Shown here: piece after piece, positions 1 to 64,000 of the stretch
Numbering within the stretch: position 1 is the first letter of the stretch
Layout of the letters: each line of letters starts with the position of its first letter
Assembly (NCBI GenBank): GCA_965227515.1
Contig: CBDDFZ010000001.1
Span: forward strand, 224,001 to 288,000
Reading direction: 5' to 3'
DNA length: 64,000 nt
DNA from: Alphaproteobacteria bacterium
GTDB taxonomy: Bacteria; Pseudomonadota; Alphaproteobacteria; CALKHQ01
Made by a program: the position numbers and the translations under genes
Notes under the pieces: generated by a model
What the model saw: the letters and a program-made list of their open reading frames with translations, nothing else
What the model was told of the DNA's origin: nothing
The model's database searches: none

Positions 1-29
1 GTCGCCTTCGATGTGGACGTGGAAGCCAT
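1..29 (-). CDS. 5' end of a gene running off the left edge (MASTSTSKA...); product not identifiable
   Basis: ATG at 29 on the minus strand preceded by an AGGAG Shine-Dalgarno sequence (ctcct at 37-41); only about 9 codons visible. Confidence 0.45.
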
Positions 30-237
30 GGTTGCGCTCCTTTGCGCTGATATGGGTTCGGGGCAGGTGTCGTCACCTTTCAACACCCCGGTTCGGCGCT
101 GGTTCCACCCGCGCTTTGTGCACCCGCGAAAGATCGGACTGTAAGTTACAGCATCTCCTGTCGCGTGTCGCGGCAACCCACGGCAATATGGCGGCGCGCC
201 CGCCATGGCGGGGCTTCACGGGTCCGCCAAACGAACC

Positions 238-1809
238 ATGACCGACGTCTCGCAACCGACCGACCACCCGGCATCGCCGCGCCAGATAGACGATTTCGAA
301 CTGCTGATCACCGCGGCCGAGGCCTGCCCTGTGCTGGAGCGCGCGTTCCTGGCGGCGGAGCGGGAGATCTGGGCAAGTTTCCGCATCTTCGACCTGCGCA
401 TGCGCCTGCGCTCGACCGAAGCCCTGGCCGTCGGCAATTCCTGGTTCGACCTGATCCGCCACACCCTGGAGCGCGGCGTCGACATCCACTTCGTGCTTAC
501 CGATTTCGACCCGCTGCTCGCCCCCTCGCTGCACCACGACACCTGGCGGTCGATGCGGCGGCTGGCGATCGCCAGCGAGGCGACCGACGGCGGCCGGCTC
601 TGGGCCCATGCCGGCATGCACCCGGCGCGGGTCGGCTGGCTGACCCGGCTGATGCTGTGGCCGGTGGCCCGCCGCAAGCTTGGCAAGCATGTGCGGCGCC
701 TGCGCGCGATGGCGCCCGATGCCCGCACCGCCTATCTGAGAGAAACGCCCGGACTGGCCCAATTCGTGGCCATTGACGACGACGGCGCGGTGCGCGGCGC
801 GCTTGGCGCCCCGCCGCAGTTCTACCCGGTGACCCATCACCAGAAGCTCGCGACATTCGACCGCGCGCGGCTGTTCATCGGCGGGTTGGACATCGACGAA
901 CGGCGCTACGACGACCCGCGGCATCGCCGCCCGGCGGCACAAACCTGGCACGATGTCAGTTGCATGGTGACCGGGCCGGTGGTCGCCGATGCCCAGGCTC
1001 ATCTGGAGGCGTTCTGGCGCGCGCCGCCGGATGCGCGCGACAGCGGCGGCGGGGCGTTCGTGCGCACCGTCTCCCACGCACGGCCGCGCCCCGTTATCTC
1101 CATGTCGCCGGAGCCGCGGGTAACCGAGATCGAGGCCGCGACGTACCGGCTGATCGCGCGGGCCCGCACCCTGCTCTATTTCGAGACCCAGTTCTTCCGC
1201 CACCTGCCGCTGGCCCGTGCACTGGCGCGGGCGGCGCGCGCCAACCCGTCGCTGGGTCTGATCATGATCCTGCCCGCGGCGCCGGAGGACGTCGCCTTCG
1301 AGCACAACACCGGCCGCGACGCCCGGTTCGGCGAGCACTTACAGGCCCGGTGCGTCGCCAAGGTGAGGCAGGCCTTCGGGCAGCGGCAGTTCATCGGCTC
1401 CGCAGCCCAACCGCGCCACCACGATACCGAACACCGCGACACAACCATGCGCGCACCGCTGGTCTACATCCACTCCAAGGTCTCGATCGCCGACGACAAT
1501 CTGGCAATGGTGACCTCCGCCAATCTGAACGGGCGCAGCATGCGCTGGGACACCGAGGCCGGGCTGCATATCGACGACGCCGATACGGTCACGCATATCC
1601 GCCGCCGCCTGTTCGACCACTGGCTCGGCGCCGGTGCGCCCACAGCGCTGTACGATCTGGAGACGGCGGTTCAGGCGTGGCGCGACCGTGCCGCCCACAA
1701 CGCCCGCGCAAAGCCGGAGGACCGCCTCGGCTTCATCCTGCCCTACGACGTCCGGCCGGCGCGGCGCTTCGGCCGCAAGGTGCCGCTGGCACCGGAGGAG
1801 ATTGTGTAG
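238..1809 (+). CDS. Phospholipase D superfamily protein (cardiolipin synthase-like, two HKD motifs)
   Basis: HHQKLATFD and HSKVSIAD...TSANLNGRS motifs; start moved to ATG 238. Confidence 0.85.
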   Translation: MTDVSQPTDHPASPRQIDDFELLITAAEACPVLERAFLAAEREIWASFRIFDLRMRLRSTEALAVGNSWFDLIRHTLERGVDIHFVLTDFDPLLAPSLHHDTWRSMRRLAIASEATDGGRLWAHAGMHPARVGWLTRLMLWPVARRKLGKHVRRLRAMAPDARTAYLRETPGLAQFVAIDDDGAVRGALGAPPQFYPVTHHQKLATFDRARLFIGGLDIDERRYDDPRHRRPAAQTWHDVSCMVTGPVVADAQAHLEAFWRAPPDARDSGGGAFVRTVSHARPRPVISMSPEPRVTEIEAATYRLIARARTLLYFETQFFRHLPLARALARAARANPSLGLIMILPAAPEDVAFEHNTGRDARFGEHLQARCVAKVRQAFGQRQFIGSAAQPRHHDTEHRDTTMRAPLVYIHSKVSIADDNLAMVTSANLNGRSMRWDTEAGLHIDDADTVTHIRRRLFDHWLGAGAPTALYDLETAVQAWRDRAAHNARAKPEDRLGFILPYDVRPARRFGRKVPLAPEEIV

Positions 1810-1836
1810 ACGTTGCCGGGGCGACCGCACAAAACC

Positions 1837-1922
1837 GTAGCCCGGGTGGAACGGCGTGGAACCCGGGGACATTCCTTCAGCCGCCTAAGGCCCCGGATTG
1901 CGCTGCGCTTCATCCGGGCTAC
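1837..1922. repeat. GTAG-type REP doublet (REPIN-like) copy 1
   Basis: GTAGCCCGGGTGGAACGGCGTGGAACCCGGGG ... CCCCGGATTGCGCTGCGCTTCATCCGGGCTAC; related copies at 32608, 44533 and 46410. Confidence 0.85.
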
Positions 1923-1967
1923 CCAACGGCGATGTAGCTGGTTTCGGTCGCGCCTAGATCGCCAAGA

Positions 1968-2789
1968 TCAGATTGCCAAATACTCGTGGCGCATCTTCTC
2001 GTCGTCCAGCACCTCTTGCGCGGTGCCGTCGAACACCACCTTGCCCATGTCCAGGATCAGGGCCCGGTCGGCCAGATGCAGTGCGGCGATCGCGTTCTGC
2101 TCGACAATGACGGTGGTGATGTTCTGCGACTTGATGTGCTCCAGCGTGCGCTCGATCTCCTGCACGATCACCGGTGCCAGTCCCTCATAGGGCTCGTCCA
2201 GCAGCAAGAGCTTGACCTCGCGGGCCAGCGCGCGCGCAACCGCGAGCATTTGCTGCTCGCCGCCGGAAAGCGTCACCGCCTCCTGCTTGCGCCGTTCCGC
2301 CAGCCGGGGGAACAGCTCGTAAAGCTGATCCAGCGACCAGCCGACGGGCGGCGCGATCTGGGCCAGCTTCAAATTCTCTTCCACCGACAGGCCCTGGATG
2401 ATGCGCCGGTCCTCCGGCACCAGGCCCAGGCCGTTCTGCGCCGCCTGGAAGGCGCGCATCTTGTGCAGCGCCTGACCGTCCAGCCAGATCTCGCCCTGGT
2501 GCAGCGCCGGGCTATCGACGCGTGCCAGCGCGCGCAGGGTCGACGTCTTGCCGGCGCCATTGCGGCCGAGCAGGGCGAGGATTTCGCCCTCGCGCACGTC
2601 GAAGCTGACACCCTGCACGATGTAGCTCTCGCCGTAGTAGGCGTGCACGTCCTGCACCGACAGGAATGCAGGCGCGGTGGCCGCACCGGCCGCCGGCGCG
2701 GCCTCGGTGGTCGCGGCCTGGCGAGGCGGCTGTTGGGAGATGTCTGCGGTATCCATGTCCCTACTTAGCAAACCTGGCATCGCCGTCAT
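1968..2789 (-). CDS. HAAT (branched-chain amino acid type) ABC transporter ATP-binding protein, LivF-like
   Basis: GRNGAGKT Walker A, LSGGEQQ signature, LLLLDEP; ATG 2789 overlaps the upstream stop (ATGA). Confidence 0.9.
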   Translation of the reverse strand: MTAMPGLLSRDMDTADISQQPPRQAATTEAAPAAGAATAPAFLSVQDVHAYYGESYIVQGVSFDVREGEILALLGRNGAGKTSTLRALARVDSPALHQGEIWLDGQALHKMRAFQAAQNGLGLVPEDRRIIQGLSVEENLKLAQIAPPVGWSLDQLYELFPRLAERRKQEAVTLSGGEQQMLAVARALAREVKLLLLDEPYEGLAPVIVQEIERTLEHIKSQNITTVIVEQNAIAALHLADRALILDMGKVVFDGTAQEVLDDEKMRHEYLAI

Positions 2790-3541
2790 AGGTGTGCGCC
2801 CCCAAGATAAGCCTCCTGGACCTTCGGATTGCCCTTGATGTTCTCGGGCTCGTCTTCCGCGATCACGGTGCCCTGCGCCAACACCGAGATCCGGTCGGCC
2901 AGCGAGAACACCACGTGCATGTCGTGCTCGATGACGATCATGGTGATGCCGCGTGCCGCGATCTTCTTCAGGAGTTCGATGGTGTTGTTGGTGTCGGCGC
3001 GCGACATGCCGGCGGTCGGCTCGTCCAGCAGCAGCAGCTTCGGCTCCTGCACCAGGCACATGGCCAGCTCAAGCCGCCGCTTGTCGCCGCGCGAGAGCTG
3101 GTTCGCCACCGTGTCGGCATGGCGGGCGAGCCCGACATCCTCCAGCATCGACATCGCCCGTCCGCGGATCTCGGACTCGTCGTCCATGTCTTTCCAGCCG
3201 TTCAGCGTGAACGCACCGTCGCGCTTGGCGAAGGCCGGGATCATCACGTTGCGTAGCAGCGTCAGGTCGCCGAAGATTTCGGGCGTCTGGAACACGCGGC
3301 TGACGCCGACCTGATTGATCTGGTGCGGCTTCAGGCCGAGCAGGGACTTGCCCTCGAACTCCACCGTGCCGGTGTCGGGGTCGAGCCGACCGACGAAGCA
3401 GTTGAGCAGGGTCGACTTGCCGGCGCCGTTGGGCCCGATGATGGCGTGGACCCGCCCCTCGGCGATCTCCAGGTTGACCTCGTTCAGCGCCTGCAGGCCG
3501 CCGAACCGCTTGTTGACGTTGCGAACGGTGAGGATGCTCAT
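2786..3541 (-). CDS. HAAT ABC transporter ATP-binding protein, LivG-like
   Basis: GPNGAGKST, LLLLDEPTAGM, IEHDM, C-terminal VQEAYLG. Confidence 0.92.
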   Translation of the reverse strand: MSILTVRNVNKRFGGLQALNEVNLEIAEGRVHAIIGPNGAGKSTLLNCFVGRLDPDTGTVEFEGKSLLGLKPHQINQVGVSRVFQTPEIFGDLTLLRNVMIPAFAKRDGAFTLNGWKDMDDESEIRGRAMSMLEDVGLARHADTVANQLSRGDKRRLELAMCLVQEPKLLLLDEPTAGMSRADTNNTIELLKKIAARGITMIVIEHDMHVVFSLADRISVLAQGTVIAEDEPENIKGNPKVQEAYLGGAHL

Positions 3542-3553
3542 GTCGGCGCTCCC

Positions 3554-4783
3554 CTATTCCGCCGGTACGGCGCTGGCCGGCCTGTCGGACGTTCCGTCGC
3601 CCGACTTGGCCGCATGGGTCGCGCTGCCCGGCGAGCCGCCGCCGCGCCCGCGTCGTCGGAACAGCCGACCGATGCGCTGCAGGCCCTCCATCAGGCCGCC
3701 CGGCATGAAGATGACGATGGCCATGAACACGAGGCCGAGCAGCAGGTGCCAGCCACCACCGACGAACGGGCCGACCACGGTCACCAGGGCCGAGTTCGCC
3801 CAGTCCGGCAGGAAGCTGAAGGCATCGACCAGCAACTGGTCGTTGAAGGCGGAGACCTTCTGCTCAAGGTACTTGATGACGCCCGCGCCCAGCACCGGCC
3901 CGATCAGCGTGCCGGCACCGCCCAGAATGGTCATCAGCACCACCTCGCCCGAGCGGGTCCACAGCATGCGGTCCGCGCCCGCCGTCGGGTCGACCGCCGC
4001 CATCAGCCCGCCGGCCAGCCCGGCATACATGCCGGAGATGACGAAGGCCGCCAGCGTGTAGGGCTTGGTGTTCAGGCCGGTGTAGTTCATCCGGTTCTGG
4101 TTCGATTTCACCGCCCGCAGCATCATGCCGAACGGCGACCGGAAGATGCGCATCGCCAGATAGAACGCGAAGATCGTGATGATGCCGCAGAAGTAGTAGC
4201 CGACGTTGAATTGCAGCTCGAAGCCCAGGAACGTGGTGACCCAGGTCTCCTGCATCTCCAGCCCGAACAGATTGGTGCTCGGCAGCGTGCCGCCCTGGGT
4301 GGCCCCGTCGAGGATGCGGGGATCGTCCAGATTGCGCTGCAGGCCGTTCTCGCCACCGGTGACGGGCGTCAGCACGGAATAGGCCAGCGTGTGGGCCATC
4401 TGCGCGAAGGCCAGGGTCAGGATTGAAAAGTAGATGCCGGTCCGCTTCAGCGAGATGTAGCCGATGATCACCGAGAAGATGCCGGCCAGCAGCACGGCAA
4501 GGATCAGCGCCGGCAGCACGTTCATGGTCAACAGCTTCATCGACCACACCGCAGCGTACGAGCCCACGCCGACGAAGGCGGCGTGCCCGAACGAGAGGTA
4601 GCCGGTCAGCCCGAACAGGATGTTGAAGCCGACCGCGAACAGGCCGAAGATCACGAACTTCTGCATCAGGTCCGGATAGCCGGCGCCCAGCGGCGCCAGG
4701 ATCACGGGCGCGAGGACGATCGCTGCGATCAGGCCGATCAAGAGCCAGGTGTTGGTGCGGGCACCGTGGATGGTGTTTGACAT
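3554..4783 (-). CDS. HAAT ABC transporter permease, LivM-like
   Basis: [37 protein letters not shown]; hydrophobic. Confidence 0.9.
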
Positions 4784-4786
4784 GGC

Positions 4787-5815
4787 TCAGCTCTCCATCA
4801 CGCCCTTGCGGCCCATCAGCCCGCGCGGCCGGGCCAGCAACACGATGATGGCGACCAGATAGATGATGACCTGGTCGATGCCGGGCAGGATGCTGGTGAC
4901 TTCGCTCATGGCGGCGAACGCCTGCAGGATGCCGAGCAGGAAGCCCGCCGCGACCGCACCGGCCAGCGACCCCATGCCGCCGACGACGACGACGATGAAG
5001 CTGTAGACCAGGAAGTCCATCGCCCACTGCGGCTCCGGGTTCTGGATCGGCGCGTACATCACGCCGGCCACGCCCGCAACGACCGCGGCAAGCCCGAACA
5101 TGATGGTGAAGCGCTTGTCGATGTTGATGCCGAGAAGGCCCACCGTCTCGCGGTCGGCCATGCCGGCGCGCACCACCATGCCGAAGGTTGTGAGGTGCAG
5201 GAAGGCGAACACGCCTGCTATCACGATGACGGCGAACAGGAAGTAGATCGAGCGCCAGGCACCATAGACGACGCGGCCCGGCTCGAAGCCGATGGCGACC
5301 CCGAAGTCGACCATGCCGGTCAGGTCCTCTGGGCTGTCCTGGGCGATGCCGGTGGCGCCGAAGATGCCCTTGATGATCTCGTAGAGCACGATCGCCAGGC
5401 CGAAGGTGACCAGGATCTGCTCGGCGTGGGTGCGCTTGTAGAAGAACTTGATCAGCCCGCGTTCCATGATCACGCCGACCAGCAGCATCAGCGGCACGGC
5501 GATCAGCAACGACAGCGGGACGGAATAGTCGACCAGGATGGTGCCGAACTCGCCGAACCATTCCTCGACGATGGGCGTGCGGATCTCAAGCGGCGAGCCC
5601 CAGGCCGTGGTCTCGGTCTCGCTGAGAACCACGCTCTCCAGGCTCAGCACCTTGTTCAGCGCCACCGCGCAGAAGCCGCCCAGCATGAACAGGGCGCCGT
5701 GGGCGAAGTTGACCACGCCCAGCGTGCCGAAAACGATGGTCAGCCCCAGCGCGATCAGCGCGTAGGAGCTGCCCTTGTCGAGTCCGGTGATGAATTGGAG
5801 GACTATAGCTTCCAT
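4787..5815 (-). CDS. HAAT ABC transporter permease, LivH-like
   Basis: YALIALGLTIVFGTLGVVNFAHG, VVVVGGMGS, RPRGLMG. Confidence 0.9.
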   Translation of the reverse strand: MEAIVLQFITGLDKGSSYALIALGLTIVFGTLGVVNFAHGALFMLGGFCAVALNKVLSLESVVLSETETTAWGSPLEIRTPIVEEWFGEFGTILVDYSVPLSLLIAVPLMLLVGVIMERGLIKFFYKRTHAEQILVTFGLAIVLYEIIKGIFGATGIAQDSPEDLTGMVDFGVAIGFEPGRVVYGAWRSIYFLFAVIVIAGVFAFLHLTTFGMVVRAGMADRETVGLLGINIDKRFTIMFGLAAVVAGVAGVMYAPIQNPEPQWAMDFLVYSFIVVVVGGMGSLAGAVAAGFLLGILQAFAAMSEVTSILPGIDQVIIYLVAIIVLLARPRGLMGRKGVMES

Positions 5816-5893
5816 TTTCCCGCCCCTGGCCGAAGCGAACCGGCCACCCCGTCGGAACGGGGCAGCCGGTCAACATTCAACGCAACGCGTGCA

Positions 5894-7237
5894 TCAGGTG
5901 CCCGGGTTGCACTCACCCAGCTCGCCGCCGGCGAACATCGGATGGTCGGGCGCGTAGGTGACCTGCGCGGCCGGCACCACTTCGACGACCTCGAGCACGT
6001 CGAACTGGTTCTCCGGCTCTTCCTTACCACGCACGACCAGCACGTCCTTGAAGCACTGGTGGTCCTCGGCGCGATACAGCGTCGGGCCGTTGCCCATGCC
6101 GTCGAACTCGAAGCCTTCCAACGCCTCGGCGACGCCGCACGGGTTGAAGGTGCCCGCACGCTCGCACGCGTCGGCGTAGAGGATCGCCTGCACGTAGCAG
6201 GTGTGGGCCGCCTGGCTGGGCGGGAAGCCGTACTTCTGGCCGAACGAGGTGACGAACGCCTTCGAGCCCTCGTCCTGCAGCGACCAGTGCCAGTTGGTGG
6301 AACCGAAGATGCCCTTCACGTTCTCGCCCGCGCCCTGCGCCATCAGGCGGGAGTACAGCGGCACCACGACCTCGAAGTTGCGGCCGTTGACTTCCTTCTC
6401 GCGCAGGCCGAACTGCACCGCCTGGGTCAACGAGTTGACCATGTCGCGGCCATAGTGGTTCAGCACCAGCACGTCGGCGCCGGAGTTCAGCACCGGGGTG
6501 ATGTACTGCGAGAAGTCGCCGGCACCCAGCGGGGTCAGCACGGTCTCGACCGTCTCCCAACCCAGGGCCTCGGTGGCCGCGACGATCGATTCCTGCTGCG
6601 TCCAGCCCCAGGTGTAGTCGGCGGTCAGGTGATAGGCCTTGCGGTCGGCGCCATAATTGGCTTCGAGCACCGGCGCCAGCGCCGCACCCGACATATAGGC
6701 GTTGAAGAAGTGGCGGAAGCCGTTGGCCTTCTTGTCCTTGCCCGTGGTGTCATTGGAGTGGGTCAGGCCGGCCATGAAGATGACGCCGGCTTCCTGACAC
6801 AGGTCCTGCACCGCGATGGCGACACCGGACGACGAGCCACCGGTGATCATGACAGCGCCGTCGGCCTCGATCATGCGGCGGGCCGAAGCGCGGGCCGCGT
6901 CGGAGTTGGTCTGGGTGTCGCCGGTCACGTAGGCGACTTCCTTGCCGAGCACGCCGCTGCCGGTCAGCGCGTTCGACGAGAACGTGTTCAGCATGCCGCC
7001 GTCGCCGCCGCCGTTCAGGTGCTCGACCGCCAGCTCGTACGCGCGCAGCTCGTCCGCGCCCTCGTCGGTGTAGGCGCCGGTCTGCGGCACGTTGAAGCCG
7101 AAGGTGACGGTGGAGCCGGTGGGCTCATTGGTGTACGCCCAGGCGCTCTTCGAGATGATCGTCGGCGCGGCGATGCCGGCTCCGACGGCGGCGCTGGTCT
7201 TCAGAAGACCGCGGCGGCTGAGTTTCAGGTCCTTCAT
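5894..7237 (-). CDS. HAAT ABC transporter substrate-binding protein with Tat signal peptide
   Basis: Start MKDLKLSRRGLLK (twin-arginine) after a GGAGG RBS; periplasmic binding protein type 1 motifs (PQTGAY, ADYTWG). Confidence 0.88.
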   Translation of the reverse strand: MKDLKLSRRGLLKTSAAVGAGIAAPTIISKSAWAYTNEPTGSTVTFGFNVPQTGAYTDEGADELRAYELAVEHLNGGGDGGMLNTFSSNALTGSGVLGKEVAYVTGDTQTNSDAARASARRMIEADGAVMITGGSSSGVAIAVQDLCQEAGVIFMAGLTHSNDTTGKDKKANGFRHFFNAYMSGAALAPVLEANYGADRKAYHLTADYTWGWTQQESIVAATEALGWETVETVLTPLGAGDFSQYITPVLNSGADVLVLNHYGRDMVNSLTQAVQFGLREKEVNGRNFEVVVPLYSRLMAQGAGENVKGIFGSTNWHWSLQDEGSKAFVTSFGQKYGFPPSQAAHTCYVQAILYADACERAGTFNPCGVAEALEGFEFDGMGNGPTLYRAEDHQCFKDVLVVRGKEEPENQFDVLEVVEVVPAAQVTYAPDHPMFAGGELGECNPGT

Positions 7238-7479
7238 GCATTCCTCCCTCGTGTTGTGCCTTTGGTGATGTGCCCGGCCCATCTGCCCGAGCGGCAACTG
7301 GGTCTGCCGCAGCGTTCCCCCGACCGGATGACCGTTTCCCGATCGGCTGGCCGGACGACCGAACCTTGGATGATTCGGCGTGCCGGCGGACTGCCCCACA
7401 ACGCAGGCACGGCCATATACTGTGAGCGAACATGCCAAATCGGTGTCAAGATCGAAATAACTAATTGATTTGACGCCGA

Positions 7480-7545
7480 AAGTTTGTAAATTCACCGACG
7501 AGACGATTTGTCGATTTGTCAATTGTTGACATTGCACCGCAGCAT
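7480..7545. promoter_or_regulatory. Divergent promoter region with a ScfR-like TTTGTAAA element and a PhaR-type box TGCACCGCAGCA (7533-7544)
   Basis: AT-rich intergenic stretch; TTTGTAAA at 7483-7490 resembles RamB/PccR TTTGCAAA half-sites; box fits the alphaproteobacterial PhaR consensus TGCRNYGCASMA. Confidence 0.5.
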
Positions 7546-7571
7546 GTGCGGGTGCGAAATGGAGCATAGGG

Positions 7572-8966
7572 ATGTCCACCAACATCCTGGGCACGCGCAT
7601 TCGCGAGCACCGGCGTGGACTGGGCATCACCCAGGCTGACCTTGCCCGCCAGATCGGCATTTCGCCGTCCTATCTGAACCTGATCGAGCACAACAAGCGC
7701 GGTATCGCCGGTGCGCTGCTGCGCAAGCTGGCCGACGCGCTGCGGCTGAGGCTCGACGAGCTGGACGGCGCCGGCGAGCGCCGCATCCTGGAGACGCTGA
7801 ACGAGATCGCGGTCGCCCCGAACCTGGAGGGGCTGGGGGTCGAGGCCGAGCACGCGGGCGAGCTGATCGGGCGTTATCCCGGCTGGGCCCGGGCGCTCGC
7901 CGCGCTGGCCCGTTCCGAGCGCACCGCCACCGCCGCCGCGCGGGCGCTGGCCGACCGGCTGACCCACGACCCGTTCCTGGGCGACACCGTGCACCGCATG
8001 CTGACCCGCATCGCCTCCATCCGCTCGGCGGCGGAGATCCTGGCCGAGTTCCCGGACATCGCCGAGGCGCAGCGCGCCCGCTTCCACCGCATCGTGTACG
8101 AGGAGAGCCGCATCCTGTCCGACATCGCCGACGCGCTGGCCGGCTATTTCGACCGCGTCGACGAGACCGAGCGCACGCTGACGCCGCTGGACGAGGTGGA
8201 AGCGCTGTTCGAGGCGCGCGCCAACCACTTCGCCGAGATCGAGACCGCGGCGGTGCAATGGGCGGATGTGGCGGTCACCGGCACGCCCGAGCAGCGCTGG
8301 GAGACGGCCGCCGAGATCGCCGACACGCATGTCGGGCGGCTGATCGACCGGGTGATCGACCGGCAGCCGGAGATCGAGTCCGCGCCGGCGCGCGCCCGTG
8401 CCCGCCGCGCGCTTGTCGACTACACCGTGGCGGCGATCCTGGCGCCGATGCCGGAATTCGCCCCGGCGGCGGCCGAACTGCGCTACGACCTGGAGGCGCT
8501 GGACGCCCGCTTCGCCCTGGGGTTCGAGACCATCTGCCACCGGCTGACCGCGCTGCCCGACGGCGAGGAGACGCCGCGTTTCGGCTATTTCCGCGCCAAT
8601 GCCGCCGGCACCCTGGTGGAGATGCGCGGCCTGCCCGGCCTGGCGATGCCGCGCTATGCCTCGGCCTGCCCGCTGTGGGTGCTCTACCGCGCGCAGCAGT
8701 CGCCGGAGGCGGTCATCCGCCAGCGCACCGTGTTCCCCGACGGCACCCGGTTCATCTTCCTGGGCCGGGCGCGCAATACCGGCATCTCCGGCTTCGGCCG
8801 CCCCCGCCACTACCTGACCGACATGCTGGCGCTGAGCGAGGCCGACGCGCGGCTGACCGTCTATGCGCCCGACGGTACCGTGCCGGTGGAGGAGGTCGGG
8901 CCCGGTTGCCGGCTCTGCCCCCGCGACGCCTGCGCCCACCGGGTCGAGGACCCGCTGGTGGGATAG
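7572..8966 (+). CDS. XRE/ScfR (RamB/PccR/PrpR) family short-chain fatty acid regulator with an internal DHp-like segment
   Basis: N-terminal HTH (GITQADLARQIGISPSYLNLIEHNKR); ACPLW and C-terminal GPGCRLCPRDACAHR Fe-S motif. Confidence 0.88.
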   Translation: MSTNILGTRIREHRRGLGITQADLARQIGISPSYLNLIEHNKRGIAGALLRKLADALRLRLDELDGAGERRILETLNEIAVAPNLEGLGVEAEHAGELIGRYPGWARALAALARSERTATAAARALADRLTHDPFLGDTVHRMLTRIASIRSAAEILAEFPDIAEAQRARFHRIVYEESRILSDIADALAGYFDRVDETERTLTPLDEVEALFEARANHFAEIETAAVQWADVAVTGTPEQRWETAAEIADTHVGRLIDRVIDRQPEIESAPARARARRALVDYTVAAILAPMPEFAPAAAELRYDLEALDARFALGFETICHRLTALPDGEETPRFGYFRANAAGTLVEMRGLPGLAMPRYASACPLWVLYRAQQSPEAVIRQRTVFPDGTRFIFLGRARNTGISGFGRPRHYLTDMLALSEADARLTVYAPDGTVPVEEVGPGCRLCPRDACAHRVEDPLVG

Positions 8967-8973
8967 CCGCCGC

Positions 8974-9093
8974 CGTCATCGCGAGGAGCCCCAATCGTCT
9001 GAGGGGCGACGAAGCGATCCAGGCGATTGCCACGACGTGGTCGACGATGCTCTGGATTGCCGCGTCGCGCTTTCAGCGCTCCTCGCAATGACG
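8974..9093. repeat. CGTC-type palindromic intergenic repeat
   Basis: CGTCATCGCGAGGAGC...GACGAAGCGATCCAG...CTGGATTGCCGCGTCGC...GCTCCTCGCAATGACG nested inverted repeats. Confidence 0.8.
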
Positions 9094-9113
9094 TTCAATG
9101 ACTAGGAGAACCC

Positions 9114-9488
9114 ATGTTCGATCACGTCAAGTTCGGGGTCAGCGACTTTGCGGCGAGCAAGGCGTTCTTCCTACAGGCGCTCGCGCCGCTCGGCCTGGCC
9201 GCCGTCGCGGAAGGGGAGCCGACGTACGGCGTTGAGCTCAGCCATGACGGCAAGACCTCGCTGATCCTGTTCCAGACCGACGAGAAGCCGGCGCCGCTCC
9301 ATCTGGCGTTCGTCGCCGAAACCCGCCGGCAGGTCGATGAATTCCATCGCGCGGCGCTGGCGGCGGGCGGTGCCGACAACGGCGCGCCGGGCGTGCGTCC
9401 GCAGTACAACGCCACCTACTACGCGGCCTTCGTGATCGGTCCGGACGGCCACAACATCGAGGTTGTCTGCCACCAACCGGAAGCCTGA
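9114..9488 (+). CDS. VOC/glyoxalase family protein
   Basis: MFDHV...HLAF...GGADNGAPGVRPQY...YYAAFVIGPDGHNIEVV. Confidence 0.9.
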   Translation: MFDHVKFGVSDFAASKAFFLQALAPLGLAAVAEGEPTYGVELSHDGKTSLILFQTDEKPAPLHLAFVAETRRQVDEFHRAALAAGGADNGAPGVRPQYNATYYAAFVIGPDGHNIEVVCHQPEA

Positions 9489-9603
9489 GACCCGCCCCCG
9501 TTGCGCCGCCTGCAACTCCCCTGATTACAAAACCGCGCCAATCGCCTAACCTTCCGGCAACGACCCGCGGCAAACCGGGCGGTCGGTGGGGAGAGGCAAA
9601 CGC

Positions 9604-9975
9604 ATGGGCAAGCGCGTTCTCATCGCGGAGGACGAGCCCTATATCGTCGAATCGCTGACGTTCCTGCTGGAGCGCGCCGGCTTTGCCGTGACCGCACAGG
9701 TCGACGGCATCGCGGCGCTGGAGGCGGCCCTGGCCGCCCCGCCCGACGTGATGATCCTGGACGTGATGCTGCCAGGCGCCGACGGGTTCGAGGTGCTGCG
9801 CCGCCTGCGGCGCGACCCGCGCGCCCGCGCGCTGCCGGTGATCATGCTGACCGCGAAGGGCCAGCGCGAGGACCGCGAGACCGCGCTGGACAGCGGCGCC
9901 GACGTCTTCATCACCAAGCCGTTCTCCAATGCCGACGTGGTCGCCGCCGTCACCCGGTTGGCGGACGACCTCTGA
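9604..9975 (+). CDS. Single-domain response regulator (receiver only)
   Basis: LIAEDE, ILDVMLP (phospho-Asp), MLTA, FITKPF; no output domain. Confidence 0.92.
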   Translation: MGKRVLIAEDEPYIVESLTFLLERAGFAVTAQVDGIAALEAALAAPPDVMILDVMLPGADGFEVLRRLRRDPRARALPVIMLTAKGQREDRETALDSGADVFITKPFSNADVVAAVTRLADDL

Positions 9976-9997
9976 TCGCTTCGGCGAAGCGCGCGCC

Positions 9998-10342
9998 ATG
10001 TCGGACAGCACCGGCGAAGACCGTCGCGATCCTTCCGGCCGGATCGGCAACCGGCGCGACAACCAGCCGATGCGCGACCGCAAGCTGCGCGACCGGGCAC
10101 TGATCCTGCCCGTCGTCGGCCTGATCCTGCTGATCCCGCCGGTCGCCAGCATCTTCCAGATCGACGGCCGCATCGGCGGCGTGCCGGTGACGCTGGCCTA
10201 TATCTTCGCGGTGTGGGCGGCGCTGATCGCCTGCGCGTTCTGGTTGTCGCGGCGCTTGGGCCCCGGTGACGACGACCCGGTGGCGCCGGCGGAGGGCGCA
10301 AGCAACAGCCCGCCCGACCCGCCAAGCGCGACGACGCCCTGA
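9998..10342 (+). CDS. Small two-helix membrane protein translationally coupled to the SLC5-kinase
   Basis: Two hydrophobic segments (ALILPVVGLILLIPP; GVPVTLAYIFAVWAALI); stop overlaps the kinase ATG; start could be 10070. Confidence 0.7.
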   Translation: MSDSTGEDRRDPSGRIGNRRDNQPMRDRKLRDRALILPVVGLILLIPPVASIFQIDGRIGGVPVTLAYIFAVWAALIACAFWLSRRLGPGDDDPVAPAEGASNSPPDPPSATTP

Positions 10343-13035
10343 TGCTTTCCGTCGACCTGATCCTCGGCTTTTGCGTCGGCTACGTCGCGCTCTTGTTCGC
10401 GGTTGCCTTCTTCGTCGACCGCTGGGCGCGGCAGGGCCGTGCCGGCTGGCTGAGTTCGCCGGTGATCTACACCCTGTCGATCTCGGTCTATTGCACGGCC
10501 TGGACGTTCTATGGCGCGGTCGGCTCGGCGGCGCGCAACGGGCTGGAGTTCGCCACCATCTACCTGGGGCCGACCCTGGTGTTCGTCGGCTGGTTCTGGC
10601 TGCTGCGCAAGCTGGTGCGCATCGGCCGCGCCCACCGCATCACCTCCATCGCCGACCTGATCTCGTCGCGCTACGGCAAGTCGGCGTCCATCGCCGTGCT
10701 GGTCACCCTGATCGCGCTGATCGCCACCACGCCCTACATCGCGCTGCAGTTGCAGTCGGTCACCCGCAGCTACCAGGTTATCACCGGCGAAAGCGACGGC
10801 GCCGGCACCGCGTTCTGGATCGCTGCCGGGCTCGCCCTGTTCGCGATCCTGTTCGGCACCCGCAACCTGGACGCCAACGAGCGCCACCACGGCGTGGTTG
10901 CCGCCATCGCGGTGGAGGCGGTGGTGAAGCTGCTGGCGCTGATCGCGGTCGGCGTGTTCGTGGTGTTCGGGGTCGCCGGCGGGCTGGACGAGATCTTCGC
11001 CGACGTGCCGGACGAGGTGATCTATGGCAGCGGCGACGTGTTCGGCGCGCGCTGGCTGGCGCTGATCTTCCTGTCGGCGGCAGCCATCATCTGCCTGCCG
11101 CGCCAGTTCCAGGTGACGGTGGTGGAGAATGTCGACGAGCGCCACCTGGCGACCGCGTCGTGGCTGTTCCCCCTTTACCTGTTCGGCATGAGCCTGTTCA
11201 TCATGCCGATCGCGCTGGCGGGGCTGAAGTACCTGCCCGCCGGGTCCGACCCCGACCTGTTCGTGCTGACCCTGCCATTGCAGGAAGAGCGGCACGAACT
11301 GGCGCTGCTGGCGTTCCTGGGCGGGTTCTCGTCGGCCACCTCCATGGTCATCGTCGCCGCCATCGCGGTGTCGACCATGGTGTCGAACCACATCGTGATG
11401 CCGATCCTGCTCCAGTTCATGCCGGCCAGCCGCGGCGTGTCAGGCGACGTGCGCTCGCTGCTGCTGGTCACCCGCCGGGTCTCCATCGCCTTCATCCTGG
11501 GGCTCGGCTACCTGTATTTCCGGCTGACCGGCGGGTCGGACGCGCTGGCCGCCATCGGCCTGATCGCGTTCGTCGGCGTCGCCCAGTTCCTGCCAAGCCT
11601 GGTCGGCGGCATCTTCTGGCGCGGCGCCACCCGCACCGGCGCGCTGACCGGGCTTGCCGCCGGCTTCCTGCTGTGGACCTACACCTTGTTCCTGCCCAGC
11701 TTCGGCGGCGACTTCCTGCTCGGGCCGGAGGTGCTGCGCGACGGGCCGTGGGGCATCGCCGCCCTCAGGCCGCAGGCGCTGCTGGGCCTGCAGGGCTGGG
11801 ACCCGCTGGTGCATGCGCTGGTCTGGAGCGTCGGCGTCAACACGCTGCTGTTTCTGGTGGTGTCCGCCCTCAGCGAGGCGCGGGCGCTCGACCGGCTGCA
11901 AGGCGCCCTGTTCGTCGACGCATTCCGTGCGTCCGGCGGCGAGACGCCGCGCTTCGTCGCCGGCTCGGTGACGTCGGAGAACCTGTTCGTGCTCGCCCAG
12001 CGCATCCTGGGCAGCGGCCCCGCCCGCGCCCTGTTCGACGAAATCGCGCGCGACCAGGGCCGCAGCGGATCGCTGCCCGCCCCGACCGACGCCGCCATCG
12101 CCCGCCTGGAGCGCGAACTGTCGGGCTCCATCGGCGCCGCGTCCGCGCACGCCATGGTCGGCCGGGTCGCCGGGCGCGAGAGCGTCGGCATGACCGAGCT
12201 GATCGACATCGCCGACGAAACCCAGCGCCTGATCGTCACCTCGCGCCGGCTGTCGGAGAAATCCGCCGAGCTGGAGCGCGCCGCCCACCAGTTGCGCGAG
12301 GCCAACGAGCGGCTGCGCGCGCTCGACGCCCAGAAGGACGAGTTCCTCAGCCAGGTGAGCCACGAGCTGCGCACGCCGATGACCTCGATCCGCTCGTTCT
12401 CCGAGATCCTGCTGAGCCAGGACGGCGACGTATCGGACGCCGAGCGCGAGCGCTTCGTCTCCATCATCAATGACGAAAGCCTGCGCCTGACCCGGCTGCT
12501 GGACGAAATTCTCGACATCAGCCGGCTGGAGGCGGGCACGCTCAGCCTGCCGATGGGGGTGGTGGAGCCGGACGGCGCGATCAGCGCCGCGCTCGACACC
12601 GTCGCCGGCGTCATGCGCAAGAGCGGCGTCGTCGTGCACCGCGAGCCGGTGCCGGACGGGGTGCGGGTGGCGGCCAACGAGGACCGGCTGCGCCAGGTGC
12701 TGATCAACCTGCTGTCCAACGCGATCAAGTACAACACCGCGCCGGCGCCGGAGATCACCGTGCAGCCGCGCACCGACGGCAACGAGGTCACCATCGACGT
12801 CATCGACAATGGCGGTGGCGTCAGCCGGGCGGAGGCCGCCACGGTGTTCGAGAAGTTCGCTCGCGGCAGCCGTGCCGCGCGCGACCATGGCGCCGGCCTG
12901 GGCCTCACCATCAGCCGTGCGATCATGCGCACCATGGGCGGCGACCTGACGCTGGAGTTCACCGGCCGCGACACCAGTTTCTTCCGCCTGCACCTGACCC
13001 GCGCCGGCGACCACGCTCCGGCGCAAGCCGAATGA
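10342..13035 (+). CDS. Sodium:solute symporter (SLC5)-STAC-histidine kinase fusion, CrbS/MxtR/CbrA-like
   Basis: YTLSISVYCTAWTFYG and SIADLISSRYGKS SLC5 motifs; LSGSIGAASA STAC-like segment; SHELRTP H-box, NLLSNAIKY, DNGGG, GAGLGL. Confidence 0.9.
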   Translation: MLSVDLILGFCVGYVALLFAVAFFVDRWARQGRAGWLSSPVIYTLSISVYCTAWTFYGAVGSAARNGLEFATIYLGPTLVFVGWFWLLRKLVRIGRAHRITSIADLISSRYGKSASIAVLVTLIALIATTPYIALQLQSVTRSYQVITGESDGAGTAFWIAAGLALFAILFGTRNLDANERHHGVVAAIAVEAVVKLLALIAVGVFVVFGVAGGLDEIFADVPDEVIYGSGDVFGARWLALIFLSAAAIICLPRQFQVTVVENVDERHLATASWLFPLYLFGMSLFIMPIALAGLKYLPAGSDPDLFVLTLPLQEERHELALLAFLGGFSSATSMVIVAAIAVSTMVSNHIVMPILLQFMPASRGVSGDVRSLLLVTRRVSIAFILGLGYLYFRLTGGSDALAAIGLIAFVGVAQFLPSLVGGIFWRGATRTGALTGLAAGFLLWTYTLFLPSFGGDFLLGPEVLRDGPWGIAALRPQALLGLQGWDPLVHALVWSVGVNTLLFLVVSALSEARALDRLQGALFVDAFRASGGETPRFVAGSVTSENLFVLAQRILGSGPARALFDEIARDQGRSGSLPAPTDAAIARLERELSGSIGAASAHAMVGRVAGRESVGMTELIDIADETQRLIVTSRRLSEKSAELERAAHQLREANERLRALDAQKDEFLSQVSHELRTPMTSIRSFSEILLSQDGDVSDAERERFVSIINDESLRLTRLLDEILDISRLEAGTLSLPMGVVEPDGAISAALDTVAGVMRKSGVVVHREPVPDGVRVAANEDRLRQVLINLLSNAIKYNTAPAPEITVQPRTDGNEVTIDVIDNGGGVSRAEAATVFEKFARGSRAARDHGAGLGLTISRAIMRTMGGDLTLEFTGRDTSFFRLHLTRAGDHAPAQAE

Positions 13036-13046
13036 CCGCCCATCGA

Positions 13047-13162
13047 GGATCAGCTACGCTGAAGTCTGCGCCAGCCCGCTCCCCCACCCGGCCACCCAGC
13101 AAGCATACTGTCGTGGGTGGCCGGGTGGGGGAGCGGGCCGGTGCCGACTTAAATGATCATGC
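13047..13162. repeat. 116-bp hairpin element copy 1 (second copy 30043-30158)
   Basis: GGATCAGCT...CCCCCACCCGGCCACCCA-loop-TGGGTGGCCGGGTGGGGG...AAATGATCATGC. Confidence 0.85.
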
Positions 13163-13425
13163 ATTGGCGTGCCAATGTGCTATGGCTTCGCGCGGCTGGA
13201 TTCGGGGCTATTGCGGCGACGGGGCGCGACAAGATGTGTCAGGTTGTCACGTTGTTGGCACGCGTGCTGCGGCTATAACTCCGGCTGGTCGACGCGTCGT
13301 CACGCGCTCGCGTGATTTTTGACGTGCCGATGCCTGTGCAGGATCCTGTGGCCGGGGTCCGACGAGACGAGGCACTGGACCGCCAAGCCGCAAGCCTGCG
13401 GCGGGCGCCTTCACGGAGGATGGGT

Positions 13426-13998
13426 ATGGCCGACGATGTCCATGCTGGCGCGCAAGACGCGGAAGATCCGGCACGACGCGACTTTCTGTATCTGACGACG
13501 GGCGCCTTTGCCGCCGTCGGCGGCGCGTTGTTTGTCTGGCCCTTCATCAACAGCATGAATGCTTCCCAAGATGTCATCGCGGCCGGCGTCCCGATCGAGG
13601 TCGACATCTCCGGCGTGGGCGAAGGCCAGGCGCTTACCGTGATCTGGCGTGGCGAGGCGGTGTTCATCCGCAACCGAACGCTCGACGAGATCGAAGAGGC
13701 CCGCGCGGTGCCGCTGGACGACCTGCCCGACCCGGCGACCGATGAGTCGCGGGTGAAGCCCGAGCACGACGCCTGGATCATCGTGAAGGGCGTGTGCACC
13801 CATCTGGGCTGCGTGCCGCTCGGCCAGAAACCCAGCGACAACCGGGGCGACTACGGTGGCTGGTTCTGCCCCTGTCACGGCTCCCACTACGACACGTCCG
13901 GCCGCATCCGGCTGGGCCCGGCACCGGCCAACCTGATCGTGCCGCCATACCGGTTCGCCGAGAACGACATCCTGGTCGTCGGCGAGGAGGCTGCCTGA
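13426..13998 (+). CDS. petA: Ubiquinol-cytochrome c reductase Rieske iron-sulfur subunit
   Basis: RRDFL Tat motif, CTHLGCVP and CPCHGSHYD boxes; GGAGGA RBS before ATG 13426. Confidence 0.97.
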
Positions 13999-13999
13999 T

Positions 14000-15298
14000 A
14001 TGAGCGGATCGTCCTCAAAGTACGAGTTCAAGAACGGCTTCGTGCGCTGGGTCGACGAGCGCCTGCCCGTCTTCAGCTACATGCAGAAGGAGTATGGGGA
14101 GTATCCGGCACCCCGGAACTTCAACTACTTCTGGAACTTCGGCGCGCTGGCCATGCTGGTGCTGGTGACCATGCTGGTGACCGGCATCGTGCTCGCCATG
14201 CACTACCAGCCCAATGCCGACCTGGCGTTCAATCAGGTCGAGCACATCATGCGCGACGTGAACAACGGCTGGCTGCTGCGCTACATCCACATGAACGGGG
14301 CGTCGATGTTCTTCATCGTCGTCTACATCCATATGTTCCGCGGGCTGTGGTACGGCTCGTACAAGAAGCCGCGCGAGCTCTTGTGGATCCTGGGCGTGAT
14401 CATCTTCGTCCTGATGATGGCCACCGCGTTCATGGGCTATGTGCTGCCCTGGGGCCAGATGAGCTTCTGGGGCGCCAAGGTCATCACCAACCTGTTCTCC
14501 GCCATCCCATTGGTCGGCGAGAGCGTCACGGAATGGCTGTGGGGCGGCTACACCGTCGGCGAGCCGACGCTGAACCGCTTCTTCGCGCTGCACTACCTGC
14601 TGCCGTTCGTCATCGTCGGCGTGGTGGTGCTGCACGTGATCGCGGTCCACATCGTGGGCTCCAACAACCCGCTGGGCATCGACCCGAAGGGCCCGCAGGA
14701 CACGCTGCCGTTCCATCCGTACTACACGATGAAGGACAGCTTCGGCGCCTGCGTGTTCCTGATCTTCTTCGCCGCGTTCGTGTTCTTCGCGCCGAACTAC
14801 ATGGGCCACCCGGACAACTACATTCCGGCCAATCCGGGGGTGACGCCGGCACATATCGTGCCTGAATGGTACTTCCTGCCGTTCTACGCCATCCTGCGCG
14901 CGGTGCCGGATATCTGGTTCATCCCGGCCAAGCTGGCCGGCGTGCTGGCCATGTTCGGGTCGCTGCTGCTGCTGGCGCTGGCACCCTGGCTGGACCGCTC
15001 GCCGGTTCGCTCGTGCAAGTTCCGCCCGGTCTACAAGTGGTTCCTGGTGCTGTTCGTCGCCGACGTCATTCTGCTCGGGTTCGCCGGCGCCAAGCCGGCC
15101 GAGGGGGCGTGGCTGGCCATCGGCCGGATTGCGACGCTGTGGTACTTCATCCACTTCCTCATCATCATGCCGCTGGTCGGCAAGCTGGAGCGGCCATTGC
15201 CGTTGCCGACGAGCATCCGCGACGCGGTACTGAAACACAGCCCGGGCGGAGGCGGGGTGCCGGCTGGCGCCGCGGCCAAGCCGATGGACAAGGCCTAG
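14000..15298 (+). CDS. petB: Cytochrome b
   Basis: [22 protein letters not shown] motifs. Confidence 0.98.
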
Positions 15299-15308
15299 GA
15301 GACCGACA

Positions 15309-16106
15309 ATGAAATCGTTCGTCTTTGCCGGCTTCGTCATCGCCGCCGCCAGTCTGACCGCCGGGACCGCGTTCGCGCAGGAAGAGGCCGGCCACGCCGA
15401 GGATGCCGGCGGCCACGCCGAGATCGAAATCCCATCCCACAACTGGGCCTGGGACGGCATCTTCGGCAGCTTCGACAATGCGCAACTGCAGCGCGGCTTC
15501 CAGGTCTACCAGCAGGTGTGCGCGCTCTGCCACTCGATGGAGCTGGTCGCGTTCCGCCATCTGGAAGGCATCGGCTTCAGCGAGGAAGACATCGAAGCGA
15601 TCGCCGCCCAGTACACCATGGACGACATCAACTTCGAGACCGGCCAGCCGATGGAGCGTCCCGGCCGCCCGGCCGACTACCTGCCGTCGCCCTATCCGAA
15701 CGAGACCGTCGGCCGCTACACCTATGGTGTGTATCCGCCGGACCTCAGCGTCATCTCCAAGGCTCGCGCGGGCGGCGCCGACTACATCTTCGCGCTGCTG
15801 ACCGGATATACCGATCCGCCGGCCGATGTCGAACTGACGCCGCGCCAGCAGTACAATCTGTACTTCCCGGGCCACGTCATCGCGATGCCGAAGCCGCTGA
15901 ACGACGGCCAGGTCGAGTATGTCGACGGCACGCCGAACACGGCGGTGCAGATGGCCGAGGACGTGTCCGCGTTCCTGGCCTGGGCGTCGGAGCCGAGCCT
16001 GGTCGACCGCAAGGAACTGGGCGTCAAGGTCATCCTGTTCCTGCTGGTGCTGACCGGCCTGATGTATGCGGTGAAGCGCAAGATCTGGTCCAACGTGGAG
16101 CATTGA
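15309..16106 (+). CDS. petC: Cytochrome c1
   Basis: LQRGFQVY, CALCH heme motif, PPDLS, C-terminal anchor KRKIW. Confidence 0.97.
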   Translation: MKSFVFAGFVIAAASLTAGTAFAQEEAGHAEDAGGHAEIEIPSHNWAWDGIFGSFDNAQLQRGFQVYQQVCALCHSMELVAFRHLEGIGFSEEDIEAIAAQYTMDDINFETGQPMERPGRPADYLPSPYPNETVGRYTYGVYPPDLSVISKARAGGADYIFALLTGYTDPPADVELTPRQQYNLYFPGHVIAMPKPLNDGQVEYVDGTPNTAVQMAEDVSAFLAWASEPSLVDRKELGVKVILFLLVLTGLMYAVKRKIWSNVEH

Positions 16107-16160
16107 CCGGGTCCGCGCGGCGCGCGGACATCGGGCGGCCACGACATCGCCGAGGACACC

Positions 16161-17057
<897 letters not shown>

Positions 17058-17084
17058 CAGGCTGCCCAAGGAGTTATCCCGACC

Positions 17085-17891
17085 TTGCTCGACCATCTCG
17101 ACACTCGCCGCCAGATCATCGACGCTTGCCTGGAGATGAACGCGAAAGGCATCAACCAGGGCACCTCCGGCAACGTGAGCGGCCGGGTCGAAGGCGGCAT
17201 GCTGATCACCCCGTCCAGCGTGCCGTACGAAGAGCTGACCCCGTACGACATCATCTACATGGACCTTGCCGGCAACTGGAGCGCGGTCGAGGGGCGCAAG
17301 CCCTCGTCGGAGTGGCCGTTCCACCTGGCGATCTACAAGGCCCGGCCCGATGCCGGCGGCATCGTGCACACCCATTCCATGCATGCCACCGCGCTGTCGA
17401 TGCACCGCATGGGCGTGCCGGCCTGCCACTACATGATCGGCTTTGCCGGCGGGCCGTCCATTCGCTGTGCCGAGTACGCCACCTACGGCACCCAGCAGCT
17501 GTCCGACAACGCGCTGGCCGCGCTGGATGGCCGCCGGGTCTGCCTGTTGGCCAATCACGGCATGATCGCATTCTGGGATTCGGTGCCGCGCGCCCTGTGG
17601 CTGGCAGGCGAGATGGAGACGCTGTGCGCCCAGTACTGGCGCGCGCTGCAGATCGGCACGCCGGCCATCCTGAGCGATGCCGAGATGGACCGGGTGATCG
17701 AGAAGTTCGGTTCGGGCTATGGCGTGCAGTCGCAGACGGGTGGCGGTTCGGCGGCGCGCACCGCCAAGCCGCGCAAGCCCGCCGCGAAGAAGCAGACCGG
17801 CAAGGCGCCCGGAAAATTGTCTGGCAAGACCAAGACCAAGCCGGCCGCGGCGAAGCTGCCGAAGCGCAAGTCCCGCGGCAAGCAGGGCTGA
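17085..17891 (+). CDS. Class II aldolase (FucA/Ald2-like) with a Lys/Ala-rich C-terminal tail
   Basis: GTSGNVS, ITPS, PSSEW, HTHS, LANHG; directly follows mtnP. Confidence 0.85.
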   Translation: MLDHLDTRRQIIDACLEMNAKGINQGTSGNVSGRVEGGMLITPSSVPYEELTPYDIIYMDLAGNWSAVEGRKPSSEWPFHLAIYKARPDAGGIVHTHSMHATALSMHRMGVPACHYMIGFAGGPSIRCAEYATYGTQQLSDNALAALDGRRVCLLANHGMIAFWDSVPRALWLAGEMETLCAQYWRALQIGTPAILSDAEMDRVIEKFGSGYGVQSQTGGGSAARTAKPRKPAAKKQTGKAPGKLSGKTKTKPAAAKLPKRKSRGKQG

Positions 17892-17937
17892 CGCCTGGGC
17901 CAGCCCTGCCTGCTGAGACGGTCTGCGTCCAGGCGGC

Positions 17938-19467
17938 CTACTCGGCGGCCTCCTGGTCCTCGATGGCTTCCGCCGACGCAAGGCCGGCGGCGCCGGACTT
18001 TCCGCCCAGCTTGTCGCGCACGCCCTTCTCGATCTTCTCGCCGGTGTCCTCGTCGATGTTGCGCCAGTAGTCGAACGCGCGCTGCAGCACCTTCTCGCTG
18101 ACGCCGTCGCACAGATGGCCGACCACGTTGTCGACGAGTCGGTCGCGGGCAGGCCCGTCCATCACGTCGCGGACCAGCGCGCCGGCCTGGCTCCAATCGT
18201 CGTCGTCCTCGCGCAACGTGTAGGCGGCGCGCACCATGTCGCCGTCGGCATGCCACAGGCCGGCTTCGTGCTCATCGGGTTGCGGCGCCGGGCCACCGTA
18301 TGAGTTCGGCGCATAGACCGGATCGGATACGTTCTCGACCCGCATGTGCCCGTCCTTCGAATAGCTGTGCACGGGGCTTTGCGGCTTGTTGACCGGGATC
18401 TGCTTGTAGTTGACGCCGAGCCGTGCGCGGTGCGCGTCGGCATAGGAGAAGCCGCGCGCCAGCAGCATCTTGTCCGGCGACAGGCCCACGCCCGGCACCA
18501 TATTGTTCGGCTCGAACGCCGCCTGCTCGATCTCGGTGTGGAAGTCGGTCGGGTTGCGGTCGAGCACCATCTTGCCGACCTCGATCAGCGGATAGTCCTT
18601 GTGCGGCCAGACCTTGGTCAGGTCGAACGGGTTGATCCGATAGGTCTTGGCATCCTCGTACGGCATGATTTGCCACTTCAACGTCCAGCTCGGATGGTCG
18701 CCGTCACGAATGGCGTTGAACAGGTCGCGCCGGTGATAGTCGCCATCCGCGCCGGCGAGGCGGTCGGCCTCGTCCTGGCTCAGATAGGCGTTGCCGTCGC
18801 CCTGATCGGTGTGGAAGTGGAACTTCACCCAGAACTTCTCGCCGTCGGCGTTGACCAGCGAATAGGTGTGGCTGGAATAGCCGTTCATCTCGCACCAGGT
18901 CTTCGGAATCCCGCGGTCGCCCATCAGGTAGGCGACCTGGTGCGCGCTCTCGGGCGACAGCGTCCAGAAGTCCCACTGCATGTCATGGTCGCGCATGTCG
19001 TTGTCGGCACGGCGCTTCTGGCTGCGGATGAACTGCTGGAACTTGATCGGGTCGCGGATGAAGAAAATCGGCGTGTTGTTGCCGACCATGTCGAAATTGC
19101 CCTCCTCGGTATACATCTTGACCGAGAAGCCGCGCGGATCGCGCCAGGTGTCCGGGCTGCCGCGCTCGCCGGCGACAGTGGAGAACCGGACCAGGACGTC
19201 GGTCTTGGTGCCCTTCTGGAACACCTTCGCCTTGGTGTACTTGGCAACGTCGGCGGTCGTCTCGAACGAGCCGAACGCACCGCCGCCCTTGGCGTGCGGC
19301 TGGCGTTCCGGGATGCGCTCCCGGTTGAAGTTCGCCATCTGCTCCAGCAGGTAATGGTCGTTCAGCACGATCGGCCCGTCCTGGCCGACGGTCAGTGAAT
19401 GCTCCTCGCTCTGAACCCGGATGCCTGCATCGGTGGTGGTTGGCGGAGCGGTCTTCTTGCTGCTCAT
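17938..19467 (-). CDS. Monofunctional small-subunit heme catalase
   Basis: [41 protein letters not shown] proximal Tyr. Confidence 0.96.
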
Positions 19468-19568
19468 TTTCGTGGAACCTTTCTAAACTGCCTCAACCCG
19501 GTGATGAAACGGGCCGATGACCGCAAAGGTTCCCCGCGAACGGGCCTTTCCGCTCTACGGTATCTGAG

Positions 19569-20303
19569 TCACTGAACCTCGCCGACCTCCATCCGGGCGA
19601 TCTCCGCGCCCTGCCAGACGATACGCACCTCCGAGACCGCGCCCTGCGGCACCGGCAGCGCGTAGCGGACGTCGCGATAGGCTACGTCGGTGGTGCCGGC
19701 CCCAAGGTCGAACAGCAGCAGCTCGAGCGTCAGCAGCGACGGCAGCGGCCCCGGGCCGGTGCCTTCGGTCGGCGCCAGCGCCGGCACGATGCCACCATTG
19801 CCCGTTTCCACCTCGCCAATCACCAGCAGCGTGGCGCCCGACGTGTCCGGCGACGGCTGCAGGTCGACATAGGCAACCCAGTTGCGCGACGGCGGCGCGC
19901 CGCCATCGCCCGACTGGCCGCCGTTTGGATCGGTGTCCGGTCCCGTGTCTGCATCGGAGTCCGCGCACTCGCCCATGCTGGCAACGCTGACGCCGGATGC
20001 CGCCGCGTCGCAGGGGCTGCTGTAGGTCGTGCCGTCACAGCCGCAGACCGGCTGGTAGATCAGGGTGCAGATCTGCGGAATCGGCTGGCAGACACCGGTC
20101 TGGTCGGCAGCGCCGCACTGCGCTTCGATCGGATAGTCGCAGAACTCGCCGGCATCGCAGGTCAGGCCGGCGATCCCGCCGCACGTCGCGCCCTGCGCCG
20201 CCAGCAACAGGTCCAGCAGCTCATCGGCGATGGCGGCACGCCCGGCAAGCACCGCCAGCGCGCACAGCAGGAAAGACATCAAGCTCGCGGTGGGCTGGCG
20301 CAT
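19569..20303 (-). CDS. Secreted Cys-rich protein with a Kazal-type protease inhibitor domain
   Basis: Signal peptide; CTLIYQPVCGCDGTTYSSPC...C Kazal pattern; AAGGAGGT RBS before ATG 20303. Confidence 0.8.
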   Translation of the reverse strand: MRQPTASLMSFLLCALAVLAGRAAIADELLDLLLAAQGATCGGIAGLTCDAGEFCDYPIEAQCGAADQTGVCQPIPQICTLIYQPVCGCDGTTYSSPCDAAASGVSVASMGECADSDADTGPDTDPNGGQSGDGGAPPSRNWVAYVDLQPSPDTSGATLLVIGEVETGNGGIVPALAPTEGTGPGPLPSLLTLELLLFDLGAGTTDVAYRDVRYALPVPQGAVSEVRIVWQGAEIARMEVGEVQ

Positions 20304-20595
20304 ATCGGTCACCTCCTTATCGGCCTGGCCGCACGGCCGTGCGGTCCCGAATGATAGGCGCGAACTCATGCCGGAATCGAGGTCGGTTGACCGGGGTTGC
20401 GGCAATGATATCGTGATCCGGCTGAAAAAGGCGGGCCGGTTTGGTTAGTCCGGCCGCCCTCCGCACTCAGATCGTTGCGGGAGGGTTCTGGCCGTACCGG
20501 TGCCTGGCGCGTTTCGACCCGCCGATCCCGGTATCGAGTCCCATGGCGTGGCGTCGGATGCAATGGTGCGTCCGCGCAACGAAAGGACTCGACCC

Positions 20596-21018
20596 ATGCA
20601 ACCTTCGATCTCATTGGTCACGCTCGGCACCGCTGACATGGCGCGTGCGCGACGCTTCTACGACACCGGCTTCGGCTGGACGCCTGTCTTCGAGATGCCG
20701 GACATTGCGTTCTATCAGATGAACGGGTTCGTCTTCGGGCTTTATGCCAACCATGCGTTTTTGGAGGACAGCCAGCGCCCGGCGTTCAACGGACCGGGGG
20801 CATTTGCGCTCGCCCAAAACGTCGCCGCCAAGGATGACGTCGTGACCGTGATGGACCAACTGGTCGCCGCCGGCGGCAAGGTGCTGCGGCCAGCCGACGA
20901 ACCGCCCCATGGCGGTTTTCGGGGCTACGTCACCGACCCTGACGACCACGCCTGGGAGATCGCCTGGAACCCGGCTTGGCCCATCGGCGAGGACGGCAGG
21001 GTGACCTTCTCGCTCTGA
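20596..21018 (+). CDS. VOC/glyoxalase family protein
   Basis: ISLVTLG...RARRFY...LAQNV...GYVTDPDDHAWEIAWNP. Confidence 0.9.
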   Translation: MQPSISLVTLGTADMARARRFYDTGFGWTPVFEMPDIAFYQMNGFVFGLYANHAFLEDSQRPAFNGPGAFALAQNVAAKDDVVTVMDQLVAAGGKVLRPADEPPHGGFRGYVTDPDDHAWEIAWNPAWPIGEDGRVTFSL

Positions 21019-21127
21019 TGCCGGCATGCCGCACGCGCGGCCGGGTTGGCGGTGGCGCCAAAATGACCGACAATGGGCCGTCGGGCGGCCAGGCGCGCCG
21101 CCGCCAACCACCTGGGGAAACCGACGC

Positions 21128-22534
21128 ATGTCATTCGCCGCACCTGTCGTGCCGCACGTGGCCATGGGCCAGGATGTTCTGGACGCGCTGGCCAGCCTGC
21201 TTGGCGACCGGCTGACCACGTCGGAGGCGGTCCGCCGTCAGCACGGCAAGGACGAGTCCTTCCATCCGGCGGTCGCGCCGGAAGCGGTGGCGTTCGCACA
21301 GTCGACCGAGGAGGTGGCCACGATCGTGCGCATCTGCGCCGACCACGGCGTGGCGGTGGTCCCGTTCGGCGTCGGCACGTCGCTGGAGGGCCATGTGGCG
21401 GCGCTGAAGGGCGGCGTGTGCATTGACCTGAGCCAGATGAACCGCGTGCTGGAGGTCAACGAGAGCGACCTGGACTGCCGGGTGCAGGCCGGGGTCACGC
21501 GCAAGCAGCTCAACGCCTATCTGCGCGACACCGGCCTTTTCTTCCCCATCGACCCCGGCGCGGACGCCACCATCGGCGGGATGACCGCCACACGCGCCTC
21601 GGGCACCAACGCGGTGCGCTACGGCACCATGCGCGAGAACGTGCTGGGGCTGACGGTGGTGATGGCGGACGGCCGGATCGTGCGCACCGGTGGGCGCGCG
21701 CGCAAATCAGCCGCCGGCTACGACCTGACGCGGCTGCTGGTCGGCTCGGAGGGCACGCTCGGCGTGATCACCGAGATACAACTGCGCCTCTACGGGATGC
21801 CGGAAGCCATGTCGGCTGCGGTCTGCGCGTTCGAAGACCTGGCCGGCGCCGTCGACACGGTGATCGCCACCATCCAATCGGGCATTCCGGTGGCCCGGGT
21901 CGAACTGCTGGACAGCGTGCAGATGGGTGCCGTGATCGCCCATTCCAAGCTGGATGGCTATCGCGCCGCCGACACCCTGCTGTTCGAGTTCCACGGCAGC
22001 GAGGCCAGCGTCAGGGAACAGGCCGAGGCGGTCGGCGAGATCGCGCAAGCGCATGGCGGCACCGGGTTCCAGTGGGCCACGCGGGCGGAGGATCGCAACC
22101 GGCTGTGGCAGGCCCGGCATGATGCCTACTACGCCGCGCTGTCGTTGCGCCCGGGCGCCAAGGGCTGGGCCACCGATGTGTGCGTGCCGATCTCCAGGCT
22201 GGCCGAGTGCATCGTCGAGACCAAGCGCGATGTCGACGCGCTTGGCGTGATGGCGCCGATCGTGGGGCATGTCGGCGACGGCAATTTCCACATGACCTAC
22301 CTGATCGATCCCGACAATGACGACGAAATGGTGCGGGCCGGCGAGGTCAACGACCGGATGATTGCACGCGCGCTGGCGATGGGCGGCACCTGCACCGGCG
22401 AGCACGGCGTCGGCTATGGAAAGCTCGACCACCTGGTCGAAGAACAGGGCGACGCAGTGGACGTGATGCGCGCTGTGAAACAGGCGCTGGACCCCCAAAA
22501 CATCATGAATCCAGGCAAGATCCTCCGGATGTAG
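21128..22534 (+). CDS. FAD-linked oxidase, D-lactate dehydrogenase (cytochrome)/GlcD family
   Basis: PFGVGTSLEG, DPGADATIGG, GSEGTLG, GHVGDGNFH, GEHGVG, NIMNPGK. Confidence 0.9.
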   Translation: MSFAAPVVPHVAMGQDVLDALASLLGDRLTTSEAVRRQHGKDESFHPAVAPEAVAFAQSTEEVATIVRICADHGVAVVPFGVGTSLEGHVAALKGGVCIDLSQMNRVLEVNESDLDCRVQAGVTRKQLNAYLRDTGLFFPIDPGADATIGGMTATRASGTNAVRYGTMRENVLGLTVVMADGRIVRTGGRARKSAAGYDLTRLLVGSEGTLGVITEIQLRLYGMPEAMSAAVCAFEDLAGAVDTVIATIQSGIPVARVELLDSVQMGAVIAHSKLDGYRAADTLLFEFHGSEASVREQAEAVGEIAQAHGGTGFQWATRAEDRNRLWQARHDAYYAALSLRPGAKGWATDVCVPISRLAECIVETKRDVDALGVMAPIVGHVGDGNFHMTYLIDPDNDDEMVRAGEVNDRMIARALAMGGTCTGEHGVGYGKLDHLVEEQGDAVDVMRAVKQALDPQNIMNPGKILRM

Positions 22535-22595
22535 AGGCCACTGCGCCGTTGTCCTTATGCACACACGCTGCTGGGCACTTGGCGGGTGTGTGACT

Positions 22596-22623
22596 TTTTG
22601 TTGTCAATACAATGACAACAAAA
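22596..22623. other. Perfect 11-bp inverted repeat TTTTGTTGTCA-N6-TGACAACAAAA between convergent genes
   Basis: Read directly from the sequence; function (operator, terminator or other site) unknown. Confidence 0.6.
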
Positions 22624-22814
22624 GTAAACACCGGCATCTCGTTGATTCTAAAGATATTTTGGCCGCAGACAGCATCACGGCGCTGTCATCAAAGGTTCAG
22701 GCGGCAGCGTCGCGACGCGGCGTAGACCGTTGAAATGCCGCCGCTCGCGCGATCATCAACAGACTTATCCACAGCCCCGCGTGGGCAATTTTCACCGCTT
22801 GCCGCACGGCCGCC

Positions 22815-23588
22815 CTATGCGGCGCTGCTGGGCCGGCTGGCGCGCCGCCGCACCAGCATGTTGAGTGCCTCCACGAAGGCCGCGAACGCCATCGCCGCGT
22901 AGATGTAGCCCTTCGGCACGTGCACGCCGAACCCATCGGCGATCAGCACCATGCCGATCATCAGCAAGAAGGCGAGCGCCAGCATCACCACGGTCGGGTT
23001 GTTGTTGACGAAGCTCGCCACCGGGCCTGCGGCGGCGAACATCACCGCGACCGCGATGACGACCGCGACCACCATGATCGGCAGGTGAGTGGTCATGCCG
23101 ATGGCGGTCAGGATGCTGTCCAGCGAGAACACGATGTCGAGCGCGATGACCTGCACGATCACCACTGTGAACCCCGTGGTCGCCGCCGAGGCGACGTTGC
23201 CGCCCAGGCCTTCGCCCGGTTGCATCTTGTGGTGGATTTCCGTCGTCGCCTTCCACACCAGGAAAAGGCCGCCGCCGATCAGGATCAGGTCGCGCCAGGA
23301 AAACGCGGTCTCGAAGACCGGCTTGCCCTCGTCGCCGGAGACCGACCAGCCCAGGTCGAAGATCGGGGCGGTCAGGCCGACCAGCCAGGCGATGATGGAC
23401 AACAGGGCCAGGCGCAGCACCAGGGCCAACCCGATGCCGATCCGCCGCGCCGTAGGGCGCCGATGTGCCGGCAGCTTGTTGGTAACGATGGAGATGAAGA
23501 TGAGGTTGTCGATACCGAGCACGATTTCCATCGTGACCAGGGCGATCAGAGCCGCCCAGCCTTCGGCGGTAAGGAAAACGTCAAGCAC
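22815..23588 (-). CDS. TerC family integral membrane protein
   Basis: [31 protein letters not shown]. Confidence 0.93.
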
Positions 23589-23679
23589 CGTTATGGAATC
23601 CTTGGTTGGCGGTTCGCCTTAGAACATCGCTGACAGATGCGCTCGCCATGGCGTCCACGCAAGTGCTACACGGATCGGT

Positions 23680-24459
23680 ATGAGTGAAACTCCCGGTACT
23701 GCGGACGACTTTGCTGAGAAGACGCGGAACCCCTTCAACGCCGGGGGCGCCGACTATGCCCGCCACCGCCCCACCTATCCGCCTGAATTGGCGGGCTTCC
23801 TCGCCGGCCTGTGCGACAGGCCGGACCACGCACTGGATGTGGGCTGCGGCAGCGGCCAGTTGTCCTGCCTGCTGGCGACCGTGTTCGCGCGCGTCACCGC
23901 CACCGACCCAAGTGCCGACCAGCTTGCCAGCGCCACCGCGTGCCCCGGCGTCACCTACCGTGTCGGCGCCGCCGAGCGGATCGACCTGGACGATGCTTCG
24001 GTGGACCTGGTGACCGCCGCCCAGGCTGCCCACTGGTTCGACCACACACGTTTCTATGCAGAAATCCGCCGGGTCGTGCGGCCCGGCGGCGGCATCGCCC
24101 TTGTGTCCTATGGCGTGCCCGAGATGGACGGCGATGTGGGCGCACGGCTGCACCGCTTCTACTGGGACGAGATCCATGACCATTGGCCGGACGAGCGCAG
24201 GCATGTGGAGAACGGCTATCGCAGCATAGCGTTCCCGTTTGCCGAGCAGGCGCCGCCGGACCTGGCCATCGTGCGCGAATGGCGCCTGGAGGACCTGGCA
24301 GGCTATGTGGGCACCTGGTCGGCGGTGCGCCGTGCGACCGCCGCGGGCGCGCACGCGCTGGTGGGCAGTTTCCTCGACGATCTTAATAAAGTGTGGGGCG
24401 CGCCAGAGCGAGTGCGCCGAATTGCCTGGCCAGTCAATGTGCGGTCGGCACGACTGTAA
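23680..24459 (+). CDS. Class I SAM-dependent methyltransferase
   Basis: YARHRPTYP, LDVGCGSGQ, AAQAAHWF. Confidence 0.9.
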   Translation: MSETPGTADDFAEKTRNPFNAGGADYARHRPTYPPELAGFLAGLCDRPDHALDVGCGSGQLSCLLATVFARVTATDPSADQLASATACPGVTYRVGAAERIDLDDASVDLVTAAQAAHWFDHTRFYAEIRRVVRPGGGIALVSYGVPEMDGDVGARLHRFYWDEIHDHWPDERRHVENGYRSIAFPFAEQAPPDLAIVREWRLEDLAGYVGTWSAVRRATAAGAHALVGSFLDDLNKVWGAPERVRRIAWPVNVRSARL

Positions 24460-24595
24460 CGCGTATGTGTATGCTTGATATTTGTCGAAATCGACGCAAG
24501 TACGTTACGATCCGGATTGCTTTTTTGGGAAAGCTGCCCACTAATTGTACCGAATGGTATCGAAAGAATTGCGACTATTGCGAACGGATAGAAGA

Positions 24596-26287
24596 ATGAA
24601 ACCGGATCGCAAACTCGTTGAACGCCACGTCGATAAGATCCTCGGCAACCCAGACTTTCCCACCGGGCGGCAAATGGTCGCCTTGCTGCATTATCTGGTC
24701 GACGCGGAACTTTCCGACGATACCGAGCGGGTCAAGGGATATGCCATCGGCGTCGACGTGTTCGGGCGCGACGCGTCGTTCGATCCGAACTCCGATGCCA
24801 TCGTGCGCGTGCAGGTCGGGCGGCTGAGAAAGGCGCTGGACTACTACTATGCGACCGCGGGGGCCGCCGATCCGATCCGCATCGACATCCCCAAGGGCAG
24901 CTACCGCGTCACGTTCGAGACGAGCGACGCCGTCGACGACGCGGAGCAGACACACGGTGCGGCGCCGGACGACGAGGCAGCCCGGCGCGGGGACGAACCT
25001 TCGGGACACCAAGCGGCGCCAGAAACCCGAACGCCGGTCTTCATGCATAATGCGATCGCGGTTGGCGTGATGCCGTTTGCCGCGCTGACCGGCGACCCCG
25101 ATCAGGTGGCGTTTGCCGACAGCCTGTCGGACGAGTTGACGACGAGCCTGGCACGGATCAAGGCGCTGTCGCTGGCGCCAAGATCGTCGATGTTCCAGTT
25201 CCGCGAACCGACCGATCTGCGCAAGGTGGGCAAGAAACTCGGCGTGCGTTACCTGGTCGACGGCAGCGTGCGCGAGATCGGCGGCCGTCTGAGGGTCAGC
25301 ATCCAGCTCATCGACACCGAGACCGGCGCCCATGTCTGGGCGCAACAGTACAACCGGTTGATGCAGGACGTATTCGACGTCCAGGACGACCTCGTCGCCA
25401 GCATCGTGATGGAGTTGCGCAGTCGGGTCTATGCGGCGGCCCGCAGGGCGCTGGCGCAGGGCGACCCGGAAACCTGGACGCCCTGGGAACTCTACCTTGC
25501 CGCCACCTGGACGCCCGAGGAGGGTGTCAAGAGCCTGGCGAGTGAGCACGAGCATGTCGACATGGCGCGCCGCGCCCTCGCTCTGGCCCCGGGGTTCGGC
25601 CAGGCCCATTCGGTGATGGCGGAGGCGCTGTCATATCTGGCGTGCGTCGACCCGAAATCGGATACCAGCCAGCAGTGGGCCGAGGCCGCCCGCCATGCCC
25701 GGCTGGCGATCGAGAAGGACCCGACCGACGCCGACGTCGTGTTCAATGTCTCGGCCTACTATTGGCATGCCGGACGGATTGCCGACGCGATCAGCAGCAC
25801 CCGCCGGACGCTGGATCTGGAGCCGCACCACATGCTGGCGCGGTTCATGTCTCGCGCGCTGCCGTACGCCGCGTCCCATGTTCCGGACACCATCATCCAC
25901 GAGCTTGAGCAGTTCCTGGCCGATCTGGCGCCGGACAACGTCGCCCGCTGGGTGCCGCTGACCTGGCTCAGCCTGCTGAGCTTGAACAACGACGACTTCG
26001 CCAAGGCGGCGGAATACGGCTGGCGCACCCACGAGATCTACAAGACGCCCGATACACGCTACCGGCTGTGCGCATCGCTGGTTCAGCTCGGCGATACCGA
26101 CGCGGCGGTGGAACTGATCGACGAGGCCCGCGACGACTGGCCGACCTTCGACCTGCATCACTACGCGCGCGTCACCATCCCACGGCGCCGCGCCGGCGGC
26201 CCGGCCACCGCTCGCCTGGTCGAGCTGTTCACCAAGCTGGCCGATGTCTACAAGAGCCAATCGCGCTACGTCCTGCGGGTGGTCTGA
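24596..26287 (+). CDS. wHTH-like / TolB-N-like / TPR protein, paralogue 1
   Basis: FDPNSDAIVRVQVGRLRKAL..YY...IDIPKGSY N-domain; VGVMPF...LGVRYLVDGSVR...VFDVQDD; helical repeats. Confidence 0.8.
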   Translation: MKPDRKLVERHVDKILGNPDFPTGRQMVALLHYLVDAELSDDTERVKGYAIGVDVFGRDASFDPNSDAIVRVQVGRLRKALDYYYATAGAADPIRIDIPKGSYRVTFETSDAVDDAEQTHGAAPDDEAARRGDEPSGHQAAPETRTPVFMHNAIAVGVMPFAALTGDPDQVAFADSLSDELTTSLARIKALSLAPRSSMFQFREPTDLRKVGKKLGVRYLVDGSVREIGGRLRVSIQLIDTETGAHVWAQQYNRLMQDVFDVQDDLVASIVMELRSRVYAAARRALAQGDPETWTPWELYLAATWTPEEGVKSLASEHEHVDMARRALALAPGFGQAHSVMAEALSYLACVDPKSDTSQQWAEAARHARLAIEKDPTDADVVFNVSAYYWHAGRIADAISSTRRTLDLEPHHMLARFMSRALPYAASHVPDTIIHELEQFLADLAPDNVARWVPLTWLSLLSLNNDDFAKAAEYGWRTHEIYKTPDTRYRLCASLVQLGDTDAAVELIDEARDDWPTFDLHHYARVTIPRRRAGGPATARLVELFTKLADVYKSQSRYVLRVV

Positions 26288-26369
26288 CATATTCTTACAT
26301 CGGCCAAAATGTGGCACGGCTGCACGGTGGGATCACCACGCGCTGGCAAGTCATGCGACGCGCAATGCG

Positions 26370-26429
26370 ACTTTGCGAACTATTCGCAAAGTAATCGACA
26401 ACTGCGACTCTGCAATTAATTGTCGCAGT
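26370..26429. promoter_or_regulatory. Pair of palindromes upstream of paralogue 2
   Basis: ACTTTGCGAA-N3-TTCGCAAAGT (26370-26392) and ACTGCGAC-N13-GTCGCAGT (26401-26429). Confidence 0.5.
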
Positions 26430-26511
26430 GGCGTTGCGTTTCTCTCGTCAGGCCACAAGTTAGGCATTATCCTCACGGCGCAGGCGGTCGTGCAGCGCAA
26501 GGATTATATGA

Positions 26512-28161
26512 TTGGCGCCAAATCCAAAGCTGGTTGAGCGTTATGTCCAAAAGATTCTGGCCACACTGGAATTTCCCAGTGGCGGACAGTTGGTTGCGTT
26601 GTTGCGCTATCTGGTCGATGCCGAGCTGGAGGGTAAGTCCGATCGGGTGAAGGGCTACTCGATCGGGGTCGACGTGCTGGGCCGCGATTCGTCGTTCGAT
26701 CCTAATTCCGATGCCATCGTGCGGGTGCAGGTCGGCCGGCTGCGAAAGGCGCTCAACTACTACTACGCCACTGTCGGGGCGAACGATCGGATCCGCATCG
26801 AGATACCCAAGGGGGCCTATCGCGCGGTCTTCACCGAGGTCGACGCCGGCGAGGCCGAGCCGGCGCGGGGCGATGCGGGCGACGAACCCGTGGATCGGAG
26901 CACCGATCGGGTGTTCGCGACCGATGCCATCACGGTCGGTGTCATGCCGTTCATGGCGTTGACGGGCGAGCCCGACAAGAGTGCGTTCGCTGACGCCTTA
27001 TCCGACAGCCTGACGACCATGCTTGCGCGCGCGCGCTCGCTGGCACTGGCGCCGCGATCTTCGACATTCCAGTTTCGCGATCCCACCGATCTGCGCCGGG
27101 TCGGCGAGGCATTGAATGTGCGATACATCGTAGACGGCACGGTGCGCCAGATGGGAAAGCAGCTGCGCGTGAACGTGCAACTGATCGATGCCGTGAGCCT
27201 GCGCCACCTTTGGGCACATCAGTATGACCGGACGGTCGAGGACCTGTTCGCGGTTCAGGACGATCTGGTCACCCATATGGCAGCGGAACTGCGCATGCGC
27301 CTCTACATAGCCGCCAAGCAGGCCGTGCGAAATCAGTCCGACGACACATACAACGCCTGGGACCTTTTCATCCAGTCAAGCTGGACCCCGGACGAGCGTA
27401 TCAACTCGCTGAAACAGGAACTGGAGCACGTGGACCAGGCCCGCCGCGCGCTCGAACTGGACCCGAGGTCGGGCAAGGCTCATTCCGTCCTCGCTGAGAA
27501 GATGGCCTACTTGGCCAATGTCGATCCGGAATCGGACACGCCTGCGAAGCTTGCCGAGGCGCACAGCCACGGGCGCCGTGCGATAGAACTGGAGCCGGCG
27601 GATGCGGATGTCGTCTTCAACGTGTTGGTCCACCATTGGCATTCGGGACGGTTGGACGCGGCCATCTCGGCGGCCCGGCGGACGTTGGAACTTGAGCCGA
27701 CACATCTGGTTGCGCGCATCCTGGAAATGACCATCCCGTACACGTCGGCCCCCGCGCCGCCGGGCCTGTTCGAAGAATTGCACGCCCTCGGCGCCGACAT
27801 CGCGCCGGACAACGCCGCGCGCTGGGTGCTGATGACGTGGATCTGCCGGCTGCACCTCAATGACGCCAACTACGAGCCCGCCGTCGAGTACGGCTGGCGC
27901 ACTCACGAAATCTATGCGACGCCGGACACCCGAAATCGGCTGTGCGCCGCCCTGGTGCAACTGGGCGACGCCGATACCGCCGTGGAGTTGATCGACCAAG
28001 CGCGCGAGGACTGGCCCACGTTCGACCTCTATCACTATGCCAATGTCGCAACGCCACGCCGCCACGGCGCCGGTCCGACGGCCCAGCATCTCGTCCGCCT
28101 GTACCGGGATCTGGCCGATGCGTACAAGGCCCAGTCGCGCTTCGTGCTCAGGGTCGTCTGA
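26512..28161 (+). CDS. wHTH-like / TolB-N-like / TPR protein, paralogue 2
   Basis: Colinear with paralogue 1 from N- to C-terminus; TTG start. Confidence 0.8.
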   Translation: MAPNPKLVERYVQKILATLEFPSGGQLVALLRYLVDAELEGKSDRVKGYSIGVDVLGRDSSFDPNSDAIVRVQVGRLRKALNYYYATVGANDRIRIEIPKGAYRAVFTEVDAGEAEPARGDAGDEPVDRSTDRVFATDAITVGVMPFMALTGEPDKSAFADALSDSLTTMLARARSLALAPRSSTFQFRDPTDLRRVGEALNVRYIVDGTVRQMGKQLRVNVQLIDAVSLRHLWAHQYDRTVEDLFAVQDDLVTHMAAELRMRLYIAAKQAVRNQSDDTYNAWDLFIQSSWTPDERINSLKQELEHVDQARRALELDPRSGKAHSVLAEKMAYLANVDPESDTPAKLAEAHSHGRRAIELEPADADVVFNVLVHHWHSGRLDAAISAARRTLELEPTHLVARILEMTIPYTSAPAPPGLFEELHALGADIAPDNAARWVLMTWICRLHLNDANYEPAVEYGWRTHEIYATPDTRNRLCAALVQLGDADTAVELIDQAREDWPTFDLYHYANVATPRRHGAGPTAQHLVRLYRDLADAYKAQSRFVLRVV

Positions 28162-28345
28162 ATCCAGCCACGCCCCGCAAGGACATGGCCGGCGTGCATT
28201 TTTCACCAGTCATTCTACCGCACATTAGTGTCTGCCCAGGCGCGACGATCAATTGACATCGTGCCGTTGCGTTTTGCTCGCCATGCCACACATAATGCTC
28301 CACGTCCCTGCGGCGTTGGTAGTCGCGCTACGTGTGGATTGGTTA

Positions 28346-29995
28346 GTGCCGCCAGATCGGAAGCTGGTTGAGCGTCAAATTGCCAACATCACAGCGAGTC
28401 CCGGCTTTCGCAGCGGCCGCCAGTTGTCGGCGTTGCTTGAGTACCTGGTTGACGCAGAGCTCAGCGGCGATGGCGAACGTGTGAAGGGCTACGCGATCGG
28501 GGTGAACGCACTGGGCCGCGACCCGTCGTTCGATCCAAGCACGGACGCGATCGTGCGCGTCCAAGTCGGTCGACTGCGAAGCGCGCTCGACTACTACTAC
28601 GCCACAACAGGCGTCAACAACCCGATCCGCATCGACATCCCGAAGGGCGCCAACCGCGTGACCTTCGCCGCAGTGGACGCCGCCGACACCAAGCCTGGCG
28701 GTGCAGCAGCCGGTAACGATGGCTCACCGCAGCCAGCCGAACGCGTATTCACGTCCGACGGCATTACGGTCGCCGTGAAGCCGTTCCTCAGCCTGTCCGG
28801 CGATCCGAAGGACACCGGCTTCGCCGATGCCCTGTCGGACAGCCTGACGTCGGCGCTTGCGCGTACAAAATCGTTGATGCTGACGCCGCGCGCGTCGACG
28901 TTCCAGTTCCGCGACCCTGCCGACTTGCGCCATGTTGCCGAGAGACTGGGTGTTCGCTACGTCGTCGATGGCAGCGTGCGCCAACTGGGCAACCAATTGC
29001 GCACGAACGTGCTGTTGTACGACGCCGTCAGCGGGCGCAACCTCTGGGCCCACCACTATGATCGCACCGTCGACGATGTGTTTGCGGTGCATGACGACCT
29101 GGTCACACACATGGCGTCCGAATTGCGGCTACGCCTGTTTGTCGCCGCGTCCAAGGCAATCCGGACCCAATCCGAGGACGCGAGCAACGCCTGGGACCTG
29201 TTCATACAGTCGAGCTGGACACCGGAAGAGCGCGTGAATTCGCTGGAGTCGGAGCTTGCGCATGTGCGGCAGGCCCGTCGCGCGCTGGAGTTGGACCCGT
29301 CGTCGGGCAAGGCCCATTCGTCGTTGGCCGAGAAGATCGCCTATCTGACGTGTGTCGACCCGACGTCGGACACATCGGAAATGCATGCCGAGGCCCAGCA
29401 TCATGCCCGGCGCGCGATAGAGCTGGAGCCGGCTGACGCGGATGTCATCTTCAACGTATCGATCCACCACTGGCGGGAAGGGCGGTTGCAGGCGGCCACT
29501 GCCGCGACCAGGCGTGGGCTGGAATTGGAGCCGACGCACCTGGTGATGCGCATCATGGCAATAACGATCCCATACACAGCGAAGCCCTGCCCGCCGGAGC
29601 TGATCGAGGAACTCCGCGCCATCGAAGCGGACATCGCGCCTGACAATGCAGCCCGCTGGGTGCCCGAGGCGTGGATTTCCCGATTGCAGTTCAACAATGC
29701 GAACTACGAGGCCACGGTCGAGAGCGGCTGGCGCACGCAGGCGATCTACAAGTCTCCCGAAACGCTTTATCGGTTATGTGCGGCGCTGGCGCAGCTCGGC
29801 GACGTCGAGGCTGCGGCAATGCTGATCGACGAGGCGCGTGACCTTTGGCCAACCTACGACCTCTATCACTACGCCAATGTGGTGACCCCGCGCCGTCACG
29901 GCACCGGAAGGACGGCCCAGCGACTGACTCGGCTGTATCGGGAGCTGGCCGACGCCTACGAGGCGCACTCGACCCTGGCGTCCAGCGTCGTTTGA
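28346..29995 (+). CDS. wHTH-like / TolB-N-like / TPR protein, paralogue 3
   Basis: Colinear with paralogues 1 and 2; GTG start chosen by alignment (PPDRKLVER). Confidence 0.78.
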   Translation: MPPDRKLVERQIANITASPGFRSGRQLSALLEYLVDAELSGDGERVKGYAIGVNALGRDPSFDPSTDAIVRVQVGRLRSALDYYYATTGVNNPIRIDIPKGANRVTFAAVDAADTKPGGAAAGNDGSPQPAERVFTSDGITVAVKPFLSLSGDPKDTGFADALSDSLTSALARTKSLMLTPRASTFQFRDPADLRHVAERLGVRYVVDGSVRQLGNQLRTNVLLYDAVSGRNLWAHHYDRTVDDVFAVHDDLVTHMASELRLRLFVAASKAIRTQSEDASNAWDLFIQSSWTPEERVNSLESELAHVRQARRALELDPSSGKAHSSLAEKIAYLTCVDPTSDTSEMHAEAQHHARRAIELEPADADVIFNVSIHHWREGRLQAATAATRRGLELEPTHLVMRIMAITIPYTAKPCPPELIEELRAIEADIAPDNAARWVPEAWISRLQFNNANYEATVESGWRTQAIYKSPETLYRLCAALAQLGDVEAAAMLIDEARDLWPTYDLYHYANVVTPRRHGTGRTAQRLTRLYRELADAYEAHSTLASSVV

Positions 29996-30042
29996 GGACC
30001 CCCGGTCGGATTGCCAGATCCGGATGAGCACATGCTAGATCG

Positions 30043-30158
30043 GGATCAGCTTACGCTGAATCTGCACCAGCCCTCACCCCCACCCGGCCACCCACGAAAG
30101 TATCCTGTCTGGGTGGCCGGGTGGGGGCAAGGGCTGGCGCCGACTGAAATGATCATGC
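30043..30158. repeat. 116-bp hairpin element copy 2
   Basis: Same length, termini and core stem as 13047-13162, different loop. Confidence 0.85.
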
Positions 30159-30210
30159 GCCAGGTCGCTGGCCCTTGCCGCCAAGCCGCCGATCACCCTA
30201 ATTATCCGAT

Positions 30211-32235
30211 ATGAGCGAAGAAGCCGTTCCCGCCAGCCCCGAGCCCGATGACGCCAGCGATGCGCCCGCCGATCCTCGGCCTTCGCTGACCCGTGGCCGC
30301 GCGCTGATCCAGGCCCGGCTGAAGACAATGCCGTCCTCGCCCGGCGTCTACCGCATGCTCGATGGCCGCGGCGACGCGCTCTACGTCGGCAAGGCGGCGA
30401 ACCTGAAACGGCGGGTGACCTCGTACACCCAGCTCGCCAAGCTGCCGATCCGTCTGCAGCGGATGGTCGCCGAGACCCGGCAGCTGGAAGTGGTGACGAC
30501 CCATACCGAGGTCGAGGCGCTGCTGCTCGAGATCAACCTGATCAAACGCCTGAAGCCGCGCTTCAACGTGCTGCTGCGCGACGACAAGTCGTTCCCGTAC
30601 ATCTTCGTGGCGTCTACGCAGCCGGACGGAGAGGACGGGCCGCCGCGCTTCCCCCGGGTCACCAAGTACCGTGGCGCGCGCAACAAGGACGGCGACTATT
30701 TCGGGCCGTTCGCGTCGGCCGGCGCGGTCAACCGCACGCTGACCGCGCTGCAACGCGTGTTCCTGCTGCGCTCGTGCTCCGACAACGTGTTCGCCAGCCG
30801 GTCGCGACCGTGCCTGCTCTACCAGATCAAGCGGTGCAGCGCGCCGTGCGTCGGCCGCATCTCCGGCGAAGAGTACGACCGGCTGCTGGCCGATGCCCGC
30901 GCCTTCCTGAGCGGCCAGAGCCAGGCAGTGCAGACCCGCCTCGCCGCCCAGATGGAACAGGCATCGGCGGAGATGGCGTTCGAGACCGCGGCCGTGTTCC
31001 GCGACCGTATCCGCGCGCTGGCCCACGTGCAGAGCCACCAGGACATCAACATCGACGGCATCGGCGACACCGACGTCATCGCCGCCGCGCAGTCCGGCGG
31101 CCAGACCTGCGTGCAGGTGTTCTTCTTCCGCTCCGGCTCCAATTACGGCAACCGCGCCTATTTCCCGCGCCACGACAAGACCGACGCGCTGCCCGACATC
31201 CTGTCCGCCTTCATCGGCCAGTTCTACGAGAACAAGGCGCCGCCGGCACGCCTGGTGCTGAGCCATGCGCCGGCCGAGGCCGACCTGCTGGCCGAGGCGC
31301 TGAGCGTGCGGGCGGAGCGCAAGGTGCGCATCGCGGTCCCGCAGCGCGGCTCCAAGCGGAACCTGGTCGAGCACGCCCTCAACAACGCCGAGCAGACGCT
31401 CGCCCGCCACCTCGCCGAGTCGAGCACCCAGCGCCGTCTGCTGGAGCAACTCGCCGACGCGCTCGACCTGGACGCGTCGCCGGAGCGGATCGAAGTCTAC
31501 GACAACAGCCACATCCAGGGCGCCAACCCCTATGGCGCGATGATCGTGGCCGGGCCGGACGGGTTCATGAAGGCGAACTACCGCAAGTTCGCCATCCGCA
31601 ACGTGGCCAAGAAGGGCGCGAAGGCGCCGGAGGCGGCCGATGGCATGGCGGAAGACGCAGAGCCGTACGTCGAAGCGCCCCAGGTCCAGGCTGGCGACGA
31701 CTACGCGATGATGCGCCAGGTGATCGAGCGCCGCTTCACCCGCGCGATCAAGGAGGACCCGGACAAGACCCGGGGGCAATGGCCCGACCTGATCCTGATC
31801 GACGGCGGCAAGGGCCAGCTCAACGTGACCCTGGAGGTGATGGACGACCTCGGCATCGACGACGTGGCGGTGGCGGGCATCGCCAAGGGGCCGGACCGCA
31901 ACGCCGGGCGCGAGGAGATCTACCTGCCCGGCCGCGCCGCCCCGATCACGTTGCCCGACCGCGACCCGGTGCTCTATTTCCTGCAGCGCATCCGCGACGA
32001 GGCGCACCGCTTCGCCATCGGTACCCACCGGGCGAAGCGCTCGGCCCAGATCGCGCGCTCGGTGCTGGACGAAATCCCCGGCATCGGGGCGGCGCGCAAG
32101 AAGGCGCTGCTGCTGCACTTCGGTTCGGCGCGCGGGGTGCAGAGCGCCGGCGTGTCCGACCTCGCCCAGGTCGCCGGCATCAACCAGGGCGTCGCCCAGC
32201 GCATCTACGACTTCTTCCACGAGGGGAAGTCATAG
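30211..32235 (+). CDS. uvrC: Excinuclease ABC subunit C
   Basis: PGVYRM...YVGKA GIY-YIG, Cys cluster, RIEVYDNSH, LIDGGKGQ, RDEAHRFA, C-terminal HhH. Confidence 0.98.
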   Translation: MSEEAVPASPEPDDASDAPADPRPSLTRGRALIQARLKTMPSSPGVYRMLDGRGDALYVGKAANLKRRVTSYTQLAKLPIRLQRMVAETRQLEVVTTHTEVEALLLEINLIKRLKPRFNVLLRDDKSFPYIFVASTQPDGEDGPPRFPRVTKYRGARNKDGDYFGPFASAGAVNRTLTALQRVFLLRSCSDNVFASRSRPCLLYQIKRCSAPCVGRISGEEYDRLLADARAFLSGQSQAVQTRLAAQMEQASAEMAFETAAVFRDRIRALAHVQSHQDINIDGIGDTDVIAAAQSGGQTCVQVFFFRSGSNYGNRAYFPRHDKTDALPDILSAFIGQFYENKAPPARLVLSHAPAEADLLAEALSVRAERKVRIAVPQRGSKRNLVEHALNNAEQTLARHLAESSTQRRLLEQLADALDLDASPERIEVYDNSHIQGANPYGAMIVAGPDGFMKANYRKFAIRNVAKKGAKAPEAADGMAEDAEPYVEAPQVQAGDDYAMMRQVIERRFTRAIKEDPDKTRGQWPDLILIDGGKGQLNVTLEVMDDLGIDDVAVAGIAKGPDRNAGREEIYLPGRAAPITLPDRDPVLYFLQRIRDEAHRFAIGTHRAKRSAQIARSVLDEIPGIGAARKKALLLHFGSARGVQSAGVSDLAQVAGINQGVAQRIYDFFHEGKS

Positions 32236-32251
32236 CCATGACGGGGTTTCC

Positions 32252-32602
32252 TTGAGCACCGCAATCACCGAACGCCTGCGCGCGATCTGCCTGGCGCTGC
32301 CGGAGGCGACCGAGAAGGAGGCGTGGGGCGACCCCACGTTCCGCATCCGCGACAAGATCTTCGCGATGGAGAAGCGCGGCGACGGACGGGTCTCGATCTG
32401 GTGCAAAGCGGCACCCGGCAGCCAGGAGATCCTGGTCGGCGCCGACCCCGAGACCTTCTTCGTGCCGCCCTATGTCGGCCACAAGGGCTGGGTCGGCATG
32501 CGGCTGGACAACGATCCCAACTGGGACGAGGTCGCCACCGTGGTCGGGCGCAGCTACGCGCTGATCGCCCCGAAGAAGTTGGCCGCGTTGGTCGAGACAT
32601 GA
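32252..32602 (+). CDS. MmcQ/YjbR family protein
   Basis: CLALPEATE...PTFRIRDKIFA...FFVPPYVGHKGWVG...SYALIAPK. Confidence 0.85.
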   Translation: MSTAITERLRAICLALPEATEKEAWGDPTFRIRDKIFAMEKRGDGRVSIWCKAAPGSQEILVGADPETFFVPPYVGHKGWVGMRLDNDPNWDEVATVVGRSYALIAPKKLAALVET

Positions 32603-32607
32603 CGCAC

Positions 32608-32691
32608 GTAGCCAGGGTGGAGCGGAGCGGAACCCGGGGTCCTCGTCGGCTGGCGCCGAACCCGGGTTGCGTTGCACGCCACCCGGGCTAC
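32608..32691. repeat. GTAG-type REP doublet copy 2
   Basis: GTAGCCAGGGTGGAGCGGAGCGGAACCCGGGG...CCCGGGTTGCGTTGCACGCCACCCGGGCTAC. Confidence 0.85.
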
Positions 32692-32710
32692 GTTCACGAC
32701 CGTGCAGGCA

Positions 32711-33472
32711 TCAAATCGACCCCGCTTCAACCATGTAGTTGTTGGCGGTGCACATGGCCGCGTCGTCGGAGGCGAGGAACAACACCATGCGGGCGAGGTA
32801 GACCGGGTCGATCAGGTCGGGCAGGCACTGCTTCTCGCGGTGCGCCTCCAGCGCTTCCGGCGTCGCCCACAAGGTCTTCTGGCGCTCGGTCATCACCCAG
32901 CCCGGCACCACCGTATTGACCCGGATGCGGTGCTTGCCGAGGTCGCGGGCGAAAGCGCGGGTCATGCCGTGCACGGCCGCCTTGGCCGAGGTGTAGACCG
33001 GCATGCCGCCCGCCTTCTCCCACCAGGAATTGGAGCCGAAGTTGACGATCGCGCCCTTGCCGGCGGCGATCATGCCGGGCGCCACCGCCTGGATGGCGAA
33101 GAACATATGGCGCAGATTGGTGGCGATGCGCTCGTCGTAATACTCCGGCGTCACCTCGTCCCAGGGGTGGCGGTCGTCGCGCGCCGCGTTGTTGACCAGC
33201 ACCTGGGCCGGCCCAACCGCCTCGGCCATCGCCGCGAACGCGGTCTTCAGCGCCGCGATGTCGCGCAGGTCGCAGATCTCGTGATGGACGGTGGCGCCCG
33301 TGGCCATGAGCTCGTCGGTCAGCGCGGCACTCCCCCCGGCGTCCATGTCGACGAAGGCGATGCGCGAGCCCTGGGCGGCAAACGCACGCACGATCTGCTC
33401 GCCGATGCCCGACGCGCCGCCGGTGATGAAGACGGCAACATCCTTGAGGCTGGGATAGGTGGCAAACGCCAT
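32711..33472 (-). CDS. SDR oxidoreductase, aldose (D-xylose 1-dehydrogenase-like) subfamily
   Basis: YPSL..TGGASGIG, NNAARDDRH, YTSAK, PGWVMTERQ. Confidence 0.8.
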   Translation of the reverse strand: MAFATYPSLKDVAVFITGGASGIGEQIVRAFAAQGSRIAFVDMDAGGSAALTDELMATGATVHHEICDLRDIAALKTAFAAMAEAVGPAQVLVNNAARDDRHPWDEVTPEYYDERIATNLRHMFFAIQAVAPGMIAAGKGAIVNFGSNSWWEKAGGMPVYTSAKAAVHGMTRAFARDLGKHRIRVNTVVPGWVMTERQKTLWATPEALEAHREKQCLPDLIDPVYLARMVLFLASDDAAMCTANNYMVEAGSI

Positions 33473-33547
33473 AATGCGCTCCTGTAATCGATTACGTAAG
33501 TGGATGGGACGGCGGAAGTTGCGGGGCGCGACGCATTCGGGACGGCG

Positions 33548-34189
33548 TCAGCCGTCGGCTTGCAGCACGTCGCAGATGGTGTAGATCAACAGGCGGGTCG
33601 AGGCACCACCGGGATCGGGATGGCCGATCGACCGGTCGCCCAGGAACGAGGCGCGGCCCTTGGTCGCCTTCATCGGGATGGTGGCCTCCAGCGCGGCGTC
33701 GGCCTGGGCGCAGACCTTGCGCATGATCTCGGCAGCGTCGTCGCCGGCCTCGGCCGCGGTGGCCAGCGTGCGCTGCACCGGCACCCACACGTCCAGCATG
33801 GTCTTGGCGCCGACATCGGACTTGCCGCGGGTCTTGATCGCCTCGATACCGGCATCCAGCATGTCGGCGAGGTCGCCGGGCTTGATCAGCTTCAGCTCGT
33901 CGGCCGCCTTGCCCATGGCCATCAGCAGGCTGCCATAGAGCGGGCCAGACGCGCCGCCGACCTTCATCACCAGGGTCATGCCGGCCTTCTTCAGCGCCTC
34001 GCCCATCGGCATGGCGGCGAGATCGTCGGCATTCTCGCTCAGGGCTGCGAAGCCCCGCTTCATGTTGACGCCGTGGTCGCCGTCGCCGATCGCCTGGTCC
34101 AGCTCGGTCAAATGCTGCGCGTTCTCGGCAATTGTCTCGGCCGCGGCACGGATGATGCGCGCCATCAGCGGCCCGTAGTCGACCACCAT
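33548..34189 (-). CDS. dhaL: Dihydroxyacetone kinase ADP-binding subunit (DAK2 domain)
   Basis: LDQAIGDGDHG, VGGASGPLYG, KTMLD, KGRASFLGDRSIGHPDPG. Confidence 0.93.
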   Translation of the reverse strand: MVVDYGPLMARIIRAAAETIAENAQHLTELDQAIGDGDHGVNMKRGFAALSENADDLAAMPMGEALKKAGMTLVMKVGGASGPLYGSLLMAMGKAADELKLIKPGDLADMLDAGIEAIKTRGKSDVGAKTMLDVWVPVQRTLATAAEAGDDAAEIMRKVCAQADAALEATIPMKATKGRASFLGDRSIGHPDPGGASTRLLIYTICDVLQADG

Positions 34190-34339
34190 GTGTCCTCCCC
34201 TGGAAATTGAACTCGTGATTGCGGGCCAGAGTGCGGCGACAGCGGTGCGCCGTCAAGCCGCGCCTGCTTGCGGGCCGGGCCGGCCGGGGCTATCACGGGT
34301 GCGCGCGGCGACGTCCCGCCAACACCACACGGACTGAAC

Positions 34340-35647
34340 ATGATCCCTCGCTACTCCCGGCCGGAGATGGCCGCCATCTGGTCGCCGGAAACCAAGTTCC
34401 AGATCTGGCTCGACATCGAGACCCTGGCGACCGAGGCACAGGCGAAGATCGGCGCGGTGCCCCAGGAGGCCGCCAAGGCGGTGCGGGAACGCGGCGGCTT
34501 CGACGTCGCCCGCATCGACGCCATCGAGGCGGAGGTGAAGCACGACGTCATCGCCTTCCTGACCAGCGTGGCCGAGCACGTGGGGCCCGAGGCGCGCTTT
34601 GTGCACCAGGGCATGACCTCGTCGGACGTGCTGGACACCTGCCTGGCCGTGCAACTGACCCGCGCCGCCGACCTGCTGCTGGCCGACCTGGATGCGCTGC
34701 TGGCCGCGCTGGAGCGCCGCGCGCTGGAGCACAAGGCCACACCGTGCATCGGGCGCAGCCACGGCATTCACGCCGAGCCGACCACGTTCGGCCTGAAGCT
34801 GGCCGGCCACTATGCCGAGTTCGCACGCTGCCGCGAACGGCTGGTCGACGCGCGGCGGGAGGTGGCGACCTGCGCCATCTCCGGTCCCGTGGGCACGTTC
34901 GCGTCCATCGACCCGGCCGTAGAGGCCCATGTGGCGGCGGCACTGGGGCTGGCGGTCGAGCCGGTGTCGACCCAGGTCATCCCGCGGGACCGCCACGCCA
35001 TGTTCTTCTGCGTGCTGGGGGTGATCGCCGGCGCGGTGGAACGGCTGGCAACCGAGATCAGGCACCTGCAGCGCACCGAGGTGCGCGAGGCCGAGGAGTA
35101 CTTCGCACCGAGCCAGAAGGGCTCGTCGGCGATGCCGCACAAGCGCAACCCGGTGCTGAGCGAGAACCTGACCGGGCTGGCCCGCTTGGTGCGCGCCGCC
35201 GTGGTTCCCGCCCTGGAGAACGTCGCCCTGTGGCACGAACGCGACATCTCGCACTCCGCCGTCGAGCGGGTGCAGGCGCCGGATGCGACGGTGACGCTGG
35301 ACTTCGCGCTCGCCCGCCTGACCGGCGTGGTCGACAAGCTGGTGGTCTACCCGGAGCGAATGGCCGAGAACCTGGCGGCGCTGGGCGGCCTCGTCCACTC
35401 GCAACAAGTGCTTCTGGAGTTGACCCAGGCCGGCTTTGCGCGCGAGGACGCCTATCGGATCGTGCAACGCAACGCCATGGCGGTGTGGGCGGACGGCGGG
35501 ACCTTCCGCGAGGCGTTGGCCGCCGATTCCGAGGTCGCCAATGTGCTGGACGACGCAGCGCTTGACCGCGCGTTCTCGCTGGCGCCTCACCAACGGCATG
35601 TGGATGCAGTGTTCGCGCGGGTATTCGAGAAAGGCGGCCCCGCCTGA
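34340..35647 (+). CDS. purB: Adenylosuccinate lyase
   Basis: MIPRYS start, [30 protein letters not shown]. Confidence 0.98.
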
Positions 35648-35979
35648 TGGCCGGCGCGTCCGGCGGCAATGGCCGGCTGATCGCGGTCGCCTTCCTGCAG
35701 GCCTTCGGACTGTTCGTCTGTCTGGTGCTGGCGATGGCGATCGTCACCTCGGCCGGTCTGGCCGAGGGTGGGTTGAACTGGCCGATGATCGCGGCCGGCC
35801 TGGCCTGCGCCTTCTATCTCGCGGCCATCTGGCAATTCATTCGCAGCCTGACGTGGTTCCTGATCGGATTATTGCTGTGGTGCGTAATCTGTTTCGGCCT
35901 GTTGCTCGTGTTGCCGGAATGGATCATGCAATTCACCAGCGCGGTGCCGGCAGCGGCTGAAAATGGGTTCGCGCAATAA
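35647..35979 (+). CDS. Hypothetical membrane protein (3 hydrophobic segments)
   Basis: ATG overlaps the purB stop; strongly hydrophobic. Confidence 0.55.
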   Translation: MAGASGGNGRLIAVAFLQAFGLFVCLVLAMAIVTSAGLAEGGLNWPMIAAGLACAFYLAAIWQFIRSLTWFLIGLLLWCVICFGLLLVLPEWIMQFTSAVPAAAENGFAQ

Positions 35980-36280
35980 CACCTGCGACGCGCGTACTGC
36001 CCAGCCTTTCCTTCAATTCTAGGGCGAGCGGAGAACAGTCCGAAGTTTTAGTTGAACCACTTCCCAGCATTTCAGACGATTTCGAATGGCATTTTAAGTA
36101 AATACTCTTCGTCCTTCCCTTGCACATCCTTTGATCAAACCAATCCCATGTTTGGTAATTAATTGGCCCTTAGGGAATTTCTGATTCTATCCAAATACGC
36201 AGACGACGCGAACGCCGGGATAGAGCGCCCGTTGATTGACCGCTCATACCCGGCACGCCGACCAAAATGGGGTGTACATT

Positions 36281-37765
36281 ATGAAGACCAGCGTGCTGAA
36301 GGCCACGCTCGATGCGGTATTGGAGTCCCAGGCCGTCATTGAATTTCAGATGGATGGAACGATCCTAACCGCGAATGCGAATTTCCTCGACGCGATGGGC
36401 TATTCGCTGGACGAGATCAAGGGCAAGCACCACAGCATGTTCGTCGATCCGGCGGAAGCGAACGGAGCGCCATACAAGGCGTTCTGGGAGAGCTTGCGCC
36501 GCGGCGACTTTCAGGCCGCGGAGTTCATGCGGGTTGCCAATGGTGGCCGGACGATCTGGATCCAGGCCGTCTACTGCCCAATCAAGGACTCGCGTGGCAG
36601 GCCGACCAAGGTGGTGAAGTTCGCCACCGACATCACCGCACGCAAGCTGGAGAACGCCAACTATCAAGGACAGATCGAGGCCATCGGCAAGTCCCAGGCG
36701 GTGATCGAGTTCGAGTTGGATGGCACGATTATTACGGCCAACCAGAACTTCCTGGCCACGCTCGGCTACACCCTTGATGAAATCAAAGGCAAGCACCACC
36801 GTATGTTTGTCGACCCGGCCTACGCCGGCTCGGCCGAATACCACCAGTTCTGGGACAATCTCGGGGCCGGGCGATATGACGCCGGCGAGTACAAGCGCAT
36901 GAAGAAGGACGGTGGCGAGATCTGGATCCAGGCCAGCTACAACCCGATCAGCGATCCGATGGGCAAGCCGTTCAAGGTCGTCAAGTACGCGACCGATATC
37001 ACCAAGCAGGTGCTGGCGCGCCAGGAAGCCGATCGGGTCGGCAAGATCATCGATGCCAATCTGGAACAGATTGTGCAGAGCGTCACCAACGCCAACCTGC
37101 AGTCCGCCTCGGCCAACGGTGCTTCGGACCAGACCCTGACGACCGTTCAATCGATCGCCAGCGCCACGGAAGAGCTGGAGGCCACCGCGCGCGAGATCGC
37201 GCAATCCATGGTGGTCTCGCGCAGCGAGGCCGAGAAGGCGATGGCGGAGACCAACGCGACCGACACGTCGACACAGGCGTTGACGAAGGCCGCTGAGTCG
37301 ATGACCAACATCGTCAAGATCATTCAGGACATCGCCAACCAGATCAATCTGCTGGCCCTGAACGCCACCATCGAGTCCGCGCGCGCGGGCGAGGCCGGCA
37401 AGGGATTTGCCGTCGTTGCGTCCGAGGTCAAGTCGCTGGCCAACCAGGTGGCGTCCGCGACCGAGCAGATCACCGACGAGATCGCCGGCGTTCAGTCGGT
37501 CTCGGCCGAGGTGGTCAATCGTCTCAACGCGATCAAGCACGCGGTCGAATCGGTACAGACGAGTGTCACTGGCACGGCCAGCGCCTCCGAAGAGCAGAGC
37601 ATGACGATCCGCGAGATCGCCTCGAACATGCAGACCGCGTCCTCGGCTGTCAGCGACACCAGCGACGGGCTGAAGGGCGTCAGCCAGGCGATCGAGGAAG
37701 CCAACGCACTCGCCGACGAAGGCATCCGCCTTTACCGGGAGATGCAGTCCCAGCAAGCCGCCTAG
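36281..37765 (+). CDS. Cytoplasmic PAS-PAS methyl-accepting chemotaxis protein (BdlA-like), copy 1
   Basis: Two SQAVIEF...GKHH.MFV...WIQA.Y.P PAS repeats; [27 protein letters not shown]; no TM helix. Confidence 0.93.
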
Positions 37766-38120
37766 GACCACCAAGCCCGACAGTCGCGCGTGCCGCCCCG
37801 CTACACGGCGCGCCGCGGCTGCCGGTCCGTTCTTCCCGCCCGTCGACAGGGCCGAGACCGTCGAACAAGCCCCCGCGATCTCGATAAAGCAGCGACAGCC
37901 GCTAGAACAACCTCGATAACATCATTTAATTGCAACTTGCACACCCAGTACTGATCAGCCTGTTCAGCCAACAATGCTGAACGGGCCGCCTCCCGTTGTG
38001 CCAATTGACCAATTTTTAGAACATTGATGCTCGAATACGCCTGGATGTCTTCGGAATTTCCGGTCAACGCGGGTCCGATGACGGGGCTTGGGCAATTTTT
38101 TGAGTGAAAAGGTTGGGCTG

Positions 38121-39605
38121 ATGAACGGATCGGTGCTGAAGGCAATTCTGGCTGCGGTACATCGCTCGCAGGCGGTCATCGAGTTTGAACTGGACGGAAC
38201 GATCATCACGGCCAATTCGAACTTCCTGGACGCCATGGGCTATACCCTGGATGAAGTGAAGGGCAAGCACCACCGTATGTTCGTCAGCCCTGAATATGCG
38301 GACAGCGAGGAATACAAGGCATTCTGGGAGAGCCTGCGCAAGGGCCACTTCCAGGCCGCCGAGTACAAGCGATTTGCCAAGGGCGGCAAGGAGATCTGGA
38401 TCCAGGCCACCTACAACCCGGTGCTGAACGGATCCGGCAAGCCCATTCGCGTCATCAAGTTCGCCACCGATGTCACCGCCCAGAAGCTGCGCAACGCGGA
38501 CTACCAGGGCCAGATCGAGGCGATCCACAAGTCCCAGGCGGTGATCGAATTCAACCTCGACGGCACCATCCTGAAAGCCAACGAGAACTTCTGCCGGGCC
38601 CTGGGCTACCGCGAGCACGAAATCGTCGGCAAACACCATCGCATGTTCGTCGATACGGCATATGCAAACTCGGACGACTATCACCGTTTCTGGGAAACGC
38701 TCTCGCGCGGCCAGTTCCTGTCGGGCGAGTTCAAGCGCGTCGACAAGAGCGGCAACGAAGTCTGGATCCAGGCCAGCTACAACCCGATCTTCGATCCTGA
38801 CGGCCGCCCGTTCAAAGTGGTCAAGTTTGCTTCCGACATCACTGAGCAGGTGCATGCGCGCATGGAGGCCGAGCGCGTCGCGGAGTCCATCGAGCGGAAC
38901 CTAGACAACATCGTCGAAAGCGTGAACGCGGCCAGCATGCAGTCGGCATCGGCGTCGAGCGCCTCCGATCAAACGTCGTCCATGGTGCAGGCGGTCGCCA
39001 GCGCCACCGAGGAGTTGGAGGCCACGACCCGCGAGATCGCCCATTCCATGACCATGTCGCAGACGGACGCGGAAAGGGCGATGTCGGAGACAGAGGCAAC
39101 CGATTCGTCCACCCAGGATCTGGCGAAGGTCGCGGAATCGATGACCAATATCGTCAAGATCATCCAGGACATCGCCAACCAGATCAACCTGTTGGCGCTG
39201 AATGCCACCATCGAGTCCGCGCGCGCCGGCGAGGCCGGCAAGGGCTTTGCCGTGGTCGCATCGGAGGTGAAGACGCTCGCCAATCAGGTCGCGTCGGCGA
39301 CTGAGCAGATCAGCGAGGAGATCAGCGGCGTTCAGACGGTCTCGGGCAAGGTGGTCGAGCGGCTGTCAGCCATCAAACGCGCCGTGGAGTCGGTGCAGAC
39401 CAGTGTCACCAGTTCCGCGTCGGCCATTGAAGAGCAGAACATGGCGATGAAGGAGATCGCGACCAACATGCAGACCGCCGCGCAAGCGGTCAGCGATACG
39501 GGCGATGGGCTGAACGGCGCCAATGACGCAATTGGCCGCGCCAACGAGTTCGCCAACGAGGTGCTGCGGCTGCATCACGAATCCAAGGCAGCCCAAGCGG
39601 CCTAG
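38121..39605 (+). CDS. Cytoplasmic PAS-PAS methyl-accepting chemotaxis protein, copy 2
   Basis: Same architecture and same 1485-bp length as copy 1. Confidence 0.93.
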
Positions 39606-39716
39606 CGGAGACGGCGCCCCGGCGCCGCCAGCCCCCCAACGACGAGACGGTCCGCACCCCGCAGGTGCGGGCCGTTATTTCATGCGTGCGCCCGCAATAG
39701 GCGGAGGCCGGGAATA

Positions 39717-40043
39717 TCAGCCGGCTTCGGCCTGGAGCTGGGCCAGCGCCGTCGACAGCAGTTCTTCCATCTGCTTGCGCAGCCGGTGCTCCGACATTTC
39801 CACGCCGCGTTCCTGGAAGTCCGCCAGCACTTTTTCCACGACATCGTCGTCGCCCGGCTTCTCGAAGTCGGAGATCACGACCTCCTTGGCGTAGGCATCG
39901 GCGGCGGCGGCCTCCAGGCCGAACTGCTGCGCAGCCCACAAGCCGAGCAGCTTGTTGCGCCGGCTCATCGCCTTGAACTGCAATTCCTGGTCGTTCTTGT
40001 ATTTCGCCTCGAAGGCCTTTTCGCGGTCGTTGAACGACGCCAT
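39717..40043 (-). CDS. F1Fo-ATPase inhibitor zeta subunit (DUF1476)
   Basis: FNDREKAFEAKY..DQELQFKA..RRNKLLGLWAA; divergent from purC. Confidence 0.92.
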   Translation of the reverse strand: MASFNDREKAFEAKYKNDQELQFKAMSRRNKLLGLWAAQQFGLEAAAADAYAKEVVISDFEKPGDDDVVEKVLADFQERGVEMSEHRLRKQMEELLSTALAQLQAEAG

Positions 40044-40296
40044 GTCGGCATGCTCCCGGTTTCAGGTGTTTTGACGTGGTCAAGCTGATCCCCGTTATAT
40101 AGGGGCTTGCAGTGCGTGCAACGACCCTGTGCGCTCAAATGGTCGAGATATTGTGCCCTGGTCCACAATGGCCGGCACATAGCGCGCTCATTGTATTGCC
40201 GGATCGCTGTTGTTATATCCACGGTGTTCACGTCAATCGGAGCGCATGTGCGCATGCGCGGGCGAAGGAGATGGCGGCCTTCCGCCAGACACCCCT

Positions 40297-41061
40297 ATGG
40301 CACGTCGCAGACAGATCTACGAGGGCAAGGCAAAGGTTCTCTACGAGGGCCCGGAGCCGGGCACGATCGTCCAGTACTTCAAGGACGACGCGACCGCCTT
40401 CAACAACACCAAGCGCGGCACGATTACCGGCAAGGGTGTGCTGAACAACCGCATCTCGGAATATTTCATGCAACGGCTGGGCGAGATCGGCGTGCCGACC
40501 CATTTCGTGCGCCGCCTGAACATGCGCGAGCAGCTTGTCCGCGAGGTCGAGATCATCCCGGTCGAGGTGATCATCCGCAACGTTGCCGCCGGCACCTTCG
40601 CCAAGAAGTTCGCCATGCCGGAGGGCACGCCGCTGCCACGGTCCATCGTCGAGTACACCTACAAATCCGACGAATTGGGCGACCCGATGGTGACCGAAGA
40701 GCACATCACCGCCTTCGGCTGGGCGACGCCCCAGGACATCGACGACATCATGGCGCTGTCGCTCAGGATCAACGACTTCCTGTGCGGCCTGCTGTTGGGG
40801 GTCGGTATTCGGCTGGTCGACTTCAAGCTGGAGTTCGGCCGGCTGTGGAACAACGAGGAAATGCGCATCGTGCTGGCTGACGAGATCAGCCCCGACAGCT
40901 GCCGGCTGTGGGACATCGACACCAACGAGCGCATGGACAAGGACCGCTTCCGCCGCGACATGGGCAATGTCGAAGAAGCGTACCAGGAAGTGGCCCGCCG
41001 TCTCGGCATCCTGCCGGATGCCGGCCCGCGTGACATGAAGGGCCCGTCGACCATACAGTAG
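40297..41061 (+). CDS. purC: Phosphoribosylaminoimidazole-succinocarboxamide synthase
   Basis: [38 protein letters not shown]. Confidence 0.98.
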
Positions 41062-41120
41062 GCTCTAGAGCTGATCGATTGAGTCGGCACCGCGAAACCG
41101 GTCAGGGGAGCAGCCCAGAG

Positions 41121-41363
41121 TTGAAAGCGCACGTGATGATCATGCCCAAGACGGGCGTCCACGACCCGCAGGGCGACGCCATCGCCAACGCCCTGCGCAC
41201 GCTCGGCTTCAGCGACGTGCACGGCGCGCGCCAGGGCAAGATGATCGAGATCGAGTTCGAGGGCGACGATGCCGCCGCGGCGCGCCAGACCGTTGTCGAC
41301 ATGTGCGAGAAGCTGCTGGCCAACACGGTCATCGAATCCTACCGCATCCACGTCGAGGCCTAG
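41121..41363 (+). CDS. purS: Phosphoribosylformylglycinamidine synthase subunit PurS
   Basis: DPQG, RQGK, MCEKLLANTVIESY; TTG start. Confidence 0.96.
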   Translation: MKAHVMIMPKTGVHDPQGDAIANALRTLGFSDVHGARQGKMIEIEFEGDDAAAARQTVVDMCEKLLANTVIESYRIHVEA

Positions 41364-41524
41364 TGTCCCGAATCTGAAGTTCGTAACAGTATCTGCTGGC
41401 CTCGATCGAACTTCAGATTCGATTGGGACACTAGCAACATATTGTTTCTAGTGTGGTTTTCGGTTTCGAAGTTCGCGCAGGTACCACCGCAGTTGTATGG
41501 CGAACTTCGAGACCACCACACTAG
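41360..41524. repeat. Double CTAG-bounded palindromic element (MITE-like)
   Basis: CTAGTGTCCCGAATCTGAAGTTCG...CGAACTTCAGATTCGATTGGGACACTAG, 13-bp spacer, then CTAGTGTGGT...TCGAAGTTCGC...GCGAACTTCGAGACCACCACACTAG. Confidence 0.8.
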
Positions 41525-41607
41525 ATCGTTTCTCGCTTGCGCTGAGGCAGCCGCACCCTGAGCATCTGCCCACCTTTGAGCAAATGCTCAGAATGCCGTC
41601 TCTCGGT

Positions 41608-42567
41608 TCAATCGCCCCCGGTCGCGTCCAGCACCGCGCGGGCGGTATCCTCGTCGGTCACAAGGCCGGTCACCAGGCGCCCGCGCAAGGCACCGGCAAT
41701 CGCCTCCAGCTTGTTGCTGCCGGTGGCGATCGCGATGATCTGGCGCGGCGCCAGTTGCTTGGGGCTCAGGCTGAGTGCCCGGGCATTGACCGACCCCTCG
41801 ATCAACTGGCCGTCGCGGTCGAAGGCCCAACCGCCGATCTCGCCCACCGCGCCCAGATCGGAAAGCTCGCCCAACTCGTCATCGGTGATAAAACCGTCGG
41901 CATGAAGCGGTCCGTTCCACGACAGGTTTCCGACGCCGACGAACGTCGCCTTGGCCGATTGCGCCAGCCCGGCCAGGATGGCGACCGACCGCTGCGCGGC
42001 CAGCACGTCGCGCTCCTCCAGCGTGTCGGCGATCAACGGCGTGGGCCGGGGAAAGCATTGGCAGCCCAGCCGGTCGCCCAGCCGCATCACCACGTCATAT
42101 CTGTTCGCGGACGCATCGCGCGCGATGCTGCCGACCACGGAGACGATCTTGTGCTGGGGGCGCTCCATCGGACTGATCATATCGACCATCGCCCGGAGCG
42201 CGCGCCCGCTGGTCACCGCGATCGTGGTCGGCGCGGTCGCGGAGAGCAGACGCTCCATCCGCACCGCCGCGGCGGCGGCCACGCTGGCCAACGTGGCCGG
42301 CGGGTTCTCGGCCAAGCCCGGCACCACGTCCGCCACGTCCAGCGCGAACCGCTCGCGCAGGGTCTCGGCCAACTGGGCACAGGCGCTGATCGGCCGGGTC
42401 ACCTGCACGCGGATCAGTTGCTGCGAGATCGCCAGCGCGATGAGCCTTTGGGCGGCCGGCCGCGAGACGTCCAGCTTGGCGGCAATCTCGTCCTGGGTGT
42501 TGCCGGCCACGTAGTAGAGCCACGCCGCACGGGTCGCGAGGTCCAGCTTGTCGTCACTCGTTGTCAT
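41608..42567 (-). CDS. SorC/DeoR-type sugar-binding transcriptional regulator
   Basis: RAAWLYYVAGNTQDEIAAKLDVSR, GAVGEIGG, KLEAIAGALRG..VTGLVTDE. Confidence 0.92.
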   Translation of the reverse strand: MTTSDDKLDLATRAAWLYYVAGNTQDEIAAKLDVSRPAAQRLIALAISQQLIRVQVTRPISACAQLAETLRERFALDVADVVPGLAENPPATLASVAAAAAVRMERLLSATAPTTIAVTSGRALRAMVDMISPMERPQHKIVSVVGSIARDASANRYDVVMRLGDRLGCQCFPRPTPLIADTLEERDVLAAQRSVAILAGLAQSAKATFVGVGNLSWNGPLHADGFITDDELGELSDLGAVGEIGGWAFDRDGQLIEGSVNARALSLSPKQLAPRQIIAIATGSNKLEAIAGALRGRLVTGLVTDEDTARAVLDATGGD

Positions 42568-42658
42568 GGTCGTTCCGGGTCGCGCGATATGCTTGATCTG
42601 GGCTTTCGGTGAGCGATTATACGCGAAATGAGCGAATGATCAAAAGGGGAGGAATATC

Positions 42659-43429
42659 ATGTATCTCGAAATGCTCGACCTGTCGGGTCGCGTGGCGGTC
42701 GTCACCGGCGGCGGCCGCAACATCGGGCTGGCCTCGGCCACCGCGCTGGCGGAGGCCGGCGCGCGCCTGGTGATCTGCGACATCGACGAGGAGGTTGGCG
42801 CCAGCGGCAAGGCGACCCTGGAGGGGCTGGGCCACGAGGTCGATTTCATCCACCTCGACGTGACCAAGCCCGACGACGTGACCGCCGCCGCCGACAAGGT
42901 GGTGGCCGACCTCGGCCGCGTCGACATCCTGGTCGCCAATGCCGGCATCGCCATCAACACGCCGGGCGAGGACACCTCGGACGCCGACTGGCTGCGGGTG
43001 CTCGACCTGAACCTGAACGGCGTCTACTGGTGCAACCGCGCCTTCGGCAAGCACATGCTGGCCGGCGGCAGCGGCAGCATCGTCAACATCGGCTCCATGT
43101 CGGGCATCATCTCCAACTACCCGCAGCCGCAGGCTCACTACAACGCGTCCAAGGCCGGCGTTCACATGCTGACCAAGTCGCTGGCCGGCGAATGGGCGAC
43201 GCGGGGCGTGCGGGTCAATGCGATCGCGCCCACCTACATCGAGACCGCCATGACCCGGCGCGGCATGGACAACCCGGAATGGTACAAGGCGTGGCTGGAC
43301 ATGACGCCGATGAAGCGGGTCGGCCAGCCGCCGGAAATCGCCTCGGTCGTGCTGTTTCTCGCCTCCGACGCCGCGTCATTGATGACCGGCAGCGTCGTAG
43401 TGGTTGACGGCGGCTACACGGTGTGGTGA
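42659..43429 (+). CDS. SDR polyol dehydrogenase/ketose reductase (galactitol/threitol dehydrogenase-like)
   Basis: [31 protein letters not shown]. Confidence 0.85.
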
Positions 43430-43457
43430 GCCCTTTCCGCAGCCTCGTTTGCACGCC

Positions 43458-44504
43458 ATGTCACCTCACTTCAGGAGCAAGATCTTGACCCGCTTGGACG
43501 CCAAGCTCGACCGGATTCGCAACGGCACCGCCACCCGCGCCGACTTCATCATCGCCGACGCCAAGGACGGCGACATGGGCCCGAGCCTGACCTCGTGCGG
43601 CCCGGCCCGCCAGCCCGACGGCTCGTGGCAGCGCTATCGCACCCGCCAGGAGTTTCTGGACCAGGTCCAGGCCATCATCGCGCAGGATGTCGTCGACATC
43701 ATGCTGACCTCGGCCTCCAACCTGGAGCTGCTGCTCGAGCGCGGCGCGTATGACGGCAGCCTGGTCAAGCCGGCGATCCGCGCCAACGACACCACCGACA
43801 TCTGGCGTGTGCGGGGCGAGAGCTACTCCAAGCAGCCCTCGCGCGCGTTCCGCACCGCCACCCCGTCGCGGGTGATGTATGGGACCGCGCTGCCGTCGCC
43901 GGGTTCGCCCACCTACCTCACCGACCTGGGTCTCTACTCGGTGACCTTCAACAACGACATCGACGCCGACGTCGCGTCGCTGGAGGCGTTCGCGGAGTTC
44001 CGTGCCGAGGCGGCGGAATCCGCCTTCACCTACTTCCTGGAAGTGTTCAACCCGAACGTCGACTGCGGCATCGCGGCCGATGAGGTGGGCCACTACGTCA
44101 ACGACTGCATCGTGCGCTGCCTGGCCGGCCTGACCAAGGCGGAGCGGCCGCGCTTCCTGAAGATCGTCTACAACGGCCCGAAGGCGCTGGACGAGCTCGC
44201 CACCTACGACCCCTCGCTGGTCGTCGGCATCCTGGGCGGCGGCGCCGGCACCGCGCGCGACACCTTCGAGCTGCTGAGCCAGGGCCAGAAATACGGCGCC
44301 TGGGTGGCGCTGTTCGGCCGCAAGATCAATCTGGCGGAGTCACCGACCGATATCGTGCGCCTGATGCGCGCCGTGACCGACGGCGACGTCGGCCCGGAAG
44401 AGGCGGTGAAGGCCTATCACGACGCGCTGCAGAAGCAGGGCATCACCCCCACCCGCGCGCTGGACGAGGACATCCAGATCACCGAATCGGTGCTGAAGGG
44501 GTAG
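43458..44504 (+). CDS. Uncharacterised TIM-barrel protein, class I (DhnA-like) aldolase-like
   Basis: FLEVF, FLKIVYNG (candidate Schiff-base Lys), VGILGG, ALFGRKI pattern; co-oriented with the SDR. Confidence 0.6.
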   Translation: MSPHFRSKILTRLDAKLDRIRNGTATRADFIIADAKDGDMGPSLTSCGPARQPDGSWQRYRTRQEFLDQVQAIIAQDVVDIMLTSASNLELLLERGAYDGSLVKPAIRANDTTDIWRVRGESYSKQPSRAFRTATPSRVMYGTALPSPGSPTYLTDLGLYSVTFNNDIDADVASLEAFAEFRAEAAESAFTYFLEVFNPNVDCGIAADEVGHYVNDCIVRCLAGLTKAERPRFLKIVYNGPKALDELATYDPSLVVGILGGGAGTARDTFELLSQGQKYGAWVALFGRKINLAESPTDIVRLMRAVTDGDVGPEEAVKAYHDALQKQGITPTRALDEDIQITESVLKG

Positions 44505-44532
44505 CGCGCCGCCTTCCCACACACCAGCCGGC

Positions 44533-44614
44533 GTAGCCCGGATGGAGCGCAGCGTAATCCGGGGCCTCAAGTCAGGGTAGGTCCCCGGGTTTCACGTCAT
44601 TCCACCCGGGCTAC
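44533..44614. repeat. GTAG-type REP doublet copy 3
   Basis: GTAGCCCGGATGGAGCGCAGCGTAATCCGGGG...CCCCGGGTTTCACGTCATTCCACCCGGGCTAC. Confidence 0.85.
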
Positions 44615-44636
44615 AAACGTGACCTATTGGCTCCAC

Positions 44637-45200
44637 CTACTGGATGGTGGTGATCTTGCCGAAGTTGCGGGTGCCGCTGGCGTCGGTGCCGGTGACGCTG
44701 CCGTTTCTCACGTCGACATCGACCCTGAGATCGCCGCTGGCGGTGGCCAGCGAGATCCGGTCGGCGGTCGTGCCCTGGTTGAACATCTGAATGCGCTCAC
44801 CGGTCGACGGCACCGTCAGCAGCCAGTTGCCGTCGGGCTGCCGCTCGAGCTGGCCGGGCGGCACCTGGCCGCCGCTGAACAGAATGACCCGCGCACTGAG
44901 CCCGGTGACCTGCTGCTGCACCGGCAGCACGGTGGAGGACGGGGGCTGGGTGCCGAACACCGGGGGGTTGTTGACGGCAGCGGCGCCGCCGGTCCGCTCG
45001 GCGCTGGGGCCGGAGCCGGTGCCCGTCCCGCTGCTATTGCCGGTCTGGACCGAGTTCAGCGCGGACAGGAAGTCGGTCCCGCCGCCGCTACCGCCGCCAC
45101 CGGTGTCCACGCACCCCGCCAACAGGCCGGACGCTAACAACGCGGCCGCGAACGCGGTTGCTGACCTACCCCAGATGCCTGGCAACATTTCCCTACCCAT
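44637..45200 (-). CDS. Hypothetical lipoprotein with a Gly/Ser/Thr-rich linker
   Basis: LLAGC lipobox, GGGGSGGG linker, beta-rich C-terminus; GGAG RBS. Confidence 0.65.
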   Translation of the reverse strand: MGREMLPGIWGRSATAFAAALLASGLLAGCVDTGGGGSGGGTDFLSALNSVQTGNSSGTGTGSGPSAERTGGAAAVNNPPVFGTQPPSSTVLPVQQQVTGLSARVILFSGGQVPPGQLERQPDGNWLLTVPSTGERIQMFNQGTTADRISLATASGDLRVDVDVRNGSVTGTDASGTRNFGKITTIQ

Positions 45201-45385
45201 CGGTTCTCCAACGCTCCAGTGCGATTTCGCTGCGCATCGGTCATACTCCGGCACGCTCCGGCCGACAACTCGGTTGATGACCGGCCCGGCCCAACGCGGC
45301 CGCCAATAACAAGACTGCCAACAACAAAATCGATGGGGAAATACGAATGCAGACTACAAACGGCGCCGGCCGGGACGGAGGCACC

Positions 45386-46399
45386 ATGGCGGGCATCGTC
45401 ACCGGCGGCACCTGGTGCGTCGACCTGAACAAGATCGTGGCCCACTGGCCGCCCGAGGACACCGCCGCCGAGATCGTGGAGATCGACGTGCATGGCGGCG
45501 GCTCGGGCTGCAATTTCGCGCTCGACATCAAGGCGCTCGACCCGACAGTGCCGGTGGAGACCATCGGCCTGGTCGGCGACGACGAGCATGGCAGGGTGCT
45601 TCTGGGCCTGTGCGACGGATCGGGGGTCGTGCGCGACCAGATGCATATCAGCGACGCGCTGCCGACCCAGTTCACCGATGCCTACTGCGTAAAATCCACC
45701 GGGCGGCGCACCCACCTTTACTACCCCGGCATCTCCACCCTGCTTTGCCCCGATCATTTCGACCTGGCGGCCACCACCGGCCGCCTGTTCCACCTCGGCC
45801 TGCCCGGCGCGCACAAGCCGATGGACAGTCCCTGGCAGGACCACCCGAACGGCTGGGCGGCGGTGCTGCAGGACGCCAAGCGCCTGGGCCGGACCACCAG
45901 CCTGGAGCTGTTCTTCGTGGCGCCCGAGCGCATGCGCGCGCTGGTGCACCCGTGCCTGCCGCTGCTCGATATCCTGGTCATCAACGACTACGAGATCGCG
46001 GCACTCGCCGACATGCCGGCGGTGGCCGGCGGCGATGTCGACCCCGCCCAAGTGCTGGCGGCGGCGCGCAAGGTGCTGGGCCTGGGCGCGATGCAGGTGG
46101 TGGCCGCGCACTACCCCGGCGGCGCCATCGCGGTCACCCGCGACGGGACCGTGGCGGCCAAGGGCTCTACATGCATCCCGGAGCGCGAGATCGTCGGCGC
46201 CAATGGGGCCGGCGACGCCTATTGCGCGGGCTTCGTCTACGGCTACCTGAGCGGCTGGGACCTGGACCGCTGCCTGGCGCTGGGCCATGCCTCGGCGGCG
46301 ATGTCGCTCACCCACGTCTCCACCACCAAGGGCGTCAGGGACTGGCAGGCATGCATGGCCCAGGCCGACGCCTGGGGCTGGCGGGAAATGTCGCTCTAG
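45386..46399 (+). CDS. PfkB/ribokinase family carbohydrate kinase
   Basis: GGGSGCN, GLVGDDEHG, INDYE, GANGAGDAYCAG. Confidence 0.9.
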   Translation: MAGIVTGGTWCVDLNKIVAHWPPEDTAAEIVEIDVHGGGSGCNFALDIKALDPTVPVETIGLVGDDEHGRVLLGLCDGSGVVRDQMHISDALPTQFTDAYCVKSTGRRTHLYYPGISTLLCPDHFDLAATTGRLFHLGLPGAHKPMDSPWQDHPNGWAAVLQDAKRLGRTTSLELFFVAPERMRALVHPCLPLLDILVINDYEIAALADMPAVAGGDVDPAQVLAAARKVLGLGAMQVVAAHYPGGAIAVTRDGTVAAKGSTCIPEREIVGANGAGDAYCAGFVYGYLSGWDLDRCLALGHASAAMSLTHVSTTKGVRDWQACMAQADAWGWREMSL

Positions 46400-46409
46400 G
46401 CTCTTGATT

Positions 46410-46497
46410 GTAGCCTGGGTGGAGCGGAGCGGAACCCGGGGTCGTTGCCGGACGGCAAGAGAAGTCCCCGGGTTGCATGCCGTTCCACCCGGGCTTC
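46410..46497. repeat. GTAG-type REP doublet copy 4
   Basis: GTAGCCTGGGTGGAGCGGAGCGGAACCCGGGG...CCCCGGGTTGCATGCCGTTCCACCCGGGCTTC. Confidence 0.8.
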
Positions 46498-46531
46498 GGG
46501 ACTGGTCAGCCAGCCCCGAAGCTGTCGGGGA

Positions 46532-47038
46532 CTACCCGCGGTCGCCGATGATCAGGCCCAGCCGCGCGAAGTACTCGATCTGCTGCTGCGTCATGCGCGA
46601 CATCTGCGGTGCCTGACCCTCATCGCCGCCGTTATTGTCGCCGCCGCCTCCGGGGGCAGCACCATCCGGGGCATCGCCATCCGGCGCATCGCCATCGGGC
46701 GCGCTGCCGTCGGAATCGCCTCCGCCAGAGCTCGCGTCGGCGTTCTTCAGCATCTCGACGCACTCGGCCCTGTTGAGGTCGCAATCAACGACGTCGCCCG
46801 TCGGCGTGATGATGAACCGCCCATTGCCGATGGTGTAGTGCCCTGACGCATGTTGCGTAATGCCCGTGCGTCCGGCGCCTTGCACGGTGATGTAGCTGAG
46901 GTCGCCGACTATCGAGATATTCTCGCCCTGCAGGATATGGCCGCGCAGGAATTCCTCGTACCAGTCGATGGCAAATGCACTGGAGCTCACGATCATCGAA
47001 GCCACGCCGCAAGCAATCAGACCGATTTTTTGTTTCAT
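46532..47038 (-). CDS. Hypothetical secreted protein with DG(D/S/A)AP pentapeptide repeats
   Basis: Signal peptide MKQKIG...SSAFA; DGSAP-DGDAP-DGDAP-DGAAP; GGAG RBS. Confidence 0.6.
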   Translation of the reverse strand: MKQKIGLIACGVASMIVSSSAFAIDWYEEFLRGHILQGENISIVGDLSYITVQGAGRTGITQHASGHYTIGNGRFIITPTGDVVDCDLNRAECVEMLKNADASSGGGDSDGSAPDGDAPDGDAPDGAAPGGGGDNNGGDEGQAPQMSRMTQQQIEYFARLGLIIGDRG

Positions 47039-47300
47039 GACAAATGCTCCCTTGAGCGCGCGCCACACGCGTTCCCACAACGAGACCGAGCCTATCGGTT
47101 CATCAAAAAAGTCAGCACGATGTCGGGGGGCCGGCTCTCAGTGGATCGCCGGCGGACGGTGTGTCGTCGCCAATACTCGCCGCATCACAGAGATAAGGAT
47201 CGTTTATGTCTGCCGCGTGGCGATATCGTGAAAACGTGCGCGGCTGGCGCGAATTGTCGGTTTAGAGTTTCCCAGGCACCGTCGCTTCCACCCACACCAT

Positions 47301-47331
47301 CGTCATGCCCGCACTTGTCGCGGGCATGACG
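47301..47331. repeat. Short CGTC-type hairpin, possible terminator of the sugar ABC operon
   Basis: CGTCATGCCCGC-ACTTGTC-GCGGGCATGACG perfect 12-bp stem. Confidence 0.7.
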
Positions 47332-47351
47332 GTATTCGACGACCGCCGCCC

Positions 47352-48140
47352 TCAGTGGCTCATGATGATGTCGGTGAGCTCATTCAGCGACGTGTCGGCC
47401 TTCAGCGCGTCCTTCACGTTCTGGCCGTGGGCCATGATCGAGAAGCGGTCGCAGACCCGGAACGCGTGGTAGAGGTTGTGGGTCACGAACACGCACGACA
47501 CGCCGGATTCCGCCAGTTCGCGCATGATCGCCAGCACCTTCTCGGTCTCGCGCACCGACAGGGCCGAGGTCGGCTCGTCCAGCAGCAGGATGTCGCGCTT
47601 GAAATGCACGGCGCGCGCGATCGCCACCGCCTGCGCCTGGCCGCCCGACAATTCTTCCACCAGCAGGTCCGGCGAGGTGATGCCGGCGATGCGCACGTAC
47701 TTGTCCAGAATTTCGACCGCGGTCTTGCGCATCTCGCCCATGCGCATGAAGCCCAGTGGGCCCAGCGGCTCGCGGCCGGCGTAAATGTTGCGCATGATCG
47801 ACATCGACCGGACCAGCGCGATGTCCTGGTAAATGGTCTGGATGCCCGCCTGCTCCGACTTCTGCCGGGTGTGGATATCGACCGGCTTGCCCAGGCGCAA
47901 GAACTCGCCCTTGTCGGGTGTCACCACGCCGGAGAGGATCTTGATCAGCGTGGACTTGCCCGCGCCATTGTCGCCAAGCAGGCCGACCACCTCGCCCGGC
48001 CGGACCTCGAAGTCCACGTTCATCAGCGCGTTCACGTGGCCGTAGCTCTTGGAGATGCCGCGCGCCTCGAACAACGGAACCTCACCGTCGGGCCGGCTGG
48101 CGCTGGCGGCGGTCGGTGCGTCCATGGTGTCTACGCTCAT
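47352..48140 (-). CDS. CUT2 sugar ABC transporter ATP-binding protein (single NBD)
   Basis: GDNGAGKST, IYQDIAL, LSGGQAQ, LDEPTSAL. Confidence 0.92.
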   Translation of the reverse strand: MSVDTMDAPTAASASRPDGEVPLFEARGISKSYGHVNALMNVDFEVRPGEVVGLLGDNGAGKSTLIKILSGVVTPDKGEFLRLGKPVDIHTRQKSEQAGIQTIYQDIALVRSMSIMRNIYAGREPLGPLGFMRMGEMRKTAVEILDKYVRIAGITSPDLLVEELSGGQAQAVAIARAVHFKRDILLLDEPTSALSVRETEKVLAIMRELAESGVSCVFVTHNLYHAFRVCDRFSIMAHGQNVKDALKADTSLNELTDIIMSH

Positions 48141-48186
48141 CGCGCGCTTCCTCCGGTTCCGGTCCCAGTCAATACGTCCACCGGCT

Positions 48187-49278
48187 TCAGAACTTCCGCC
48201 GGGCCACTTGGTTCACGATCACGCCGAACACGATCATCATGCCGGCAAATGCATCCAGGTAGAACGTCGGCATGCCGGCGTGGGTGACGATGTTGCTGAG
48301 CAGGTAGTAGACCGCCGTGCCGAAAACGATGCCGATCACGGAGCCGCGTCCGCCGGTCAGCGCCAGCCCGCCGACCACGCAGATCGCCACCGCATAGAGC
48401 TCGATGAAGAGCTGCGGGTTGGTTTCGGCCTTGCCCAGCCGGGTGATCGAGAACAGGCCCGAAATGAACGCGAATACCGAGCTGAGCACGAATGCCAGCG
48501 TCTTGGTGCGGATGACATTAATGCCGGCATACTCCGCCGCCCGCGCGTCGCCACCGGCGGCGAAGAAGTGGTTGCCGTAGCGGTGCCGGTTCAACAGCAG
48601 GTAGGCGATGACCGCCAAGACCAGGAACCACAGGAACGAGGCGGGCAGCCAGCCGAACAGATTGTCCCACATCACCGCCTTGAAGTCCTCGGGCGGCTTG
48701 ATGGTCAGCGCCTTGCGGCCGGCATAGAGCTCGACGATGTAGGGAGCGCCGGCGCGCACGATGAACAGCATGCCAAGCGTGGTGATGAACGACGGAATCT
48801 TGAAGTAGAGCGTGATGAACGCGTTGATCAGCCCGATGCAGATCGCGACCAGCATGCCGAGGAACAGCGACACCAGCCAGGCGCCGCCGGCCGCCGTCAG
48901 CCAGGCATCCTCCGCCTCCGAGAACCAGCCCCATTCCGCGATCACCGGCGTGGAGGCGTCATAGAAGACGGCCATGGCGAACGGCGCCGCGACGAACACC
49001 GAGCCCACCGACAGATCGAACTCGCCGGAGATCATCAGCAGCCCGACGCCCAGAGCGATGATGCCGAACAGCGGGATCGCGCGCATCAAAAGCGTCGCGT
49101 TGCGCTGGGACAGGAAGCGGAAATCCTCGGGGAAGACCAGCGAGGCGATCACGCAGCCGGCCAGCAACATCAGGAACAGCATCACAACCGGACCGGCCGG
49201 GTGCATGCGCACCCGATTGAACCAGCTCGACTGCTGGTAGCGGGCCGCGGCGTCGATGGTCTGGGTGGTCGAGGCCAT
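48187..49278 (-). CDS. CUT2 sugar ABC transporter permease
   Basis: MISGEFDLSVGS, IPSFITTLG, VVGGLALTGGRGS; start set at ATG 49278. Confidence 0.9.
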   Translation of the reverse strand: MASTTQTIDAAARYQQSSWFNRVRMHPAGPVVMLFLMLLAGCVIASLVFPEDFRFLSQRNATLLMRAIPLFGIIALGVGLLMISGEFDLSVGSVFVAAPFAMAVFYDASTPVIAEWGWFSEAEDAWLTAAGGAWLVSLFLGMLVAICIGLINAFITLYFKIPSFITTLGMLFIVRAGAPYIVELYAGRKALTIKPPEDFKAVMWDNLFGWLPASFLWFLVLAVIAYLLLNRHRYGNHFFAAGGDARAAEYAGINVIRTKTLAFVLSSVFAFISGLFSITRLGKAETNPQLFIELYAVAICVVGGLALTGGRGSVIGIVFGTAVYYLLSNIVTHAGMPTFYLDAFAGMMIVFGVIVNQVARRKF

Positions 49279-49280
49279 CG

Positions 49281-50378
49281 TCACGTCGACCTGCGCCTGA
49301 CGATGGTGTTGAGGATGACGGCGCCGATGATCAGCGCGCCGAGCAGGCCCTTGAACAGGGTCTCGGGTGCTGCGATCAGCACCAACACGTTGTCGACGGT
49401 CTCGATCAGGGCGGCCCCCAGGATCATGCCCAGGATCGTGCCCCGCCCGCCGAACAGGTTGACGCCGCCAACGACGACAGCGGCGATCACCTTCAGCTCG
49501 AAGCCGCTGGTGATGGCGAACGACGGCTCGACCTCGTTGATCATGGTCGCCTGCATGATGCCGGCGAAACCGGCCGCCATGGCACACAGGATGAAGGCGA
49601 TCAGCTTGGTGCGCCGAATGTTCACGCCAACCGCGGTCGCCGCGTCCTTGTTGCCGCCGGTCGTGAACATATGATTGCCGATCCGGTGCCGGTTCAGCAG
49701 CAGGTGGGCGGCGAAGCCCAGCACCACCAGCCAGACCATCTGCATGTAGATCGGATCGACGATCTCCCCGGTGAACAGCGTCGTCAGCAGGTCGGTCTGC
49801 GCCTCGCCGGTCTGCTCGCAGTCGCGGCAGGGGTAGAAGGCCATGCTGTCCATCTGCCCGCTGTTCGGGTTGATCGACACGAAGCGGATCACGCCACGCA
49901 GGATGAACATCATGCCGATGGTGGCGATGAACGACGGGATGCCGATCCACGCGGTCAAATATCCGTTCAGCGCACCGAAGATCGCCACGGTGAACAGGCC
50001 CGCCGCCACCGCCACGAGCAGCGGCATGCCATAGGTGGTGTAGACGATGGTGGTGATGAAGGCGGCCAGCGTGTAGGTGCCGGCGGTGGAGATGTCGAAC
50101 TCGCCGCTGATCATCAACAGGCCGACCCCGAGCGCGGCAATCGCCGTGGTCGGGATTTTCAGCGCCAGCAGCACGCGCAGATTGTCAGTGGTCGCGAAGG
50201 CGAAGTCCGACGACGCGAAACTCCAGATCAGGCAGATGGCGAGAAACGTCCCGTAGACGATGACGATCGCCGAGCCCTGATAGCGCTTGGCAGCCGTCCA
50301 CCATGCCGGGCCATGGTCGCGCCGGCGCGCGGCGGCCATTTCGGCATTGGTCATCTCTGTGGTCGTCTCGCTAGCCAC
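49281..50378 (-). CDS. CUT2 sugar ABC transporter permease
   Basis: MISGEFDIS, IPSFIATIG, ELKVIAAVVVGG..LFGGRG. Confidence 0.9.
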   Translation of the reverse strand: MASETTTEMTNAEMAAARRRDHGPAWWTAAKRYQGSAIVIVYGTFLAICLIWSFASSDFAFATTDNLRVLLALKIPTTAIAALGVGLLMISGEFDISTAGTYTLAAFITTIVYTTYGMPLLVAVAAGLFTVAIFGALNGYLTAWIGIPSFIATIGMMFILRGVIRFVSINPNSGQMDSMAFYPCRDCEQTGEAQTDLLTTLFTGEIVDPIYMQMVWLVVLGFAAHLLLNRHRIGNHMFTTGGNKDAATAVGVNIRRTKLIAFILCAMAAGFAGIMQATMINEVEPSFAITSGFELKVIAAVVVGGVNLFGGRGTILGMILGAALIETVDNVLVLIAAPETLFKGLLGALIIGAVILNTIVRRRST

Positions 50379-50488
50379 GCTTCTTGCCCGCGCAATAACA
50401 GATCGAAGATGTACGGTGGAAACGGCCGGGCACCACCGCAGCGGCGGGCCCGGCCTTGTCTTTCAATCGGTTGCCGATCGGACGCGGC

Positions 50489-51484
50489 TTAGCGGTAGGT
50501 GCCGCCCCAATCCAGCGCGTACTGACCGTTCACCATGTCGATCAGGTTGTTGCCCGTATCGATGTCCGGCGGGGTCAGGCCATAGCGCACGGCGTAGGCG
50601 GCGAACATCACCGGCAGGAAGCCCTGCCAGAACGGCTGCTGGTCCATGGTGGCCGTGGTGACGCCGTTCATGATGTTTTCCATGATCTTCGGATTGGTAT
50701 CGAAGCCGCCATTCGGGATGCTGTCGATACCGGCCTCCATCGCCGCGTCGGGCGCGACGGTGGTCGGCGTGGTGCCGAGGCCGACGATGCAGGTGATGTC
50801 CGGATTGGCGATCAACGCCTGGGAGATCGCGGTCAGCGCTTCGGCGTCGACCGTGCCGGTGCCGATGACCTCCGACGTGATACCCGCCGGGTCCAGCGCC
50901 AGCTGCACGCCCTCGGCACGCTCGATGGCGTAGGTCAGCTCAGGGAATTCCACCGGCAGCAGGCAGTGGTCGCCCTCGCCCAGCCCGTGCTCGTCGATCA
51001 TGCGCTGGCCGATGATCCGGCCCGAGGCATGGAAGTCCTGGCCGACGAAGGCCTGGCGGGCGTTGCCGTCGGCGCCGTCGGGATCGTCGATGTTCTGCGC
51101 GATCACGATCAGCCCGGCGTCGACCGCCTTCTGCACCGCCTCGTCCAGCGCGTCAGGCACGGTGATGGTGGGCGCGACCGCGTCCTGGCCCTCGGCGATG
51201 GCGGTCTCGATCAGCTCGGCGTGACGGGCGGCGTCGCCGTCCGCGTTCACATAGGTGAGGTCGACCTGGAACAGGCGCGCGGCTTCCTCGGCGCCGAACT
51301 GCATCGGCTGGAAGAAGGTGGCACCGGAGCAGCAGTGCTGGATGAAGGTCACGCTGACCGGCGCAAGATCGTCCTGCGCCGAGGCGCTGCCGGCAATGCC
51401 AACGAGCCCCACGGCCGCCGCGGCGGCGGCCACGGCCCGCGAGAGTGCGGTTGTGTTTGCTTTATGCACGGATGTTCCTCCCAT
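50489..51484 (-). CDS. CUT2 sugar ABC transporter substrate-binding protein
   Basis: Signal peptide, FVGQDF, GGFD, TMDQQPFWQG; exact start uncertain. Confidence 0.88.
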   Translation of the reverse strand: MGGTSVHKANTTALSRAVAAAAAAVGLVGIAGSASAQDDLAPVSVTFIQHCCSGATFFQPMQFGAEEAARLFQVDLTYVNADGDAARHAELIETAIAEGQDAVAPTITVPDALDEAVQKAVDAGLIVIAQNIDDPDGADGNARQAFVGQDFHASGRIIGQRMIDEHGLGEGDHCLLPVEFPELTYAIERAEGVQLALDPAGITSEVIGTGTVDAEALTAISQALIANPDITCIVGLGTTPTTVAPDAAMEAGIDSIPNGGFDTNPKIMENIMNGVTTATMDQQPFWQGFLPVMFAAYAVRYGLTPPDIDTGNNLIDMVNGQYALDWGGTYR

Positions 51485-51569
51485 TGGTTATGACGGCAGC
51501 TTAGGTTGGGGTTGCTGCCCACACAAGCCCACCGGTTCCGGTGGGAAACTGGTCCGTTGGGTCATGGCC

Positions 51570-52358
51570 CTACAGCTTGGCCATGAACGCCTCGAACTCT
51601 TTATCGTCGATCGGCACCAGGTGCTCGGGGCCGGGGTAGGCACCGCTTTCCACATCGGCGCCGAACTCCTTGAACGCGGCGATGCGTTCCTCCTGCAGCC
51701 GGTCGTACTCGGCGCGGAAGTTGCGGTAGACCTTGGCGTGGCGGGGGCGGTGGCCGCGGGTGTAGCCCAGCACGTCCTCGGCAAACAGGTACTGCGCATC
51801 GCCGCCAGTGCCGGCGCCCATCGACAGCATCAGCATCGAGGTCCGCTTGGAGATTTCGGCCGCCACCCGGTCCGGCACCACTTCCAGTTCGGCCGCGAAC
51901 GCACCGGCGGATTCCAACGCCTTGACGTCATTGTAGACCTTCATTGCGCTGTCGGCGGTCTTGCCCACCGCCTTGAAGCCGCCGGTCCAGGTGCATTTCG
52001 ATGGGATCAGGCCGACGTGGCTGACCACCGGAATGCCCTCCGCCGCCAGTCGGGCAACGATGTCGAGGCTGGCCGCGCAATAGACGCAGTCACCGCCGGT
52101 CAGCAGCGCCTTGTGGGCGGCGCGCAGGTAGTCGTCGGTGGTGCACAGCTCGCCATAGAGCAGGCCGACCTGGACGAAGCAGTCGCCCGCCGCCTCGCGC
52201 ATTTCCGGCGTCCATATCGGGGCGATGATCGACAGCATGTCGATGCCCGCCGCCGAAGCGGCCCGCGCCTCGTCGTGGCTGTCGACGAACAGCATCTTGA
52301 TCTGGCGCTTGCCCTTCATCGCCAGCATGTCGGCGACGGTATTGCGCGTTCGGTTCAT
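51570..52358 (-). CDS. Divergent PanB-like (ketopantoate hydroxymethyltransferase fold) protein
   Basis: SHVGLIPS, GGFKAVGK, ELEVVP, SMGAG, DAQYL retained; TAYD, LVGDS, DMPF and KIEG motifs not recognisable. Confidence 0.75.
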   Translation of the reverse strand: MNRTRNTVADMLAMKGKRQIKMLFVDSHDEARAASAAGIDMLSIIAPIWTPEMREAAGDCFVQVGLLYGELCTTDDYLRAAHKALLTGGDCVYCAASLDIVARLAAEGIPVVSHVGLIPSKCTWTGGFKAVGKTADSAMKVYNDVKALESAGAFAAELEVVPDRVAAEISKRTSMLMLSMGAGTGGDAQYLFAEDVLGYTRGHRPRHAKVYRNFRAEYDRLQEERIAAFKEFGADVESGAYPGPEHLVPIDDKEFEAFMAKL

Positions 52359-52657
52359 CGGTCCTCCCCAGGTCCGTTCTGCGCCGTCCGGTCTGTCGGT
52401 GCGACCGGTTTCGGCACGCTTTTGTTTGGCCGCGCCGGCCGCCCCGATGCATCGAGGTGCCTGGTGCTCACGCCATTGCGCTCGACACTAGGCCATACCG
52501 GCGCAGGTTCGAAAGCGCCACGACGCGGGCGGCGGCGCGTAAACGATAACAATTCTTGTGACAGGCGCGATTTGCCGGGTCGCCGGGCCCAGGCCGGCGT
52601 TGGCGGCAACGCGCCTCAATTTGATCCTCCCTGACGTATTTCTGTGTTGTTGGTACC

Positions 52658-52710
52658 GTTCATATCGCGTATGAACTCATTATGCGACATCAAAATTGCC
52701 TCATAATGAG
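52658..52710. promoter_or_regulatory. Candidate operators in the divergent promoter upstream of the LacI gene
   Basis: GTTCATA-N5-TATGAAC (52658-52676) and CTCATTATG...CATAATGAG inverted pair (52676-52710) in AT-rich DNA. Confidence 0.45.
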
Positions 52711-52734
52711 CTATTCAGCTCCCGAGGTGCCACG

Positions 52735-53784
52735 ATGAGCGAGACGCCGACCCCGCCGCGCCGCGCCACCATCAAGGATATCGCGCGGGCGACCGGCTAT
52801 TCGCGCGCCACGGTCGACCGTGCGCTGAACGGGCGCGGGCGCGTGCATCCGCGCACCGAGCAGCTGATCCAGGCCGCCCGGGAGAGCCTGGTCGAGAACC
52901 CGGTCGCGCCGTTCGACGTCGGCGTGCTGGCGGGATCGCCAATGGCGGCGGAGCGGCCGGTCGAGCTGCTGTTCCAGGTCGGCCGCGGCATGACCGACCA
53001 GTTGCGCGGCGTGTGCGCGGCATCGGACCGTCCCATCGACGTGTTCGACTTCTACCAGCGCGACAACGAGGCCGTGTCCAAGGCGCTGGAGCGGCTGTGT
53101 GCCGACACCGCCCATCCGCTGGTCGCCATCGTCAAGAACGAGGCCCGCAATGCACGGATCATGGCAGCGGCCCGGCAACGCGGAAAACGCATCGTCACCA
53201 TGGTGTCGGACGTCGACGCCCACGCGCGCGACGCCTTTGTCGGCATCGACGACCGCATGGCCGGGCGCACCGCCGCCTTCCTGATCGGCAATCTGCTGCG
53301 CGGCCAGGATGCGCGGGTCGGCGCGGTGCTGGGCAGTTCCAGCTTCCGCTGCCAGGAGGACCGCGAGATCGGCTTCCGCACCCACCTGCGCGGCGCCTTT
53401 CCCAACCTCACGGTCTGCGACGCGGTGCAGGGCGACGACTCCCCGGACAAGACGTTCCAGGCCGTGCGCGACCTGTTGCGCACCGAGCCGGACCTGGCCG
53501 CGATCTACAACGGCGCCGGCGGCAATGTCGGCCTGGCGGAAGCGGTCCGCGAGGCCGGCCGGGCCGGCGACATCTTCGTCATCGCCCACGAGACCAACGA
53601 CACCACCGTCCCGCTTGCCGAGGACGGCCTGATCCATTTCCTGATCGGGCAGGACACCGGCACGATGCTGGCGCGCGCGCTGGATCTGGCCGCGGCGCCC
53701 GAGATTCAGGCGGACGATGTGGTCAGCCTTGTGGACTTTTTCGTCTTTACGCAGTTCAACATCGGATCGGCTGCAATCGCCTGA
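52735..53784 (+). CDS. LacI family transcriptional regulator
   Basis: TIKDIARATGYSRATVDRALNGRG HTH; FVGIDD, IYNGAGG, IAHE sugar-binding domain. Confidence 0.9.
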   Translation: MSETPTPPRRATIKDIARATGYSRATVDRALNGRGRVHPRTEQLIQAARESLVENPVAPFDVGVLAGSPMAAERPVELLFQVGRGMTDQLRGVCAASDRPIDVFDFYQRDNEAVSKALERLCADTAHPLVAIVKNEARNARIMAAARQRGKRIVTMVSDVDAHARDAFVGIDDRMAGRTAAFLIGNLLRGQDARVGAVLGSSSFRCQEDREIGFRTHLRGAFPNLTVCDAVQGDDSPDKTFQAVRDLLRTEPDLAAIYNGAGGNVGLAEAVREAGRAGDIFVIAHETNDTTVPLAEDGLIHFLIGQDTGTMLARALDLAAAPEIQADDVVSLVDFFVFTQFNIGSAAIA

Positions 53785-53832
53785 GGCCAACCGGGCGACG
53801 GATGCGGCCGCGTGCACGGAGGAATGCGCACC

Positions 53833-54858
53833 ATGACCGACACCGCAATTGGCGAGCGTGACAAGCTGGGCAAACGCGACAAGCGGGGTGACTGGCGCCC
53901 GCCCTATCTGTTGAAGCTGCCGGCGCTGTTCGCCTGGCCGCCGAAGCCGCTGGGCGTGCTGAAATGGATTTTCGGGTTCCCGGGCTATCTGTGGCCGTGG
54001 AACGCGCTCTACCTCGGCATCGCGGTGCTGACCTGGTTCTTCCTGACGCCCTCGCTGGCGTCGATGCAGAGCCTGGAGATCGGCTGGATCGCCATCATTC
54101 TCGGCCGCAACCTTGCGCTGACCGTGGTGTTCTACGGCGCGTGGCACGTCTGGTTCTACATGATCAAGGGCCAGGGAACCGACTTCAAGTACACGACCAA
54201 GCCGTTCGCCACCAACAACGACACCTTCCTGTTCAAGAACCAGGTCAAGGACAATATGTTCTGGTCGCTGGTCTCAGGCGTGCCGATCTGGACCGCCTAT
54301 GAGGTCGTGACCCTGTGGTTCTACGCCAACGAGTGGATCCCCTACATCAACTGGGAGACCAACCCGGTCTGGTTCGTGGCGCTGCTGCTGCTGATCCCGG
54401 CGATCCGCGAGGTCCATTTCTACTGGGTCCACCGGCTGATCCACTGGAAGCCGCTGTACGACAGCGTGCATCACCTGCACCACCGCAACGTCAATATCGG
54501 GCCGTGGACGGGCATCTCGATGCACCCGGTCGAGCACCTGCTCTATTTCTCCGGCGCGATCGTGCACTGGGTCCTCGCCTCGCATCCGATCCACGTGCTG
54601 TTCCATCTGCAGCATGCCGGCCTGTCGCCGGCCCAGGGGCATGTGGGCTTCGACCGCGTGGTGGTGGCCGGCAAGGGCGTGACCATCGGCAACTACTTCC
54701 ACTACCTCCACCACAAGTATTTCGAGTGCAACTATTCCGGCGACGGCCTGCCCGTGTTCGACAAGATCTTCGGGACGTTCCATGACGGGTCGGACGAGGC
54801 GCAGGAGCGCATGAATGCGCGCTTCATGAAACGCGCCCAGGCGTCCGCCGCCGAATAG
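53833..54858 (+). CDS. Sterol desaturase/fatty acid hydroxylase family membrane di-iron enzyme
   Basis: His boxes HRLIH, HHLHH, HYLHH plus SMHPVEH and FDKIFGTFHD. Confidence 0.9.
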   Translation: MTDTAIGERDKLGKRDKRGDWRPPYLLKLPALFAWPPKPLGVLKWIFGFPGYLWPWNALYLGIAVLTWFFLTPSLASMQSLEIGWIAIILGRNLALTVVFYGAWHVWFYMIKGQGTDFKYTTKPFATNNDTFLFKNQVKDNMFWSLVSGVPIWTAYEVVTLWFYANEWIPYINWETNPVWFVALLLLIPAIREVHFYWVHRLIHWKPLYDSVHHLHHRNVNIGPWTGISMHPVEHLLYFSGAIVHWVLASHPIHVLFHLQHAGLSPAQGHVGFDRVVVAGKGVTIGNYFHYLHHKYFECNYSGDGLPVFDKIFGTFHDGSDEAQERMNARFMKRAQASAAE

Positions 54859-54896
54859 CCCGCGCGACACACCAGACTGCAAACACGGAGACCTGA

Positions 54897-55211
54897 ATGA
54901 GTAACTGGATCGAGGCCTGCGGCGTGGATGACGTCGAGGAGGAAGACGTCATCCGTTTCGACCACGGCGACCGCACCTTCGCCATCTACCGCAGCCCCGA
55001 CGATGCGTTCTATGCGACCGACGGCCTGTGCACCCACGAGAAGGTGCACCTGGCCGACGGCTTCGTGATGGACAACACCATCGAATGCCCGAAGCACAAT
55101 GGGCGCTTCGACTACACCACCGGTGCCGCGAAGGGTGCGCCCGTGTGCGTGGCGCTGAAGACCTATCCGACCAAGGTGGAAGACGACCGCGTGTTCGTCG
55201 ATATCGGTTAG
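54897..55211 (+). CDS. mocE: MocE-family Rieske [2Fe-2S] ferredoxin
   Basis: EDVIRFDH, TDGLCTHE..HLADG, IECPKHNGRFD. Confidence 0.88.
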   Translation: MSNWIEACGVDDVEEEDVIRFDHGDRTFAIYRSPDDAFYATDGLCTHEKVHLADGFVMDNTIECPKHNGRFDYTTGAAKGAPVCVALKTYPTKVEDDRVFVDIG

Positions 55212-55215
55212 TCCG

Positions 55216-56409
55216 GTGGCGGATGTCGTCATTGTCGGGGCGGGCGAATGCGGGGTGCGCTGCGCCTTCGCCCTGCGCGAGGCCGGCTTTGACGGCTCGG
55301 TCACCCTGATCGGCGACGAACCGCATCTGCCATACGAACGCCCGCCGCTGTCGAAGGAAGTGCCGGTGGCGGCGAAGACCATCGCCACCGAAGAGGCCTA
55401 TACAGAGGCGAACATCGACCTTCGTCGCGGCACGCGGGTGACCGAGATCGACCGCGCGGCCAAGTCGGTGCGGCTTTCCGATGGCGGCGATGTCACCTAC
55501 GACACGCTGGTGCTGGCCACCGGGGCACGGGCGCGGGTGCTGCCGGGCCTGGAAGACGCGCTCACCCTGCGCACGCTTGACGATGCCGAGGCCATTCTGG
55601 CCCGTCTGTCGCCAGGCAGCCGGCTTGCCATCGTCGGTGGCGGCTTCATTGGGCTCGAACTGGCCGCCACTGCGCGAGGTCTCGGCGCCGAGGTCACGGT
55701 GGTGGAGGCCGCCGACCGGCTGATGGCCCGGATCGTCCCCAGCGACATCGCACTGGCGGCCGAGACGCGCCACCGCGAGGCGGGCGTCGAGTTGCTGCTT
55801 GACGCCAAGGTCGACCGTGTCGGCGACGGCGAACTTCACCTGACCGATGGCCGCGCGGTGCAGGCCGATGTGCTGGTCGCCGGTGTCGGCTCGGTGCCGG
55901 AGACCGCGCTCGCCGAGGCCGCCGGCCTGGCGGTCGACCCCAACATTGGCGGCATCGTGGTCGACCACTGCTTCCGGACCGAGGACCCGGCCATCTTCGC
56001 GGCCGGCGACTGCTGCAATTTCCCGTGGGGCGGCGGGCGCGTTCGACTGGAAAGCTGGCGCGCGGCGCAGGACCAGGCCAACCACGTCGCCAACGCCATC
56101 ATGGGCCGGGACGACGCCTATGCCCGCGTGCCGTGGTTCTGGTCCGACCAGCACGACCAGACATTGCAGGTCGCTGGCCTGCCCGACCCGTTCGTGCAGT
56201 GCATCCGCCGCGACATCGGCGACGGCGCCTTCATCCTGTTCCAGCTCGATGCCGATGGCGGCATATTGTCGGCCAGCGGTATCGGCACCGGCAACGCGGT
56301 CGCCAGGGACATAAGGGCGGCGGAGAAGATGATCGAAGCGGGGATCAAGCCCGACCCGGCCGCCCTGGCCGACCCGAACAGCAATCTGAAGCGCCTGCTG
56401 AGGGGTTAG
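55216..56409 (+). CDS. Ferredoxin reductase (MocF-like NAD(P)/FAD oxidoreductase)
   Basis: GAGECG, YERPPLSK, GGGFIGLE, RLESW, PWFWSDQ. Confidence 0.9.
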   Translation: MADVVIVGAGECGVRCAFALREAGFDGSVTLIGDEPHLPYERPPLSKEVPVAAKTIATEEAYTEANIDLRRGTRVTEIDRAAKSVRLSDGGDVTYDTLVLATGARARVLPGLEDALTLRTLDDAEAILARLSPGSRLAIVGGGFIGLELAATARGLGAEVTVVEAADRLMARIVPSDIALAAETRHREAGVELLLDAKVDRVGDGELHLTDGRAVQADVLVAGVGSVPETALAEAAGLAVDPNIGGIVVDHCFRTEDPAIFAAGDCCNFPWGGGRVRLESWRAAQDQANHVANAIMGRDDAYARVPWFWSDQHDQTLQVAGLPDPFVQCIRRDIGDGAFILFQLDADGGILSASGIGTGNAVARDIRAAEKMIEAGIKPDPAALADPNSNLKRLLRG

Positions 56410-56484
56410 TTTGCCTCGTTCGTGCCATGGTAGCGTGATCACATGGCACTGGTTTCGGGAAACTGCGGGATCTGGGGAAGCCAA

Positions 56485-57363
56485 ATGAGCCGCGTGCGCA
56501 CTGAGCGCCCACGCATCGCGACATGCATCACGTTGGCCGTAGCGGCCCTGATGTCGCTGCCAGGGACTCTGCTTGGGCAAGACACCGACACGCTCGCCGC
56601 GACCGCTTCCGGTCCGCTGACCTTCGTCGGGCAAGGCGACGATGAGGTTACTGTGCATGCGCCCGGGCCATTGGTGTTCACCGGCCAGGACCTGGGGCCG
56701 TTGACGGTGAAGGTGCAGGACACGCTGGTCTTCGCCGGCCAGGGTGTGGACACCGAATTGTTCGTCGGCCGCAATGCGCTGACATTCATCGGCCAGGGCG
56801 AGGACACACTGGCACTGTTCGTGCCCGAATCACTGGTATTTGCCGGGCAGGATTGCCTGAGCCCGCACGCCGAGCCATTGGTGGTGGCCACCGCCCTCGA
56901 CGCCGGCCCGCAGGGCTGGTCGGTATTCGGCGACGCGCACGGCATGACGGTCGACGGTGGCGGGTTGCGGGTGATCGACGACGCCACTGGCGAGGTCTGG
57001 TACTGGAACGCGCCCGCCAGCTATCACGGCTGCCGCGACCACTTCTACGGTGGCACGCTCAGTTTTCGGCTGAAGGTCGACCGCACCGACGAGCCCTTTG
57101 ACGACCGCGACGTCCTAATCATGGGTGCGTCCGGTGCCGCCATCTGGTTCGACACCGCGCGGAACCCTGGCGTCGAATGGACCGCCTACAGCATACCCCT
57201 GACCGCTGGCGTCGGCTGGATCGACGCAGCCACCGCTGCGCCTGCCAGTGAGGCCGTCATTCGCGCCGTGCTGTCCGATATCGAGGCATTGCGAATCCGG
57301 GGTGAATACCGCACCGGCGACGATATCGGTTGGCTGGCGGACGTGATCTTCAGGGCGCCATAG
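56485..57363 (+). CDS. Hypothetical secreted protein: 18-aa tandem repeats plus laminin B (domain IV)-like domain
   Basis: Signal-like N-terminus; five L(T/V)FxGQ(G/D) repeats; WYWNAP..YHG....YGGTLSF...VLSDIEALRIRGEY pattern. Confidence 0.6.
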   Translation: MSRVRTERPRIATCITLAVAALMSLPGTLLGQDTDTLAATASGPLTFVGQGDDEVTVHAPGPLVFTGQDLGPLTVKVQDTLVFAGQGVDTELFVGRNALTFIGQGEDTLALFVPESLVFAGQDCLSPHAEPLVVATALDAGPQGWSVFGDAHGMTVDGGGLRVIDDATGEVWYWNAPASYHGCRDHFYGGTLSFRLKVDRTDEPFDDRDVLIMGASGAAIWFDTARNPGVEWTAYSIPLTAGVGWIDAATAAPASEAVIRAVLSDIEALRIRGEYRTGDDIGWLADVIFRAP

Positions 57364-57392
57364 TCCGGCAGTCGCTGCCTACGACCGCCCAT

Positions 57393-59189
57393 CTACATCT
57401 GGGCGTCGGTCAGCGCCATCACCGGGTCGGAGCCTGCCATTGCCGCGGCGCGCAGGCCGTCGGCCTGAGGCAGCACGTGGGCGGCATAGAACGCGGCGAG
57501 CGCCGTCGGGGTGTCGACCGCGCCGGTGTTGCCCTCGGGCGGCGTCACCCGCTCCTCATGCACCGCCAAGGCGCCCTTGGCCAGCAGCCAACCGCCAATG
57601 ACCATGCCGGCGAGACGCAGGTACGGTGCCGAGCCTGACAGCGCATCGACCGCGCCGGTGCCGATGGTATCGGCGACATAGTCGGTGGCCGTCTCCAGCG
57701 CCAGCACGCCGGCCGACAGCGCGTTCGCGACCGGTTGCAGCCCCCGGTGGCCGCCAAGCGCGGTCGCCGTTGCCGAAATTTCCGCGCAGAGAGCACGCAT
57801 CGCCGCCCCTTCGTCGCGGCCGATCTTGCGGCCCACCAGGTCGGCCGCCTGCACCCCATTGGTGCCCTCGTAGATCGGCAGGATGCGGGCATCGCGGTAA
57901 TGCTGGGCGGCACCGGTCTCCTCGATGAAGCCCATGCCGCCGTGCACCTGCACCGCCGTCGACGCGACCTCGCAGGCCACGTCCGTGCACCACGACTTCA
58001 CGATCGGCGTCAGCAGGTCGACGCGGTCCTGGGCGGTGGCGCGCTGTGCCTCGTCGGCGTGCCGGCTTGCCGTATCCTCGGCGGCGGCCGTCACCATGCA
58101 GAGCGCGCGGGTGGCCGCCACATGCGCCTTCATCCACATCAGCATGCGCCTGACGTCCGGGTGGTGGAGGATGGGCGCGCCCACCTTGCCGTCGCCGGCG
58201 GTGCGTCCCTGCACCCGCTCGCGCGCGTAGGCCAGGGCCTGCTGGTAGGCGCGCTCGGCGATGCCGACACCCTGCACGCCGACCGAAACCCGGGCATTGT
58301 TCATCATCGTGAACATGCCCTTCAGGCCCTCGTGCTCCTTGCCGACGATCTCGCCGACCGCGCCGCCGTCGTCGCCATAGGCCAGCACGCAGGTCGGGCT
58401 GGCGTGGATGCCCAGCTTGTGCTCCAGCGACACCGTGCGCACGTCGTTGCGCGGCCCCAGCGAGCCGTCGGCGTTGACCGCGAACTTGGGCACGATGAAC
58501 AGCGACAGGCCCCGGCTGCCGGGCGGCGCATCGGGGGTGCGCGCCAGCACCAGGTGGACGATGTTCTCGGCCAGGTCGTGATCGCCCCAGGTGATGTAGA
58601 TCTTCTGGCCGATCAGCCGGTAGCGGCCGGGCCCGAGGTCGGGCGCCGGTGTCGCCATGGTCCGCACTGCGCCCAGATCGGTGCCCGCCTGCGGCTCGGT
58701 CAGGTTCATGGTGCCGGTCCACTGCCCGCTGGCGATGCGCGGGATGTAGGTCTGCTTTTGCTCCGCCGTGCCGTGGGTTGTGAGCGCGGACATCACGCCC
58801 TGGTTCAACAGCGGGTTGAGCGCAAAGCTGAGGCAGGCGCCCTGCCACATCTCCTGCACCGCGGTCGCCAGCACCCAGGGCAGCCCCTGGCCGCCATAGT
58901 CGGGATCGAACGGCAGGCCGTTCCAGCCGCCCTCGGCAAAGGCGCGAAAGGCATCGGCGAAGCCGTCGGCCGACCGCACAACTCCGTTCTCCAGGGTCGC
59001 GCCCTGCAGGTCGCCGGTGCGGTTCAGCGGGGCGATCACTTCGCCGGCGAGCTTGCCGGCTTCGGTCAGGATCGCCTCGGCGAGATCGGGCGTCACCTCC
59101 CCCATGCCCGGCAGCGCGGTCACCTCGTCGAGGCCGGCGACGGCGCGCAGCGTGAACATGAGCTCGGCAACGGGGGCGGTGTAGGTCAT
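57393..59189 (-). CDS. Acyl-CoA dehydrogenase (long, DmdC-like subfamily)
   Basis: GTMNLTEPQAGTDL, EHKLGIHASPTC, QVHGGMGF, IYEGTNGVQA. Confidence 0.92.
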   Translation of the reverse strand: MTYTAPVAELMFTLRAVAGLDEVTALPGMGEVTPDLAEAILTEAGKLAGEVIAPLNRTGDLQGATLENGVVRSADGFADAFRAFAEGGWNGLPFDPDYGGQGLPWVLATAVQEMWQGACLSFALNPLLNQGVMSALTTHGTAEQKQTYIPRIASGQWTGTMNLTEPQAGTDLGAVRTMATPAPDLGPGRYRLIGQKIYITWGDHDLAENIVHLVLARTPDAPPGSRGLSLFIVPKFAVNADGSLGPRNDVRTVSLEHKLGIHASPTCVLAYGDDGGAVGEIVGKEHEGLKGMFTMMNNARVSVGVQGVGIAERAYQQALAYARERVQGRTAGDGKVGAPILHHPDVRRMLMWMKAHVAATRALCMVTAAAEDTASRHADEAQRATAQDRVDLLTPIVKSWCTDVACEVASTAVQVHGGMGFIEETGAAQHYRDARILPIYEGTNGVQAADLVGRKIGRDEGAAMRALCAEISATATALGGHRGLQPVANALSAGVLALETATDYVADTIGTGAVDALSGSAPYLRLAGMVIGGWLLAKGALAVHEERVTPPEGNTGAVDTPTALAAFYAAHVLPQADGLRAAAMAGSDPVMALTDAQM

Positions 59190-59228
59190 CGGGTCAGGCT
59201 ACCATGTGTGAGACGTTCTGACTTGCCA

Positions 59229-60200
59229 CTAGCGTGCGGCAGCGGCGCGGCGCAAGCGGTCGTTGATCGCCTCGCCCAGGCCGTCATCCGGAATGGGTGC
59301 GACGGCAATGGCGGTGAACGGTGCGCGGTCGAGCGTACGCAGCATGGCGAACAGGTTGGCCGCCGCCTCGGTGGTGTCGCCGCCGGGGCTCAGGTCCAGG
59401 TCGGCATCCACGGTGCCGCCGAAGCCCAGCAGCGCCGCGCCGGGCGGGCGGGCGGGCGCGTTCATCGCCAGCGGACGCTCGGGCGCGTAGTGGGATGCGA
59501 GCTGGCCGGGCGCGCGCGGCACATCTTCATCGCCGCCAGTTTCCGGTGTGCCAAGGGCGACACCCAGCTCGTCCTCGATGGCGGCACGGGCCAGCCCGCC
59601 GGGGCGCAGCAGCACGGGGCGGGCGTCGTCGCGCAGGTCGACGATGGTCGATTCCACGCCGACCGTGCAGGGCCCGCCGTCGACCACCATGTCGACCGCG
59701 TCGCCCAGTCCGGCGATGACGTCGGCGGCCCGCGTCGGGCTCAGCCTGCCGGAGCGGTTGGCGCTGGGCGCTGCCACCGGCAGCCCGACCTCGCGCAACA
59801 GCGCCTGCGCCACCGGATGCGCCGGCACCCGCAGCGCAACGCTGTCCAGCCCCGCAGTTGCCAGCAGCGAGATCGTGCACCCGGCGGTGCGTGGCAGGAC
59901 AAGGGTCAGGGGTCCCGGCCAGAATGCCTTTGCCAGCCGTCGCGCCAGCATGCCGGCCGCACCGAGCGCAAAGGCGGCGTCGGCGCTGGCGACATGGGCG
60001 ATCAACGGGTTGAAGCGGGGCCTGCCCTTGGCGGCGAACACCGCAGCCACCGCCCGGTCGTCGTCCGCCCGCGCACCGAGCCCATAGACCGTCTCGGTGG
60101 GAAACGCGACCAGCCCGCCGCGCCGCAATATCGCGGCCGCGCGCGCAATGACGTCGTGGTTCGCGAGGTCCGGCACGTCAGGAGTGTTTGACAGCGTCAT
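59229..60200 (-). CDS. tsaC: L-threonylcarbamoyladenylate synthase (Sua5 type)
   Basis: FPTETVYGLG, KGRP.FNPLI, APSANRSG, PGQLASHYAP Sua5 C-domain. Confidence 0.95.
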   Translation of the reverse strand: MTLSNTPDVPDLANHDVIARAAAILRRGGLVAFPTETVYGLGARADDDRAVAAVFAAKGRPRFNPLIAHVASADAAFALGAAGMLARRLAKAFWPGPLTLVLPRTAGCTISLLATAGLDSVALRVPAHPVAQALLREVGLPVAAPSANRSGRLSPTRAADVIAGLGDAVDMVVDGGPCTVGVESTIVDLRDDARPVLLRPGGLARAAIEDELGVALGTPETGGDEDVPRAPGQLASHYAPERPLAMNAPARPPGAALLGFGGTVDADLDLSPGGDTTEAAANLFAMLRTLDRAPFTAIAVAPIPDDGLGEAINDRLRRAAAAR

Positions 60201-60220
60201 CGGGCAGTCATATGTCATGT

Positions 60221-60232
60221 TGCAGTGCACAA
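60221..60232 (+). promoter_or_regulatory. PhaR-type box TGCAGTGCACAA
   Basis: Fits TGCRNYGCASMA; lies in the 68-bp divergent gap between tsaC and the ParA gene. Confidence 0.5.
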
Positions 60233-60268
60233 TTTCCACAATTCGTGGACTCGGGAAAGGGCGATACC

Positions 60269-60907
60269 ATGGCGGGCAGGGTCCTGACCATTGCGCAACA
60301 GAAGGGCGGCGCCGGCAAATCCACGCTGGCGGTCAACCTGGCGGTGGCCTGGGCGCGCGCCGGGCACACGACCGCGCTCGTGGACATCGATCCGCAGGGC
60401 TCAACCGCGCGCTGGGCCGAGGTGCGCGCCACCGACCCGGCCTTGGAAGACAGCGGTCTGTCGGCCACCGTCATCACCGGCTGGCGCACCACCAATCAGG
60501 TGAAACGGCTGGCGGACGAGAACGACGTGGTCGTCATCGACAGCCCGCCCCATGCCGAGACCGACGCCAAGCTCGCGATCCGCGCCGCCGACACCGTGGT
60601 GGTGCCGATGCAGCCGGGGCCAGCCGACCTGTGGGCGACCGCGCCGACGCTGGACATCGCCACCGCCGAGAAGCGGCCCTGCCTGATCGTGCTCAACCGG
60701 GTGCCGCCGCGCGGCAAGCTGGTGGAGCGCATCGTCGCCGAGGTCGAGGCGATGGACCGCGCCAATCTGGGCGTGGCGGCCGCGCGCATCGGCAATCGGA
60801 TCGCCTTCGCATCGGCCTTCGCGGAGGGCAAGGGCGTGCTGGAGAGCGAACCGCGCGGGCAGGCGGCGGCGGAGATCAAGGCGCTGGCCGACGAATTGCT
60901 GGGCTGA
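60269..60907 (+). CDS. Orphan ParA/MinD family ATPase
   Basis: QQKGGAGKST deviant Walker A, DIDPQGS, IDSPP; no adjacent parB. Confidence 0.9.
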   Translation: MAGRVLTIAQQKGGAGKSTLAVNLAVAWARAGHTTALVDIDPQGSTARWAEVRATDPALEDSGLSATVITGWRTTNQVKRLADENDVVVIDSPPHAETDAKLAIRAADTVVVPMQPGPADLWATAPTLDIATAEKRPCLIVLNRVPPRGKLVERIVAEVEAMDRANLGVAAARIGNRIAFASAFAEGKGVLESEPRGQAAAEIKALADELLG

Positions 60908-60940
60908 GGGTCGACGATCCATGTCGGCACCGGCCGAACG

Positions 60941-60966
60941 AAAACGCCGGCCCTGAGGCCGGCGTC
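60941..60966. terminator. Rho-independent terminator hairpin between convergent genes
   Basis: AAAACGCCGGCC-CTGA-GGCCGGCGT; U-tail on the minus strand. Confidence 0.65.
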
Positions 60967-60996
60967 TCAAACCGCTAAATCAATCTGTCTGCGCCG

Positions 60997-61755
60997 TCAG
61001 ACCAGCACCGGGTCGTCATCGCCATCCGACGAGCCCTCGCCAACCGACGTGTCGCCCACCGACAAGGACGGCTGGCGCTCGTCCTCGCTGGCCGAGGCCG
61101 GGGGCCGGCGTCGAGTGCGCCGACGGCGCGGCTGCGACTGGGCGTCGTCGTCCCGCGAACCCTCGTCCCGTGAGCCGTCGCCATCATTCGTATCGCCGGC
61201 ATTGGCGTTCGTGCTGGCGTTGTCGGAAGCCGCCGACGCGCCCTCATCCTGGTCGCCGTCCGCCTGTGCGGGAGGCCGGCGGCCATTGGACCGGCGCGTG
61301 CGCTTTTCGCCGCGCGGATCGTTCCCCGACACCTCTTCCTGCCGGAACTGACCACCGTTCTGGCCGCCTTGCTGAGGATCGGGCATCTGCGGCTGTTCCG
61401 CCTGCAATGCATCATCGCGGTCATGGCCGTTGACCGCCGCGCCGTTGTTGTTGTGATTGCCCGCCGCAGCACCATTGGCCTGGTTCGCCTGATTGGCCGA
61501 CGCAGGGTCCGTCGTCGCGTTGATCACGCGATAATAATGCTCGGCGTGCTGGAAGTAATTCTCGGCCATCACACGGTCGCCCGACGAACTGGCGTCGCGC
61601 GCCAGCGTCAGGTACTTCTCGTGCACCTGGTAGGCGTTGCCGCGTATACGAACGTTCGGCCCATTGCTGTCGAACGTCTGGTTGCGATTGTTGGTGGGCT
61701 TGCGCCCTGCGTTGCCACGGTTCCGCGGCCGCTTGTGGTTTGAGTTTTGCCTCAT
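60997..61755 (-). CDS. DUF4167 domain protein with a disordered C-terminus
   Basis: FDSNGPNVRIRGNAYQVHEKYLTLARDA..SGDRVMAENYFQHAEHYYR; downstream of prmC. Confidence 0.9.
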   Translation of the reverse strand: MRQNSNHKRPRNRGNAGRKPTNNRNQTFDSNGPNVRIRGNAYQVHEKYLTLARDASSSGDRVMAENYFQHAEHYYRVINATTDPASANQANQANGAAAGNHNNNGAAVNGHDRDDALQAEQPQMPDPQQGGQNGGQFRQEEVSGNDPRGEKRTRRSNGRRPPAQADGDQDEGASAASDNASTNANAGDTNDGDGSRDEGSRDDDAQSQPRRRRTRRRPPASASEDERQPSLSVGDTSVGEGSSDGDDDPVLV

Positions 61756-62062
61756 CACACCGTCTGCAATCCCGACACCCGCACCAATCGGTCCCATCCA
61801 CGTTCGAACCGAAGCGTTCAAGGTTCAGGTGCGCCGGCTTTGCCGGTCTTCCCCGAACAGCGGGCCGATTGTCCTGCCGCACCGATAAACGGTTGCGGAT
61901 TTCCCCAACTCCGGCATCGCCAAGCCGGGCCCTGGTGGCCAATTTGCCACAGCGGACCCTCCGATCCTCGACACCTCAGCGCCCGAAGACCCAAGCGGCT
62001 ATCCGGCCTGCACCGAAGGTATTCGTAGCAAATTGCCGTCTTCGGTTCCAAACCAAATGAGG

Positions 62063-62977
62063 CTAAACGGTGGCACGGTGTGTCTTTGGCGCAGCAGGTG
62101 TTGCCACAAGGCAACGATCATGGCCGGCCAAGTCCCGCCGAATCTCCAGCGTTTTGACGCCGTGGGCGTCGAGCACATGCCGCACCGCATCGGCCTGTCC
62201 GGCGCCGATTTCGATGAACGCACGACCGCCTGGCCTGATCACCCGCGCCAGATCGACCGCGAGGGCGCGATAGGCATCCAGGCCGTCCAAGCCACCGTCC
62301 AGGGCCAGGCGCGGATCGTTGGCGCCGACCTCCGGCGACAGCCTCTCTATTTGCTCCCGTTCAATATAGGGCGGATTTGTAAGGATGATATCAACGGCCC
62401 GATCGGCAATGGCATCGGTCCAATCGCCGACCGCAAACGCCGCCCGCGACGCCAGGCCCAGCCGGCTCGCATTGCGCCGCGCGACCTCGACCGCGCCCGC
62501 GCTGCGATCGATGCCAACGCCGTGCAGGCCGGGACGCTCGTGCAGCAACGCCAGCAGCAGGCAGCCGGTACCGGTGCCGAGGTCGAGCGCATCGGTCGCC
62601 CGCCCATGCTCGGCGGCAAACGCGGCCGCCGCCTCAACCAGCACCTCGCTGTCCGGGCGCGGGTCCAGCGTATCGGGCCCAAGCTCGAAGCTCAGGCTCC
62701 AGAACTCGCGGCTGCCGACGATGCGCGACACCGGCTCGCGGCCGCACCGCCGCGCGATCGCTTCCGCGAAGGCCGCGCACGACGCCGCCGGCAGGGTCTG
62801 ATCCGGGTCGCGCAGCACCTGCTCGCGGGTCAGACCGGTCGCGTGGTTGAGCAAAACGACGGCATCGCGCCTGGGTTCCTCGACGCCGGCCTCGGCCAGG
62901 CGCGTCGTCGCCGCGCGCAGCACCGCATCGACGCGCGCGCCGGGCTCGATCCATGAATTCCGGAGCACCTGGGCCAC
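62063..62977 (-). CDS. prmC: Release factor glutamine methyltransferase
   Basis: REPVSRIVG.REFW, PRPDSE, DLGTGTG, NPPYI, ALDGGLDGL. Confidence 0.96.
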   Translation of the reverse strand: MAQVLRNSWIEPGARVDAVLRAATTRLAEAGVEEPRRDAVVLLNHATGLTREQVLRDPDQTLPAASCAAFAEAIARRCGREPVSRIVGSREFWSLSFELGPDTLDPRPDSEVLVEAAAAFAAEHGRATDALDLGTGTGCLLLALLHERPGLHGVGIDRSAGAVEVARRNASRLGLASRAAFAVGDWTDAIADRAVDIILTNPPYIEREQIERLSPEVGANDPRLALDGGLDGLDAYRALAVDLARVIRPGGRAFIEIGAGQADAVRHVLDAHGVKTLEIRRDLAGHDRCLVATPAAPKTHRATV

Positions 62978-62982
62978 CCAGG

Positions 62983-64000
62983 CTAGTTCAGGGCGGCTAG
63001 CCGGGCGGCCTGGTCCTCGGTGGTCAGGGCATCGACCAACTCGTCGAGGGCAACGCCTGCCAGGATCTGGTCGAGCTTGTGCAGGGTCAGGTTGATGCGG
63101 TGGTCGGTCACCCGGTTCTGCGGAAAGTTGTAGGTGCGAATGCGCTCCGACCGGTCGCCGCTGCCGACCTGGCTGCGCCGGTCCGCCGCCCGCTCGGCAT
63201 CGACCCGCGCGCGTTCGGCGTCGTAGAGCCGCGCGCGCAGCACTTTCATCGCCTTGGCGCGGTTCTTGTGCTGGGACTTCTCGTCCTGCTGCGAGACCAC
63301 GATGCCGGTCGGCAGGTGGGTAATGCGGACCGCGCTGTCGGTGGTGTTGACCGACTGGCCGCCGGGACCCGATGCCCTGAACACGTCGATCCTGAGATCG
63401 CCCTCGTCGATGGCGACGTCGACCTCCTCGGCCTCGGGCAGCACCGCCACAGTGGCGGCGGAGGTGTGGATGCGCCCGCTGGATTCGGTGACCGGCACGC
63501 GCTGCACCCGGTGCACGCCTGATTCGTACTTCAGGCGGGCGAACACCTGGCGACCGGAAATCGTCGCCGACGCCTCCTTGATGCCGCCGATGCCGGTTTC
63601 CGACATGCTGATGATCTCCATCTTCCAGCGATGGATATCGGCATAGCGCTGGTACATGCGGAACAGGTCGGCCGCGAACAGCGCCGCCTCGTCGCCGCCG
63701 GTGCCGGCGCGCACCTCCAGGATGGCGTTCTTCTCGTCGGCCTCGTCCTTGGGGAGCAGCAGCACGCGGATGCGCTGGTCCAGCGCCTCGACCTTCTCGC
63801 GCGCGGGCTCAAGCTCCGCCTCGGCCAGTTCACGCATCTCCGCGTCACCATCCGGGTCGGCGATCATCTCTTCCAGGTCGGCAAGCTCGCTTGAGCTGGC
63901 GTTCAACTCACCGATCACCTGCACCAGAGGTGCCAGGTCGGCAAACTCCTTCGACAGGCTGGCATAGTCGGCCTGGCTCATCTCGCCGGCCTGGCCCAGC
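62983..64000 (-). CDS. prfA: Peptide chain release factor 1 (5' end outside the window)
   Basis: PVT specificity tripeptide, [19 protein letters not shown]. Confidence 0.98.

Follow-up and report, generated by a model that had tools for sequence, protein, structure and literature searches.

A DHp-like hairpin inserted into an ScfR-family regulator encoded with a bare receiver and a CbrA-type SLC5 sensor kinase

The regulators MtPrpR, RamB and PccR combine an XRE helix–turn–helix (HTH), an IrrE-like domain (DIII), a GAF-like domain and a [4Fe-4S] site formed by C-x2-C-x4-C and a further Cys, as described in the accessible parts of two reports (PMC6765138, PMC10370305). According to the accessible part of the MtPrpR report (PMC6765138), the DII region is disordered, the inter-chain contacts are made by the DIII sheet, K347 is one of the lysines contacting the CoA phosphate and the box is TTTGCAAA. 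For the SLC5 sensor kinase CbrA, the available part of the description (PMC13022988, preprint) states that its response regulator controls transcription directly, and the abstracts and titles on CrbS/CrbR and RpuS/RpuR likewise describe response regulators that themselves control transcription.

Components of the locus

We analyzed a window of 64,000 nt from an Alphaproteobacteria bacterium (CALKHQ01; GCA_965227515.1, contig CBDDFZ010000001.1, positions 224,001–288,000 of the forward strand), the features of which are listed in Table 1. The coordinates in the original prediction for the F135 codon (7974) and for both histidine codons in the table agreed with the open reading frames.

Table 1. 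Features of the regulator, receiver and kinase genes and of the divergent transporter genes in the window
Feature	Position	Strand	Evidence
ABC transporter ATPase, second of two	1968..3059 (listed ORF limits; true start probably near 2780)	-	Pfam ABC_tran E 7.3e-30, ORF residues 149-291
ABC transporter ATPase, branched-chain amino-acid type	2786..3541	-	ABC_tran E 9.8e-34 and BCA_ABC_TP_C
ABC permease	3554..4783	-	BPD_transp_2 E 2.9e-35
ABC permease	4787..5815	-	BPD_transp_2 E 1.3e-32
Periplasmic substrate-binding protein, TAT signal, divergent from regulator	5894..7234	-	Peripla_BP_6 E 1.1e-66
Divergent promoter region	7235..7571	.	Candidate operator box and repeats
ScfR-family XRE regulator, 464 aa	7572..8966	+	HTH_3 E 1.5e-12; ScfRs PF09856; Peptidase_M78
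DHp-like helical hairpin, regulator residues 133-195; His141 codon 7992-7994	7968..8156	+	Homology to kinase DHp and HK853
Glyoxalase/VOC-family gene between regulator and receiver	9114..9488	+	Glyoxalase E 1.9e-9
Single-domain response regulator (receiver only)	9586..9975, start probably ATG at 9604	+	Response_reg E 4.6e-28
Small membrane protein, CbrX position	9998..10342	+	ORF list
CbrA-type SLC5 sensor histidine kinase, 897 aa	10342..13035	+	PDB 10ED_A, HisKA, HATPase_c
Kinase DHp (HisKA); phospho-acceptor His674 codon 12361-12363	12331..12537	+	Pfam HisKA

The regulator consists of an HTH (residues 10–64), a long helix (103–132), the hairpin (133–195), a shortened IrrE-like DIII, a GAF-like domain and a C-terminal Fe-S module. 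It scored 73.6 bits against ScfRs PF09856 (cut-off 24) and 27.2 bits against Peptidase_M78 in Pfam, and 182 bits against the NCBIfam model of RamB, for which the cut-off is 700; MtPrpR (6cz6) matched at E 3.8e-30 by sequence and 5.8e-14 by fold. Its domains and its C-x2-C-x4-C motif with one additional Cys are common to MtPrpR, RamB and PccR, and these cysteines (C366, C446, C449 and C454) were invariant in the alignment of relatives; by our own residue count on the alignment, K347 of MtPrpR corresponds to the nearly invariant E350. The regulator differs from this group by a 62-residue insertion in DII and a deletion of ~45 residues in DIII. Global hhalign comparison with the two ScfR paralogues of the genome gave the same picture: residues 133–194 have no counterpart in either, and both hairpin-less paralogues have ~45 residues more in DIII. 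The AlphaFold2 model of the regulator contains no strands at residues 196–336. Its genomic setting also differs, with a two-component pair and ABC-transporter genes in place of those for glyoxylate, methylcitrate or propionyl-CoA carboxylase.

Kinase residues 8–475 matched PDB 10ED_A (CbrXA SLC5-STAC; E 1.2e-73), and the SLC5-kinase label of the original prediction is therefore justified; the NCBIfam model MctP matched the kinase at E 1.1e-8, and the N-terminal part had no Pfam match. Pfam identified HisKA at 664–732 (E 4.5e-18) and HATPase_c at 779–885 (E 5.2e-23). As had been noted, the window holds a single response regulator, the bare receiver, which accounts for one of the 50 Response_reg matches in the genome and has no other Pfam domain, and by Pfam the kinase–receiver pair contains no output domain; the acidic pair, phospho-acceptor Asp, Thr and Lys of the receiver were invariant in 39 relatives. 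The small membrane protein has no Pfam or NCBIfam family, many loci encode a relative of it ahead of the kinase, and its stop codon shares one base, at 10342, with the kinase ATG. Translational coupling of cbrX and cbrA is described in the accessible text of PMC13022988 (preprint). As far as the available descriptions go, CbrA/CbrB, CrbS/CrbR and RpuS/RpuR likewise have an SLC5 sensor fused to a DHp and an ATPase domain, with a small coupled membrane peptide (CbrX) before the kinase, and have response regulators that control transcription, whereas here the receiver is bare and Pfam detected no PAS or STAC domain in the kinase, which also contains no receiver.

The divergent promoter region contains a candidate operator box, TTTGTAAAT (7483–7491), and CGATTTGT repeats (7504–7519); the MtPrpR box is one base off from the candidate half-site. 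In 80 upstream regions of 300 nt, TTGTAAA occurred in 54 and TGTAAAT in 53, often as the palindrome TGTAAAT-N2-3-ATTTACA. Relatives of the substrate-binding protein (65–81% identity) lie divergently beside the regulator in 53 of the 70 loci for which 2 kb or more of upstream sequence was available, and the closest solved relatives of this protein are uncharacterized or bind urea or amino acids.

Relationship between the regulator hairpin and the kinase DHp

The original prediction had counted by hand about 20 identities in 50 positions between the regulator segment and the DHp of the neighboring kinase. This likeness was confirmed by BLASTP (regulator 132–187 versus kinase 665–725, 24/61 identical, E 3e-7), with His aligned on His, and it exceeds chance. 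Alignment of a profile of 80 regulators with the kinase profile by hhalign gave a probability of 98.8% (E 1.1e-16, 105 columns). When a 43-row profile of the segment was searched against 177,635 PDB sequences, HK853 was the top match (E 1e-4), the regulator His falling on the HK853 His, which we take to be H260 by our own count, and 14 of the 18 matches at E ≤ 1 were histidine kinases or DivL. The hairpin is thus homologous to HisKA by hhalign and PDB profile, as well as by Foldseek (below). The scan with the HisKA model itself, one of the proposed checks, gave a sub-threshold score: the regulator of the window reached 13.0 bits, below the Pfam cut-off of 26.9, and 16 of 30 orthologues matched at E ≤ 1 (best 0.0013).

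AlphaFold2 predicted the expected HisKA-like fold, a hairpin of helices 134–159 and 165–195, with pLDDT by 10-residue block of 73–90 across residues 141–190. In a Foldseek search with the segment model, the top 12 rows were all HK853 (E 0.058–0.28, mostly rmsd 2.5–3.1 Å over 73–74 columns), and the rows below them were mostly other kinases, among them SrrB, KinB, DivL, YycG and an EnvZ chimera.

The similarity is specific to one kinase lineage. Against the 34,579 ORFs of the genome, the hairpin HMM gave 106 bits for the regulator itself and 51.0 bits for the neighboring kinase, the second-best match, followed by 23.5, 17.8 and 17.0 bits; with the generic model, the same kinase is only in 18th place among the 47 HisKA matches of the genome (46 besides this kinase). 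In 151 genomes of the class, the only matches at E ≤ 1e-10 besides regulators were 24 SLC5 kinases (~900–1040 aa) and one protein of 717 aa.

Conservation and gene neighborhood

The hairpin is present in all 80 relatives, down to 28% overall identity, and covers a long stretch of conserved columns in the alignment of 30 orthologues; the most canonical H-box was found in the most divergent members (L077). Conservation of the His, proposed as a test, was found in 75 of 80 relatives. Over 66 loci, the His is conserved in 64, H+4 Thr/Ser in 59, H+10 Arg in 61 and H+11 Ser in 58. Two of the five relatives with a replaced His, L021 (Arg) and L063 (Asn), keep receiver and kinase adjacent; a search of the genome of L031 (Gln) found no such kinase. 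Because H+12 differs systematically (Phe in 63/66 kinases; Thr, Ala or Ser in regulators), the docking faces of the two hairpins are not identical. HK853 positions A268, A271 and T275, taken as rewiring positions from PDB entry titles, map in the PDB-profile alignment to Ala149, Ser152 and Ile156 of the regulator and to Ser682, Ser685 and Ile689 of the kinase.

Gene order was counted in the 69 loci for which 4.5 kb or more of downstream sequence was available. The order regulator, bare receiver, kinase was found in 58 loci and the remaining 11 depart from it; the receiver is strictly adjacent in 59 and, over 64 loci, lies a median of 120 nt after the regulator. These syntenic regulators share 28–68% identity and come from Alpha- and Betaproteobacteria. 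The Glyoxalase/VOC gene lies outside the conserved module, with a relative in only 1 of 80 loci, at a different position. In the class sample, 19 genomes contained both the regulator and this kinase type, none the regulator only, five the kinase only and 127 neither. The expected co-occurrence is therefore strong, this kinase type being present in 19/19 genomes with the regulator, and hairpin-less regulators, where comparable, are set apart: the two paralogues lie 2.4 and 3.7 Mb from the only SLC5 kinase of the genome. Longer SLC5 kinases (1150–1284 aa) co-occurred with the regulator only where the short type was also present. Three of the five genomes with kinase and receiver alone encode, between these two, another protein with a degenerate DHp, in which PAS and HisKA-like regions (E 0.019–0.058 in two of the three) precede an RNase_T exonuclease and Glu, aligned by eye, replaces the His.

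Possible signaling route and known systems

We consider it fairly probable that the kinase phosphorylates the receiver, that the receiver in turn docks on the hairpin or engages in phosphotransfer with it, and that the regulator is the output of the system at the divergent ABC-transporter promoter. An ScfR-type XRE factor would have gained a copy of the DHp hairpin from the CbrA-type SLC5 kinase lineage, placed in the flexible linker DII between the DNA-binding domain and the ligand-binding module. The kinase would relay the state of its transporter-like domain by phosphorylating the bare receiver, which would engage the DHp-like bundle of the regulator with the same face that it uses on the kinase, either by phosphorylation-dependent docking or by phosphoryl exchange with His141. 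Binding of the regulator dimer to TTGTAAA-type boxes would thereby be altered, controlling the ABC transporter operon and probably, in the same manner, the regulator's own operon. The hairpin immediately precedes the helix whose MtPrpR counterpart touches the acyl group of bound CoA, so that the receiver and Fe-S/ligand inputs would converge on one HTH lever. The comparisons establish the homology with the kinase DHp, the insertion, its conservation, the synteny and the dependence on the kinase across genomes, whereas physical contact, its phosphorylation dependence, the promoter targeted and the direction of regulation are inferred.

The original interpretation is partly supported, and this contact is its central biochemical step. 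Complex prediction for a hairpin dimer with the receiver scored 0.54 (runs 0.60, 0.54 and 0.54) against 0.00 for the best control, rated by the tool as weak support; the runs shared at least 90% of contacts, with partner pLDDT of at least 83. In the calibration of the tool, 58 of the 80 solved complexes and 2 of the 110 mismatched pairs attained the pass mark, and scores of up to 0.60 were obtained by only seven of the 80 solved complexes and by both passing mismatches; the pass may also reflect memory of solved kinase–regulator complexes. Both covariation tests were null. Regulator hairpins shared 17.39 of 55 identities with their own and 17.37 with foreign kinase DHps, the cognate kinase having a median rank of 29.5 of 66 by identity, with a slight difference by BLOSUM (69.7 versus 67.7, permutation P = 0.007). 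Mutual information between receiver and regulator (69 pairs) showed no enrichment in the hairpin, which was involved in none of the 20 highest-scoring column pairs (3.0 expected) and in 28 of the best 200 (30.1 expected).

These null results, together with the weak complex support and the loss of the His in 5 of 80 relatives, would fit a hairpin used purely for oligomerization, a four-helix bundle making up for the dimer or tetramer contacts that the DIII deletion removed, in which case gene clustering would reflect co-regulation or a shared transporter and the receiver would act elsewhere. The subfamily indeed lacks ~45 DIII residues and the model lacks strands at 196–336, and MtPrpR uses the DIII sheet between chains (PMC6765138, accessible part). 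We nevertheless regard this account as rather unlikely: it leaves the receiver without any known target, every sampled genome with the regulator also has the kinase (19/19), and the hairpin resembles only this lineage among 47 HisKA matches. A pure bundle would need neither the His (75/80) nor H+4 Thr/Ser, H+10 Arg and H+11 Ser, all of which presumably face solvent in the DHp structure.

Less likely still is a pairing of the hairpin with the kinase itself, either in a mixed bundle with the kinase DHp that would keep the factor at the membrane or with the kinase ATPase phosphorylating His141, the receiver being a phosphate sink or competitor. The partner DHp is the nearest relative of the hairpin, and the likeness includes the pairs F135/F668, L136/L669, I150/I683, I156/I689 and L157/L690, which we take to be buried in the bundle; 21 of 66 regulators have Glu at H+1. 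However, autophosphorylation chemistry requires an acidic H+1, and this residue is non-acidic in the other 45 and is, as originally noted, Arg in the window. Heterodimers between paralogous DHps are normally avoided, the hairpin showed no cognate-specific similarity to its own kinase, and the strictly adjacent receiver (59/69 loci) would have no necessary role. Retention of the hairpin as a relic, a fragment captured once and kept for structure without present signaling function, would suit the sub-threshold HisKA score and the absence, also noted originally, of an ATPase domain from the regulator; we consider it very improbable in view of the long run of conserved columns, the retention in 80/80 relatives and the canonical H-box of L077.

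If the receiver does act on the hairpin, a small output-less receiver could plug directly into an acyl-CoA-type factor, in a widespread subfamily. We found no published description of this wiring beyond one sentence on gene clustering. One of the closest parallels is the DivL–DivK pair of Caulobacter, in which, according to the accessible part of PMC4211667, a non-kinase DHp serves as an input sensor that binds a single-domain response regulator by the ordinary docking face, with information flow reversed. DivL (4q20) was among the PDB matches of the hairpin profile (E 0.026), and its DHp is a receiver-binding input, as proposed here for the hairpin. As a full pseudokinase, DivL contains PAS and ATPase-like domains, carries Tyr where kinases have His and controls another kinase rather than DNA, whereas here the hairpin stands alone inside a DNA-binding factor and retains the His in 75/80 relatives. 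Spo0B and ChpT resemble the proposed arrangement in that their DHp-type hairpin, which has no functional ATPase, receives phosphate on a His from a single-domain receiver. They have no DNA-binding or ligand domain and hand the phosphate to a second receiver; here, the hairpin sits in a DNA-binding factor and, since no second receiver is encoded nearby, the regulator His would be the phosphate end point, unlike in Spo0B and ChpT.

The DHp-like hairpin of the regulator

The original prediction held that the ScfR-family regulator carries a copy of the His-phosphoacceptor (DHp) hairpin of the neighbouring SLC5 kinase, and its coordinates and both His codons were right on checking. BLASTP aligned regulator residues 132-187 with kinase residues 665-725 at 24 of 61 identical positions (E 3e-7), with His placed on His. 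The Pfam HisKA scan remained below threshold (13.0 bits against a gathering score of 26.9). A 43-row profile of the segment, searched against 177,635 PDB sequences, placed HK853 at the top (E 1e-4), the regulator His aligning with the HK853 His, H260 by our own count. Histidine kinases or DivL made up 14 of the 18 PDB matches at E<=1. With the Pfam model, HisKA appeared at E<=1 in 16 of 30 orthologues (best E 0.0013), and the regulator was absent from the 47 HisKA matches of its genome. Aligning the profile of 80 regulators with a kinase profile (hhalign) gave a probability of 98.8% and an E of 1.1e-16 over 105 columns. These profile tests settle the question of homology: the hairpin is homologous to DHp domains.

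The AlphaFold2 model shows a long helix (residues 103-132) followed by helices 134-159 and 165-195, and the model of the segment has a pLDDT of 81.8. When this segment model was searched with Foldseek, the top 12 rows were all HK853, and most of the rows below them belonged to other kinases and DivL; no match reached E<=0.001, a limit to be expected of only two helices. The search with the full-length model returned only MtPrpR, IrrE and HTH domains and was uninformative on the hairpin. As had been stated from the sequence, the regulator has no HATPase_c domain, and the residue following its His (H+1) is Arg. Across 66 regulators, Glu (21), Arg (13) and Gln (12) were found at H+1.

The hairpin was present in 80/80 relatives from species genomes, at 28-68% identity. 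His occupied its column in 75 of them; in L021, L022, L031, L063 and L082 it was replaced by a different residue in each case (Arg, Leu, Gln, Asn or Phe). Thr/Ser at H+4, Arg at H+10 and Ser at H+11 were also conserved, and the most canonical H-box was found in the most divergent members, such as SHELRT in L077. The family is a large one: from 1.84 billion representatives, the segment profile retrieved 562 clusters (50% identity) at E<=1e-10, further relatives of the regulator occur in Betaproteobacteria, and when 151 genomes from across the class were sampled, the same profile found the regulator in 19 of them. In the best 150 of the 562 clusters, the segment lay near residues 97-200 of proteins that were regulator-sized or fragments of such proteins.

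In a global profile alignment, residues 133-194 had no counterpart in the two hairpin-less ScfR paralogues of the same genome. This alignment was preferred to those from MAFFT and BLASTP, which ran across the middle of regulator and paralogues without showing an insertion. The motif preceding the first visible helix of MtPrpR (around F155) corresponds to regulator residues 205-209, as counted on a weak first alignment domain, and the hairpin is therefore placed in the linker DII, which is disordered in the MtPrpR crystal (PMC6765138). An unfiltered HMM of the hairpin, run over the 34,579 ORFs of the genome, gave the neighbouring kinase 51.0 bits, while the ORFs ranked after it reached 23.5, 17.8 and 17.0 bits; with the generic HisKA model, the same kinase was just 18th of the 47 matches. 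Judged by these alignments and scores, the hairpin is an insertion, probably derived from the SLC5-kinase lineage of the neighbour.

Genomic coupling with the receiver and the SLC5 kinase

The genes of the locus and those of related loci discussed here are listed in the table. Kinase residues 8-475 matched PDB 10ED_A (E 1.2e-73), which PMC13022988 presents as the CbrXA SLC5-STAC structure; the match ends at residue 475. Because of this match and a weak match to MctP, the N-terminal part was assigned to SLC5. Pfam matched no family, and thus neither STAC nor PAS, in residues 1-663, in which a diverged STAC could escape; both HisKA and HATPase_c are present. By its domain matches, the neighbouring kinase joins an SLC5 transporter domain to HisKA and HATPase_c. 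The receiver has a complete set of phospho-acceptor residues and, as foreseen, is the sole receiver of the window and lacks an output domain. No Pfam or NCBIfam family matched the small membrane ORF, and weak relatives of this ORF precede the kinase in many loci. In this genome alone, a glyoxalase gene separates regulator and receiver; a relative was found in 1/80 loci, where it is placed elsewhere. Three ORFs directly after the kinase resemble, by eye on their translations, a Rieske iron-sulfur protein, cytochrome b and cytochrome c1 and appear unrelated to the module.

Coordinates of the genes in the window and of genes in regulator-less genomes (L-numbers denote loci from related genomes)
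Feature	Coordinates	Strand	Remarks
ABC operon, branched-chain amino-acid type, five genes	5894-7234 (binding protein)		Divergent from regulator; binding protein, two permeases, two ATPases
Regulator, 464 aa	7572-8966	+	ORF; XRE HTH, weak IrrE-like match, ScfRs C-terminal domain
Glyoxalase/VOC-family gene	9114-9488	+	Between regulator and receiver
Receiver-only response regulator, 129 aa	9586-9975	+	
Small two-helix membrane protein	9998-10342	+	ORF end is first base of kinase ORF
Sensor kinase, 897 aa	10342-13035	+	
Rieske iron-sulfur protein-like ORF	13312-13998		By eye
Cytochrome b-like ORF	14000-15298		By eye
Cytochrome c1-like ORF	15309-16106		By eye
PAS/HisKA-like/RNase_T protein	L092:5729-7807	+	
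PAS/HisKA-like/RNase_T protein	L094:6477-8609	+	
PAS/HisKA-like/RNase_T protein	L091:10696-12795	-	
NarL/FixJ-type response regulator	L090:6538-7173	-	Response_reg and GerE

We examined synteny in the 69 loci whose downstream flank measured 4.5 kb or more, counting a receiver up to 1.5 kb away on the regulator's strand and a kinase up to 3.5 kb away. A receiver was found in 59/69 loci and a kinase in 58/69, and the order regulator, receiver, kinase was observed in all 58 loci having both by these limits, with a median regulator-receiver gap of 120 nt. Among the 11 exceptions, five have the receiver and the kinase within the locus in a different arrangement. For five of the other six, the kinase is located elsewhere in the genome; in the genome of L031, whose regulator has Gln for His, none was detected. 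The kinase was absent from the locus in two of the five His-less relatives (L022 and L031), compared with 4/63 His-bearing loci with enough flank, numbers too small for a conclusion. At the locus L086, the receiver, small ORF and kinase lie divergently beside the binding-protein gene without an intervening regulator, which that genome encodes at a separate site (L039); the module can therefore be split.

The co-occurrence with the kinase that the original prediction would entail was indeed observed: 19/19 genomes with the regulator contained a short SLC5 kinase (895-1041 aa) at least 50% identical to that of the window. A short SLC5 kinase occurred without the regulator in 5 of the 151 genomes, seven encoded SLC5 kinases of the longer type alone and lacked the regulator, and 120 had no SLC5 kinase at all. 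This association is strong but does not amount to a formal test, because the genomes, though drawn from many families, are still related.

In three of the five genomes with a short kinase and a receiver and no regulator, a protein of about 700 aa is encoded between receiver and kinase. In these proteins, a PAS domain is combined with a C-terminal RNase_T/DEDDh exonuclease domain (E 1e-35 to 2e-40) and with a degenerate hairpin that resembles HisKA (E 0.019-0.058 for two of them) and in which alignment by eye places Glu in the position of His. The exonuclease protein may represent a second DHp-bearing output for the same receiver, and the kinase/receiver pair seems to recruit varied outputs, at least two kinds of which have DHp-like modules. 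A fourth regulator-less genome encodes a NarL/FixJ-type response regulator right after the short kinase, besides an upstream bare receiver.

The ligand module and the divergent promoter

ScfR proteins are thought to relay a ligand signal to the HTH through the linker. Membership of the regulator in this group is indicated by an XRE-type HTH at the N-terminus (residues 10-64; HTH_3, E 1.5e-12) and by ScfRs PF09856, found in 30/30 orthologues, whose score in the regulator was 73.6 bits, with the cut-off at 24. The regulator matched MtPrpR both in sequence (E 3.8e-30) and in fold (E 5.8e-14; Foldseek with the full-length model). The [4Fe-4S] ligands C363, C447, C450 and C455 of MtPrpR align with C366, C446, C449 and C454 of the regulator, which were invariant in 30 and in 39 sequences, and these four aligned Cys predict that the regulator binds an Fe-S cluster.

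The IrrE-like part, DIII, is incomplete in the regulator, which has about 45 residues fewer there than the two paralogues. A complete ScfR DIII consists of nine helices and a three-stranded sheet; the regulator model had no strands in residues 196-336. Peptidase_M78 matched 22/30 members, and the RamB equivalog model (NCBIfam NF038139) scored 182.3 bits against a curated cut-off of 700, in an alignment limited to residues 241-458. By residue count on the sequence alignment, R338, K347 and K410 of MtPrpR, as named in PMC6765138, correspond to R341, E350 and H413, respectively. E350 (codon 8619-8621), at the place of the CoA-diphosphate lysine K347, is nearly invariant, and H413 adjoins R412. 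The ligand of this subfamily may not be a CoA ester, to judge by these substitutions.

A divergent upstream binding protein, 65-81% identical to that of the window, was found in 53/70 loci with enough flank. Upstream regions contained TTGTAAA in 54/80 and TGTAAAT in 53/80 cases, often in palindromic form. In the window, this family-wide box is TTTGTAAAT at positions 7483-7491, which differs in one base from TTTGCAAA, the MtPrpR box (PMC6765138), and it constitutes a candidate operator. The box is located in an AT-rich stretch (7430-7530) within a region of 66-70% GC. Further repeats are peculiar to the window: CGATTTGT occurs twice in tandem at 7504-7519, and GATTTGACG at 7467-7475 recurs in inverted orientation at 7433-7442. 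The ABC transporter, which is strongly conserved, offers a simple experimental reporter.

Proposed routes from receiver to regulator and relation to known systems

The kinase/receiver pair lacks an output, and the regulator bears a copy of the kinase surface to which this receiver must dock; we therefore propose that the hairpin is the site through which the receiver acts on the regulator, a reading that we hold to be rather probable. The receiver may do so by docking or by phosphotransfer. The retention of His in 94% of the relatives argues for chemistry at this residue. In a His-Asp-His phosphorelay ending on a transcription factor, the SLC5 kinase would phosphorylate the bare receiver, the receiver would hand its phosphoryl group on to His141 of the DHp-like bundle, and phospho-His would directly set DNA binding, gated by the Fe-S/acyl-CoA module. 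No earlier transcription factor with a phospho-accepting DHp as its input domain is known to us, and we regard this full relay as possible but doubtful. Docking alone could suffice, given the five losses of His, the non-acidic H+1 and the precedent of DivL (PMC4211667).

Action of the receiver through the hairpin, by whichever chemistry, was also approached by prediction and by covariation. The predicted complex scored 0.54, compared with 0.00 for the best control, which the tool rates as weak support; this score may reflect memory of solved kinase-regulator complexes. Comparing the similarity of hairpin and kinase DHp between cognate and non-cognate pairs in 66 loci revealed essentially no effect, the kinase DHp being too conserved for power. 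APC-corrected mutual information between receiver and regulator columns showed no enrichment in the hairpin, in an underpowered set of 69 pairs dominated by clade-defining changes. H+12 differed systematically between kinases and regulators; this difference and the two null covariation results speak against the reading. On one side of the hairpin is the coiled helix leading to the HTH, and on the other the helix that contacts the acyl group in MtPrpR; thus both inputs could move one lever, on which receiver and ligand signals could converge. A one-component metabolite sensor of the Fe-S/acyl-CoA type and a two-component transporter-linked sensor would then be joined in one decision point.

To our knowledge, most single-domain response regulators have no known target, and their route to gene expression is therefore open. 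The present locus suggests a testable, sequence-recognisable answer, namely that the target has its own copy of the hairpin used for docking on the kinase, and if this is true, it would account in one step for many unexplained orphan receivers adjoining SLC5 kinases. A general rule is hinted at by the degenerate DHp that the exonuclease protein carries in related loci: single-domain receivers might reach their outputs via decoy copies of the kinase DHp.

In titles and the openings of abstracts, we found no description of a DHp within an XRE or ScfR factor; a supplementary network figure of PMC10370305 may show the cluster, and one sentence of that paper mentions that Pden_1785, an ScfR-like gene of Paracoccus, clusters with a two-component system. 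Thus the parts (ScfR, DHp and SLC5 kinase) are known, and their wiring is undescribed in these portions of the literature searched. Compared with the CbrA type, the window kinase has no detected STAC or PAS and no DNA-binding response regulator as a partner in the window. The one-base overlap of the small membrane ORF with the kinase, on the other hand, is an arrangement like that of cbrX-cbrA of Pseudomonas, in which cbrX is, according to PMC13022988, a small, translationally coupled upstream gene.
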